DNA of 48,817 bases, taken from the IMG/VR virus record IMGVR_UViG_3300029922_000006; one strand, 5' to 3'. Origin of the DNA: a virus. Taxonomy: Duplodnaviria; Heunggongvirae; Uroviricota; Caudoviricetes. How positions within the stretch are numbered: position 1 is the first letter of the stretch; each line of letters starts with the position of its first letter. The notes beneath the pieces are model-generated. The model was not told the DNA's origin. It saw only the letters and a program-made list of their open reading frames with translations, and searched no databases. The translations under genes and the position numbers were made by a program. This document shows positions 1 through 48,817 of the stretch, one piece after another.

Positions 1-1
1 C

Positions 2-532
2 ATCGTTCGTGAAGTTGCTACCGGCGGTAGGGATTTTAAAGACGATAAGCTTAAATCCTACAAAGAACACGTCCTGAATAACCAAGCAATGAAGGACCGG
101 ATCCAGGGCGATGCAAAAGCCATGATGGATTCTGGTAAGGCTGTTCTCATCCTGGTCGATGAAGTTGCCCATGGAGAAGAACTATCTAAAGCTTTAGGTA
201 TTCCATTTGCTACCGGTCTAGACAAGAAGTCCCAAGATTACGTCGACCAGCTCAATGCCGGAAAGATCCCAGGATTGGTCGGGACGGATGGGAAGGTTGG
301 GGAAGGCACAGACACAAAGAATGTCGACTGTCTCATCCTGGCTAACTTCGTAGCTTCTAAAGGACCTGTGATTCAAGCTGTTGGACGTGGTCTTCGTATG
401 CAGGGCACTAAGACTAAGTGCTTAGTTCTTGACTATATTCCGACTGGGTCAACTATGTTATCCCGTCACGCAAACAACCGTCTCGCATTCTATGAAGAGA
501 TCACATCTAAGATAAAGGTAATTACCTTATGA
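2..532 (+). CDS. SF2 (UvsW/DEAD-like) helicase, C-terminal part, truncated by window start
   Basis: Frame open from base 2; motif V/VI-like VGEGTD and IQAVGRGLR, then VLDY. Confidence 0.8.
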   Translation: MVREVATGGRDFKDDKLKSYKEHVLNNQAMKDRIQGDAKAMMDSGKAVLILVDEVAHGEELSKALGIPFATGLDKKSQDYVDQLNAGKIPGLVGTDGKVGEGTDTKNVDCLILANFVASKGPVIQAVGRGLRMQGTKTKCLVLDYIPTGSTMLSRHANNRLAFYEEITSKIKVITL

Positions 533-756
533 TAAGATTCAAATCCCCTGAGTCTGAGTGGAAGATTCGCGCGGATCATCAAGCTGCCGCAAAATTGCAG
601 ATGGATATGTCTCTTGGATATGGCCAAGCGATGGGTCCAGTATCGCAAGCAGTATCAGATGCCATTGCTGCAGCAGTTACAGCTGGTATCAAGCGGGCCA
701 TAGAAGAGATGTATACGGACGAAGACTTTGAGCGCGATCTATCTTTAAGACCGTAA
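529..756 (+). CDS. hypothetical protein
   Basis: 75-aa ORF with ATGA overlap to the helicase stop. Confidence 0.6.
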   Translation: MIRFKSPESEWKIRADHQAAAKLQMDMSLGYGQAMGPVSQAVSDAIAAAVTAGIKRAIEEMYTDEDFERDLSLRP

Positions 757-830
757 TTCGGCCCCTATAAAACGCGTTCTAGGTGACAATCCTGGGCAAT
801 CATAGTTTTAAAGTAAGCTAGAATCCATAG

Positions 831-836
831 TATAAT
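831..836 (+). promoter_or_regulatory. -10 element 6 nt before lysozyme ATG (representative of a recurrent leaderless promoter class)
   Basis: TAGTATAAT-N6-ATG with no SD; same layout at 3132, 4084, 8879, 10631, 13202, 27838, 32625, 37726, 38862 and on the minus strand at 41764-41769. Confidence 0.7.
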
Positions 837-842
837 TAACTT

Positions 843-1376
843 ATGGAACGCGAAATTAACCAAGCTGGCCTCGATATGATTAAGTCCTTTGAAGGACTCA
901 AGCTGCATCCATATCCGGATTCGGTACATGTACCGACTATCGGCTATGGCACTATCATGTACAAAGACGGTCGCAAGGTTACTCTTCAAGATCCACCGAT
1001 CACTGAAGCAGAGGCTACCGATCTTCTTATGTGGGAGATCGATCAGAAGTGCGCAGGTATCGAGAAGTATGTAACCGCAACCATCAATGACAATCAATAT
1101 GCAGCTCTTGTTAGCTTTGCTTACAACCTGGGTCTTGGTGCATTACACGGTTCAACTCTTCTTAAACTATTAAATGCCAACGGTCCAAGTCAAGCAGTTG
1201 CTGACCAGTTCCTTAAATGGGACCATGCTGGTGGCGTTGCTGTTTCCGGTTTAACGCGCCGTCGTCAAGCTGAACATGCTCTTTTCATGCAACCCGTGGT
1301 ACAATCAGATGAACAGCCGTCGACAGAAGATGTTGATAGCAAACTACAAACCTTAGAGGACGATATTATGAAGTAG
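843..1376 (+). CDS. phage lysozyme/endolysin (GH24)
   Basis: IKSFEG, YPDSVHVPTIGYG (E-x8-D-x5-T catalytic pattern), ALVSFAYNLG, GLTRRRQAE. Confidence 0.93.
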   Translation: MEREINQAGLDMIKSFEGLKLHPYPDSVHVPTIGYGTIMYKDGRKVTLQDPPITEAEATDLLMWEIDQKCAGIEKYVTATINDNQYAALVSFAYNLGLGALHGSTLLKLLNANGPSQAVADQFLKWDHAGGVAVSGLTRRRQAEHALFMQPVVQSDEQPSTEDVDSKLQTLEDDIMK

Positions 1377-1446
1377 ATTCGCGAACCACCCTAAAACTCC
1401 ATTAAGAATCAGCTGTTTCCCCAACACTAACTTAACTGGAGATTAT

Positions 1447-1740
1447 ATGAAAACTCATTTACTTAAATTAAAGACCGATCTTAAAGCACTCGCTACCGAA
1501 ATCCGTAGCCTAAAATCGAAACGCAAAGAACTCCGTGGATACGTCCCGGGTCTTGAAAACGCTCAAGAAGCATTCCGTTCCGGCCACATTGCTTACTGCA
1601 TTCTTCGCGGTAAGACACTAGAACAAATCGAACCTAAACTTAGACATCCTGACAGCTGGCACCATGCCCGTGTTCGTAAGGAAGCTAATCGTATTGTTCA
1701 ATCTATTTTGGAGGTAGAGAATGCAGCCCCAAAGTCATAA
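1447..1740 (+). CDS. hypothetical protein
   Basis: GGAG SD upstream; 97 aa with HIAYCILRGKTLEQIE. Confidence 0.7.
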   Translation: MKTHLLKLKTDLKALATEIRSLKSKRKELRGYVPGLENAQEAFRSGHIAYCILRGKTLEQIEPKLRHPDSWHHARVRKEANRIVQSILEVENAAPKS

Positions 1741-2020
1741 ACTGTACATCCTCGTCGATAAGAAACTCACTCCTGCGCAGCGAGCTGTTCAAGCATGCCA
1801 TGCTGGAATTGACTTCGCGAAGAAGTTTCCCGAATGGCAACACCAGTCGGTTATCTTACTCGGGGTCGACGGAGAGATAGAGCTCATCGATAAAGCCGCT
1901 GAATTTGTTTTTGCGGGCCTACCGTATGCAACGTTTATTGAGAGCTATTGGAATAACCGCGTCACTGCAGTCGCCGTTCACGGAGCGGACGAAATGCTGA
2001 AGGATTTAGAGCTGTTATGA
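1721..2020 (+). CDS. peptidyl-tRNA hydrolase Pth2-like protein
   Basis: KLYILV..L...QRAVQACHA, VILL and TAVA match the Pth2 family pattern; GGAGG SD. Confidence 0.7.
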   Translation: MQPQSHKLYILVDKKLTPAQRAVQACHAGIDFAKKFPEWQHQSVILLGVDGEIELIDKAAEFVFAGLPYATFIESYWNNRVTAVAVHGADEMLKDLELL

Positions 2021-2090
2021 AAATACTAAACTTTAAATAGAAAACACCGATAGGTAATAACAACATGTTAATGCATCTAGTATAATGTAA

Positions 2091-2266
2091 GTGCACGGCT
2101 GCGTAAACAGAGGGTGACTTCGGATAGAGGATTGTAAAGAGTTTTACGGCGTTCTTTCCTTGATTTGTTGCCCACCTGCTAGTACCTATGCCGGAGTCGT
2201 TGGTCTCACAGCCTCGCTCGCAAGAGACGGCGGTTACAAAGTGTGGGAATAATCTAGCCCGTGCAC
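2091..2266 (+). ncRNA. putative structured non-coding RNA
   Basis: TATAAT at 2081-2086; closing stem GTGCACGGCT/AGCC(C)GTGCAC; internal helices; GCAA tetraloop; T-rich tail. Confidence 0.5.
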
Positions 2267-2282
2267 CTTTTCTTTTATCCAT

Positions 2283-2451
2283 GCCCGAGTATGCTCAGTG
2301 GTAGAGTGCTCAACCTGGGGAAACCGTTACCAGCCGTTTGATCAACGGTACATACGGGATCTCGGCTAAGAAAGCAGTCATGACGATGATTGTAAGTAAG
2401 AGTATAAAAGGAGTTGAGAGGTCGGTGGTTCGAATCCATCCTCGGGTACCA
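2283..2451 (+). tRNA. tRNA-like gene with 98-nt insertion in the anticodon loop (possibly intron-containing tRNA-Pro GGG)
   Basis: Acceptor GCCCGAG/CTCGGGT + A-CCA; D arm GCTC-AGTGGTA-GAGT; anticodon stem CTCAAC/GTTGAG; T arm GGTGG-TTCGAAT-CCATC. Confidence 0.75.
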
Positions 2452-2456
2452 ATTAC

Positions 2457-2531
2457 GCTCCATTAGCTCAGCGGTAGAGCAAGTCCCTCTAAAAGACCTG
2501 GTCGTGGGTTCGATCCCCTCATGGAGCACCA
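2457..2531 (+). tRNA. tRNA with CUA anticodon (amber suppressor type)
   Basis: 75-nt cloverleaf: GCTCCAT/ATGGAGC, A73, CCA; anticodon loop CT-CTA-AA (CTA at 2489-2491); stem mismatches present. Confidence 0.8.
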
Positions 2532-2537
2532 CTTAAT

Positions 2538-2876
2538 GTGAGTACACCACAGCACATCGGTAATGACTTTAGTAAGAGAGTTAAGTTAAATCTCATCCCG
2601 GGTGTTTCTCTGCCAATGGGTTTGTATCAGATCCAATTACAATACGTCACATACGATACCGTCACTCACATGACCCATTATAATTATTCTAGCTATATGG
2701 TAGACGGCAGATCTATTGAAATCTTTGTCGGTGCAGATGTTCGCGATATCACCTTTACATGTCAACGCCTTATGACCCAGGGCATGCCGACGGGTTATCA
2801 CCAGTATTCTCTGCGGGTTGACCGTCTTATTCTTCTCAACCTCGCCCATCAATTACTAAAGTCAAGACTTACTTAA
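2538..2876 (+). CDS. hypothetical protein
   Basis: 112-aa ORF with GTG start directly after the tRNA. Confidence 0.5.
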   Translation: MSTPQHIGNDFSKRVKLNLIPGVSLPMGLYQIQLQYVTYDTVTHMTHYNYSSYMVDGRSIEIFVGADVRDITFTCQRLMTQGMPTGYHQYSLRVDRLILLNLAHQLLKSRLT

Positions 2877-2893
2877 GTCAAGACTTACTTAAG
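2859..2893. repeat. tandem 16-bp direct repeat (AAGTCAAGACTTACTT)x2
   Basis: Exact copies at 2859-2874 and 2875-2890; each contains the inverted repeat AAGTC-AA-GACTT. Confidence 0.9.
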
Positions 2894-2955
2894 ACCCTAA
2901 TTGGGTTTGGAAGGGCCCTTGACTTTCTTCCTTAATCAGTATTTCTTTCTCTTGC

Positions 2956-2995
2956 CGAGCGCGTCTACGCGCTCGTGTGCGTGAAATCACGCACG
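2956..2995. repeat. two abutting perfect inverted repeats
   Basis: CGAGCGCGT-CT-ACGCGCTCG (2956-2975) and GTGCGTGA-AA-TCACGCAC (2977-2994). Confidence 0.85.
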
Positions 2996-3143
2996 TAGAG
3001 TAAGACTAATTTTCTCTGGTTAGATAGGTTAGCAAGGGGTAAATTCTTATCTCTTATGGTACCCGCGAGCAACAGCTTTTTAACTATGGTTTAAAAATAA
3101 ATATGAACCCCACTTTGGAAACCCCTAACAGTATAATCGCAAC

Positions 3144-3656
3144 ATGAATGATGATGTACAAGCCAAATTAAAAGCCCTGCGCGATAAAGCTTTCAAAATC
3201 GAAGTTCAAGTGAACGACGGCGGGAAACTGCCCAATAAAGTTCGTCACACTGACGCAGGTTTTGATCTCTTCGCAACAGAAGATATCACGTTGTTTCCAG
3301 GTCAGTCGGGCAAGACCCCACTGAACATTCAACTTAAGCTTCCGCCGAATACTTACGCTGAGATCACGACTAAGTCTGGTCTTGGTTCAAAAGGTCATGC
3401 CGTACGCGCTGGCATCATCGACGAAGAGTACCGCGGCGTTATCAATGTTATTCACTCTAATGTTAACATCATTGATCGCTTAGATGAAGATGGTATCCCG
3501 CTGATGAACACTTCACCTCTTGTTGTCAAGAAGGGCGAGAAACTTGCACAGTTAATCTTGCACCCTTACTCAAATCAATACTTCGTAGAACAGGTCGAAG
3601 TAATCGACACTAACACGTCACGAGGCGAAAATGGTTTCGGTTCAACAGGGAAGTAA
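3144..3656 (+). CDS. dut: trimeric dUTPase
   Basis: DAGFDL, KSGLG, GIIDEEYRG, LAQL, RGENGFGSTG motifs. Confidence 0.95.
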   Translation: MNDDVQAKLKALRDKAFKIEVQVNDGGKLPNKVRHTDAGFDLFATEDITLFPGQSGKTPLNIQLKLPPNTYAEITTKSGLGSKGHAVRAGIIDEEYRGVINVIHSNVNIIDRLDEDGIPLMNTSPLVVKKGEKLAQLILHPYSNQYFVEQVEVIDTNTSRGENGFGSTGK

Positions 3657-4083
3657 CGATCAGCTCACGCGAGACATAGTTAATGTTATGGGTCTGGGAA
3701 ATAATATCCAGGTTTACTACACTATTAATGCTCGCAACAATGTTGATACTATGTTCTCAATAGGTAGAGGTTCTGTCCACCAATATATGGGCGCACCAGA
3801 CGTCGATCTCGACCTAGACATCTATGTTAATCAAATGTCGCTTCTCAAGAAAGAAGATATCTTTCAAAAGCTAGAAGAGCGAATAAGCGCAATGTTACAC
3901 CATGTTCAAGGTGTATTCCTGCAACGCCAAATCTCTCCTTTTCGAGGAGAGCCAATCTACAGAATCCAATACAAGATCAAACTTATGGATTATGATTCCT
4001 TCTCAACTAAGCTTCATGAGTACGCTATGACTCAACTCGATCTAGAGTTTAGAGAAGTACTTGAGGAAACTTTAACAACATAG
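3631..4083 (+). CDS. hypothetical protein
   Basis: 150-aa ORF overlapping the dut end. Confidence 0.6.
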   Translation: MVSVQQGSNDQLTRDIVNVMGLGNNIQVYYTINARNNVDTMFSIGRGSVHQYMGAPDVDLDLDIYVNQMSLLKKEDIFQKLEERISAMLHHVQGVFLQRQISPFRGEPIYRIQYKIKLMDYDSFSTKLHEYAMTQLDLEFREVLEETLTT

Positions 4084-4096
4084 TATAATGTCAGGC

Positions 4097-4669
4097 ATGA
4101 AGCTTTGTTTGCAATGTAAAATCACTAAATCATTCGATGAGTTCCATAAGAGAACTAGATCAAAAGATGGTTTTCACCACTATTGTAAAACTTGTTGTAA
4201 TCAATATTATCAAAATAACTCTGAAACTAGAAAACTTTATAGCAAAAACTATAGGTTAGTGAATGCTCATATCATTTCTTCTAAAATGAAGAACTATTAC
4301 ACTAATAATATAGATTATCATAAAGAACTTAGACATACTTATTACTTAAGTAATAAAGTTAAAGTTAACTCTTATAACTCTCTTTATAGAAAAGACAATA
4401 AAGGTGTTTGTAACGCAGCTACGACTCATTATAGATTAGTAAAGAAAAAATCTACTCCACAGTGGCTATCTCAAGTACAGTTAGAGGATATTAAAGAGTT
4501 TTATAATCTGGCTCAAGACTTAGCTTGGCTTAATCAAGATGGAAAAGCTTTTCATGTAGACCATATTGTACCTTTACGGGGAAAAATTGTATGTGGATTA
4601 CATGTACCTTGGAACTTACAGCTATTACCTGGCGATTTAAACTTTAAGAAAAGCAATGGTTTCAAGTGA
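4097..4669 (+). CDS. HNH endonuclease (HVDHIVPL...GLHVPWNL type) with N-terminal CxxC module
   Basis: HNH motif; start placed at ATG 4097, 7 nt after TATAAT. Confidence 0.85.
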   Translation: MKLCLQCKITKSFDEFHKRTRSKDGFHHYCKTCCNQYYQNNSETRKLYSKNYRLVNAHIISSKMKNYYTNNIDYHKELRHTYYLSNKVKVNSYNSLYRKDNKGVCNAATTHYRLVKKKSTPQWLSQVQLEDIKEFYNLAQDLAWLNQDGKAFHVDHIVPLRGKIVCGLHVPWNLQLLPGDLNFKKSNGFK

Positions 4670-5427
4670 AATTAGATAATCTCTCCAGCCTATTCAACAC
4701 ATCAGTTCGTATCCAAGAATTGGACTCCCTAGACGCTGATGCTGTATGGCCGGCGAATACGGAGATCTGCATTACCCGCGTCCCTATTCGTAAGCGTGAC
4801 GGTTGGGATCCAAAGAAATTCGAAGAATTTGCAAAGCGTTTAAAAGCCAACATGGTTCCTAACGGGATCGTGTTCTTAATTTGCTATGCTCCTATTGAAG
4901 CTAAGTGGCGCCCATTTGAAGTTGCTAAGTTGATGGACGATGCAGGATTCAATCACGTTGATAACATAGTTATCAAAAAGACCTGGTTCCCTGGCAAGCG
5001 CTCAGAAACGAATCTCGTTAATTCCCACGAATATGTAATGCACTTCTGCAACGGCGATGTCTGGAAACTGGACCGCCTTCCGCTGCGCCAGTACATGAAA
5101 GTCCACGATGACTTATCCTGCCCAGGCAATACTTGGGAAATCGAGACGGGCTCCCTAGATGAGAGTTATCCGGTAGATTTAGCAGAGCTACTTATCCGTA
5201 TGACCAATTGTCTTCCAGGTTCTGTTGTGTTCGACCCTAATATGGGCGGAACAGGCTCACTCAGAGCTGCACTTAAATTAGGACATAGTTTCTTTGGGTT
5301 TGAGACTGATAAGAAACAGTTAAAGAAGTATGAGAAGGTTGTAGCTGATCATAACCAAGGTAAGTTAGACAATCCAGGTACAATCAAGCAAGCTAAGAAG
5401 GCTAAAGAAGAGGATGACTTCGAATGA
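4666..5427 (+). CDS. beta-class N4/N6 DNA methyltransferase-like protein, catalytic motif degenerate
   Basis: NSHEY, YPVDLAELLI, VVFDPNMGG, FFGFE; the expected ITSPPY/DPPY site reads ITRVPI. Confidence 0.75.
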   Translation: MKLDNLSSLFNTSVRIQELDSLDADAVWPANTEICITRVPIRKRDGWDPKKFEEFAKRLKANMVPNGIVFLICYAPIEAKWRPFEVAKLMDDAGFNHVDNIVIKKTWFPGKRSETNLVNSHEYVMHFCNGDVWKLDRLPLRQYMKVHDDLSCPGNTWEIETGSLDESYPVDLAELLIRMTNCLPGSVVFDPNMGGTGSLRAALKLGHSFFGFETDKKQLKKYEKVVADHNQGKLDNPGTIKQAKKAKEEDDFE

Positions 5428-5801
5428 GACCCACATGCGCATGTGGCAATTTAGTAGAAAAGACTGCTGTTAAGGTTGACGGTTCAAATTCTTGGGGAAA
5501 GACTTGTCGAACCTGCAGAGGTCGCACAAGATATGGAATCGTTAAGAGTTCTTCTTGTGAAGAGTGTGTGTTTATTGCGTTAGTTTCTTCTCAGTTAGAA
5601 ATTGATCATATTGATGGTGATCGAACTAATAATGACAAGTCTAACTTGAAAACACTATGTTGTAACTGTCATGCATTAAAGTCACACCTTATGAAGGACA
5701 TAAGGTTTGTCGGAGAAGATAACCCTTTCTTTGGTAAGAAACACTCAGAAGAAACTTTAAGTAAAATAAGAGCAGCAAGAAAGCAGCAAGGTAATAGATG
5801 A
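5424..5801 (+). CDS. HNH endonuclease with NUMOD3 motif
   Basis: LEIDHIDGDRTNN..SNL..LC.NCH; NPFFGKKHSEET. Confidence 0.88.
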   Translation: MRPTCACGNLVEKTAVKVDGSNSWGKTCRTCRGRTRYGIVKSSSCEECVFIALVSSQLEIDHIDGDRTNNDKSNLKTLCCNCHALKSHLMKDIRFVGEDNPFFGKKHSEETLSKIRAARKQQGNR

Positions 5802-7522
5802 TTTACGAGAGAAGTAAAGCTAAGCAAGTTGTTGTTAATAAAGATGATGTAAAGAGCATCGTTCATTCAACCATTAATGATATGGCTGCAATTATTGGAA
5901 CAACACTTGGCCCTGGTGGAAATCCAGTTATTATTGAGCGCGACAACTTGTCACCTTTAATTACTAAAGATGGTGTAACTGTCGCAAAATCTTATGGTGT
6001 CGAAAATGCAGCCGCTAACGTCATCGTTGATGCTGCTAAAGAGATCTGTTTAAAAACTGCTAAAGAAGCTGGTGACGGTACGACTACCGCTATCGTGCTT
6101 GCTAATGCCATCACGAAGAATGGATTGAATTTCCTTGCAAACAACCCCAAGTATAATCCTCAGCGGATGGTCGGTGAACTTAACCACCTATATTCTACTG
6201 TTATCACTCCCTACATTAAAGCAAATGCAATTCCAGTTAAAGGACGAGAGCAACTTATCTCTGTTGCAACGATTTCATCTAACGGAGATAAAGCTATTGC
6301 TGAAGCTGCGGTTACTGCTGTTATGGCTGCAGGAGATGATGGTCACGTTCTGATTGAAGAAGCTCAGGGCAATCAACTTAAAGTTGAGACCATGGACGGA
6401 TTCATTATCACTTCTGGTTTGAAAGATATCGGAGCTATTGGTCGAGTCTTCATCAATGATAAAGGTTTGCAACAGGTCAAGATGGACCACGGATTAGCAT
6501 TCTTATATGACGGATCCCTCAATGATCTTAAAGTACCTGGAGCGATCCAAGCAACTATCGAAGGTACCGAACTCTATGGTCTTCCTATTATGGTCTTCGC
6601 ACACAGCTTTGCTGATGTTGTTATGGAAGCTTTCGCCAAGACTACAAAGGGCGGTTACACAGTCGTTCCAGTAAAGACTCCAATGTCGGGTGTCGCAAAC
6701 TCACGTTCCTCTTTCTTGCTGGACATGTCAGCATACACTGGAGCTACGGTCTATGACCCCGGATCCCTCGAAAAGTTTATTACGGAAGACCGAGCGTCTG
6801 GCTTTGGCGCATTTGATTCTGCTAAAGTTGGCATGTATGAATCTGTCGTTCAGGGAATACCTGACGCTGAGCGAATTGACTCTCGCCTGGCTGAACTTAA
6901 ACATCTTATGGATGTGGCTCCCTCTGATTTTGATAAGATGCATATTAAGGCCGCTATCGGTAAGCTTACTGGCGGTATTTCGACTATTTGGGTCGGCGGT
7001 GGCTCTGATCTTGAAGCTCGTGAAAAACGTGATCGCGTTGAAGACGCGGTTGAAGCGGTGAAATCTGCTATCGCTGAAGGCATCTTGCCTGGCGGTTGTG
7101 CAGTTCAGCTTGTACTTGCAGACATGATTGAACATCACCCAGAGCGGAAACCTTCATGGGGAATCATGGCAAATGCATTAAAACAGCCTTTTCACCTGTT
7201 GCTTGACAACTGCGGTGAGTCTGTTGAAGAGATTTGGCCGATGATCCAAGATGCTTTCTTGGCACAGAACGGTCTTCCAAAGAAGATCTTCGATGCTCAA
7301 GCTCATGCGATCGTAGACCCTATTGAAGCCGGAATTATCGAACCTGCAAAGGTCTGCCGCGTAACAATTGGTAACGCCCTGTCAGTAGCTGCACTATTAA
7401 CTACATTGGGCGGAATAGTAGTTTCTCCACGTAATGCTGGCTTAGAACAACAACTTGAGTTATCGAAAGGTGCTTTTAAGGAAATGATGTCTGCAAGTAC
7501 AGGTCACGTTGGACAAGAGTGA
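5798..7522 (+). CDS. groEL: phage-encoded GroEL-like chaperonin
   Basis: TLGPGG, ITKDGVTVA, AGDGTTTA, RVEDAV, GILPGG, GIIEP. Confidence 0.93.
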   Translation: MIYERSKAKQVVVNKDDVKSIVHSTINDMAAIIGTTLGPGGNPVIIERDNLSPLITKDGVTVAKSYGVENAAANVIVDAAKEICLKTAKEAGDGTTTAIVLANAITKNGLNFLANNPKYNPQRMVGELNHLYSTVITPYIKANAIPVKGREQLISVATISSNGDKAIAEAAVTAVMAAGDDGHVLIEEAQGNQLKVETMDGFIITSGLKDIGAIGRVFINDKGLQQVKMDHGLAFLYDGSLNDLKVPGAIQATIEGTELYGLPIMVFAHSFADVVMEAFAKTTKGGYTVVPVKTPMSGVANSRSSFLLDMSAYTGATVYDPGSLEKFITEDRASGFGAFDSAKVGMYESVVQGIPDAERIDSRLAELKHLMDVAPSDFDKMHIKAAIGKLTGGISTIWVGGGSDLEAREKRDRVEDAVEAVKSAIAEGILPGGCAVQLVLADMIEHHPERKPSWGIMANALKQPFHLLLDNCGESVEEIWPMIQDAFLAQNGLPKKIFDAQAHAIVDPIEAGIIEPAKVCRVTIGNALSVAALLTTLGGIVVSPRNAGLEQQLELSKGAFKEMMSASTGHVGQE

Positions 7523-7896
7523 TGAGGACATGCGGTGTTTGCAAGACTTCTAAACCATTAGAGGAGTTTCATAACGATAAGAATAGGCCATTAGGTAAGT
7601 CTTATCGTTGTAAACCTTGTGGTTCTAAGCATAGAGATAAAGGCTATAGGAAATCTAAATACGGTCTGACTGAGGAAACCTTTCAGACTATGTATAAAGA
7701 ACAAGGATCGGCTTGTGCGATCTGTAAGAGAACTGATACTGGTGTGGCTAGAACTAAGATGCTTAGCATAGATCATAATCATGTGACAGGTAAAGTTAGA
7801 GGACTACTCTGTAACTGGTGTAATCAGGGGCTAGGTCATTTTAGAGATTCACCAGAGCTGTTAATTAAAGCAGCTGAATATTTGAAGAAGGAATAA
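7519..7896 (+). CDS. endonuclease VII-family HNH endonuclease
   Basis: KYGLT, Q...CAIC, IDHNHVTGKVRGLLC..CN.GLG. Confidence 0.88.
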   Translation: MMRTCGVCKTSKPLEEFHNDKNRPLGKSYRCKPCGSKHRDKGYRKSKYGLTEETFQTMYKEQGSACAICKRTDTGVARTKMLSIDHNHVTGKVRGLLCNWCNQGLGHFRDSPELLIKAAEYLKKE

Positions 7897-7898
7897 AT

Positions 7899-8528
7899 AT
7901 GGAACTGCCAACCTTAAATCCAGCTGCAGCACTCCAGAATATCTGGGTTCGCTACATCTTAATTCTATTCGTGGGAATCACGGTTGGCGCCATCTTCTAT
8001 CCGACTAAAAAGATTGAAGAGAAGACGTCTGCTAAGTACGAACAACAGATCTCTCAGATGAAGACGGAGTTCTCTCAATATAAGAGTCTGTCGGAAGAGA
8101 AGATCACTAGTTTGACTTCACAAGTAACTGATCTTAGCAGTCACTCTAAAGTTGTCTACGAAAAGATTACTCGTCCTGACGGCACTATTGAGGTTCACCA
8201 AACTACAGTGAAAAACACCACTGAGAACACCGACAGTTCTTCTTCGACCACTGATGAGAAGACTGTTCAGATGCAGAAGGACTTTGCTTCTAAAGAGCAA
8301 CAGTATCAGCAGACCATTCAAACTCTTGAGAAGAGTAAGACGGTTACTGTCAACGAGAAGCATTTTGGAGTTGAAATCGGTATCATGAACGACAAAGATT
8401 ATTATGTTCACGGTACTGCTGATCTTTGGGGTCCAGTCTTCTTGGGTATCCAAGGCGAAGTCAAAGGTCCATCTAGCGATCAAAACGCTGATAACCGTGT
8501 TGGTGTTGGTATCGGTCTGAGGTTCTAA
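7899..8528 (+). CDS. membrane-anchored coiled-coil protein (spanin-like candidate)
   Basis: N-terminal TM helix YILILFVGITVGAIFY, coiled coil, C-terminal amphipathic beta strands ending GIGLRF. Confidence 0.5.
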   Translation: MELPTLNPAAALQNIWVRYILILFVGITVGAIFYPTKKIEEKTSAKYEQQISQMKTEFSQYKSLSEEKITSLTSQVTDLSSHSKVVYEKITRPDGTIEVHQTTVKNTTENTDSSSSTTDEKTVQMQKDFASKEQQYQQTIQTLEKSKTVTVNEKHFGVEIGIMNDKDYYVHGTADLWGPVFLGIQGEVKGPSSDQNADNRVGVGIGLRF

Positions 8529-8878
8529 TGCCTAAGTATCAGTTCGTCTGCCCTAAGTGCGAGTACACGGGACATCGGTATGTTCCATCAACGGTTGAGG
8601 TATTGCCTTGTCCGGAATGTAAGGAAGAGATGTCTCGCAACATGCCCAATATCCAAGCTGAAACAGAAGTCCGTGAAGTAGTTGATTCCTACACTAATCG
8701 TAAGTGGGGAAAAGACCATGAACTCGTAATGAAAAAACGTAAGGATGATCACTTCTGGGAAGTAGAAGTACCTCGTCTTGTTCAGACATATTCAACTCAG
8801 ACTTGCCTTGAAGAAGGCTGGCTTGTTTACAATGACAAAGGTGAGCTAGTTGTGCCTAAGGCTCCGTCCAAGCGCTAG
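8528..8878 (+). CDS. FmdB-like zinc-ribbon protein
   Basis: MPKYQFVCPKC...CPEC...M.R. Confidence 0.75.
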   Translation: MPKYQFVCPKCEYTGHRYVPSTVEVLPCPECKEEMSRNMPNIQAETEVREVVDSYTNRKWGKDHELVMKKRKDDHFWEVEVPRLVQTYSTQTCLEEGWLVYNDKGELVVPKAPSKR

Positions 8879-8890
8879 TATAATCATGCG

Positions 8891-10630
8891 ATGCGTGTTT
8901 TATCATTAGAGATCCAAGACATTCTTAGTATTCAGCAGGCTTCTCTAAAGTTTGAAGACACGGGTCTTGTGCTCGTTGAAGGTTGGAATTATGACACTCA
9001 GAGAGCCAACGGGGCCGGGAAGACAGCTATATTCAATGGGCTGTCATTTGCTCTGTATGATAAACTTCCTAGAAAAATTACTGCAAGTGAAATTCTTAGA
9101 AGAGGATGCAAGACTGGCTTCGCGGAGGCTAGCGTCTTATGTGGTGAGGATATCTGGACCGTTCGACGAAGCCGTCCTAAGGGAGCTATCTTCTCAAAAA
9201 ATGGGATTCCACAAGACATCACCCAAGCAGAATTTGAGTCCTTTATTCGACTCAGCTATGGACAGTTCCTTCTTACAATCTATACGCCTCAATCAAATAG
9301 TGGAGAACTTATCCGATTCCTTAGTTCCCCTGATGCGGCTAAGAAAGAGTTCCTCCTTCAGCTTCTCAATCTTGACCAGTTTGGGTCCGGCAAAAAGCTC
9401 ATCGATGACCTTATTAAAAAGTTTTCAGCAGCAGTCGAAGTAGACGACCGCTCGCTTGCATCTACTCGTTCCCGCATTCAGGCATACGAGGAATCTTTAG
9501 TTGACACTGCTTCGCTACAAACGAAGATCAATCAATACATCCTCATGATTGCAGATCTTGAAAAGGAAATCTTAGAACAGGCCCAGGTTACAAAACCTGA
9601 CCTATCTAAATACATTTCTGTCGAAGATAAGATCCGCACGCAACAGTCCGAGATTGCACAGGCCAAAGCCAAGCGTGGAATGCTACATGATCGTTATCGT
9701 GAGCTTCGCTCTGCGATTGGCGATTATAATTCTGATGCTGCCTGCGGCGAATGTGGCGCATCATTAGACACAGCAGAGGCACGTCTAGCACATGCCGATC
9801 ATCAAAAGAAGGTACAGGATAAGGCTGCATCTGTAAAGACGCAGATCGATGAGACTGATGCCATTGTGCTCAAGGAGCAGGGTGTAACTGACTTAGCTCG
9901 TAGGCTGCGCGAGAAGAAGCAACAAGATAGTGCTGACTATCAAGCTGCTCAACTTCGCCTCTCAGAACTTAAAGCGTCTGTAAGAACACAAAATTTACAG
10001 GTCGAAAACCTGAGTTTAAAACTAAATAGTAACGCTGATTTACAGAACAAGATCGAGACCTTGGAAGCAAGTGTATCAAAGTTAGTCACTAATATTAGTG
10101 CAAATAAGCGACAATTAGAGGTTTACAAGACGCTGTCGAACATCTATTCTCCCACAGGTGCTCAGGCCTATGTCTTGGATTCTATTGTCGATTCATTCAA
10201 CGAGATCATTCAGAAGTACGTGGATATTCTGTCTCCCACAATGACATACGTACTTAACTCCTTCAAAGAGAACGGTAAGGGCGAGATTAGTGCTAAGTTC
10301 TCAGAGACCCTGATGAAGAATGGCAAAGACGTATCGGTCGGATCACTATCTGGTGGTGAACAGAAGGGCCTATCTCTATGTGTCGACTTCGCGCTCCTAG
10401 AGGTCCTTGAGACGCAGTTTGGAATGACCCTTAACCCTATTATCCTCGACGAGCCATTTGATGGTCTGGATGAAGCAGGGCGCGAGATAGTGATTGATCT
10501 GTTAGAGACCCTGGCACGCACTCGCCAGATCTTTGTTATTGATCACGCTGCAGAGGCAAAGGCCAAATTTACTAAGTCATTTAAGGTTGAACTAAGGAAT
10601 GAAATCTCCGTCATCAACCTAGAATTCTAG
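8891..10630 (+). CDS. SbcC/gp46-like SMC ATPase (recombination nuclease subunit)
   Basis: Walker A NGAGKT, coiled coil with CGEC zinc hook, LSGGE signature, ILDEPFDGLD, H-loop IDH. Confidence 0.92.
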   Translation: MRVLSLEIQDILSIQQASLKFEDTGLVLVEGWNYDTQRANGAGKTAIFNGLSFALYDKLPRKITASEILRRGCKTGFAEASVLCGEDIWTVRRSRPKGAIFSKNGIPQDITQAEFESFIRLSYGQFLLTIYTPQSNSGELIRFLSSPDAAKKEFLLQLLNLDQFGSGKKLIDDLIKKFSAAVEVDDRSLASTRSRIQAYEESLVDTASLQTKINQYILMIADLEKEILEQAQVTKPDLSKYISVEDKIRTQQSEIAQAKAKRGMLHDRYRELRSAIGDYNSDAACGECGASLDTAEARLAHADHQKKVQDKAASVKTQIDETDAIVLKEQGVTDLARRLREKKQQDSADYQAAQLRLSELKASVRTQNLQVENLSLKLNSNADLQNKIETLEASVSKLVTNISANKRQLEVYKTLSNIYSPTGAQAYVLDSIVDSFNEIIQKYVDILSPTMTYVLNSFKENGKGEISAKFSETLMKNGKDVSVGSLSGGEQKGLSLCVDFALLEVLETQFGMTLNPIILDEPFDGLDEAGREIVIDLLETLARTRQIFVIDHAAEAKAKFTKSFKVELRNEISVINLEF

Positions 10631-10643
10631 TATAATCTAAGTC

Positions 10644-10964
10644 ATGGATGAACTGTACAAGAAACTAGAAGAGCTTCAGAAGGCTATTAAAGCGGTCAAG
10701 AAATTGAATCCGCCTGTTGCACCTAAGCTTCCCGAACTGCCTTCTATCAAAGCTCCGCCCCAACCATCCATGACTCCTGCTTCTACTACTGCACCTAAGA
10801 TCGGTGCCGGTCAAGGTCCAGATTCTAAGAAAGATCCAAAGAAGATTGCAGAGCAAATCAAGAACGGATCTATGTCAACTAAAGGCGCAAAGACCTTGGT
10901 TGCTAAAGCTGACTCACAAACTGGTCAGTGGTATTTAGAGCCGACAGAGCCCTCAGACATTTAA
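10644..10964 (+). CDS. hypothetical Pro/Lys-rich protein, possible head cargo
   Basis: 106 aa; LQKA and VAKA motifs flank a low-complexity core. Confidence 0.6.
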   Translation: MDELYKKLEELQKAIKAVKKLNPPVAPKLPELPSIKAPPQPSMTPASTTAPKIGAGQGPDSKKDPKKIAEQIKNGSMSTKGAKTLVAKADSQTGQWYLEPTEPSDI

Positions 10965-10980
10965 GTATAATATTCTTAGC

Positions 10981-11454
10981 ATGGCGAAGAGATGTAATAC
11001 TTGTAACATAGAGCAAGACCAATCACAATTCTATAAAGATTCAAGTTTGCCTAGTGGATTAAAACACAAGTGCAAAACTTGCACTCGTTCATATAATTTA
11101 GAGATCTATAAGTCTACTGGATCCAAGCGTAAAGCTCAAACAACTGCTTGGAAGTTACGTAACCCCGATTACGTAAAAAATAATAGTCTAGAAACTAAGT
11201 ATGGCGTAACTCTTGAGACCTATAAGACCATGTTTGAAAAGCAAGACGGTAAATGTGCCATCTGCAGCAAGCCTCAGAATGAGAATTTAAAGGGTCGTAT
11301 GTTAGCATTAGATCATAATCATGCTAATGGACAAGTCCGTGGTCTTCTTTGTTATAAGTGTAATATGGCTATTGGTCTACTAAAAGACAGTAAATCCAAT
11401 GCTTTAAAACTGGTTGAATACCTGGAGCTTTATGAAAAAACGCCCGCCGTATAA
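10981..11454 (+). CDS. endonuclease VII-family HNH endonuclease
   Basis: CNTC/CKTC; KYGVT; CAIC; LDHNHANGQVRGLLC. Confidence 0.88.
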   Translation: MAKRCNTCNIEQDQSQFYKDSSLPSGLKHKCKTCTRSYNLEIYKSTGSKRKAQTTAWKLRNPDYVKNNSLETKYGVTLETYKTMFEKQDGKCAICSKPQNENLKGRMLALDHNHANGQVRGLLCYKCNMAIGLLKDSKSNALKLVEYLELYEKTPAV

Positions 11455-11977
11455 CCAGGAAGCCGCTATACGAGGTGCTCTAAGAAGAGCATTCAGTCGT
11501 TCGCCTATAGTTCAAGAGGTTATGGCTGCTTCAAGAAGACAAGTGCCAAGGTTTAACAAAGATGGTAGTCGCCATAAAAAAGACTGGGTACAACGTCAAT
11601 GTCAAGTCTGTGATGAGTGGGTCTCTACATCCAAGATGGCAGTAGACCACAAGATTCCTGTTATCTCTGTAGATCATGGCAAGCAGTCGTGGGACGAATT
11701 TATAGCTCGCCTATGGTGTGACAAGAGCAATCTACAGCGCATTTGTGATCCTTGCCACGACAAGAAGACCCAAGAAGAACGTATTACTAGATTGCTTATA
11801 AAGTATACTGCAGAGCTGGACAACATCGAGGCTCGCTGGCCAATCCTCATCATAGAACCTAAGGCCCTATTAAAGCAGCTCTCTAAATTCACGGCCAAGA
11901 AGAAGACTATCGGTTTAGAATCCGTTGTAGAAAGAGCCATGAAATTGAAAGATGTTTTGAAACCCAAAAGGAGCTAA
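11432..11977 (+). CDS. HNH nuclease (IRGALRRAFSR type)
   Basis: CQVC, VDHKIPV, NLQRIC..CH..KT; start at ATG 11432 after GGAG. Confidence 0.75.
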   Translation: MKKRPPYNQEAAIRGALRRAFSRSPIVQEVMAASRRQVPRFNKDGSRHKKDWVQRQCQVCDEWVSTSKMAVDHKIPVISVDHGKQSWDEFIARLWCDKSNLQRICDPCHDKKTQEERITRLLIKYTAELDNIEARWPILIIEPKALLKQLSKFTAKKKTIGLESVVERAMKLKDVLKPKRS

Positions 11978-11978
11978 C

Positions 11979-12266
11979 ATGTCAGAAACTAAAGGCCTCA
12001 CTAAATCGTTCATGGATAACCACGAAGACATCAACGAAGACGCAGCTGGTCAGTTGATCGTAGAATCGACCCAGAAGATCCGCGAGATCGAACAAGAGCG
12101 TGAGGCTGATGAAAAGCTCACTGCTGCTAAGCAGATCGTTAAGGATATCAATAGCGCCTATACTTCAGCTATTAAGTATGAGAAATCTAAGATCAACTTC
12201 CTCTTGGAAAAGATCAGTGAAATCCAGGACGGCGAAGTGAATCCTAGCTCAGGTGCTAACTCCTGA
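11979..12266 (+). CDS. hypothetical coiled-coil protein
   Basis: AGGAG SD, 95 aa. Confidence 0.7.
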   Translation: MSETKGLTKSFMDNHEDINEDAAGQLIVESTQKIREIEQEREADEKLTAAKQIVKDINSAYTSAIKYEKSKINFLLEKISEIQDGEVNPSSGANS

Positions 12267-12297
12267 TAGAATGAACTCATAGTTTCATGGAGGCTCT

Positions 12298-13143
12298 ATG
12301 AGTTTAAAAACCGATTATTTTAATGGTGAAACGGGTCTGACGCAGACCCTTAATGACGCCTTTCAAGCAGGCGTCGCTTTTGTTGGATCCGGTAACACGG
12401 AGATCTCGGTACTTAGCCTTGGCGACCGTTCTGGTGCCAACATGGGCGCAGGTTCTGGTTTAGCTGGAATCTACTTTGATCTAGATGCACCTGGTATTGG
12501 ATACCGCATGTGGATCTCGGTTGCTGGCGAGATTGCACCAACTGGTGCAGGCCGTACCCTTATCCAAGTTCCTGTTGCTCCTGGTGATAGTTCAATGCAG
12601 GCTGCTTCTGATATCGCAGCTGCTGTAACTGCCATCTCTACAGCCCCTTTCGTTATTACTCAGATCGGTAACGCTCTGCAGTTTGAGACGTCTGCTCCTT
12701 TGGTTGTAGGAACGCACATCACTTTGAGTTCTGGCTGGGGCACTGCAAATGCTTCTGTCGCTCAAGCTGGTACTGCTGCAACTGGTAACTACTCAGCTAT
12801 CCGCGCAGCTTTGCTGTCCGCAGCTGGTGTTGGACAAACCCAATTCACCCTTACTTTGCCAACTACCTATCAGCCGTCTGCACTTCGTGGAAACTCGATG
12901 TCAAGCTGCAATAGCAATATGTCACAGCCGCAAGGCAGTTCAACTCCCTCAGGATATCAAAGCTACCAACGTGGTGCTACTCCTTTACAGAGTACAAACT
13001 TATTGCTCCAAGCTTATCTCTCGGGAATTCAAGCTGGCATGGCCGATCAGGAAATTTATGACTATGAAGTTTCGGCACAACTGAACGTATCGGACACGAT
13101 TACTACGAGCATCAATCTCGTATTCAACTTCCAGACAACATAA
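12298..13143 (+). CDS. hypothetical protein, possibly virion structural (Gly/Ala/Thr-rich)
   Basis: GGAGG SD; composition typical of virion proteins; followed by a terminator. Confidence 0.55.
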   Translation: MSLKTDYFNGETGLTQTLNDAFQAGVAFVGSGNTEISVLSLGDRSGANMGAGSGLAGIYFDLDAPGIGYRMWISVAGEIAPTGAGRTLIQVPVAPGDSSMQAASDIAAAVTAISTAPFVITQIGNALQFETSAPLVVGTHITLSSGWGTANASVAQAGTAATGNYSAIRAALLSAAGVGQTQFTLTLPTTYQPSALRGNSMSSCNSNMSQPQGSSTPSGYQSYQRGATPLQSTNLLLQAYLSGIQAGMADQEIYDYEVSAQLNVSDTITTSINLVFNFQTT

Positions 13144-13167
13144 GACTCACATTACAATAAAGCATTA

Positions 13168-13200
13168 GAAGGCATCGCGAAAGCGGTGCCTTTTTCTTTT
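13168..13200 (+). terminator. Rho-independent terminator
   Basis: AAGGCATCGC-GAAA-GCGGTGCCTT hairpin followed by a T tract. Confidence 0.85.
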
Positions 13201-13213
13201 GTATAATTGCGTC

Positions 13214-16200
13214 ATGAAAATTTTGCGCAATACCGTTAATTATTTGTGGCTTGACGGCGAGACTACGGGTCTCGACTCTTTACGCAACGACATCGTCCAG
13301 CTTGCTTGTGTAGCGGTTGTAGGCGGCGAAGAGCAAGCGGTCACTTTCAACCAATACTGCCAACCTCTCGACTATAACGAGATTGATATGGGGGCACTTG
13401 CTGTCAACGGCCTTACCGTTGATTTCTTAAAGAAACAGCAGACTGCCCAGGTGATGGTAAACAACCTCGTCTTGTTCGCCAAGCAGTTCAACTGCCGATT
13501 CATCATCGCTGGCTACAACGTAGGTTTTGATAAAGACTTTATAGCTGCACTCTTCAAGAAGGTTGGTCGCGAGTCTGATTTCTTAGAGTTGTTCACCGGC
13601 GATATCCGCGATACGATGAAACGGGCAAAGAAACTTAAGGCACAATTGCCTACTCCGAACATCAAATTAGCTACCCTTGCAGCGCATTTTGGCATTGCAA
13701 TCAACGCCCATGACGCTCTCAGTGATATTCAAGCAACGATTAAGGTAGATAAAATACTCTCTGATATGCTCGGCGAGACCGAAGTCTTCGTGATGGAAGA
13801 ACATCAATTACTCGATGTATCGTTTCCTGAGCCTGCACAATTACATATTCACTCGATGTTCTCTCACACAGACTCGCTAAATTCCGTAAAGGATTGGGCT
13901 ATCTGGGCAAGCGACAACAACGTTCCCGGTCTGGCATTCGTAGATCACGGTAATGCTGCATCGTTGTTCGACACAATGGATATTTCAGGCATCTTTAAGA
14001 AAGAAAACGAATCAAGAAAGAAGGAAGGTACAGCACTTCTAACTAACAAGCCTGTTGGTATACCTGGTTCCGGCCTATACGTAAAACATGGCGAACAGAT
14101 GTTCTATCTGTCAGCTTGGGCCGTATCGAACCAAGGATACAAACACCTTACCAAGCTTGCATCTATCGGCTGGAACAATCGTATCGATATCTCGTCGCAA
14201 GAGATGCCGGTCGTCTCTTTGGAAGAAGTTATTCGTCTTAAAGATGGTCTGGTTTTCGGCATTCCAGGTGTCAACGGACCAATCACTCCTTTCCTGGTAT
14301 CTAGGCAGCTCTCCCAGGCCGCAGAGTTGATTCAATACCTACATGCTAACCTCGATATCCGTCTTGAACTTGCTGCCCTAGACGTATATAAGAACTTCGA
14401 TTCATCGATCGGTTTCAGTGGTTATAACATCACTGGTGGTAACATCCAGAAGCAAATCAACATGTTCTACGAGATGTGCTCTCGTAAATTTGGCATCAAG
14501 ATGGTTCCCGTATCAGATGCTCACTTTATAGACCCTATTGACAAGATCGTGCAAGACTGCGTATCTCGTAATGCCTACGAGGATGGTCGTTACTTCTTTG
14601 AATCGCGTCACGTAACTCGCTCTCAAGAGATGTATTCAATCTTAAAGGGCCATCTCAGTGATAATTTAACGGAAGCCGCTTTCACGGAAATGATTAAAAA
14701 TACCCATGAGATCATGGAAGCAGCCGCTTCTATTAATATCAAGCATGAGTTTCATTTACCTAAGATCGAGATCCCTGCTGAAATCGTAGCAAAGACTGAC
14801 GATTACAACATGCAGACTTACTATGTAATGATGCAGAAGATCCAGAAACACGGACGTTGGAACAACACTCCGGAGTATGTAGAGCGTTTCAAACGTGAAG
14901 TTGACGTCATTATGAAGAACGCCACGCTAAACTTCATTCCGTACTTCTTAGTTTATGAAGATATCTGTGCCTACGCTACTTCTTCTGGCCTGATGCAAGG
15001 TATTGCCCGTGGTTCGGCTGGTGGATCGCTCCTTTCGTACTACTTAAATATCATTCACGTTGATCCAGTTCGTTACAACCTCCCATTCGAACGTTTCTTA
15101 AGTCATGCTCGTATTCGTGCAGGATCGTTCCCAGATATCGACTTAGATATCGCGAAACGCGCTCGTCCGCTGGTCATGAAGTATTTACAAGATAAATACG
15201 GTCTGGGCTTTGCACAGATGTCTACGTTCTCTAAGATGAAGACCAAAAAAGCCATCAAGGATGCGATGTACTCGCTCTACGGTCGTGGTGGTAAGGATCC
15301 TGAGATTGTAGCTGTTTGCGAAGCAATTGATGACTCTCCACAGGGTGTCGACGAGCACGACTTCCTATACGGTTACACTGATCAAGAAGATGTGGATCAC
15401 GAAGGTGAAGTTGACAAGAAGCCTATCTTAAAGAACTTCTTCCAACAGCGCCCGGAAGTCCAAGAGCTCGTAAACAAGCTCATCGGTGCCATCGCTGGTT
15501 GGGGACGTCATGCTTCGGCTTTCGTTATCTCCACTCTGGATCTGTCAGACGGTCGCGTTCCTACCATGATGTTCTCCGATAAAGAATTGGGCGAGATCAT
15601 GGTCACGCAGTTCAATGCCACTATGGTTGAGAAATGCGGAATGGTCAAAGCTGATATCTTGGGTATTAACACCCTCAACATGGTATCCGATGCGATGGAC
15701 CTCATCATGAAGAACCATGGGGTAGATTTCCGTGTCAAAGAACAAGGAATTCCATTGATCTATCGTCTTCCAGACTCAGATCCTGGTGTCTTCACTGACT
15801 TCTTTAATAAAGATACAGATTCTAGCTTCCAGTTCAATACTGAATTGGTCAAAGGGTTTGCACCAGAGTTTGCACCGCTTAATCGGGCTGACTGTTCTGC
15901 AATGACTGCTCTTCTTCGTCCAGGTGCCTTGGATGCACCACTCTACGATACTACAGCAGCTCAATACTACATGGATATTCGTAACGGAAAGCGTTCGGTT
16001 GAATACTTACATGAAGACCTAGAATCAATTCTAGGGCCCTCGAATGGTGTATTTGTTTACCAAGAAGAGATCATGAAATTTCTAGTGGATATCGTTGGAT
16101 ATAGCTGGGAAGAGTCAGATTTGATTCGTGGTGCGATTGCGAAGAAGAAGCATGAAGTGATCATGGCAACCTTTACTAAGATTCGTGAGAGCTGTACGGC

Positions 16201-17242
16201 TCGCGGCTGGTCACAAGAGGCTATTGAGACAATCTGTCAACAGATTCAAGCATTTGCTCGTTATTCGTTCAATAAATCACATAGCCATGCGTACGGTGAA
16301 TTGGGCTATATCACACTTTACATGAAGCACCATTACAAGCTCGAATGGTGGACGGCGGTTCTAAACAATGAAGAAAACAATGACAAGATCAAGAGATATA
16401 TCGCCTACCTTGGTGATATCGTCACAGCTCCAAGCCTCAAGACCCCTGAGCGTATCTTTACGATCCAGAACGGAAGGATTGTTGCACCTATTTCAGCTAT
16501 TAAATCTGTTGGGCCTGCAGTCGTCAATGAAATCGTATCAAAAGGTCCGTTTAGCTCAATTGAAGACTTCACGGCTCGAATCAACCACACGAAAGTCAAT
16601 ATTGGGTCGATCGCGGCACTTATAAAGGCTCGTGCAGCTGATGATCTAATGGATAGCACAATCGAAGACTATATCGAAAGACGCTATGAGCTCATGGATC
16701 GTTACTTGCGCAATCGTAAGTCTAAGACGACTTTTAAAGACGATATGTACAAGCTTGATCCAATTAAAGTCTTCCTCCAAGAGAAGGAATATAACAGCTC
16801 GTTTAACCGCTATCTGATGGGGGATCCAAAGATAGGTCAGATCCTTGAGGGACGTTGGCCTGCACTCACGTCGACCGGTCGCAAGGGTATTCCATACTTT
16901 ATGAAGTCAGCACAGGGTTCTGATCAAGACTGCTATGTATTGGGATCCGTAAAGGTAGCTGAAGGTTTCTTAAAGAAGAAGTATGAAAAAGAAGTTGCAA
17001 TGATTCTTCTCTTTGACTCTAGCTCTTACAAGCAGGGAGTATCTAAGAAATCTGGCAGACCTTGGCATCGTGTTAACGTCATGCTTTCTGATGGCTACAA
17101 TATGATCGAAGCTACTATCTGGGACCAGAAGAAAGCATTCGGCTGGGATAAAGATACGATTGTATACGTTCGTGGAACTCTTAAATCAGGATGGAAGACG
17201 CCTTTGGGCTTCGACATCGTAGAAATTGACAAAGTAGAATGA
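13214..17242 (+). CDS. dnaE: DNA polymerase III alpha (family C) with N-terminal DEDDh proofreading exonuclease
   Basis: Exo LDGETTG, YNVGFD, HDALSDI; PHP HIHS, DHGN, SDAHF; ARGSAGGSL, FPDIDLD, KADILG, YQEE, FNKSHSHAY; start ATG 13214. Confidence 0.95.
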   Translation: MKILRNTVNYLWLDGETTGLDSLRNDIVQLACVAVVGGEEQAVTFNQYCQPLDYNEIDMGALAVNGLTVDFLKKQQTAQVMVNNLVLFAKQFNCRFIIAGYNVGFDKDFIAALFKKVGRESDFLELFTGDIRDTMKRAKKLKAQLPTPNIKLATLAAHFGIAINAHDALSDIQATIKVDKILSDMLGETEVFVMEEHQLLDVSFPEPAQLHIHSMFSHTDSLNSVKDWAIWASDNNVPGLAFVDHGNAASLFDTMDISGIFKKENESRKKEGTALLTNKPVGIPGSGLYVKHGEQMFYLSAWAVSNQGYKHLTKLASIGWNNRIDISSQEMPVVSLEEVIRLKDGLVFGIPGVNGPITPFLVSRQLSQAAELIQYLHANLDIRLELAALDVYKNFDSSIGFSGYNITGGNIQKQINMFYEMCSRKFGIKMVPVSDAHFIDPIDKIVQDCVSRNAYEDGRYFFESRHVTRSQEMYSILKGHLSDNLTEAAFTEMIKNTHEIMEAAASINIKHEFHLPKIEIPAEIVAKTDDYNMQTYYVMMQKIQKHGRWNNTPEYVERFKREVDVIMKNATLNFIPYFLVYEDICAYATSSGLMQGIARGSAGGSLLSYYLNIIHVDPVRYNLPFERFLSHARIRAGSFPDIDLDIAKRARPLVMKYLQDKYGLGFAQMSTFSKMKTKKAIKDAMYSLYGRGGKDPEIVAVCEAIDDSPQGVDEHDFLYGYTDQEDVDHEGEVDKKPILKNFFQQRPEVQELVNKLIGAIAGWGRHASAFVISTLDLSDGRVPTMMFSDKELGEIMVTQFNATMVEKCGMVKADILGINTLNMVSDAMDLIMKNHGVDFRVKEQGIPLIYRLPDSDPGVFTDFFNKDTDSSFQFNTELVKGFAPEFAPLNRADCSAMTALLRPGALDAPLYDTTAAQYYMDIRNGKRSVEYLHEDLESILGPSNGVFVYQEEIMKFLVDIVGYSWEESDLIRGAIAKKKHEVIMATFTKIRESCTARGWSQEAIETICQQIQAFARYSFNKSHSHAYGELGYITLYMKHHYKLEWWTAVLNNEENNDKIKRYIAYLGDIVTAPSLKTPERIFTIQNGRIVAPISAIKSVGPAVVNEIVSKGPFSSIEDFTARINHTKVNIGSIAALIKARAADDLMDSTIEDYIERRYELMDRYLRNRKSKTTFKDDMYKLDPIKVFLQEKEYNSSFNRYLMGDPKIGQILEGRWPALTSTGRKGIPYFMKSAQGSDQDCYVLGSVKVAEGFLKKKYEKEVAMILLFDSSSYKQGVSKKSGRPWHRVNVMLSDGYNMIEATIWDQKKAFGWDKDTIVYVRGTLKSGWKTPLGFDIVEIDKVE

Positions 17243-17261
17243 TAACTTCAAGGAGAACTGA

Positions 17262-17774
17262 ATGGCAAAATTTGTAGTAGTTAAAGAAGTGCCGACTGAG
17301 TTAAAGAAAGGTGAGTATCTTATTGATACCCCTTCTTTCATTCCCCAAATTGAATTTCACAAAGCTAAGAAGCCGCGCTCAGGTCTTACAGAGCGTATGT
17401 ATCTTGATGCAATCATGAACTCTATTGGTGAGGCTTATGATGCAGGAAATACTAATCCACATAGTAACCGAGTTAAGTACCATCTCTATACTGGAATCAA
17501 AGCTTCACTTGACTCAGAAGTTAATGATATTATCCTTCGTGCAATTCGCTCGGATTGTTCACATCTTCTTGCTAAATATTTAGAAGAGAAAGTTCGTTCG
17601 CGTCCAACTGATGCCGACAGAGTTATCTATGTTGACTCGAATATTGATGGTCAATTTGACATCTTTACTCGCAATGGTCTAAGCCAAGAAACTGCTGAAG
17701 TTCCACAAGAAAACAAACATCACGGCAAACATAAAGAAAAGACAGAAGCTAAGAAAAATCAGGCGGATAGCTAA
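17262..17774 (+). CDS. hypothetical protein
   Basis: AGGAG SD, 170 aa. Confidence 0.7.
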   Translation: MAKFVVVKEVPTELKKGEYLIDTPSFIPQIEFHKAKKPRSGLTERMYLDAIMNSIGEAYDAGNTNPHSNRVKYHLYTGIKASLDSEVNDIILRAIRSDCSHLLAKYLEEKVRSRPTDADRVIYVDSNIDGQFDIFTRNGLSQETAEVPQENKHHGKHKEKTEAKKNQADS

Positions 17775-17863
17775 TAATTATTCGTTCTGTATAACATTCT
17801 GGTATAATATAAGTACGCCAATTATGGCCGATAACAAAACAGTAACCCCTTGAAGGAGTATCT

Positions 17864-18865
17864 ATGTCTACAGGCAAGATCAAAATTAATATGGATTCGC
17901 TTAAAACTCGTCGTGAGTGGAAGCGCCATAAAGTAAAAGACGGAAATAACATTTTCCGCATTCTCCCGCCCTTCGGCGAATCATCTAACGGCTACCCATA
18001 TCGCAAATGGCAGATCATCTGGGGATTACAAGACCCTGAGTCTGGACGTTCACGTCCTTTTGCTTCGTCAATGACAAGCGAAAAGCGTTGCCCGATCACT
18101 GAGTACGTTGGTGAATTGAAGAAAAAAGCTGAAGTCTTGAAATCTCAGTTGCAAGCAGCTGGTGTTTCTGAAGAAGACCAAAAGGCTCGTCTCCAGTCTC
18201 TTAACAGCTTGATTTCTAACATGAATCCTAAGACTGTCTATATCTACAACGCGGCTGACCGTGCTGGCGATGTTGGTCTGTTGGAGTTGAAATCAACTGC
18301 TCAGAAAAAGATGAAAGCTTTGATGACCACGTATATCAAAGACTACAACCAAGATCCTACGTCTTTGAATTCTGAAGACACAGATTCTGGTGTATGGTTC
18401 AACATCACTCGTACTGGCGAAGGCCGCGATACTGAGTACGATGTTTTGAAATTCCAAACTAAAACTAAATCTGCTACAGGCAAGATCACTTTCGAAGATG
18501 ATCGTTCGCCGCTCCCTGATTCAGTTGTTGAAAGCTACGATGATTTGGCTTACGATCTTGGTTCAGTTTACCAAGTTAAATCGTATGACGAATTAGCTGA
18601 GATCCTCGAGGCAAACATGCAAACTATCGTTGATCTCTGCCCAGATGCAGACCTTAACGCTTTCGAACGCGTTGTTCTCGCCCCAACACCAGCTCCTGCA
18701 AAAGTGGCTGCTAAGTCAGCAGGTACAAAGCCTGTATCGATCCGTCTTGATGACGGTGACGAAGAGGAAGAAGTTCAAGCGAAGCCAGTTCGCGCTACTG
18801 CAAAAGCAACAGCTGCTGCAGATGACGATTTCTTGGCTGAAGCTGACGCGCTTCTAAACTCGTAA
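17864..18865 (+). CDS. gp32-like single-stranded DNA-binding protein
   Basis: FRILPP, CPI, NITRTGEGRDTEYDV, acidic C-terminal tail; upstream of UvsY-like/RecA. Confidence 0.75.
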   Translation: MSTGKIKINMDSLKTRREWKRHKVKDGNNIFRILPPFGESSNGYPYRKWQIIWGLQDPESGRSRPFASSMTSEKRCPITEYVGELKKKAEVLKSQLQAAGVSEEDQKARLQSLNSLISNMNPKTVYIYNAADRAGDVGLLELKSTAQKKMKALMTTYIKDYNQDPTSLNSEDTDSGVWFNITRTGEGRDTEYDVLKFQTKTKSATGKITFEDDRSPLPDSVVESYDDLAYDLGSVYQVKSYDELAEILEANMQTIVDLCPDADLNAFERVVLAPTPAPAKVAAKSAGTKPVSIRLDDGDEEEEVQAKPVRATAKATAAADDDFLAEADALLNS

Positions 18866-18874
18866 GGGGACACA

Positions 18875-19327
18875 ATGAGTACTGAAAAGCAAGTGGCGAC
18901 AATCGACGTCACTCAGCTTGCCGGCTACCTCGCTAAAGTTAAAGAGCTCGCCTCCATCAATAAAATGATGGGGGCAACTTATCTTAGGGACTTTATCGAA
19001 GGACAAGACTTGGCAGGTGAGTTGTTAGCTCGTGCAGTCCGCGAAGACGCAAAAGCAAAGGCCAAGCTGGAACATGCTGAAGCCGTTGCATATCTGGAAC
19101 ATGCTCCTGCCTATTTAGAATCCAAAGGTATTAAGTATTCATCTGAAGCCTGTAAACGTTACGTCGACATCGACGAACTCGTTATTCAAGCGAAAGATAA
19201 GAAGGCTATGACCGAGGCATTGGTAGCATTAATGAAGAACAAATTATCAGTTCTGCGACAAGCCCACGACGATCTGAAGAAGATTGTTTACGGGGATACT
19301 CACATGACTGCATACGAAGGTATGTGA
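18875..19327 (+). CDS. UvsY-like recombination mediator (helical)
   Basis: Coiled coil with YVDIDELVIQAK segment; lies between SSB and RecA. Confidence 0.5.
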   Translation: MSTEKQVATIDVTQLAGYLAKVKELASINKMMGATYLRDFIEGQDLAGELLARAVREDAKAKAKLEHAEAVAYLEHAPAYLESKGIKYSSEACKRYVDIDELVIQAKDKKAMTEALVALMKNKLSVLRQAHDDLKKIVYGDTHMTAYEGM

Positions 19328-19842
19328 TGAAGGTGTGTTCTAAGTGTGCTCTTAATAAAGAGTACATACATTTTTATGTTAGGGCTAAGTATGCAGATGG
19401 CCATAGTTCGTGGTGCAAAAAGTGCACTCTAGATTATGGCAAAGCATACAAAAAACCTAGATTAAATGAAAGATTAGAGCGTCAACGCTCTTGGCGCAAG
19501 GATACTAATTACATGTCTAACTACCTATCTTTGCCTCAAAACAAGATTGCTCATAATCTTAGAACTAGACTAGGTAAAGCTATAACAAGTAATATATCTG
19601 CAGTTAAGGATTTAGGTTGCTCAATAGAAGAATTAAAAAGCTTTCTTGAATCTAAGTTTACTTTAGGCATGACTTGGGATAACTATGGAAAATGGCATAT
19701 TGATCATATCAAGCCATTGAGTAAGTTTAATTTAAGCGACACAAAAGAACTGCTGATGGCTTGTCACTATACTAACCTTCAGCCTTTATGGGCTAAAGAC
19801 AATATTGTAAAATATAATAAAATGGAGAATACACATGTCTAA
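19327..19842 (+). CDS. HNH endonuclease (GCS..EL...MTWDNYG.WHIDH family)
   Basis: WHIDHIKPLS...CHYTNLQPLW..DN..K. Confidence 0.85.
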   Translation: MKVCSKCALNKEYIHFYVRAKYADGHSSWCKKCTLDYGKAYKKPRLNERLERQRSWRKDTNYMSNYLSLPQNKIAHNLRTRLGKAITSNISAVKDLGCSIEELKSFLESKFTLGMTWDNYGKWHIDHIKPLSKFNLSDTKELLMACHYTNLQPLWAKDNIVKYNKMENTHV

Positions 19843-20950
19843 ATGGATGAGTAAGCTGACAGCCGATTTCGGTGTGGTAGCAGCCAATCTAAATACAAAG
19901 CTTCCTCCTGTAATTCCAACCCGTTCGCCATCGTTGAACTGGGCCACTGGAATCGGAGGCTTTCAGCCAGGTAAAGTGGCTGTTCTATATGGACCAGAAT
20001 CTTCTGGTAAATCACTCCTTGCCATGATGGCGGTCGCTGACGAGCAAGCAAAGGATAAAGATGGAATCTTCATCTGGTTTGACGCTGAGTTCTCATTTAA
20101 CCTCCCTCTCTTTCTCAAGATTGGTGGCGATCCTAAGCGACTTGTGGTACGAAAATCAAACGACCCCCTTAAAATCTTTGACTACATTGGCGGCGAGATG
20201 CTCGAAGCTCTCCAAGAAGGAGCTCCAATCCGCGGTATCGTTATTGATAGTATTAAGGCAATTAGATATCCTAAAGAGACCAACATGAAGCAGACTACAG
20301 ATCAGAAGATGGGTGGAACTGGTGCATCATACCTTCCATCGACTCTGAAACTGGTTATTCCGGTCATTGCTGAGTTTAATCTCGCTACATTCTTTATCCA
20401 ACAGGTAACTATGGAGATCGATCCGATGAAGGCATTACGTAACCCGTATGTCATCACAGAAGGTCGTGCTCTGAAGCATGCTGCAGACATCATGTTAGAG
20501 ATTGTTAAGCTTGATACCAAAGCTGGAGTCCTTGAATCTGGCGAGAACATTCATGGTGGAGCTCAACAGACCGGTCATAAGGTTCGTATCAAAGTTAAAA
20601 AGAATCGTCTAGGTGCACCGGCCCGCACTGCACAGTTTACTTGGCATTACGAAAACGGAGTTGTCGACACCGCTTCGGAGATCTTTGAACTAGGTAAGTC
20701 GCTTGGTGTGATCTATCATCCAATCAGTGAGAATACTGGCAAGCCAAATAACTCAATGTGGGCTATTGGTCAACATCCACCTATCAAAGGTGAAGATAAT
20801 GCACTTGCCTTGGTACAAGGATCTAAGGTTCTTCAAGACGAGATCTTGGCTGCTTGCTACTCCCACAAAGATGCTCCTGTAGAGCTTGATGCTTCAGGAA
20901 CAGTTATTGAAGCAGGCGATGGACTGGACGATATCAATCTAGAACTGTGA
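19835..20950 (+). CDS. recA: RecA/UvsX-like recombinase
   Basis: YGPESSGKS, FDAEF, IVIDSI, GRALKH, VKKNR. Confidence 0.92.
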   Translation: MSKWMSKLTADFGVVAANLNTKLPPVIPTRSPSLNWATGIGGFQPGKVAVLYGPESSGKSLLAMMAVADEQAKDKDGIFIWFDAEFSFNLPLFLKIGGDPKRLVVRKSNDPLKIFDYIGGEMLEALQEGAPIRGIVIDSIKAIRYPKETNMKQTTDQKMGGTGASYLPSTLKLVIPVIAEFNLATFFIQQVTMEIDPMKALRNPYVITEGRALKHAADIMLEIVKLDTKAGVLESGENIHGGAQQTGHKVRIKVKKNRLGAPARTAQFTWHYENGVVDTASEIFELGKSLGVIYHPISENTGKPNNSMWAIGQHPPIKGEDNALALVQGSKVLQDEILAACYSHKDAPVELDASGTVIEAGDGLDDINLEL

Positions 20951-20956
20951 GAATAA

Positions 20957-21079
20957 GATCGTCACGGCGTATGTGCTGTAGCGACCGATCCCTGGTCTGC
21001 CTACGAACACGTAGAAAGGCTAGACCACGTATGCGAAATAGTTCTAAAGAGTGGTGTGAAACCTCCGACATCAGTCTAG
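20957..21079 (+). pseudogene. C-terminal remnant of a class II aldolase/adducin-family gene
   Basis: Start-less frame DRHGVCAVATDPWSAYEHVERLDHVCEIVLKSG. Confidence 0.6.
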
Positions 21080-21444
21080 AAGAAATCAACCGTCGTGCAA
21101 ATGAAGAATGGGAAGCTGGCAAAGTTCCTACGATGGTTTATCTTAGTATTGACTTATATGCAGAGTTGCAAAAGTCAATGATGTCAAGTCAGCGATATCA
21201 TACTCCAGGAGCCATGCCCACTGGAAAATCCATCGTCAGTATAATGACCCATGCAGGAAGTCTCCACGTCGAGTGTATTCATAAGTTTAGGAATTTCATT
21301 CTTGTTGGACGCAAAGAGGACTTTGATACGTTCATTAACAATGGCGTAGACCCCATTTTCTGGAATGACCAAGAGCGCTTGCGAGTTGACAAGGCATTTG
21401 AGGATCTAGTAATATTAGAAGGTAATGATGAAGAAGTGTTCTAA
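21031..21444 (+). CDS. hypothetical protein (start uncertain)
   Basis: Protein-like from DISLEEINRR onward; 5' part overlaps the aldolase remnant. Confidence 0.55.
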   Translation: MRNSSKEWCETSDISLEEINRRANEEWEAGKVPTMVYLSIDLYAELQKSMMSSQRYHTPGAMPTGKSIVSIMTHAGSLHVECIHKFRNFILVGRKEDFDTFINNGVDPIFWNDQERLRVDKAFEDLVILEGNDEEVF

Positions 21445-21916
21445 GTGTAAACAGCCAGGATCATTTTACAAGGATAAGAACGCCTCTGGTGGTTTTAGAT
21501 CAATTTGCAAGACCTGTGATAAAGCTAAAGCTAGTCGTTGGAATAAGGCAAATTCAGAACGTCATACTGAGCATGAGAAGAGCTATAGAGAATCCAATCG
21601 AGACCAGATGAGATTAAATAAGAAGAACTATGTTTCCAGCAATCCTAGATCTGTTAAAAACAGTGGATTAAAATTTAACTATGGCATTGATATAAATCAA
21701 TATGATCTTATGAAATCTCAACAAAACAATTGCTGTGCTATTTGTTTTAAAAACGAAGATGAACTGCCTAGAGATCTATGTGTAGATCATTGTCATAAAA
21801 CCGGTAAAATAAGAAAACTATTGTGTGCTAGATGTAATTCTGCATTAGGGTTTATAGATGATAATGTTGACTTTGCAAATCGCTTACATGAATATTTAAA
21901 GGAACACAATGGCTAG
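21425..21916 (+). CDS. endonuclease VII-family HNH endonuclease
   Basis: CSKC/CKTC; YGI; CAIC; VDHCHKTGKIRKLLC. Confidence 0.88.
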   Translation: MMKKCSKCKQPGSFYKDKNASGGFRSICKTCDKAKASRWNKANSERHTEHEKSYRESNRDQMRLNKKNYVSSNPRSVKNSGLKFNYGIDINQYDLMKSQQNNCCAICFKNEDELPRDLCVDHCHKTGKIRKLLCARCNSALGFIDDNVDFANRLHEYLKEHNG

Positions 21917-22946
21917 AGTTCTTTTTATTGGAGACATGCATCTTAAAATTAATCGCTTTGATTTAGCCAAACAATTTCTTACTTGGATAAATCAGGTAAT
22001 AATTGATCAAAAACCTGACATAATTGTTAACTTAGGTGATACCTTCGATACACACGCAGTTGTTCGATCTGAGGTAATGACAGAATTCATGTTACATGTT
22101 GATAAAGCGATTAAAATTGCGCCCTATATATATGTGGTTGGCAACCATTGCTCATATAAACCCAACGACAACAAGTACCACGCACTTAAGCATCTTAAAG
22201 GTAAGATTAAGGAGTTCACCATAGTGGATGAACTTATTAACTTACACGGGATGACTTTCGTACCTTATGTCCACAACCCCGAAGAATTCCCCAAACAAAC
22301 ACTCCCGATCTGTGTCGCGCACCAAACCTTCAAAGGCGCAGATTTCGGAGACATTACCACGAAAGATGGCGTCGATGCGAGCAGCGTTGCTGGTGCAGAG
22401 ATCATCATCTCAGGACACATCCACAAGCGCCAGAGGTTGGACAGTGGCAAACGCGGAGGACCAGAGGTCATTTATATTGGTAGCCCGTTTTCTCAGAGTG
22501 CTTCAGACATTAATCAAATTAAAGGTGTAAGCATCTTCGATACGGACACGTATGGCGAAGAGTTTATAGCGTGTCCGCTTCCGATGTGGCGCGGTGTCAA
22601 ATATGAACTTTCTCCTTCATTCTCAGTTGCCGACGTACATGAAGACTTAATGCAGACCTTAAATGACGTTGATCATTGGGTCGTAGAGATTACAGGACCA
22701 AAAGCAGAACTGCTTGGTTATCTTGGATCTAAAAAAGGGAAAAGTTTAACAACAGGTCGTGACGTGAAAGTCAAGCCCGTATTTACAGACAAAGAGAAGC
22801 GTCAGATTCGTATCGAAGCTTTGTCACTATCTCATATTGTGAACGAATATATAGATAAAGTCTACAGTGGATCGATTGACAAAGATGAATTAAAGAAAAT
22901 AGCTAAAGAAGTTCAAGGTGATAATGGGCAACTATTCGGAATATAA
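21909..22946 (+). CDS. SbcD/gp47-like metallophosphoesterase nuclease
   Basis: GDMH, LGDTFD, VGNH, AHQT, SGHIH, YIGSP. Confidence 0.9.
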   Translation: MARVLFIGDMHLKINRFDLAKQFLTWINQVIIDQKPDIIVNLGDTFDTHAVVRSEVMTEFMLHVDKAIKIAPYIYVVGNHCSYKPNDNKYHALKHLKGKIKEFTIVDELINLHGMTFVPYVHNPEEFPKQTLPICVAHQTFKGADFGDITTKDGVDASSVAGAEIIISGHIHKRQRLDSGKRGGPEVIYIGSPFSQSASDINQIKGVSIFDTDTYGEEFIACPLPMWRGVKYELSPSFSVADVHEDLMQTLNDVDHWVVEITGPKAELLGYLGSKKGKSLTTGRDVKVKPVFTDKEKRQIRIEALSLSHIVNEYIDKVYSGSIDKDELKKIAKEVQGDNGQLFGI

Positions 22947-23415
22947 AGCTGCCTATTATCAAAGAAATAAGCAAAGACTGAATGAGAAAAATAGTCTCTG
23001 GGCGCACAATAATAAAGAAAAATCTGAAGTCATAAAAAGAAAATATCGCAATAAAAATAAAGCTGAGAAAGTTAAGTTAGATGCTTTATGGTATGACGAA
23101 AATCGCGATCATAAAAGTAATTATAGTAAGCTCTATAAGGTTAATAATAGAACTAAAATAAATGCTATTGCCGCTAAAAGAAGGGCAGCTTTATTAAATG
23201 CAACCCCATTGTGGTTGACCGAGCAACACAATAAAGACATAGAAGAGTTTTATATTTTGGCACAAGAGTTAGCGTGGCTAAACCAAGACGGTCAACCATT
23301 TCACGTTGATCATATTATACCACTTCAAGGTGTTAACTGTTCTGGCTTACATGTGCCTTGGAACCTTCAATTACTTCATCCTAGTATAAATCTGAGCAAG
23401 AAGAACAAAATATAA
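22924..23415 (+). CDS. HNH endonuclease, paralog of 4097..4669
   Basis: LAWLNQDG..FHVDHI.PL.G...GLHVPWNLQLL shared with 4097..4669. Confidence 0.85.
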   Translation: MGNYSEYKAAYYQRNKQRLNEKNSLWAHNNKEKSEVIKRKYRNKNKAEKVKLDALWYDENRDHKSNYSKLYKVNNRTKINAIAAKRRAALLNATPLWLTEQHNKDIEEFYILAQELAWLNQDGQPFHVDHIIPLQGVNCSGLHVPWNLQLLHPSINLSKKNKI

Positions 23416-23469
23416 GCTTCTCCGCTCTGGTATAATGAAGTCAGGTGGAGAACACCCTTAGGAGTTAGT

Positions 23470-23931
23470 ATGGATAACAAAGAAGTAAACTTGGAGGAGT
23501 ATGTCGACCAGCGTCGCTGGCTATTGAACAACGGCTTGATTACTGACGATATCAAAAACCAACTGTTTCTTTGTGGATCTATCGTTCACAAGGAAGTGCA
23601 AGCTGTTGAGCTTGATCTGGATCTAACTGGCGACAATAAGGTCGTTCATTATAAGATTTATGTCGAAGCAAAACTTCTTAAAAAGATTGCACAATACGAG
23701 GTTCTCTCCAAGTCCACCACCCTGTTTGGGATGTGGCGCTTTAAGAGACTCCTCAAGAAAGAGGGAGCTCTAGACTTCAGACAGATCCTTAACACCTTTG
23801 TTAAAGACTACTGCGGCCCAAAATGGAGCGTTACCGTACAAACCGTGGACTTCAACAGCTATGTAGAAGGACTCGGAGATAAAAGTGAAACCGACGGCAG
23901 AAGTCAGCAATCTAATCAATTGCCTGACTAA
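23470..23931 (+). CDS. hypothetical protein
   Basis: AGGAG SD and TGGTATAAT upstream. Confidence 0.7.
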   Translation: MDNKEVNLEEYVDQRRWLLNNGLITDDIKNQLFLCGSIVHKEVQAVELDLDLTGDNKVVHYKIYVEAKLLKKIAQYEVLSKSTTLFGMWRFKRLLKKEGALDFRQILNTFVKDYCGPKWSVTVQTVDFNSYVEGLGDKSETDGRSQQSNQLPD

Positions 23932-24298
23932 CAACGAAGACGCGCGTCAAGATTTATGGGTCCACTATCTCAGTGGAACCCCCGTTGAATCGCTAAGTGC
24001 CCGCTTGACAGAAACTCAAGTGGAATACTCCGATGATCTAGAGCTGCGCAAAGCAGTATGGGCTTTGGTCCAGACCCCTCTCTCCGACGAAATGTCCAAT
24101 TTCCTACACACCAACTTTACAGACTATGAACGCTCAGTAATTTGTCTTTTAGCACTCGGATTAGACGCAGGTCAAATTTCTGTTATAAAAGGTATCAGTG
24201 AGGTACGTATTAGGCAGTCTATAGCAACTATCAGGTATAATAAGGTTTGGAATGAATACCGCCAAACCGTGCATAAAGTGCAATCAACTAAAAAGTAG
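23885..24298 (+). CDS. sigma-factor-like HTH protein (region-4/ECF-like)
   Basis: ARQDLWVHYL; FTDYERSVICLLALGLDAGQISVIKGISEVRIRQ. Confidence 0.5.
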   Translation: MKPTAEVSNLINCLTNNEDARQDLWVHYLSGTPVESLSARLTETQVEYSDDLELRKAVWALVQTPLSDEMSNFLHTNFTDYERSVICLLALGLDAGQISVIKGISEVRIRQSIATIRYNKVWNEYRQTVHKVQSTKK

Positions 24299-24794
24299 TG
24301 CAGATTTTGATAAAGGTCGAAATCAGTGCAAAACTTGTCGTAAAGACTATTTAAAGTCTTATTACTCTTCATATTATGAAGATAACAAAGAGTTATTGCT
24401 TTCTGCTATGTCTTCTTATAAAGATAATAATAGGGTCAAAATTAGAGTTAAACAGTCTGCACGCTCTAAAAATAGACGTATGTCAGATCCGCAATATAAA
24501 TTAGCTAGTAATCTTCGTTCTAGATTAAGTCATGCGCTTAAGAATGGTCAAAAAGTAGGTTCTGCTATATCGGATTTAGGTTGTTCAATTGAAGAGCTGA
24601 AGAAGCATATAGAAAATCAATTTATTTCAGATATGTCATGGTCGAATTATGGTAAATGGCATATTGATCACATTAAGCCCTTAAGTTCATTTGATTTAAC
24701 GAACCCAGAAGAACTAAAAAGTGCTTGTTATTACACCAATCTTCAGCCAATGTGGGCTGAAGATAATTGGTCTAAAGGTTCAAAATGGCGTTAA
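24252..24794 (+). CDS. HNH endonuclease (WHIDH family)
   Basis: LGCSIEEL, MSWSNYGKWHIDHIKPLS, NLQPMW. Confidence 0.85.
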   Translation: MNTAKPCIKCNQLKSSADFDKGRNQCKTCRKDYLKSYYSSYYEDNKELLLSAMSSYKDNNRVKIRVKQSARSKNRRMSDPQYKLASNLRSRLSHALKNGQKVGSAISDLGCSIEELKKHIENQFISDMSWSNYGKWHIDHIKPLSSFDLTNPEELKSACYYTNLQPMWAEDNWSKGSKWR

Positions 24795-25414
24795 AGAAGA
24801 ACCTGACAGACGATGAAAAGTACGGTTTAAGCGAAGAAGAGATCAAACTCGCTACAAAGTATCTTCGTAAGAACAAAACAGCTGGGGCCCTAGCCGATCT
24901 AGAGGCTGCCAAGTTGTATGAACTGTTCCTCTTGGGTGACTCGATCCCCAAGATCGCGCAACAGTACCCAAATTACCCAGTTTCTCAAATTGCACTTACC
25001 GCAGCTCTTCGTGGCTGGGCAAAAGACCGCGACAAGATGCAACACACCCTCCAAGACAGGGTTCGCGCTAAAGTGGTTAAATCGGTCCTAGACCAGGTTG
25101 ACTTCTTGACCTCAATGATGGCCGTAGCTAATACGGAACACTTAGAGGCCATGATGCGTTATGTTCATGATCCTATTAACAATCCCAAGCCTGCTATGCG
25201 AGTTACGAGTATCAAAGAATACAAGGATGTCGCTGAGACACTTTATAAGATCGTAGCTGGCGCAACTGGTGGTGGAACTGGTAAGGGCAAAGAAAAATCT
25301 CCAATGTTTGAGGCACTAACTGCTCCCCAAAATAGGGAAGAAGTTGAAGTTGAAGAGGAGTTTGACATCACTAAGATGGCTGACGCCCTTCCAAAGGCTT
25401 CCGGTAAAGAATAA
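24785..25414 (+). CDS. putative terminase small subunit
   Basis: HTH-like N-terminal half, helical; upstream of the large terminase (positional inference). Confidence 0.45.
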   Translation: MALKKNLTDDEKYGLSEEEIKLATKYLRKNKTAGALADLEAAKLYELFLLGDSIPKIAQQYPNYPVSQIALTAALRGWAKDRDKMQHTLQDRVRAKVVKSVLDQVDFLTSMMAVANTEHLEAMMRYVHDPINNPKPAMRVTSIKEYKDVAETLYKIVAGATGGGTGKGKEKSPMFEALTAPQNREEVEVEEEFDITKMADALPKASGKE

Positions 25415-25911
25415 TGGGAAGATCTAAAATTAACATTATTTGCAGTAAGTGCGAGAAGCAGGCCTGGACAAAAGGCTTATGTTCTGCTCATTATAAGCAA
25501 GAATATTATGTTAACAATAGGGATAAAGAAAGTACTTCTAGGTCTGAGTATAACAAATCAGTTCCTGAGAAGATGGCTGAAAGAAAGCGCAAGCGAGAAC
25601 AAACTGATGTTTGTTATAAGCTTGCAAATCGTCTTCGTCATAGACTCAATAGTGCGATTAAGGGCGGCGGATCTATTGAGCATTTAGGTTGTACAGTAGA
25701 AGAATTTAAAGTACATTTAGAGAACATGTTTGAGCCAGGAATGAGTTGGAACAATCATACAACTTACGGTTGGCACATAGATCACATAATCCCTTTATCT
25801 AAGGTTGATCTAAAAAATGAAGCAGACTTAAAAAAGGTTTGTCATTATAAGAATTTGAGACCACTTTGGTGGGATCAAAACTTAGGAAGACGTTATGGCA
25901 AAGAAAGTTAA
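25414..25911 (+). CDS. HNH endonuclease (WHIDH family)
   Basis: KGLCSAHY; LGCTVEEF; WHIDHIIPLS; CHYKNLRPLW. Confidence 0.85.
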   Translation: MGRSKINIICSKCEKQAWTKGLCSAHYKQEYYVNNRDKESTSRSEYNKSVPEKMAERKRKREQTDVCYKLANRLRHRLNSAIKGGGSIEHLGCTVEEFKVHLENMFEPGMSWNNHTTYGWHIDHIIPLSKVDLKNEADLKKVCHYKNLRPLWWDQNLGRRYGKES

Positions 25912-27826
25912 AAAGGTGATAACTCTAGAGCAGGAAAGAAAACTTCTGTTAAAGCCTTGCAAGACACCTGCAGAAGCAAAAGCGTGGATTAAGTACTTTC
26001 TTAACTTGGAACTTCCAGATGTCACTGTCTCTCGTTACTCCGACACCAATCCTTTTATGGTTATCTGGGAAGTGTACGACATCTGTGTTAATGGCAACAA
26101 CCCAAATAAGATTAAAGAATTACTGTTCGTCGCTGGTCGGGGATCTGGAAAGACTCTCGGTATGGCGATTGCCGAGCTCATGGTGCTGATGCATAATCAG
26201 CGTGAAGTTGTTCACGTAGGTGCGATCCTTAACCAGGCTGAACGTTGTTACGCGTACCAGAAGAACTTCCTCTACAACCGCAAACTGAAGCCCCTGGTCT
26301 GTCCAGATGACATTCCCGAGGACAAACGGATCCTAGAGAAGGCCAACATGTCGAAGAGTCTCTTCAACATCGGGGGCGAGAAGATTACGCTTGAGGTTAT
26401 TCCGTGTACGCTTAAAGCTTGTAACGGACCTCACGTTCCACTAGTTGTTGTCGATGAGATCGATACCGTTTCCGGTGAGGGCGTTAAAGCTTTCGCTGAG
26501 ATCAACGGTATGCTTGACTCACGCCCGGGCAAGCCTGCGCTCCGCGTAGGTATCTCAACTCGTAAGACTCGTTACGGTTTGATGAATGCTCAGATTGAAA
26601 ACGCAGAAGCTGAAGGACGTACTGTCCGCCGCTGGACTGCATTCGAGTTCGTAGAGCGTTGCACGGATGAAAGATCCGGAACAGATAAAATTCCACTCTT
26701 CGTTAACCAAGATGTCATGGAGGTCCTTACTGAAGAACAGTTCTTGAAAAAGGACCGTGTTAAACAAAAAGACTACACGATGTATGAGGGCTTTACTGGC
26801 TGTGCCACATGCCCTATCTTCTCTATCTGCTTGACGGATGCTAAGAAACAGACTTCCACATCACCAATGCTTAAGAATCTGGACGTCGATTTGATCCAGA
26901 AGGTTAAGACCGGTGGATCTGACTGGGCACTTGCTCAGCTCATGAATTTAAAGCCCTCAGTTGAAGGCATCATCTACCGTGAATTCGAAGAGAAGACTCA
27001 CATCAAGGACTGGAACCAGATGTGGATGATTCTCACTGGTAAAGAGTTCCCAGGTGAGTGCACACACGATATCTTCGTTGCAAAGTGCCATGAGATGCAC
27101 CTTCCGTGCTACGCCGGGATTGACTGGGGATATTCATCACCTAACACCGTCGTATTTTTCTTTATGGATAAGCGCGACAACGTCTTTATTGTGAAGACAG
27201 ATGGTATGACCCAGATCTCGTCTCCAACTTGGATTCACCATATTAAGACTAAGTACCACAATAAGTACCGCGTCCAATTATATGTTCCTGACCAAGCGGA
27301 TCAGGGCGCTATTCAGGAAATGCGTAAAGCTGGTCTGCCCGCACATAATGACGCGAAGAAACCCGAAATCATGACGGGTATCCAAGTCATTAAGAAGCTC
27401 TTAAAAGTTCCAGGCGGACAAGAAGCGAAACTCTTTATGGCACGAGACACTACGTCTCATATCCAATCTGAGTTCAGTCTTTATCACTATAAGCTAGATG
27501 CTGCAGGCGAACCTACAGATCAACCGGATACTGAGAACGATCACTGGTTAGATGCCTTGCGTTATCCGCTCAGCGTTCTCCTTGGTAAAGCTCAAATTAT
27601 TCTTGGTGGCGGAATGGATCTAGAGACATCCGCAGACATTAGAGGCAATGATGGCACATATAGCAGAACACCCACTGCTGCAGAGTTTGCCACAACACAG
27701 GGAATCCCGTTTAGTCAGAACGAGCAAGACGCCTCTAAGATGGGTAAGATAGGAAAGAAGTCTGAACTGGACGATGATGGCGGCGACGACTCTGGAAGCA
27801 ATTCAGGATTTCTTTGGTCTTTTTAG
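25895..27826 (+). CDS. terminase large subunit
   Basis: Walker A AGRGSGKT, Walker B VVVDE, nuclease GIDWGY and DHWLDALRY. Confidence 0.9.
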   Translation: MAKKVKKVITLEQERKLLLKPCKTPAEAKAWIKYFLNLELPDVTVSRYSDTNPFMVIWEVYDICVNGNNPNKIKELLFVAGRGSGKTLGMAIAELMVLMHNQREVVHVGAILNQAERCYAYQKNFLYNRKLKPLVCPDDIPEDKRILEKANMSKSLFNIGGEKITLEVIPCTLKACNGPHVPLVVVDEIDTVSGEGVKAFAEINGMLDSRPGKPALRVGISTRKTRYGLMNAQIENAEAEGRTVRRWTAFEFVERCTDERSGTDKIPLFVNQDVMEVLTEEQFLKKDRVKQKDYTMYEGFTGCATCPIFSICLTDAKKQTSTSPMLKNLDVDLIQKVKTGGSDWALAQLMNLKPSVEGIIYREFEEKTHIKDWNQMWMILTGKEFPGECTHDIFVAKCHEMHLPCYAGIDWGYSSPNTVVFFFMDKRDNVFIVKTDGMTQISSPTWIHHIKTKYHNKYRVQLYVPDQADQGAIQEMRKAGLPAHNDAKKPEIMTGIQVIKKLLKVPGGQEAKLFMARDTTSHIQSEFSLYHYKLDAAGEPTDQPDTENDHWLDALRYPLSVLLGKAQIILGGGMDLETSADIRGNDGTYSRTPTAAEFATTQGIPFSQNEQDASKMGKIGKKSELDDDGGDDSGSNSGFLWSF

Positions 27827-27849
27827 TGTTTATATGGTATTATTAAGTT

Positions 27850-28440
27850 ATGAAGTTTTGCCCATCTTGCAATCAAGAAAAATCTAAGTTAGATTTCTAT
27901 ACAAATAAAAGAACACCTGATGGTGTCAGCTATACCTGCAAGTCTTGTATGTCCGCATATTCTAAACAGTATAGGGCCGACAATGAGGCTAGATTAGCAC
28001 AATTAAAGAAAAACTGGTATGTCGAGAATAAGGAAGAAGCTCTTGCTTATGCTGCTGAATACTATCAGCAGAATAAAGAAGAAATAATTAAAAAAGTAGT
28101 TAATTATCGCTCTAAGAGATTAAAAACCGATGTAGAGTTTCGATTACAGAAAAACTTGCGGCATAGGTTGGGTAAGCTACTAAAACAGCAATCTTCGTCT
28201 ATAGCTGTAACATTTCTAGGCTGTTCTTTAGAAGAGTTCAAACTTCATCTTGAGAGAAATTTTCAACCTGGTATGACTTGGGATAATTATGGGTCAAGAG
28301 GCTGGCATATAGATCATAAAATGCCCCTTTCGGCATTTAATCTTCAGAATGAAGAAGAAGTGAAGAAAGCTTGTCATTATAGCAATCTTCAGCCGCTCTG
28401 GTGGCAGGACAACCTTTCAAAGAGTAATAAGGTAGAATAG
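27850..28440 (+). CDS. HNH endonuclease (WHIDH family)
   Basis: CPSC/CKSC; LGCSLEEF; MTWDNYG..GWHIDH; NLQPLW. Confidence 0.85.
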   Translation: MKFCPSCNQEKSKLDFYTNKRTPDGVSYTCKSCMSAYSKQYRADNEARLAQLKKNWYVENKEEALAYAAEYYQQNKEEIIKKVVNYRSKRLKTDVEFRLQKNLRHRLGKLLKQQSSSIAVTFLGCSLEEFKLHLERNFQPGMTWDNYGSRGWHIDHKMPLSAFNLQNEEEVKKACHYSNLQPLWWQDNLSKSNKVE

Positions 28441-28444
28441 CTAC

Positions 28445-30439
28445 ATGGCATTATGGGACGACTGGATCAAAAAACAAATCAAGGGCGAAATTGACGAGCT
28501 GCTTAAAGCAGACGGCGTTTCTCTTCAAAATGAAACCCCTGCAACTGCACCTACTGGTATGGTTCAAGGTGCCTATACTGCGGACATTCTTCCGGATGGC
28601 AACACACTTCCAGATGGTTCTAAAGACATCGGTCGTAAGTCGCTGATCGATGACCCGTACTTCGACAACCTGACAACTCAGGTTAACTATAAACACAAGC
28701 TGTCGCGTCTTACTAACCGGATGCTTAAAGAAGTATCTATCCGTGACTGGTTGGTCTCATCGATCATCCAAGCCCGTGTTGATACCCTTTTGCGCTTCTC
28801 GCGTCCCGAGCACCGTCGCCATGAGATGGGTTTCCGCTTTGTTAAGAAAGACCATAACGCTGAGTACACTCAAGATGAGCTTGGCGAAATTGCAGCATTA
28901 GAAGACTTCATCTACCACTGCGGCCGTAAAGAAGGAACCCCTGTCGAAGATCGCATGATGTTCGGCGAATTCCTTAAGCTGATCGTGCGTGATGCTCTTA
29001 CTTTCGGTCACGTTGCTATTGAAAAAGTTAAGACACGTAAGGGTGGATTGCACCGCTTCCGTCCATTGCCAGCTGAGTCCCTTTACCTGATCAACCGTCG
29101 CATGTCGAAGGAACAAGTAAAACAAGAAGACAAAGCTGCCAATAATACTTACCGCGTACCGGTAAGCGATAACGATCCTAAGCAGAACCAAGAGATCAAT
29201 GATGTAATTCCTGAGTTCTATAAGTACGTACAGATGTCGTACAACATGCAGCCTATTGCTCACTTCGGTGAGGAAGATCTTATTTTTAAGAACTTTAATC
29301 CGCAAAACTTTGCAGATTCAAACGGTTATTGCTACTCTCCTTTGGAGTTGGCGATCATCAACATCACTAACCACTTGAACGTAGAGAATTACAATGCTAA
29401 CTTCTTTACTCATGGTTATGCTGCACGAGGCGTTCTCCACTTAAAGGGAACTGTTACTCAGTCTCAGCTGATGAACTTCCGTCGTCAGTTCTATAACACC
29501 ATCTCTGGTCAGCAGCACGCTTGGCGTACTCCGATCGTTGCTGGTCTTGATGAAGTTCAATGGGTACCAATGTCTGGTTCGGCGAAGGAGATGGAATACA
29601 TCAACTTCAACAACCACTTAATGCGTATCGTTTGCGCTCAGTTCCAGATTGATCCAGTAGAGCTTGGTTTAGATTATCTCGTATCTGCTAATGGTAAATC
29701 ACCTGCGCAGCAGTCGAACAACGAATACAAGATCACCTACTCTCGTGAGCGCGGTCTCTATCCGATCATGATGAACATCGAAGATCTCATTAACGGTGAG
29801 ATCCTTCCTGGTGTTGACAAGGACCTGGCTAACAAGTACAAGTTCACATTTACTGGCTACACAGACGAGACTCCTCAGACTGAAATTGCACAAATGCAAG
29901 CTGAGATGACTGTTTGGAAGTCAATGAACGATCTTCTTATCCAGTCTCAAAAAGAGCGGTTGAAAACACCGGCCGGCGATCTTCCATTGAACCAGGCTTT
30001 CTGGGCCCTAGTCGAAAAGAATTACACTCGTGGTGAAATCCGTGAGATTTTCTTTGGAGACAAAGGTGCTGCAGAGCGTCGTGAGTTGCAATATATCCCT
30101 GGAGATCCAGCATTCATGTCTTGGCAGCAAACTATCCTGGCTATTGACTCTGCTAAAGAGCAAAAAGAACAGGCTGCACAACAACAGACTGCTGAGCAAC
30201 AGCAACAAGCAATGCAAATGAAGTTGCAAGAGCAACAGCATGGTCATGCTGAAGCTGGACACAAGCGTGATCAAGAGAAGCATGAAATGGAGATGGAACA
30301 ACTGAAGGCGCAAGCCGCAGCTGACGCCGTTCACCACGGCAACCCTCTCGCAGACGCTGCAAAGCAATTCGGAGCTTCGGGAAGTTCTAATATTGGTGGT
30401 AAAGTTACTGCCAACCCGATCAATAAGTTAGATGAGTGA
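28445..30439 (+). CDS. portal protein
   Basis: VRDALTFG, YSPLE, NFFTHG..ARGVL, AWRTPI, KEMEY, FQIDPVELG; follows terminase; Gln-rich tail. Confidence 0.88.
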   Translation: MALWDDWIKKQIKGEIDELLKADGVSLQNETPATAPTGMVQGAYTADILPDGNTLPDGSKDIGRKSLIDDPYFDNLTTQVNYKHKLSRLTNRMLKEVSIRDWLVSSIIQARVDTLLRFSRPEHRRHEMGFRFVKKDHNAEYTQDELGEIAALEDFIYHCGRKEGTPVEDRMMFGEFLKLIVRDALTFGHVAIEKVKTRKGGLHRFRPLPAESLYLINRRMSKEQVKQEDKAANNTYRVPVSDNDPKQNQEINDVIPEFYKYVQMSYNMQPIAHFGEEDLIFKNFNPQNFADSNGYCYSPLELAIINITNHLNVENYNANFFTHGYAARGVLHLKGTVTQSQLMNFRRQFYNTISGQQHAWRTPIVAGLDEVQWVPMSGSAKEMEYINFNNHLMRIVCAQFQIDPVELGLDYLVSANGKSPAQQSNNEYKITYSRERGLYPIMMNIEDLINGEILPGVDKDLANKYKFTFTGYTDETPQTEIAQMQAEMTVWKSMNDLLIQSQKERLKTPAGDLPLNQAFWALVEKNYTRGEIREIFFGDKGAAERRELQYIPGDPAFMSWQQTILAIDSAKEQKEQAAQQQTAEQQQQAMQMKLQEQQHGHAEAGHKRDQEKHEMEMEQLKAQAAADAVHHGNPLADAAKQFGASGSSNIGGKVTANPINKLDE

Positions 30440-30455
30440 GTTATATGTTTATAGA

Positions 30456-30565
30456 GGTCGCATGGTTTCATATAGAGACTATGCGGCCTACTGTCAAGTA
30501 CTCCGGGTATTATTTCGTCTAGAGGTTATAGACGAACAAGTAGTACTTGATTCCGTTCTGGAGTT
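30456..30565 (+). ncRNA. putative structured RNA element downstream of portal
   Basis: 14-bp hairpin with G:U pairs (30456-30488); nested helices 30494-30502/30542-30550 and 30514-30521/30529-30536. Confidence 0.4.
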
Positions 30566-30607
30566 CATACCGTTCTTTGTATAATCTCTTCTGATGAGGA
30601 GATTTCA

Positions 30608-31456
30608 ATGTCGTTAGTAATACTTGAAGGATTAGACCGTACCGGGAAATCTACAATTGCCGACTATTTCGAAACCCTCGGTTTTGAAAAGCTTCACATG
30701 TCTGCTCCTCCAAAAGGCACGACATCAGACCAATACCTGCAAGACATCGTTGAGTTAGTTTCTTCTGCTGCAAACAAAGATATGGTTCTTGACCGTTCTC
30801 ACTATGGTGAGTTGGTATGGCCACAGGTTTATGGACGTAAAGCTCTTCTCGACGACGAGGCAATTGAAATGATCCGTGAGATCGAGCAATCAGTTGGCGT
30901 TCAACGCCTCTGGCTGACAGATGATGATCTGAAGGGTCACTGGCAGCGTTGCGTCGACAATAAGGAGCCTTTGGACAAGGCCCAATTCACTCGCGCACGT
31001 GGACTGTTCTCGTCAATGGCACAGCAGTATGGATTTGAGAAAGTAACGTTACAGACGTTCCTGAAACAGTTCCCAGATGCACAGTCTATTGTAGACGCAC
31101 AGAAAGCAACAGCTTTAGAAACTAAAACTTATCAGGTTACTGGTTCTGGCGATCAGCAAGTAACTACAGAAGTAGATACAACTAAGGTTGTTTCATCTAC
31201 TGTAGCTAAGTATCCAGGCAAGAGCCCAGAGCAACACAAACTTGAAGTTGCTAACGCAATTAACGGTATTCTTGCAAAGCCTATCCTCAAAAGCAAAGCT
31301 GCAGTGTATATTGATCTGGAGAATGAAGTTCGTAACTTCCTCACGACCAAACTAGGCAAGCTTCTTGGTGGACAGCAAGAGACTTCTTTGACTAACGAAG
31401 AAGTAAAGTTCTATAAAGAGATGTATAAAAGAGCTATGACTAAAGGAGCAAACTAA
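30608..31456 (+). CDS. thymidylate-kinase-like P-loop nucleotide kinase
   Basis: ILEGLDRTGKST, VLDRSHYGELVW. Confidence 0.8.
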   Translation: MSLVILEGLDRTGKSTIADYFETLGFEKLHMSAPPKGTTSDQYLQDIVELVSSAANKDMVLDRSHYGELVWPQVYGRKALLDDEAIEMIREIEQSVGVQRLWLTDDDLKGHWQRCVDNKEPLDKAQFTRARGLFSSMAQQYGFEKVTLQTFLKQFPDAQSIVDAQKATALETKTYQVTGSGDQQVTTEVDTTKVVSSTVAKYPGKSPEQHKLEVANAINGILAKPILKSKAAVYIDLENEVRNFLTTKLGKLLGGQQETSLTNEEVKFYKEMYKRAMTKGAN

Positions 31457-32025
31457 TGAAGGGTTTTCGTGTACCGCCTCAGCCTAACAAGAAAGAGGCA
31501 CAACAAGCAGTTCAAACTGAGTTGGCTAATATCCAAATGGCTAGTCGCATCTCGCAGATGATGACACAGCAATTGATGGAAAACGTCAAGAACATGAAGC
31601 AAGACCTCGGTGGAGCGCTTCAGCAGTTGATGGAAGTTCAATATAAGTTGAAAGCTATTCAAAAGCATTTCAACCTCAATGAAGCAGAGTTGAATGAGCT
31701 CTCTAACGCTCAGCGCCTGGTTGATTTTAACGAAGCAGCAGATAACGCTGACGTTCGTGAAAACCTGGTGGCAGCTGATGCTATCAGTGAAGATTCAACG
31801 ATCACTATCACTTCTGTTGCAAAAAACGACAAAGGTGAGGATCAAGGCATCTTCCGCTCACGCCTTAAATTGTCCGAGTCTGGCGTTCCTGCTCTGATTC
31901 AAGACTTGCAAGGTAAAGGCGTTGGCGATAAAGTAACTGCTAAATTGAATGGTCTTGACCATGAAGTAGAAGTTCTCTCTATTCGTAATCCTTCGCCCTC
32001 AGCTTCGCTTGAGGTCGTACAGTAA
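31456..32025 (+). CDS. coiled-coil protein with C-terminal FKBP/GreA-C-like domain
   Basis: PALIQDLQGKGVGDKV...EVEVLSIR pattern. Confidence 0.45.
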   Translation: MKGFRVPPQPNKKEAQQAVQTELANIQMASRISQMMTQQLMENVKNMKQDLGGALQQLMEVQYKLKAIQKHFNLNEAELNELSNAQRLVDFNEAADNADVRENLVAADAISEDSTITITSVAKNDKGEDQGIFRSRLKLSESGVPALIQDLQGKGVGDKVTAKLNGLDHEVEVLSIRNPSPSASLEVVQ

Positions 32026-32432
32026 TGTCTAATACACCAGCTCAAAAGATGGATAAGAGATGTCCAAGACGTCTCGAAGACATGCCGGACAGCTGGTGTC
32101 CGCTTGCAGTTCTACGTTTAAAAGCTATCCGTAATGCAGGTCGTGAGCTAACTGAAGACGAAGAAGCGTTACTGCCCGGGTGTCCCTGGGCCGTAGACCA
32201 CCAGTTAGCTCACTATTGCTTCTTCGAATATCTTACTAAGTTTACCACAGAAAACTCGATCTCTGATATCGAGCTGGCAGGACTTCTTAATGTCTCGGTT
32301 GATACTGTTAAAAAGATTGAGAAGGGCGCTCTTACCAAGATGCGAGACCATAGCACCTTTTCAGATCTTAAAAAGGGTGGGGAACAAGTTGTTTCAGACT
32401 CCGATAGTCCGGACTATAAGATATACAGATGA
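32025..32432 (+). CDS. Cys-rich protein with sigma70 region-4-like HTH
   Basis: SDIELAGLLNVSVDTVKKIEKGALTKMR. Confidence 0.6.
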   Translation: MSNTPAQKMDKRCPRRLEDMPDSWCPLAVLRLKAIRNAGRELTEDEEALLPGCPWAVDHQLAHYCFFEYLTKFTTENSISDIELAGLLNVSVDTVKKIEKGALTKMRDHSTFSDLKKGGEQVVSDSDSPDYKIYR

Positions 32433-32599
32433 AATTATTTAAACTTTTTTTGGGAAGCAAACATATAAAGTTATATAAAGATCCACTAATATCTTTAATT
32501 GAATTATTAATGAAACTTGAATTACAGGCTGATATCGCATATCCGCCCATTAAACCTATTGATGTGCTTGGTAAATTTGAAGTAGAAGAGTTGATATGA
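32429..32599 (+). CDS. small hypothetical protein (56 aa, not in ORF track)
   Basis: ATGA overlap with the upstream stop; MKLFKLFLGSKHIKLYKDPL...KFEVEELI. Confidence 0.5.
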   Translation: MKLFKLFLGSKHIKLYKDPLISLIELLMKLELQADIAYPPIKPIDVLGKFEVEELI

Positions 32600-32636
32600 C
32601 TTACTTTTAAGCCAGTTAACATGATACAATAAAACC

Positions 32637-33273
32637 ATGTCAATTGGAATTTACTGTATTAGAAATATAGCAAATGATAAGCGTTATATAGGCTCTTCTA
32701 GAAATATAGAGGCCCGCTGGCGTGTTCACAAAAGTCATCTCCGTCATCGTAAGCATCACTCAGATCATCTTCAAAAGTCATACAATCTTGATAATTGTTT
32801 TTCTTATGAAATATTAGAGCATGTTGCTGATTTATCTAAGTTAGAAATAAGAGAACAATATTGGGTTGACTATTTTCAGTCATATAAAAGCGATTATGGC
32901 TACAATGCTGTAAAAACAGTATCTAAGATCGATCCACAAAGAATGCGTGAACGCTGGGCAAAACCGGGTGAAAAAGAAGCACAATCTGTTCGCATGAAAA
33001 CTATATGTTCTTCAGCTGAACATAAATTTAAGCTGTCTAATGGTCATATAGAATACTTTCGTGATCCTAATAATCGATTGAAAAAGTTAGAACAAATACC
33101 TCATAAAAAGATGGTTCGCCATATAGAATCTGGCAAGATCTATCTATCTATCTATTAATCAGGCAGCTAAGAGCTTAGGTGTTTCTATTGTTAAGATAAG
33201 AGATAGCGCTAATGGCAAAAGAAGGTCAAATGGTGGAATCTCATTTGAATGGGTAAATCATGAAGAAACGTAA
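32637..33273 (+). pseudogene. GIY-YIG homing endonuclease, frameshifted in its C-terminal NUMOD1-like HTH
   Basis: GIYCI...YIGSS; stop at 33158 follows (ATCT)4; removing one unit continues SINQAAKSLGVS...FEWVNHEET to 33273. Confidence 0.75.
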
Positions 33274-34930
33274 ACCTTTAGAAATTGATGGTGTTCTTGG
33301 TTCTGAGTTAAGAGATACTCAAGGCGAAATGCTGTCAGTTGAGGGTGCTGATATATCCGAATTAGAAGCTGGTCGTGGTCGCTGGAATGATAATCATGGT
33401 AAGGGCTTTTTTAATTCTATTGGTCGTATCACAAAAGCTAAAAAAATCTTTAAAAAAGAAGATTGCGAAGACGATAGGCAGAGATATTATTGGGATAAAA
33501 TCAAAGCACCATATATCTATGGGGCTGGATATCTTTATGATGATGACGACCATCCTAATGCCAAAGCCGCTGCTGCCATCTTACGTAACATCCATAAAGC
33601 AGATACACCGTTACAGTTGAAAGCTTCAGTTGAGGGTGGCGTCGTAGCGCGCGGCATTAAAGATCCATCTCTTTTAGCTAGAACAAAAATCCATTCCTGC
33701 GCTTTAACTTTTACTCCCGCGAATAATGCCACATTAATTGAACCCATGAGTCTTAAGAAGTCTCAGTATGATGAGATTGCCGATATGCTTCTAATCAAAT
33801 CGGTAATGCACTTGGCTCAGACAAACGTTCCATCGTTCCGTCATATTGCTAGAGATGCATCTGCTACTAAGGTACAGAACAATCTCGCCAAACTAGTTGA
33901 TTTAATGAAGGAATTAGGAATTGAAGGCGAGATCACCATACCTTCAAAAGAATCTATTCTTCGTAAAGCTTTAGAGCAAAAGATACAGTCGAATCTTGAA
34001 GAGATTCACGCTAAGATGGCTTCTCTAAAAAAAGAAGAACTAGAAAAAGCGAAGATGAAGAATGCTATGACTGCTGCCGGTATAGGCGCAGCAATGGCTC
34101 TAGCTCCATCGATGGTTTCTTCGAGTGAACCAAAGGTTCAAAAACAACCTGTCGTACAGCAGCAAGTTAATCCTAAGGTTGAATTAAACGATGTGTTAGC
34201 TAATACCAGCAAGCAGTATCCATTGCTTGGTGCTATTGCTAACGTTGAATCCTCAAATGGAAAGAACCTTCAGCATAAGACAATGAACGAAGGTATTCAC
34301 AAGGGAATGACTGCTGGTGGACCTTACGGAATGATGCCGCACTCTGCTGCATTTATCCTTCAAAAAGATCCAGAACTTGCTAAAAAGTACCCTAAGCTTT
34401 TAGCTTCGGCAAAAGATGTTAGCAAGCATCATAAAGATTTTACAGACGCCTTTAATAACGATCCGCAAGCCGCAGCCGACTTTGCAGTCGCCTTTTATAA
34501 GAGAAACAAAGGGAAGACTAAGTCCGACCAACAGTTGACTTACAGTTGGCTGAACGGTTTGAAGGGTTCGTGGGACAAATATAAAGAGGGCGGCGAACAA
34601 GCTCTCGATGAGCATCCTTATGTTCAGAATGTTATGAAGGAATATAGCAAACTGAAGCCTAAGAAAGCCGAGAAACCTAAGCAAGATAAGCCACTTAAGA
34701 AGGCTATGACTGCTGGGTATGGCGGTGGTGGAAGCCCTGGCGCTTTATCAGGTGGTGGAGTACTCCAAAGCGAAGCCTTGGACGAAGGACGGTCGAAACT
34801 AAAATATATTAGTTGCGATAATTGTGGAAAAGAGCAAGTCTACTCGAAACACCAGGTAAAATGTAGGGAGTGTGGTCACGGTATGAGTTTTGAAAAGCTC
34901 TATGGTGCCATGCGCGGTAACAAGAAGTAA
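33260..34930 (+). CDS. prohead protease polyprotein (protease + transglycosylase-like domain + capsid-arm mimic + Zn finger)
   Basis: RDTQGE, NDNH, ASVEG, CALTFTPAN (HK97-type protease pattern); AIANVESS..GPYGMMP; CDNC/CREC. Confidence 0.8.
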   Translation: MKKRKPLEIDGVLGSELRDTQGEMLSVEGADISELEAGRGRWNDNHGKGFFNSIGRITKAKKIFKKEDCEDDRQRYYWDKIKAPYIYGAGYLYDDDDHPNAKAAAAILRNIHKADTPLQLKASVEGGVVARGIKDPSLLARTKIHSCALTFTPANNATLIEPMSLKKSQYDEIADMLLIKSVMHLAQTNVPSFRHIARDASATKVQNNLAKLVDLMKELGIEGEITIPSKESILRKALEQKIQSNLEEIHAKMASLKKEELEKAKMKNAMTAAGIGAAMALAPSMVSSSEPKVQKQPVVQQQVNPKVELNDVLANTSKQYPLLGAIANVESSNGKNLQHKTMNEGIHKGMTAGGPYGMMPHSAAFILQKDPELAKKYPKLLASAKDVSKHHKDFTDAFNNDPQAAADFAVAFYKRNKGKTKSDQQLTYSWLNGLKGSWDKYKEGGEQALDEHPYVQNVMKEYSKLKPKKAEKPKQDKPLKKAMTAGYGGGGSPGALSGGGVLQSEALDEGRSKLKYISCDNCGKEQVYSKHQVKCRECGHGMSFEKLYGAMRGNKK

Positions 34931-35012
34931 CGGCTACGTGTTTAAGTCTAGGCACGTGGTATATTTAATAAGAAATTGAGTTGAAACTCAAATTGTAAAA
35001 GGAGATAACCTC

Positions 35013-35411
35013 ATGGCAAATTCTGTAGCTATTCTTAACAAGATGGCTCGTAACGCGACGATGCTCGGTCAGACTGTTGTGTCACAAAGTCAAACTGCAG
35101 TTGTAATCGCTAACGGTTCAAACAACCTCACAATCAGCTACGCTAATGCAGTATTCAGCCCCGCTGTTGTTGGTGGCGTTGATCCTACTGTTAGCCCGTA
35201 CCTTGGTATTGGTGTTGGCAACCCTGGTCAGCTGGTTCTCCAGTCTGCAACTGGAACGACTGTTCCGACTGTAATCGACGGAGCTATTGCAGCTCAAGTT
35301 CTTTGCATGTTGGCAGCTCTTGCTAACGACATCATCATCATGTCTGATGACGGTGTAACGCAACTCGCACGTATTCGTGGTCAAAGCGACATCATCGGCC
35401 TTGGTCAGTAA
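35013..35411 (+). CDS. putative head structural protein
   Basis: AGGAG SD; between protease and scaffold; small-residue beta-rich. Confidence 0.55.
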   Translation: MANSVAILNKMARNATMLGQTVVSQSQTAVVIANGSNNLTISYANAVFSPAVVGGVDPTVSPYLGIGVGNPGQLVLQSATGTTVPTVIDGAIAAQVLCMLAALANDIIIMSDDGVTQLARIRGQSDIIGLGQ

Positions 35412-35444
35412 TCTTAAACAGAACACTGATGAAAGGAGACGATC

Positions 35445-36176
35445 ATGGATAACAAACTTACTAAAAGCCTCACCGATCTAATCGACGAGACTCTGATGGA
35501 ACTTGACGAATTGCGTAAATCGCGTTTCGCCCCAGCTGAGATCAAAATCGAAGGTCCTGGTGCTGGTATCGACGGAAAGCCTTCTAATGGTGACCTTCAC
35601 GCTAAAGGTGAAGACGCTAAAGACGAAGACAAAGACGAAGATAAAAAAGACAAAGACATGGACAAAGGCGAAAACGAGCTTGCTGCAAAAGGCGAGAACG
35701 AAGAAGCCGCTAAGTCTGACAAAGATGACAAAAAAGACGATAAAGACGAAGACAAAAAAGATAAGAAAGACAAGGACGCCAAAGGCGGACAAGAGCACGA
35801 AGCTGAAGAGCGTAAGGCTATTGGAAAACTTGCTGACTTAGCTGATATGAAGAAATCTTTAGACGCTTCTGAGTCTCTTATGAAGAGCTATGTTGAAGAG
35901 CGCGTTGCTCCTCTCGAAGCTAAACTTTCTACGATCCTTGACTTAGTCAATAAGATTGCAGATCAGCCTGTTGCTCCTCGCGGTGCAACTGCTAGAACTA
36001 CCCCACTGTTGAAATCAGCAGATGAAGGTGATTCTGAACCACTAACAAAGGCTCAGGTAGCTTCCAAGCTATTTGAATTGAAAAAATCGGGTACTCGCGT
36101 TGACTCTTTAGATATTACTAAAGCTGAAATGGGACAGGACCTTAAACAAATCGCTAAGAAATACGAGATTTCGTAA
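35445..36176 (+). CDS. putative scaffolding protein
   Basis: Highly charged D/K low-complexity, coiled coil, many K-S/K-G/K-A sites; directly upstream of capsid. Confidence 0.7.
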   Translation: MDNKLTKSLTDLIDETLMELDELRKSRFAPAEIKIEGPGAGIDGKPSNGDLHAKGEDAKDEDKDEDKKDKDMDKGENELAAKGENEEAAKSDKDDKKDDKDEDKKDKKDKDAKGGQEHEAEERKAIGKLADLADMKKSLDASESLMKSYVEERVAPLEAKLSTILDLVNKIADQPVAPRGATARTTPLLKSADEGDSEPLTKAQVASKLFELKKSGTRVDSLDITKAEMGQDLKQIAKKYEIS

Positions 36177-36194
36177 TCAAAGGAGAATGCGAAA

Positions 36195-37646
36195 ATGATG
36201 ACTGATGCAGTTAATCAAATTCTACAGGGGCTTGATCAAGGTCTCGTGTCTACACAGGACGTCGAGAACCTGAATAAAGCAATTACCGCCGGATACGGTG
36301 GAGCTGGTAAACCTACAGACCTCACTTATGGTGGTGTCCTTCAGGCTGAATCGTTGGAAGCTACGCTTAAGAGCGTAACCTTCGACATGAAGAACCTGAA
36401 AATGTGGCCTGCTATCTCCGTTGATAAGGCATACAATCTGTTCGAGCAATACAATCGCTTGATCAGCTACGGTTCAGACTCAGCACCTTACATTGGTGAA
36501 GGTGGAGCGCCGATCGAAGAAGATTCGACGTACGTTCGTGACGGACAAAAGATCGTGTTCTTCGGTACACGTCGTAAAGTCTCTCACCAAATGACTTTGG
36601 TCCGTACTACTGTTGGCGACATCGTTGCACAACAGGCAAAAGAAGGTACTATGCACCTTCTGAAAAACGTTGAGCGTGAGATGTACTGGGGCCATGGCCA
36701 CTTCCTCAATCGCTTGACTGGTGCTGCTAACGGTTCGCCTGCTGATCTTCCACAGAACAGCATCGCAATGAGTGGTTTGCTTCAACAGTTGCTTAAAGGT
36801 GACCAAGACGTTCTGATGCGTTCTGGTGACTTCGAAGGTTACGGCGACGCTCAGTCGATCGCTCAAAACCTCGGTGGTAACGTTATTGCTCAAGATGATA
36901 TCGAGCGTCTCGCAGTTATCGCGTTGGAAAACTTCGGTTCTCCTTCGGAACTCCACATCGAACCAGCTGCTTTGTCAGCGTTCGTGAAGCAGTTCTATCC
37001 TCAGTTCCGTTCAGCTCCGGGCCTTTCTAACCAAACAGTTGGTTATGATGTTTCGAAGATGACGACTACTGCAGGAACGGTTGACTTCAAGCCGAACTTG
37101 TTCTTGCGTCCTCGCAGCGGAGCTCGCGCTCTTGCTGTAAGTGCTCTCGCTCCTGCTCCTGGCGCTCTCGCGATCGCTTCGGCAGCTTCTGGTACTGGAT
37201 CGCAGCTTGTTGCTGGTACTTACCAAATCAAGGTTACCTTGGTTAACGACGCTGGCGAATCTATCCCTACACAAGGTGCTGCTGTTACTTTGACTCAAGG
37301 TCAAAACATCACGCTGACTGTTTCGGGAATGCCTGCTAACGTGAAGTACTTGAAAGCTTACATCTCTGCTCCAGGCGGCGCTGTTGGAACTGAAAAGTTC
37401 TGCGGTAACTTCGCTAACCAAGGTAACACAACTTACCTGATGGCTGGTGCTCTGCAAGCTGGTCTTGGCGAAGCGTTCTTGCTTGATATGTCGGCTGAGT
37501 GCATGAAGTTTAAACAACTTGCACCTTTGTCGAAAATCAACTTCGCAATCGTTACGACTGCTCTTGAATTCGCTATCGTGATGTACGGCGCTCTGTTCGT
37601 ATACACTCCGCGCTTCAATTGTCTTTTTGAAAACGTGGGAAAATAA
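36195..37646 (+). CDS. major capsid protein
   Basis: LNK-AITAGYG..GGVLQAESLE N-arm resembling SPO1/Twort-like capsids; EQYNR, EREMYWG, LAPLSKI; strong codon bias; terminator after. Confidence 0.88.
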   Translation: MMTDAVNQILQGLDQGLVSTQDVENLNKAITAGYGGAGKPTDLTYGGVLQAESLEATLKSVTFDMKNLKMWPAISVDKAYNLFEQYNRLISYGSDSAPYIGEGGAPIEEDSTYVRDGQKIVFFGTRRKVSHQMTLVRTTVGDIVAQQAKEGTMHLLKNVEREMYWGHGHFLNRLTGAANGSPADLPQNSIAMSGLLQQLLKGDQDVLMRSGDFEGYGDAQSIAQNLGGNVIAQDDIERLAVIALENFGSPSELHIEPAALSAFVKQFYPQFRSAPGLSNQTVGYDVSKMTTTAGTVDFKPNLFLRPRSGARALAVSALAPAPGALAIASAASGTGSQLVAGTYQIKVTLVNDAGESIPTQGAAVTLTQGQNITLTVSGMPANVKYLKAYISAPGGAVGTEKFCGNFANQGNTTYLMAGALQAGLGEAFLLDMSAECMKFKQLAPLSKINFAIVTTALEFAIVMYGALFVYTPRFNCLFENVGK

Positions 37647-37671
37647 TTGTTAAATAAAATCAACTAGTTAG

Positions 37672-37697
37672 AAAACCGGAAGCAATTCCGGTTTTTT
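37672..37697 (+). terminator. Rho-independent terminator
   Basis: AAAACCGGAA-GCAA-TTCCGGTTTTTT. Confidence 0.85.
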
Positions 37698-37737
37698 AAT
37701 ATATAACTCTTATTTAAGAACGTAGTATAATGAAATC

Positions 37738-38304
37738 ATGAAAAACTGTAAGAGATGCGATAAAGAGATACCAAGAAATAACTACTGCGGTAAGTGCTAT
37801 ACGCTTAACTTTCGAGAGCGTAATCCAGGTCGTATGGAGGAGTTATGTGCTAAGTATTATGAAGAAAATAAAAATCATGTTATTTCTAGAGTGAAACAAT
37901 ATAATAAAGAAAATTCAAAACAAGTTAATGCTACTCATAATGAATGGGTAAAACGAAGCAATTACTTTAATAATCGCTATAATACTGATATTCAATACAA
38001 ACTAATTAAAATCCAGCGTGCGAGAATTCATGCGGCTCTTCACGGAAAGAATAAATCCCAAACTACTCAAGAGCTAATCGGCTGCTCAACTGAATTTCTC
38101 AAAGACTATATAGAATCAAAGTTTGAACCAGGTATGACTTGGAATAATTATTCTGTTAATGGTTGGCATATCGACCACATTAAACCGATTTCTCTATTTG
38201 ATCTAACGGATCCAGACCAATTAAAAGAAGCCTGTTGCTATATAAATCTTCAGCCAATGTGGGCGGAAGAAAACCTTAAGAAATCCAACAAAACTATAGA
38301 GTAG
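37738..38304 (+). CDS. HNH endonuclease (WHIDH family)
   Basis: IGCSTEFL, MTWNNY..GWHIDHIKP, NLQPMW. Confidence 0.85.
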   Translation: MKNCKRCDKEIPRNNYCGKCYTLNFRERNPGRMEELCAKYYEENKNHVISRVKQYNKENSKQVNATHNEWVKRSNYFNNRYNTDIQYKLIKIQRARIHAALHGKNKSQTTQELIGCSTEFLKDYIESKFEPGMTWNNYSVNGWHIDHIKPISLFDLTDPDQLKEACCYINLQPMWAEENLKKSNKTIE

Positions 38305-38313
38305 AATAGAGAT

Positions 38314-38838
38314 ATGTTCGGAATCACTATCGATGAACTTGAAATACTCTCTAAAGCCGTAGATCCTAAGGATCTCAAAGCGTTCATTACACATTCGAAA
38401 GTGATGAATGATAAGAATGCGAAGATGCCTGCGCGTGTTAAAGCTGCAGAAGAAGTCTTCCGTCTAGGTCTTGCACACTCTAAAGCAAACCCCAAAGAAC
38501 CGCCTCTTAAAGCACTCGCCGCAGACTTTACTCCTGAGCTAGAAGCACCTGTTGCTCCAGCACCAGTCGTAGCAGAACCAAAGATTGATCCACCTACTGG
38601 TGCAGCACAAGCTGGTCCTGTAGTAAATGTTCCTACTCCAGCCGAAGTTCCATTCCACGAGGAATTTGCGAGACATCACGGCGGAGACCCTAAAGCTATT
38701 AAAGCCACTTTCGATGCTATGACTCCTGAGCATTTGGCAACTACGAAAGCATGGCACGCAGAACAACTTCAGAACAAGATGCAGAAGAGCGTAGAAACAC
38801 TCTATACGCTATTCCAGACACTCAAGAAGCAGCTATAA
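38314..38838 (+). CDS. hypothetical Pro/Ala-rich protein, possible head cargo
   Basis: LSKA near the N-terminus, MQKS near the C-terminus. Confidence 0.65.
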   Translation: MFGITIDELEILSKAVDPKDLKAFITHSKVMNDKNAKMPARVKAAEEVFRLGLAHSKANPKEPPLKALAADFTPELEAPVAPAPVVAEPKIDPPTGAAQAGPVVNVPTPAEVPFHEEFARHHGGDPKAIKATFDAMTPEHLATTKAWHAEQLQNKMQKSVETLYTLFQTLKKQL

Positions 38839-38873
38839 CGGTTGATTCTAATCGTCGTCTGTATAATGTCTCT

Positions 38874-39548
38874 ATGAAAAAGGCACGTTATATCTGTCTC
38901 GAAGGCACTGAAGGCGTAGGAAAAACAACTCAAACGCAGAAGTTGGTAGATACCCTTCGCGCGCGAGGATACACCGTATTGCAAACGAAAGAACCGGGCA
39001 CACCTCTCGTTCCGTTGACAATGGCGTTGCGAGGGATCATGTTGGACAATCAATACGATGCTGTTCTGACGAAACCTGCAAGAGAATTTATCTCTCAAGC
39101 GATCCGTTCTATTCATCTCGAACGACTTATCGTTCCTTCTCTAAACGAATATGATTTCATCATTCAAGACCGAGGTATCCTCAGTGGATATGCTTACGGT
39201 ACTGCATGCGGCAATCTTACCGAAGATCTCATCAGTATGGCTAATCAGAACGTTGATTCTGCCGATAATCAGCTCGGAATCTTCCCTCCTTCCGCAGAGC
39301 AGATCTATGAGACTGTAATATATCTTCGAGGGGATTCTGTCAAAGGTTTGGCTGCGGCCAAACAGGCGAAGCAGGAATTTTCTGCTGGCGACGCGATGGA
39401 ATCTCGTGGAAACGATTTTATTAGTAAGTGCGCATTTTACATGGATAAGCTGTCCGAGCGCTTTAACACTGTTAGAATAGACGTTGACGGCAAGTCAATT
39501 GAAGATGTACATAACGAGATACTTGCCGGTCTCGGATTGGGGAAATGA
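38874..39548 (+). CDS. tmk: thymidylate kinase
   Basis: LEGTEGVGKTTQ, TKEPG, IQDRGILSGYAYG; start ATG 38874, 6 nt after TATAAT. Confidence 0.9.
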   Translation: MKKARYICLEGTEGVGKTTQTQKLVDTLRARGYTVLQTKEPGTPLVPLTMALRGIMLDNQYDAVLTKPAREFISQAIRSIHLERLIVPSLNEYDFIIQDRGILSGYAYGTACGNLTEDLISMANQNVDSADNQLGIFPPSAEQIYETVIYLRGDSVKGLAAAKQAKQEFSAGDAMESRGNDFISKCAFYMDKLSERFNTVRIDVDGKSIEDVHNEILAGLGLGK

Positions 39549-40375
39549 TGGCTAAGTCCAAGGCGCGTAAAAAGAAACAGTTGACTGGCCCGAAAGTGCT
39601 GATCTTTGATATCGAGACCGCTCCTATCATTGCACACGTTTGGAGCCTATGGGAAAACAATGTATCCCTCAACCAGATCGTGTCCGATTGGCACGTCTTG
39701 AGTTGGAGCGCTAAATGGCTCGGAGACGCGCCTAATAAGGTCATGTATATGGACCAACGCGGCGCTAAGAACATTGAAGACGACAAGAAGATTTTAGAAG
39801 GTATCTGGAATTTGCTTGACGAGTGTGATGTCGTTATCACACAGAACGGTAAATCGTTCGACCAGAAGAAGTTGAATGCACGCTTCATCCTGAACGGCTT
39901 CCAACCGCCTTCTTCATACAAGCATATCGACACTAAAGTCATTGCCTCTAAGCATTTCAAGTTCACGTCGAACAAGCTTGAGTATATGACCGACAAATTG
40001 AACAAGACCTATAAGAAGCTTAAGCATACTAAATTCCCGGGACACGAGATGTGGGCCCAGTGTTTAGCTGGTAATCTTGAGGCTTGGAAAGAAATGGAAG
40101 TCTACAATAAGTATGACGTCCTTGCCCTTGAAGAGCTTTACAACAAGCTTATCCCTTGGGATAACAGCATCAACTTTAACGTTTATCATGATGAGGTAGA
40201 TCACGTGTGCAAATGCGGTAGCACTACATTCATTAAGAACGGCTTCTACTATACTTCTGCAGGCAAGTTCCAGAAACACAAGTGTCGCAGCTGTGGAGCC
40301 GAACACCGCGATAAAGAAAACCTGTTCAGTAAGGAAAAGCGCCAATCACTCAAGATGGCGACCCCTAAGACGTAA
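39545..40375 (+). CDS. RNase H-fold (DEDD/RNase_H_2) exonuclease with C-terminal Zn finger
   Basis: FDIET, QNGKSFD, YNKYDV, CKCG...CRSCG. Confidence 0.85.
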   Translation: MMAKSKARKKKQLTGPKVLIFDIETAPIIAHVWSLWENNVSLNQIVSDWHVLSWSAKWLGDAPNKVMYMDQRGAKNIEDDKKILEGIWNLLDECDVVITQNGKSFDQKKLNARFILNGFQPPSSYKHIDTKVIASKHFKFTSNKLEYMTDKLNKTYKKLKHTKFPGHEMWAQCLAGNLEAWKEMEVYNKYDVLALEELYNKLIPWDNSINFNVYHDEVDHVCKCGSTTFIKNGFYYTSAGKFQKHKCRSCGAEHRDKENLFSKEKRQSLKMATPKT

Positions 40376-40770
40376 TGAAAACGTGTTCGGATTGTAAAGA
40401 GACTAAAGAATTATCTGACTTCAAAACAAGAAAGTCAGGTGTTTTGTACGCTAAGTGTAGATCTTGCTGTTACATAGATGATGTGTCTTGGCGCAACAAC
40501 AATAGAGATCGATACAGAGCTGGACAGCTGAAAGCAAAATTTGGCATCACTCTGGAAACTTATAACCAGATGTTGGCCCAGCAAAATGAAAGATGCTTGG
40601 GATGCAACAAGCATCAGTCTGAATTGAAGATTAATATGGCTGTAGATCACTGTCATGGGACAGGTAAGATTCGCGGCCTTTTGTGTGACGCCTGCAATAA
40701 GGCCGTTGGCTATATGAAGGATAACCCTTTAGTTGCTGATAACCTTGCAGCCTACTTAAGGAAGTTCTAA
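40375..40770 (+). CDS. endonuclease VII-family HNH endonuclease
   Basis: KFGIT; VDHCHGTGKIRGLLC..CN. Confidence 0.88.
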   Translation: MKTCSDCKETKELSDFKTRKSGVLYAKCRSCCYIDDVSWRNNNRDRYRAGQLKAKFGITLETYNQMLAQQNERCLGCNKHQSELKINMAVDHCHGTGKIRGLLCDACNKAVGYMKDNPLVADNLAAYLRKF

Positions 40771-41321
40771 TGCACTTTAAAGAGCTTGAAACAAAATACT
40801 ATGCTGACGATATCGACATGGCTGATTTCATCAAGCTCGTGCAGCCTCTTAACCCTACATGGATGATGGTATCTTCATATGATGACTACTTTGTCAACGA
40901 CTCGGACGAATTCATCAGATACCGTTACCATGAACACATGGGTGAGCTTACGATCAAACGGAAGACAACCGGAGCTAATAATAACAACCGTGTCGAGGTC
41001 AACGTCCCGACTGACGGTAAATCTGGTGCGGCTATTGAAGCTTTTGCAAGTCTGTTAGGCTATAAGAAGAACTTCTCTATCTTTAAGACCTGCAAGATTG
41101 CGTTCCTTGAAAAGGCTGTACTAGTCTATTACATCGTCTACGACGAAAACCTCAATGAAAAGAAGCGGTTTATCGAAGTAGAGGCTAAGGAAGATTACGC
41201 TTGGGCCTCTGAGGAAGAAGCCTGGGCCATGGTTGTACAGTATGAAGATATGCTGGCCCCGCTAGGTATCTCAGCTAAGAATCGACTTAAAAAGTCACTA
41301 TACGAGATGTTCAAGAAATAA
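40770..41321 (+). CDS. CYTH (triphosphate tunnel metalloenzyme) protein
   Basis: ELETKY (ExExK), IRYR, LTIK, RVEVN, FIEVE, SLYEM. Confidence 0.85.
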   Translation: MHFKELETKYYADDIDMADFIKLVQPLNPTWMMVSSYDDYFVNDSDEFIRYRYHEHMGELTIKRKTTGANNNNRVEVNVPTDGKSGAAIEAFASLLGYKKNFSIFKTCKIAFLEKAVLVYYIVYDENLNEKKRFIEVEAKEDYAWASEEEAWAMVVQYEDMLAPLGISAKNRLKKSLYEMFKK

Positions 41322-41757
41322 GATACTCGACAGCTCTCTTTAGGGTCTCTGGATTATCAAAACTGTTACCTAAAAGCGTATTGCAGTTTTGACATAAGAG
41401 ACCTCTAATTTTACCTGTCTTGTGGCAATGATCGACAGCTAGTCGCTTTGCAAACTCTGTCCTATTTCTTTTACAGATCTTACAATTGCCCTCTTGTTCT
41501 ATATACATTTGCTCATAAAGTTCAGGAGTAATTCCATACTCCCTCTTTAGATCGCGGTATCTCTTTTTAGAATAATTATTGTCATTCCACTTTTTATTAG
41601 TGGCTTTATTCTTTTCAGGGTTAGCCGCTTTCCATTCTCTAGCGATACGCTTAGTACATTCTTTACAGCGTCCCTTTCGTTTAGGTGAAAATTTACCCTT
41701 ATAGAAGTCTTCTTGTGATTTATGCTGTTCGCAAATAGTGCAATATACTGTTTCCAT
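41311..41757 (-). CDS. endonuclease VII-family HNH endonuclease (only convincing minus-strand gene)
   Basis: EYGIT; VDHCHKTGKIRGLLCQNCN; own TATAAT 6 nt before ATG. Confidence 0.88.
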   Translation of the reverse strand: METVYCTICEQHKSQEDFYKGKFSPKRKGRCKECTKRIAREWKAANPEKNKATNKKWNDNNYSKKRYRDLKREYGITPELYEQMYIEQEGNCKICKRNRTEFAKRLAVDHCHKTGKIRGLLCQNCNTLLGNSFDNPETLKRAVEYLIS

Positions 41758-41872
41758 GCTTTAATTATATCATGTATCCGATGTTGAACCCGACAAATCA
41801 CCTGAAACTTAATGTCAGGTTCTAGGTTCCAGACGCGGTATAATGTCCCTATAGTCTATAGGAGACAATACA

Positions 41873-42223
41873 ATGCGTACAAGTAACCTGGCCAATGAGG
41901 CCGTCCGTCAAGCAGAAGTAGGCCAAGTTTGGGAAGAGCAGCTCTCAGGAGCAGCTGGTACCCTAGTTATGGATACATTCAGAACGTTCCGTGTCCGTGC
42001 AGCAGGTGCTGTAACCGTGACGATCGACGGAACACTCGCAGCAACAATGATTTCTGGCGAGATCCTTCTCTTCAATTCTGGAAGCGGCCAACCTGTTAAT
42101 GTTGGAGCAATTCCTGGTGGACCCATGGGCGTAACAAGCCGTGCGTCACAAACCAATATCGTAATTACTGGAACGGCTTTCGTTCAAGTAGCGCGGGACA
42201 ACGTCCGTAAAGTTAACCAGTAA
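41873..42223 (+). CDS. hypothetical protein, possibly virion
   Basis: AGGAG SD; GGTATAAT upstream; beta-rich. Confidence 0.6.
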   Translation: MRTSNLANEAVRQAEVGQVWEEQLSGAAGTLVMDTFRTFRVRAAGAVTVTIDGTLAATMISGEILLFNSGSGQPVNVGAIPGGPMGVTSRASQTNIVITGTAFVQVARDNVRKVNQ

Positions 42224-42233
42224 GAGGTGATCT

Positions 42234-43367
42234 ATGGAACTGAAAGGTTTCAGGGAGTTACTTCTTAAAAAAGCGGCTAACGACCCTACATTACAGACAT
42301 TGATCGACGTCATGAAAGACGAGATCATTGCAGAGAAAGTTCTCGAATCTCTCGAGAAGATGGCTCGTCCGCAAGCGTCCATGGGACGTGGTGCGAACGC
42401 AGGCGTTACTGCATTCGGCAATCAGATGAAGAACAAAGATGTAGAAATGATGCGAGACGCATTGTCGCACCATATCAACCATCATAAGGCTGCTCTGAAA
42501 AACGGACAACGCGAGATCGCTGATCAACACTTGAACAAGATCATTCCTATGATGCACTTGGCAGGTCGCGCAGCAACTCACTCTAACGGTCAGTTGGGAT
42601 TAGACTATACTCCAACAGAGCCGTGGGAAACAAACTACACTACAACTGAACGTCGCCCTGAGACTGGTAAACTTAAAGAAGGTACCAAAGGTCTCCGTCG
42701 CCGACTTAATTCTGCGTCAAGAGATAAGAATCCTCGATCTGTTCCGGATTACCGCTATCTTGAAATGGCTCCTCACGAAGGACATGCAGATACGGCAAAG
42801 TCTCCACACAAAGGTGGATACCCGTTCGAAGAGATACAACTCGGATCGCCTGCAAAAATCGATGCTAAAGAAGCTTACTTACACTCACAAGATGTAGGCA
42901 AGCAAGATGCATTCGTTCCGCACCCATTCGATGAGCATCCTATCCATGACATTGCAGAGCAATCGCAAGATGACTTGACGCCAGACAAGATGGCGGAGTT
43001 TGCTGATGCTATGCAAAACTGGGGCGGATCAGAGCACAACAAGAAATGGCTTGAAGGCGTTAAGCGTCTTCATGCCGCAGACCCGCAAGCATTCGCTGCT
43101 CGCGGCAAGACAAAACCTGGACATCATTTCGAAGGTCTTCCACTTGGTGAACAGCCGCACAAAGCAGCTGGACCTAAGGTTGATATGGCTTCGTTGCCAC
43201 CAGAACTTGCTGCTAAGTTTGCTAACAAGGTTCCAGCTCCAGCTGCACCTACCGAACAAGCCGCACCTGCACCAGTTGCTCCAGCGCCACAACAAGCACC
43301 AGCATTATCGCCTGAGCACATTGCAAATCTTCCACCTGCGTTGCGCGCTAAATTGGGAGTTAAGTAA
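42234..43367 (+). CDS. hypothetical protein, possible head cargo
   Basis: LKKA/LEKM near the N-terminus; Pro/Ala-rich tail. Confidence 0.7.
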   Translation: MELKGFRELLLKKAANDPTLQTLIDVMKDEIIAEKVLESLEKMARPQASMGRGANAGVTAFGNQMKNKDVEMMRDALSHHINHHKAALKNGQREIADQHLNKIIPMMHLAGRAATHSNGQLGLDYTPTEPWETNYTTTERRPETGKLKEGTKGLRRRLNSASRDKNPRSVPDYRYLEMAPHEGHADTAKSPHKGGYPFEEIQLGSPAKIDAKEAYLHSQDVGKQDAFVPHPFDEHPIHDIAEQSQDDLTPDKMAEFADAMQNWGGSEHNKKWLEGVKRLHAADPQAFAARGKTKPGHHFEGLPLGEQPHKAAGPKVDMASLPPELAAKFANKVPAPAAPTEQAAPAPVAPAPQQAPALSPEHIANLPPALRAKLGVK

Positions 43368-44890
43368 TGGATAAATTAGAGAAGATCTATAAAAAAATGT
43401 TAGCCGCGAAAGAGCAGCTTGAAAAAGCTCGCCAAAAGATGGCTGATGAGTATGATCCAAATGAAGACCCATACGAAGGTGAAACTGAGTATGACGGCAC
43501 TGATCGTGACTTTGATCCTGATGAAGAGAGCGATGACGCTGACAAATGGTTAGCAGAGAACGATCCAGCTGCTGCAAAGCCTGCTGACGAATACTCTGAA
43601 TATGAGCCAGATGAAGACGACGAAGCTCATCGTGCTGCTATTGATGAAGATATGGGGTCTGAGGATTCACAATCTCCAATGGAATCTCCCGCTGCACAAC
43701 AGCAAGCTGCTCCGGCCGCTCGCGAAGCAGTGGCACAAGGTGAAGGCAAGAAGTCTCGCTGGCAACAACCATCGCGTGAAGACCTCATGTCGATGCGTCA
43801 GTACACTCGTCCATGGGAACAACGCGCTCGTGAGGCTCAGCAATTAAAAGCTGATCCTTCTAAGAATCCGCAACTCGCTCGTCAAGGAAACATTGTTGAA
43901 GCTCGTAACGCATCTCATGGAGACCGTAACGCTGCTTACCGTGAGTATACTAACTCACCTGACTACAAGAATGCAGATCCTATCCAACAGATGGAGATGG
44001 ACGATCAGTTCGAAAACAACTGGAAGCAACAGAACCCTGAGCATTTAAAGAATGCTTTGAACGCTCACCACGAGGCTCATGAAAAGGGGAAAGGCGCTAA
44101 AGATATTCACGCTGCTGCGAAAGATGCTCAGATCCGTAACATCATCTCTGGTGGTGGACACGGTGGTGAAGGCTACTCTCTTGAAGAAGGTATGCAACAC
44201 GCTGGCGGAACTAAAGGCGAAGAAGGAACTCAAGCAACTGTTAAGCAGGATCCTGCTACGTCGTTTGCTATGGGCAACCAAGACTTCTTGCGTCAGTATG
44301 GTGAAGACTATAAGAATAAAGGCAAGAAGGTTGGAAACATCGATGAGATGTCTAACTATGACGAAGGCGCTAAGCGCGACGTTAAACGTATCCTTGGTGA
44401 AGGTCCTAGCAAGAATCCTCAGTTTGAGAAGTTCTTCGAGCACTATCATCCAATGATTGGTATGTCTGCTAAGAAAGCTTTAAACACTCTTGGATTGGAT
44501 GCTAATCATCCAGACATCGATCATTCTATGCTTCATGAAGCTGGAATGCACGGTCTTATCCAAGCGATGAATGATTATGATCACGACAACCCTTCAAAGG
44601 CTTCGTTTGCAACTCACGCGGGCAACAAAATTCGCGGATTACAAATGACTGCTTTGAAGAATCAAGATGCTGTTCCAACTGAAGTGCGCGCTGCACAGAA
44701 GAAGTTCGCATCTGGTAAAGCGTCTCCGCAAGCACCTAAGGTTGATTTGAAGTCTGTTATCCAGAGTTCAGGTCACCCTAAAGCACCGGACATGGCTGAC
44801 CGCTTGCAACGTGTGGGTTCACAACGTCAAGCACAAGCAATTAAAGTTCGCAAACCGCCTACAAGCGGCAGACAAGGCGGAGGAATCTAA
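43367..44890 (+). CDS. acidic low-complexity protein with C-terminal sigma70 region-2-like domain
   Basis: LEKA at N-terminus; HYHPMI...MLHEAGMHGLIQAMNDYD...ASFATHAGNKIRG. Confidence 0.65.
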   Translation: MDKLEKIYKKMLAAKEQLEKARQKMADEYDPNEDPYEGETEYDGTDRDFDPDEESDDADKWLAENDPAAAKPADEYSEYEPDEDDEAHRAAIDEDMGSEDSQSPMESPAAQQQAAPAAREAVAQGEGKKSRWQQPSREDLMSMRQYTRPWEQRAREAQQLKADPSKNPQLARQGNIVEARNASHGDRNAAYREYTNSPDYKNADPIQQMEMDDQFENNWKQQNPEHLKNALNAHHEAHEKGKGAKDIHAAAKDAQIRNIISGGGHGGEGYSLEEGMQHAGGTKGEEGTQATVKQDPATSFAMGNQDFLRQYGEDYKNKGKKVGNIDEMSNYDEGAKRDVKRILGEGPSKNPQFEKFFEHYHPMIGMSAKKALNTLGLDANHPDIDHSMLHEAGMHGLIQAMNDYDHDNPSKASFATHAGNKIRGLQMTALKNQDAVPTEVRAAQKKFASGKASPQAPKVDLKSVIQSSGHPKAPDMADRLQRVGSQRQAQAIKVRKPPTSGRQGGGI

Positions 44891-45717
44891 TGCCAGTAAG
44901 TAAGACACCCTATAATCAACCATTCCCGCACCTAGGAATTGAGCAGGAAGGAACGCCAACGCGTTATCTTCCAGTTCCTACTCCTCAGACTCTGCGCGAT
45001 GGCCCGCTGTTTGGAATTCCGCTTCAGTCATTTTTGACTGGCCAAGCTGTATCTGACGACGCTCTGCAGCGCTATATCACTGAGTCAATTTCAGAGATCG
45101 AGCACACGCTTGACCTCTACATTACTCCTGTAGAGTTCTTAGAGAACTGTGACTATAATGCTCACTTAATGTTTTGGAGCTTCGGCTATGTCAAGATGGC
45201 ACACGGTCCTATTCTTGATGTTCTAAGCTACAAACTGACTTTCAACAATGGATATGGCAACAACGCACTCATCGATGTTCCGCTAGAGTTCGTGTTCGTG
45301 CAACCGCAAGAACAGACTGTCCAGCTCGTTCCGGCTACTGGCACAACCATAGCAGGTTTCGTTACCACTCTTTATTCGGGTGTTGGATTCAGCGCGCTTA
45401 ACGCTGGCGGTATAACTAACTGGCCTGGTGCGCTTCAAATTAAGTACCGCTGTGGTTTCCCTGATGGGAAGCTTCCGGCTGTACTCTCGGCTCTGATCGA
45501 AAACATGGCAGCGTTTAAGATGTTGTCTGTAATGGGTCCGATCCTGTTTCCGCACAACGGAGTATCTATCAGTATCGATGGAACTTCGCAGAGCACATCA
45601 ACTCTAGGACCTGCGTTCTTGCAGAATCGTTTGAAGGACTTACAAACTTTGATCGATAAGCAAATGGATGCAGCTAAGGGATACTATCAGAAGCGATTCT
45701 TGATAGACTATCTGTAA
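44890..45717 (+). CDS. putative head-tail connector/neck protein
   Basis: ISEIEHTLDLYITP, IKYRCGF, SISIDGTSQS pattern typical of myovirus neck proteins. Confidence 0.55.
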   Translation: MPVSKTPYNQPFPHLGIEQEGTPTRYLPVPTPQTLRDGPLFGIPLQSFLTGQAVSDDALQRYITESISEIEHTLDLYITPVEFLENCDYNAHLMFWSFGYVKMAHGPILDVLSYKLTFNNGYGNNALIDVPLEFVFVQPQEQTVQLVPATGTTIAGFVTTLYSGVGFSALNAGGITNWPGALQIKYRCGFPDGKLPAVLSALIENMAAFKMLSVMGPILFPHNGVSISIDGTSQSTSTLGPAFLQNRLKDLQTLIDKQMDAAKGYYQKRFLIDYL

Positions 45718-45725
45718 GGTGTAAT

Positions 45726-47039
45726 ATGGCAGACAAAAAGATGTTAGAAGTTACTCCAGATGGTAAGCAGGAACTTGTAGATGGCAAAGAGCCATTGAAG
45801 AAAGATCCTAAGAAGCTTAAGCAGAAGTGGAATGAGTTGAAGAAAGGTTTAAACAACCTCAATTCAATCATGGACCTTGCTGCAGCTTCTAAGGCCGATC
45901 CACAACCTGAAGAAGACGAAGATCAAGACGAGCAGATGGACCCGGAGATGATGGCGCAAATGGCCGCAGCTCAACAGGGTGAAGAGGGTGACGAAGATGA
46001 AGAATCTGAAGAGCCCGTAGAATCTGACGACCAAGAAGACGATGAAGAACTTGAGGAGCAACCTGAGGGTGATGAATCTGTCCAAGGGGATCTAGATCAA
46101 GATCCAGAAAATACCGAACCAGAAGACGACGTTGAAGAGCCGTCTGGCGACGATATTCCTGAGCAAGATGATGACGAAGAGATTGACAGCTACGATCAAC
46201 CTGAAGTATCAGAGCAAGACGCTACTGATGTAGGTGGTGTTGAAGGTAATGAAGACGACGGCGGTGATGATGAGATCCAACCGGATGATTCCGACGAGGA
46301 AAGTGCTGTCCAGGGCGAAGGTGATGGAGAGTTCCAAGAGGACGACCAGGAGCCGAACGGCGATGACGACTCTGAACAGAAGATTATCCAAGCCCTACAA
46401 GATGAAGGGTATTCTGAACCTGAGATCGCATACATTGTCCGTGGGCACCACTCACCGACTTATGATGAGAGCGCAGAAGCTAAAGCGCAAGCAACGCGCG
46501 ACATGTCTGGTGTCGATGTTGAGAATGCTAAAGCTGAAGGCGACGCTAATCTTAAACTGAAGATGCAACAGGCAGATCTTGAGCACAAGCATGCTATGCG
46601 TATGAAGGACCTTGAGTTCGAACACGCACAGATGATGTCTCCAGACCCTGAGACTGAGAAAAACCATAAGAAGCGCATGCTCGATCTCGAGTACGAGAAC
46701 GCTAAAGCTCAATCGCCAGATGGCTCTGATAAAGAGCACCAGAAGCGTATGATGGACGTTGAATACCAGAATGCAATGGCTTCATCTCCAGATCCTGAGA
46801 TCGCTAAGCAAATGGCTCAGATGGACGTAGAAGAACGCAGAGTTCAACTTGAGCTTCGTAAAAAAGAAGCTGAACTTGAATTGAAGTTTAAAGAGCGGGA
46901 ACACGAGCTTAAATTGAAGCATGCAGAGATGCTTGCTCAGAAGAAGCTTAAAGAAAAGCTCGCCGAGAAACCAGCACCTAAGGCTCCTGCAAAGAAGCTA
47001 AAGAAGTCGGAAGATGAGGAATACGATGTCGAGGATTGA
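45726..47039 (+). CDS. acidic low-complexity protein with three internal repeats
   Basis: D/E-rich stretch; H.KRM.D.EY.NA...SPD repeats; LKKG and LKKS motifs at the ends. Confidence 0.75.
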   Translation: MADKKMLEVTPDGKQELVDGKEPLKKDPKKLKQKWNELKKGLNNLNSIMDLAAASKADPQPEEDEDQDEQMDPEMMAQMAAAQQGEEGDEDEESEEPVESDDQEDDEELEEQPEGDESVQGDLDQDPENTEPEDDVEEPSGDDIPEQDDDEEIDSYDQPEVSEQDATDVGGVEGNEDDGGDDEIQPDDSDEESAVQGEGDGEFQEDDQEPNGDDDSEQKIIQALQDEGYSEPEIAYIVRGHHSPTYDESAEAKAQATRDMSGVDVENAKAEGDANLKLKMQQADLEHKHAMRMKDLEFEHAQMMSPDPETEKNHKKRMLDLEYENAKAQSPDGSDKEHQKRMMDVEYQNAMASSPDPEIAKQMAQMDVEERRVQLELRKKEAELELKFKEREHELKLKHAEMLAQKKLKEKLAEKPAPKAPAKKLKKSEDEEYDVED

Positions 47040-48258
47040 ATTAGAACAAATTAGTGAAAACGAAGTTGAAGTAGTTCTTCCGCCTGAGACTCCAATGGAG
47101 ATGGTGCAGCAGCTGACTAAAGGTCTGGCTGCTCGCGGCCTCATTGAAGACTTAGCTAAGAGCACAGTTTCGGTTCGCTACTTCAAGCGTCCTATCGATA
47201 AGGCAAACACAGTGGCTGATGAGCTCATCAAGTCTCTTTCTCGCCTTGCGAAAGATGATGAACTTCCATACTGGCATCCTAAAGCTCAGATGGCCAACCA
47301 GCGTCGAATCAAAGACGTTGAGATTGGTGAGCGCCGTGCTAAGCTTGGAATTAAGCAACCAACTAACATGTCACCTGCTCCTGAGCCTGGTGTAGTTCCA
47401 GCTCCCGCAACGCCAGCTGCACCAGCAGCTCCGGTCGCACCAGGAGTAGCAACCGTTAACACATCGCCTAAGATGTATGATCACACTCCTACTGCACAAC
47501 CGACCGCAGGCGGTACTGGTAAGCGCTACGCGTATATCAATGACCCTGTGAGCCAATCTGAGCATGTAGAAGGCTGTCAGTGCGACAAATGCCTTGATAT
47601 GGCAAAGTCTGGTTATGGACCTAAAGGCGCAAGCCAATATAACCCTGCTGACAACGCTCGTCGTAAAGCTAACAACACTGGCGATCAGACTGGCTTCGGT
47701 GCTAATACAAACACCAAGGCCTACACATCTGCTAAGTTTGCCGGCAAAGACATGCAATCTAGTCCTGCACAGAAACGTCCAGGACCGGTTAAGACAATGA
47801 AAGATATGTCTCCGGACGTCGTAGCACAGATCAAAGCAAGACATGAGAGCAAGCTCACTAAGAGCGGTTGGGCGAACCATAATCCGTTCCCTAGCGCAGA
47901 AGAAGAGATCATGCGCCTTGCTAAGAACAAGCCACAAGACGGCGAAGAGGCTGCAGCGCAGCAACTTGCTAATCTTATGGCCGGTAAGTCAATGCTAGGT
48001 GAAAACGTACCTCCGCAAGTTAAAGCAATGTTTGCAGCTCCTGCTCCGCAACCTACAGATGAACAGATGTTCGGCGGTGGCGTCGTAACTGAGGACATGG
48101 CTAAGGCTGCAGAACATAAGTGGAATAACAGCTTTAACAACTGGATGCAAGAGGCTGCAAAGCCTATCACTCAGCGGTTTGCATCCCAGGCTGAAGAAGA
48201 AGTGTACTGGGCAAATATTAAAGTTAGTGACAGAGACGACGGACAGTCAGGGTTTTAA
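47026..48258 (+). CDS. hypothetical protein, possible head cargo
   Basis: GAGGA SD before ATG 47026; LTKG, LAKS, LIKS, MAKS, LTKS, MAKA motifs. Confidence 0.72.
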   Translation: MSRIELEQISENEVEVVLPPETPMEMVQQLTKGLAARGLIEDLAKSTVSVRYFKRPIDKANTVADELIKSLSRLAKDDELPYWHPKAQMANQRRIKDVEIGERRAKLGIKQPTNMSPAPEPGVVPAPATPAAPAAPVAPGVATVNTSPKMYDHTPTAQPTAGGTGKRYAYINDPVSQSEHVEGCQCDKCLDMAKSGYGPKGASQYNPADNARRKANNTGDQTGFGANTNTKAYTSAKFAGKDMQSSPAQKRPGPVKTMKDMSPDVVAQIKARHESKLTKSGWANHNPFPSAEEEIMRLAKNKPQDGEEAAAQQLANLMAGKSMLGENVPPQVKAMFAAPAPQPTDEQMFGGGVVTEDMAKAAEHKWNNSFNNWMQEAAKPITQRFASQAEEEVYWANIKVSDRDDGQSGF

Positions 48259-48318
48259 CCTGATAGAATAAGCTTAAGAGTCTGTGAACGGTCACGGATG
48301 CTTGGAACTTGGTAAGGT

Positions 48319-48817
48319 ATGTTAGAAAAGAGTTTCCCCGCGGTTTCACCGCAGCTATTTACAGCGAACGGAACAGCGAATGGTGTTATCACTATTCCTG
48401 ACACACGTCTATTCAAGGTCAAGCAACACATCCAGATCACCGGAACTGGACTTCTTACTTTAAATCTAGAAGTAAAAGAAGTCGCTAGTATCAACGAGAT
48501 GACCGTTGGCCCTGTCAACGGCAGTATTCTAGCTACAACTGACGTCTCTGCATATACTACAGCAGTCGCAGCCGCAGTCGGTTGCCCAGCTCCCCAGAAG
48601 CGTCCAACCATTGGTGCGGATGACTTCGAACGTGCAGTATATGAAGAAGAACCTGTAGTCGCTAAAAGAGTTATCCTAGTTGATCAATATGGTCGCCCTA
48701 TGGGAGGCGAAGACAATCCAATAGTGGCCGACGTTGACGTTACGGTAAATAGCGTAGGACTTTTTACACTACCATACGACAGCATAGCGGCAGCTTATCC
48801 CAGTTCAACAGTAGAAA
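48319..48817 (+). CDS. hypothetical virion-like protein, truncated by window end
   Basis: ATG 48319 (MLEKSFPAVSPQLFTANG...) open to the window end; AAGGT upstream. Confidence 0.65.
   Translation, partial: MLEKSFPAVSPQLFTANGTANGVITIPDTRLFKVKQHIQITGTGLLTLNLEVKEVASINEMTVGPVNGSILATTDVSAYTTAVAAAVGCPAPQKRPTIGADDFERAVYEEEPVVAKRVILVDQYGRPMGGEDNPIVADVDVTVNSVGLFTLPYDSIAAAYPSSTVE

Follow-up and report, generated by a model that had tools for sequence, protein, structure and literature searches.

The window considered here is a 48,817-nucleotide stretch of the Caudoviricetes record IMGVR_UViG_3300029922_000006 (174,974 bases, rated 100% complete), which was found in DNA runs of a peat metagenome. Towards its beginning, an endolysin gene, a 97-aa gene, a Pth2-like (peptidyl-tRNA hydrolase-like) gene, a tRNA-bodied RNA gene of 169 nt, a tRNA with a CUA anticodon and a dUTPase gene follow one another. 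The tRNA-bodied gene, referred to below as the element, occupies 2283..2451 on the + strand and is defined by its sequence, its fold and two homologues in related phages (L002:3967-4137 and L021:1793-1962). The Pth2-like gene (1721..2020, +) matches phrog_3668 (E 2.5e-5); its feature score is 0.93, PF01981 being present on 18-25% of cluster members, and the gene itself has no Pfam match at E 0.01. A second gene, a clear PTH2, lies at L103:17166-17669, the copy at 1721-2020 being the diverged one, and the genome also encodes peptide deformylase and NAD salvage genes.

Between the Pth2-like gene and the element lies a separate structured RNA of ~176 nt (2091..2266, +), recognizable by its closed ends and an 8-bp pseudoknot. 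Six distinct copies of this upstream RNA are at hand, in which the pseudoknot is kept with compensatory changes (8/8 pairs in five copies, 7/8 in one); the family occurs in 3 of 21 records searched, all within the subclade of the long forms described below. It has no Rfam match, and we take the order of its core helices to resemble group I P3/P7/P8. It has two conserved strands, CGUAAA and UGUAAA, which may be rivals for the same partner. A sigma-70-like promoter (2057..2086, +; TATAAT at 2081-2086, 10/12 matches) precedes it. The promoter search returned 2 sites versus 2.0 expected by chance and is not significant alone; a TATAAT box is found closely upstream of the same RNA in L002, L012, L022 and L023, and the site is likely to be the start of the precursor transcript. 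The CUA tRNA, taken from the tRNA calls, begins 5 bases past the element (2457..2531, +), and the two are likely to share that precursor. CUA tRNAs are widespread in the clade (30 distinct ones scored) and sometimes paired; TAG is used as a stop in the phage genome (27/200 ORFs) despite the CUA tRNA. Further downstream, positions 2909-3004 of the window form a non-coding hairpin block upstream of the dUTPase gene, 77% identical in L002, which is possibly an origin or a regulatory element. As to the host, a phage protein with a FlgM anti-sigma-28 domain (L102:11067-11864; G000 11067-11864, minus strand) hints at a flagellated host, and two genome bins with relatives are titled Bacteroidota, which may reflect mis-binning.

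The 5' body of the element (2283..2313, +) consists of the acceptor strand, U8-A9 with an extra U, a D arm with G18G19 and the 5' strand of a 5-bp anticodon stem. The 3' body (2414..2451, +) supplies the other strand of that stem, a 5-nt variable loop, the T arm (2424-2440), the acceptor strand, A73 (2448) and an encoded CCA (2449-2451). The 7-bp acceptor stem is formed by 2283-2289 and 2441-2447, the D stem by 2293-2296 and 2304-2307; the one extra base between them is common to all three long copies. Acceptor, D arm, T arm and CCA end are canonical, whereas the usual 5-bp stem with a 7-nt loop and U33 is absent: 100 nt are enclosed and position 33 is C. The original prediction of a complete tRNA body around a 98-nt insert is exact in its coordinates, 98 nt (2315-2412) being enclosed by CTCAAC (2309-2314) and GTTGAG (2413-2418). 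The 6-bp anticodon stem that it drew is present in the window, but the sixth pair is missing in both relatives; since only five of the six pairs are shared with them, the comparable insert is the 100-nt domain 2314..2413 (+), here called the payload.

Fold comparison predicts the payload to be a three-way junction, and it matches none of the 4227 Rfam families searched. Its first bases, 2314-2316, pair with 2410-2412 and lengthen the anticodon helix. Arm A (2318..2363, +; helices 2-4) is a long interrupted helix whose tip, U-GAUC-purine at 2339-2344, occurs in all three copies; arm B (2365..2403, +; helices 5-6) carries a GACG tip at 2382-2385 and aligns ungapped over the three copies. Three hairpins had been proposed for the insert, of which CCGTT-TGATC-AACGG and CAGTCAT-GACG-ATGATTG are the conserved arm tips; the CTGG..CCAG hairpin can be drawn in the window copy but is not conserved, its strand pairing instead with 2355-2363 to form the long arm. 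Pair 3:70 is C:G, confirming that the G3:U70 pair typical of tmRNA is lacking; tmRNA (RF00023) was rejected on this pair, on the presence of a D stem and on scores of 5.8-8.2 bits versus a cut-off of 47.

In its default mode ARAGORN misses the element, and with introns allowed it reports all three long copies as intron-bearing tRNA-Pro. An Rfam search gives no tRNA (RF00005) match to the element at E values up to 10. The element as a whole folds only modestly better than shuffled sequence (z = -1.64; 13/200 shuffles as good), the insert arm alone clearly so (z = -2.76; 2/200); the relatives' arms alone reach z = -1.24 (22/200) and -3.24 (1/200), that of L002 being the least clean fold of the three. 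Contigs from three of four DNA runs span the element with zero differences (two of these runs are possible sources of the window, X14 not being marked as one), and the fourth covers just its 3' end; no assembly joint or deletion at the element is seen in the contigs of the four runs.

The two homologues were reached by different routes, L002 (3967-4137) via a neighbour protein and L021 (1793-1962) via a linked methyltransferase, whose alignment retrieved 77 viral and 2 genome loci, one of the latter repeating L002's contig. Among the three long copies the bodies are 87-94% identical (65/69, 61/69 and 60/69 pairwise) and the inserts 56-62% (55/99, 62/100 and 56/100). Insert length stays within 100-102 nt, and one three-way-junction fold is present in all three: a 3-bp extension of the anticodon helix, arm A, arm B and a 6-base A-rich linker. 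In the homologues, 13 of the 25 insert pairs are altered on both sides. Paired cells amount to 88% in the drawn structure versus 31-47% in slid controls, and the covariation score is 0.68 versus 0.32 in shuffles, with 0/500 shuffles reaching the observed value; the signal is strong, but as the structure was drawn from the same three sequences, these counts are thin, biased towards it and not to be read as a probability. An internal loop of arm B is formed by an invariant AGUA (2395-2398) facing RAA (2370-2372), which may represent a bulged-G/S-turn motif. Position 33 and a base close to the insert's 3' end vary together (C-G, U-A, U-A), the behaviour expected of a helix and not of a U-turn; G36 is accounted for by its invariant pairing at the foot of arm A. 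L002 has U73 and no encoded CCA. The element is a real, selected structure.

Searches for further long copies covered several collections. Model R1 finds neither a free-standing insert nor a fourth long copy in 48 relative records, and further pattern scans of viral contigs and metagenomes yield no fourth copy either: a metagenome scan returned 27 loci without adding a copy, two of them being known ones again; pattern scans gave 0 matches, 1 (L002's contig) and 15, including two upstream RNAs (L012, L016); another gave 3, comprising the two known copies and one YrlA-like RNA. A protein search run alongside the pattern scans returned no relative of the protein concerned, the 97-aa neighbour protein has no usable Atlas match, and the annotated phages searched contain only T-arm matches to ordinary tRNAs. 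No peptide is shared by the three inserts.

Shorter genes of similar design are found in sister phages. A tRNA-shaped, non-canonical gene lies between endolysin and dUTPase in 21 of the 77 methyltransferase-linked viral loci: two long forms, one with a D-loop insert (L022) and 18 short forms (13 distinct; 11 detected by ARAGORN, 1 by a T-arm pattern and 1 by model R2). None of the 21 has a 5-bp/7-nt anticodon arm. In the short forms, the arm at the anticodon position measures 21-37 nt, several arms being sealed by a tetraloop and others ending in an A-rich loop. Twelve of the 13 encode CCA, the first acceptor pairs and N73 vary, G18G19 is missing in 10/13, and an extended -10 box, TGGTATAAT, stands directly upstream in 10/13, which gives these genes their own promoter. 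The L022 gene combines a 32-base anticodon arm with its long D-loop insert; the insert (gene at L022:6872-7019) carries a GUAC-tipped hairpin, and L175, L183 and L194 have D-loop inserts as well. Six short forms (L030, L034, L036, L042, L047, L048) have an A-rich loop, C(G/U/C)UAAAA, in common; it is similar to a loop of the upstream RNA and to the A-rich strand at the foot of arm B.

In the methyltransferase tree (68 rows; 12 near-duplicates and 2 gene-less loci left out; the label of L045 predates the finding of its element), the long forms group with L022 (92/84) inside a well-supported clade. The short forms fall into the neighbouring clade (88/98), which also contains rows devoid of the element. 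Long forms lie downstream of the Pth2-like gene and short forms upstream of it. Model R1 scores the short forms at 33-52 bits, a range overlapping ordinary tRNAs (up to 49 bits). The case for kinship of the long with the short forms is built on neighbourhood and T stem, and convergence instead of homology may account for the likeness. Because many clade members lack the element, it must be dispensable.

The T stem is the most telling feature of the body. GGTGG/CCATC (G49-C65, G50.U64 and U51-A63 in the 3' body, 2414..2451) occurs in all three long forms and in 9 of 13 short ones, including 8 of the 11 that ARAGORN found regardless of the T stem; the remaining 4/13 depart from it, and L022, the nearest relative in the tree, has a different T stem with a penalty of +0.5. 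Only 1 of 128 other tRNAs parsed in the same loci carries it, a control that overstates its rarity, as a virus-wide scan finds this T stem to be common in initiator tRNAs. The tabulated additive EF-Tu penalty of its three pairs is +2.0 kcal/mol (Table 2, PMC3239215), stems with G49-C65/G50.U64 being described there as binding tighter than the additive sum; the other tRNAs have a median penalty of 0.0, with 1/122 as high as +2.0. Weak EF-Tu T stems are described as a property of initiator tRNAs in the same paper (PMC3239215). A scan of viral contigs for the T arm (118 loci, 45 of 64 parts covered) shows it together with CCA in at least 91 distinct viral RNAs, of which 46 are canonical (36 with CAU), 29 flagged as non-canonical and 16 unparsed (12 showing CAU). 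Inspection by eye confirms an altered anticodon arm in ~22 of these 29, including 4 short forms already counted. These ~22 arm-altered RNAs (L165-L282) suggest a widespread class definable by an initiator-type T stem. Not being unique to the family, the signature is weaker as proof of descent and stronger as a functional clue: it is predicted to mark RNAs that are not delivered by EF-Tu.

The insert could be an unusual small intron that is removed after base 37 to leave a phage tRNA-Pro; a tRNA-Pro with a CT-GGG-GA loop was one of the two options of the original prediction. In favour of it, positions 34-36 read UGG, UGG and CGG, all proline triplets that differ only at the wobble base, ARAGORN makes its intron-bearing tRNA-Pro call, and the phage genome has five ordinary tRNA calls, none of them for proline. 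Enumeration of 16 cut registers per copy (48 over the three copies) weighs against it. With the shared 5-bp stem, L002 (UGG) and L021 (CGG) acquire a canonical loop with U33 if cut after base 37; in the window, position 33 is a C paired with a compensating G. None of the registers combines a 5-bp stem and a U33 loop in every copy, and the CT-GGG-GA loop depends on a 6-bp stem that neither relative has. The tRNA-Pro features G72, A73 and G37 occur in 1/3, 2/3 and 1/3 of the long copies, respectively, and the G36 of the triplets is explained by the arm A pair. Neither loci nor pattern and model scans contain an uninterrupted version of the tRNA body.

Known intron types do not account for the domain either. 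In group I introns, the 5' exon ends in U and the intron in G; such ends are found in 0/16 registers of the window and in 1/48 overall, in a single copy and on an unpaired stem. The group I core (P3-P7, RF00028) does not match the element, whose conserved fold is a nested three-way junction. The window's CTGGGGAAACC bears a resemblance to group I P4-P6, a reading dropped because L002 lacks that sequence. The one group I signal in the whole genome, a sub-threshold match elsewhere in the window (16.7 bits, 33893-34011), lies within a 556-aa ORF and is probably due to chance. Group II introns (domain V/VI) were discarded, no match occurring among the 4227 Rfam families. The archaeal bulge-helix-bulge follows a 3-4-3 pattern with 3-base bulges, and it was rejected for the element, where the junction is a 3-bp extension with a 1-nt bulge, the 3' bulge having 1 base and not 3. 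A phage-encoded RNA ligase or endonuclease had also been considered: RtcB, an Rnl2-type ligase and a splicing endonuclease are absent from the phage genome in searches whose controls worked, and no RNA ligase is found among 175 Pfam and 30 PHROG queries (ORFs of <90 aa and a few border-crossing ORFs left out); the search of the phage genome for a T4-type RNA ligase, run without a positive control, carries no weight. RtcB could come from the host, hosts often carrying it (10/14 control genomes), and one of three relatives tested has it as well. Unexplained tRNA introns are reported for Lak phages (PMC6784885). All in all the insert is poorly supported as an intron, and its removal to give tRNA-Pro is unlikely; if it is spliced after all, it would represent a new intron class.

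About equally improbable is that the tRNA shape serves mainly as a processing signal, by which RNase P would free the upstream RNA and help to mature the CUA tRNA, with the payload secondary. The arrangement would suit this, as all three long copies, none with its own promoter, start 10-16 bases past the upstream RNA, and L002 has no encoded CCA. The upstream RNA, however, also occurs without the element (L012, L023), and in L022 it follows the tRNA-like gene and is preceded by its own promoter. The short forms come first after their own promoter, and cutting needs no 100-base domain held by compensatory changes.

The upstream RNA, present with every long form (3/3), is a possible partner of the element. 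A more elaborate version of splicing builds on it: the domain, counted as 93-95 bases, would be a new class of small phage tRNA intron, distinct from group I, group II and bulge-helix-bulge types and excised after base 37 to give tRNA-Pro, possibly aided in trans by the 176-nt upstream RNA with its group-I-like helix order. Two RNAs would then make up a trans-acting splicing system, a version that we consider very unlikely. Duplexes of the insert with the upstream RNA are matched or exceeded by 163, 164 and 197 of 200 shuffles, and cognate combinations are no better than non-cognate ones.

An antisense role appears more remote still. The C4 RNA of P1/P7 is an RNase P-processed, tRNA-shaped phage antisense RNA, so that a precedent exists, and the GAUC tip of arm A is self-complementary; the arm tips would then pair with phage or host mRNAs. 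In the phage genome, the only one compared, 9-mers of the insert match 193 times outside it, within the range of 200 shuffles (mean 134, maximum 226), no match reaches 13, and the repeated words sit in paired, non-conserved stretches; the conserved loops comprise just 4-6 bases, and there is no Rfam C4 match. Equally far-fetched are the possibilities that a tRNA relic is decaying around a neutral insertion or that the assembly is at fault, to which the missing CCA of L002 and the absence of the element from many relatives might point, but three diverged copies hold length and fold and the DNA contigs run through the element unchanged.

The explanation we favour, with somewhat better than even confidence, is that the element is an unspliced, non-decoding, tRNA-bodied RNA with a selected payload, which would be matured like a tRNA, kept off EF-Tu and probably used as a decoy or docking RNA. 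Of the two possibilities raised originally, it corresponds to the tRNA-scaffolded functional RNA, which gains support from a fold that three phages keep and from candidate homologues with short non-decoding arms. The parts of this explanation differ in strength: that the RNA is unspliced and non-decoding is probable, that the payload is a selected ligand rather less so, and that its target is a host anti-phage effector directed at tRNA is a tentative suggestion. It draws on the anatomy of the element, a fold kept under drift, the lack of a common splice register, a series of arms of 21-112 bases on like bodies, freely varying acceptor identity and a common T stem. Several observations run counter to it: there are three long copies only, L002 has U73 and no CCA, proline triplets stand at 34-36, and the element is dispensable.

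The element could act in the following manner: Transcription from the promoter at 2057-2086 would produce a precursor containing the upstream RNA, the element and the CUA tRNA. Host RNase P together with 3' trimming and CCA enzymes may convert it into a stable 169-base RNA, for which M. smegmatis YrlA provides a precedent as regards processing (PMC4201824). This RNA would not be charged by one fixed synthetase; its initiator-type T stem would bind EF-Tu weakly, and no codon would be paired. The folded payload may then present a surface, which likely binds a protein, and thereby serve as a decoy or docking RNA. Our guess is that a host tRNA-binding or tRNA-attacking protein is soaked up during infection by an abundant RNA that leaves decoding undisturbed; the adjoining Pth2-like gene and CUA tRNA lend some help to the idea of tRNA-directed defence. 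Selection retains the acceptor helix, the CCA and the weak-EF-Tu T stem; anticodon and amino-acid identity are not kept, nor is the elbow in the short forms. The payload, a compact fold without an Rfam match, can be seen as a natural counterpart of the laboratory tRNA-scaffold trick.

Several known RNAs invite comparison. YrlA (RF02553) shares with the element the D arm, T arm and acceptor stem of a tRNA and a long helix in place of the anticodon, and in M. smegmatis that helix prevents neither cleavage by RNase P nor CCA addition (PMC4201824). YrlA is circularly permuted and binds Ro60, whereas the element keeps the order of a tRNA; identity was rejected at 17 bits versus 69, the match lying on the junction, and with the GNCGAAN0-1G motif in 0/3 copies. 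Ro60/TROVE is absent from the phage genome and from 10 of 11 relatives. A phage YrlA-like RNA (L100) shares the T arm of the element, having been picked by a pattern that holds half of it; in this unrelated phage, the YrlA-like RNA (L100:2450-2630; 41 bits) comes with a repeated leader motif and a downstream ORF resembling Ro60 by eye. The "enigmatic" tRNA introns of Lak megaphages are likewise unclassified inserts in the anticodon loop for which splicing is not demonstrated, as far as the text of PMC6784885 covers them; as a rule their sequence is the same from one genome to the next, and alleles without the intron exist (PMC6784885), whereas the insert of the element drifts and no such allele has been found. 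Bacterial initiator tRNA-fMet resembles the element in its variable loop and T arm (36 of 46 canonical viral matches have CAU) and in its weak EF-Tu T stem; the element differs in a closed 1:72 pair, an elongator-type D stem and the lack of a CAU loop. The insert domain is not described in the open literature found, including the available portions of PMC4201824, PMC6784885, PMC3014915, PMC10690425, PMC12880540, PMC7609411, PMC5389517 and PMC3239215; it could be among the tabulated candidates of PMC10690425 or the tabulated Lak introns.

The closest counterparts in form are the stable RNAs of T4 and T5. T5 RNA1 and RNA2 (NC_005859 misc_RNA T5s03, T5s06) are annotated as "tRNA-like stable RNA with unknown functions", and no role is known for the T4 and T5 stable RNAs according to PMC3014915. 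Like the element, these RNAs and T4 RNA C and RNA D (NC_000866 T4s001, T4s002) are phage genes (119-144 nt) located among tRNAs. T5 RNA1 and RNA2 fold like the element into acceptor, D-like and T arms with a long non-decoding arm at the anticodon position, and T4 RNA C combines a T arm with inner arms of considerable length. There is no sequence kinship, models R1 and R2 matching only ordinary tRNAs of T4 and T5, and the T4/T5 RNAs differ in their T stems and in having, in their predicted folds, single interrupted hairpins in place of a two-arm junction. The element fits the descriptive class of phage tRNA-like stable RNAs, which is not a sequence family, and like them it is predicted to be a stable, unspliced RNA. 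Whereas the T4 and T5 members have been known for decades without a function, the present clade offers a natural series of arms on one body type, ranging from sealed hairpins of 21 bases to a branched arm of 110, and it turns a vague class into one with testable predictions: processing by RNase P, no binding to EF-Tu and a swappable payload.
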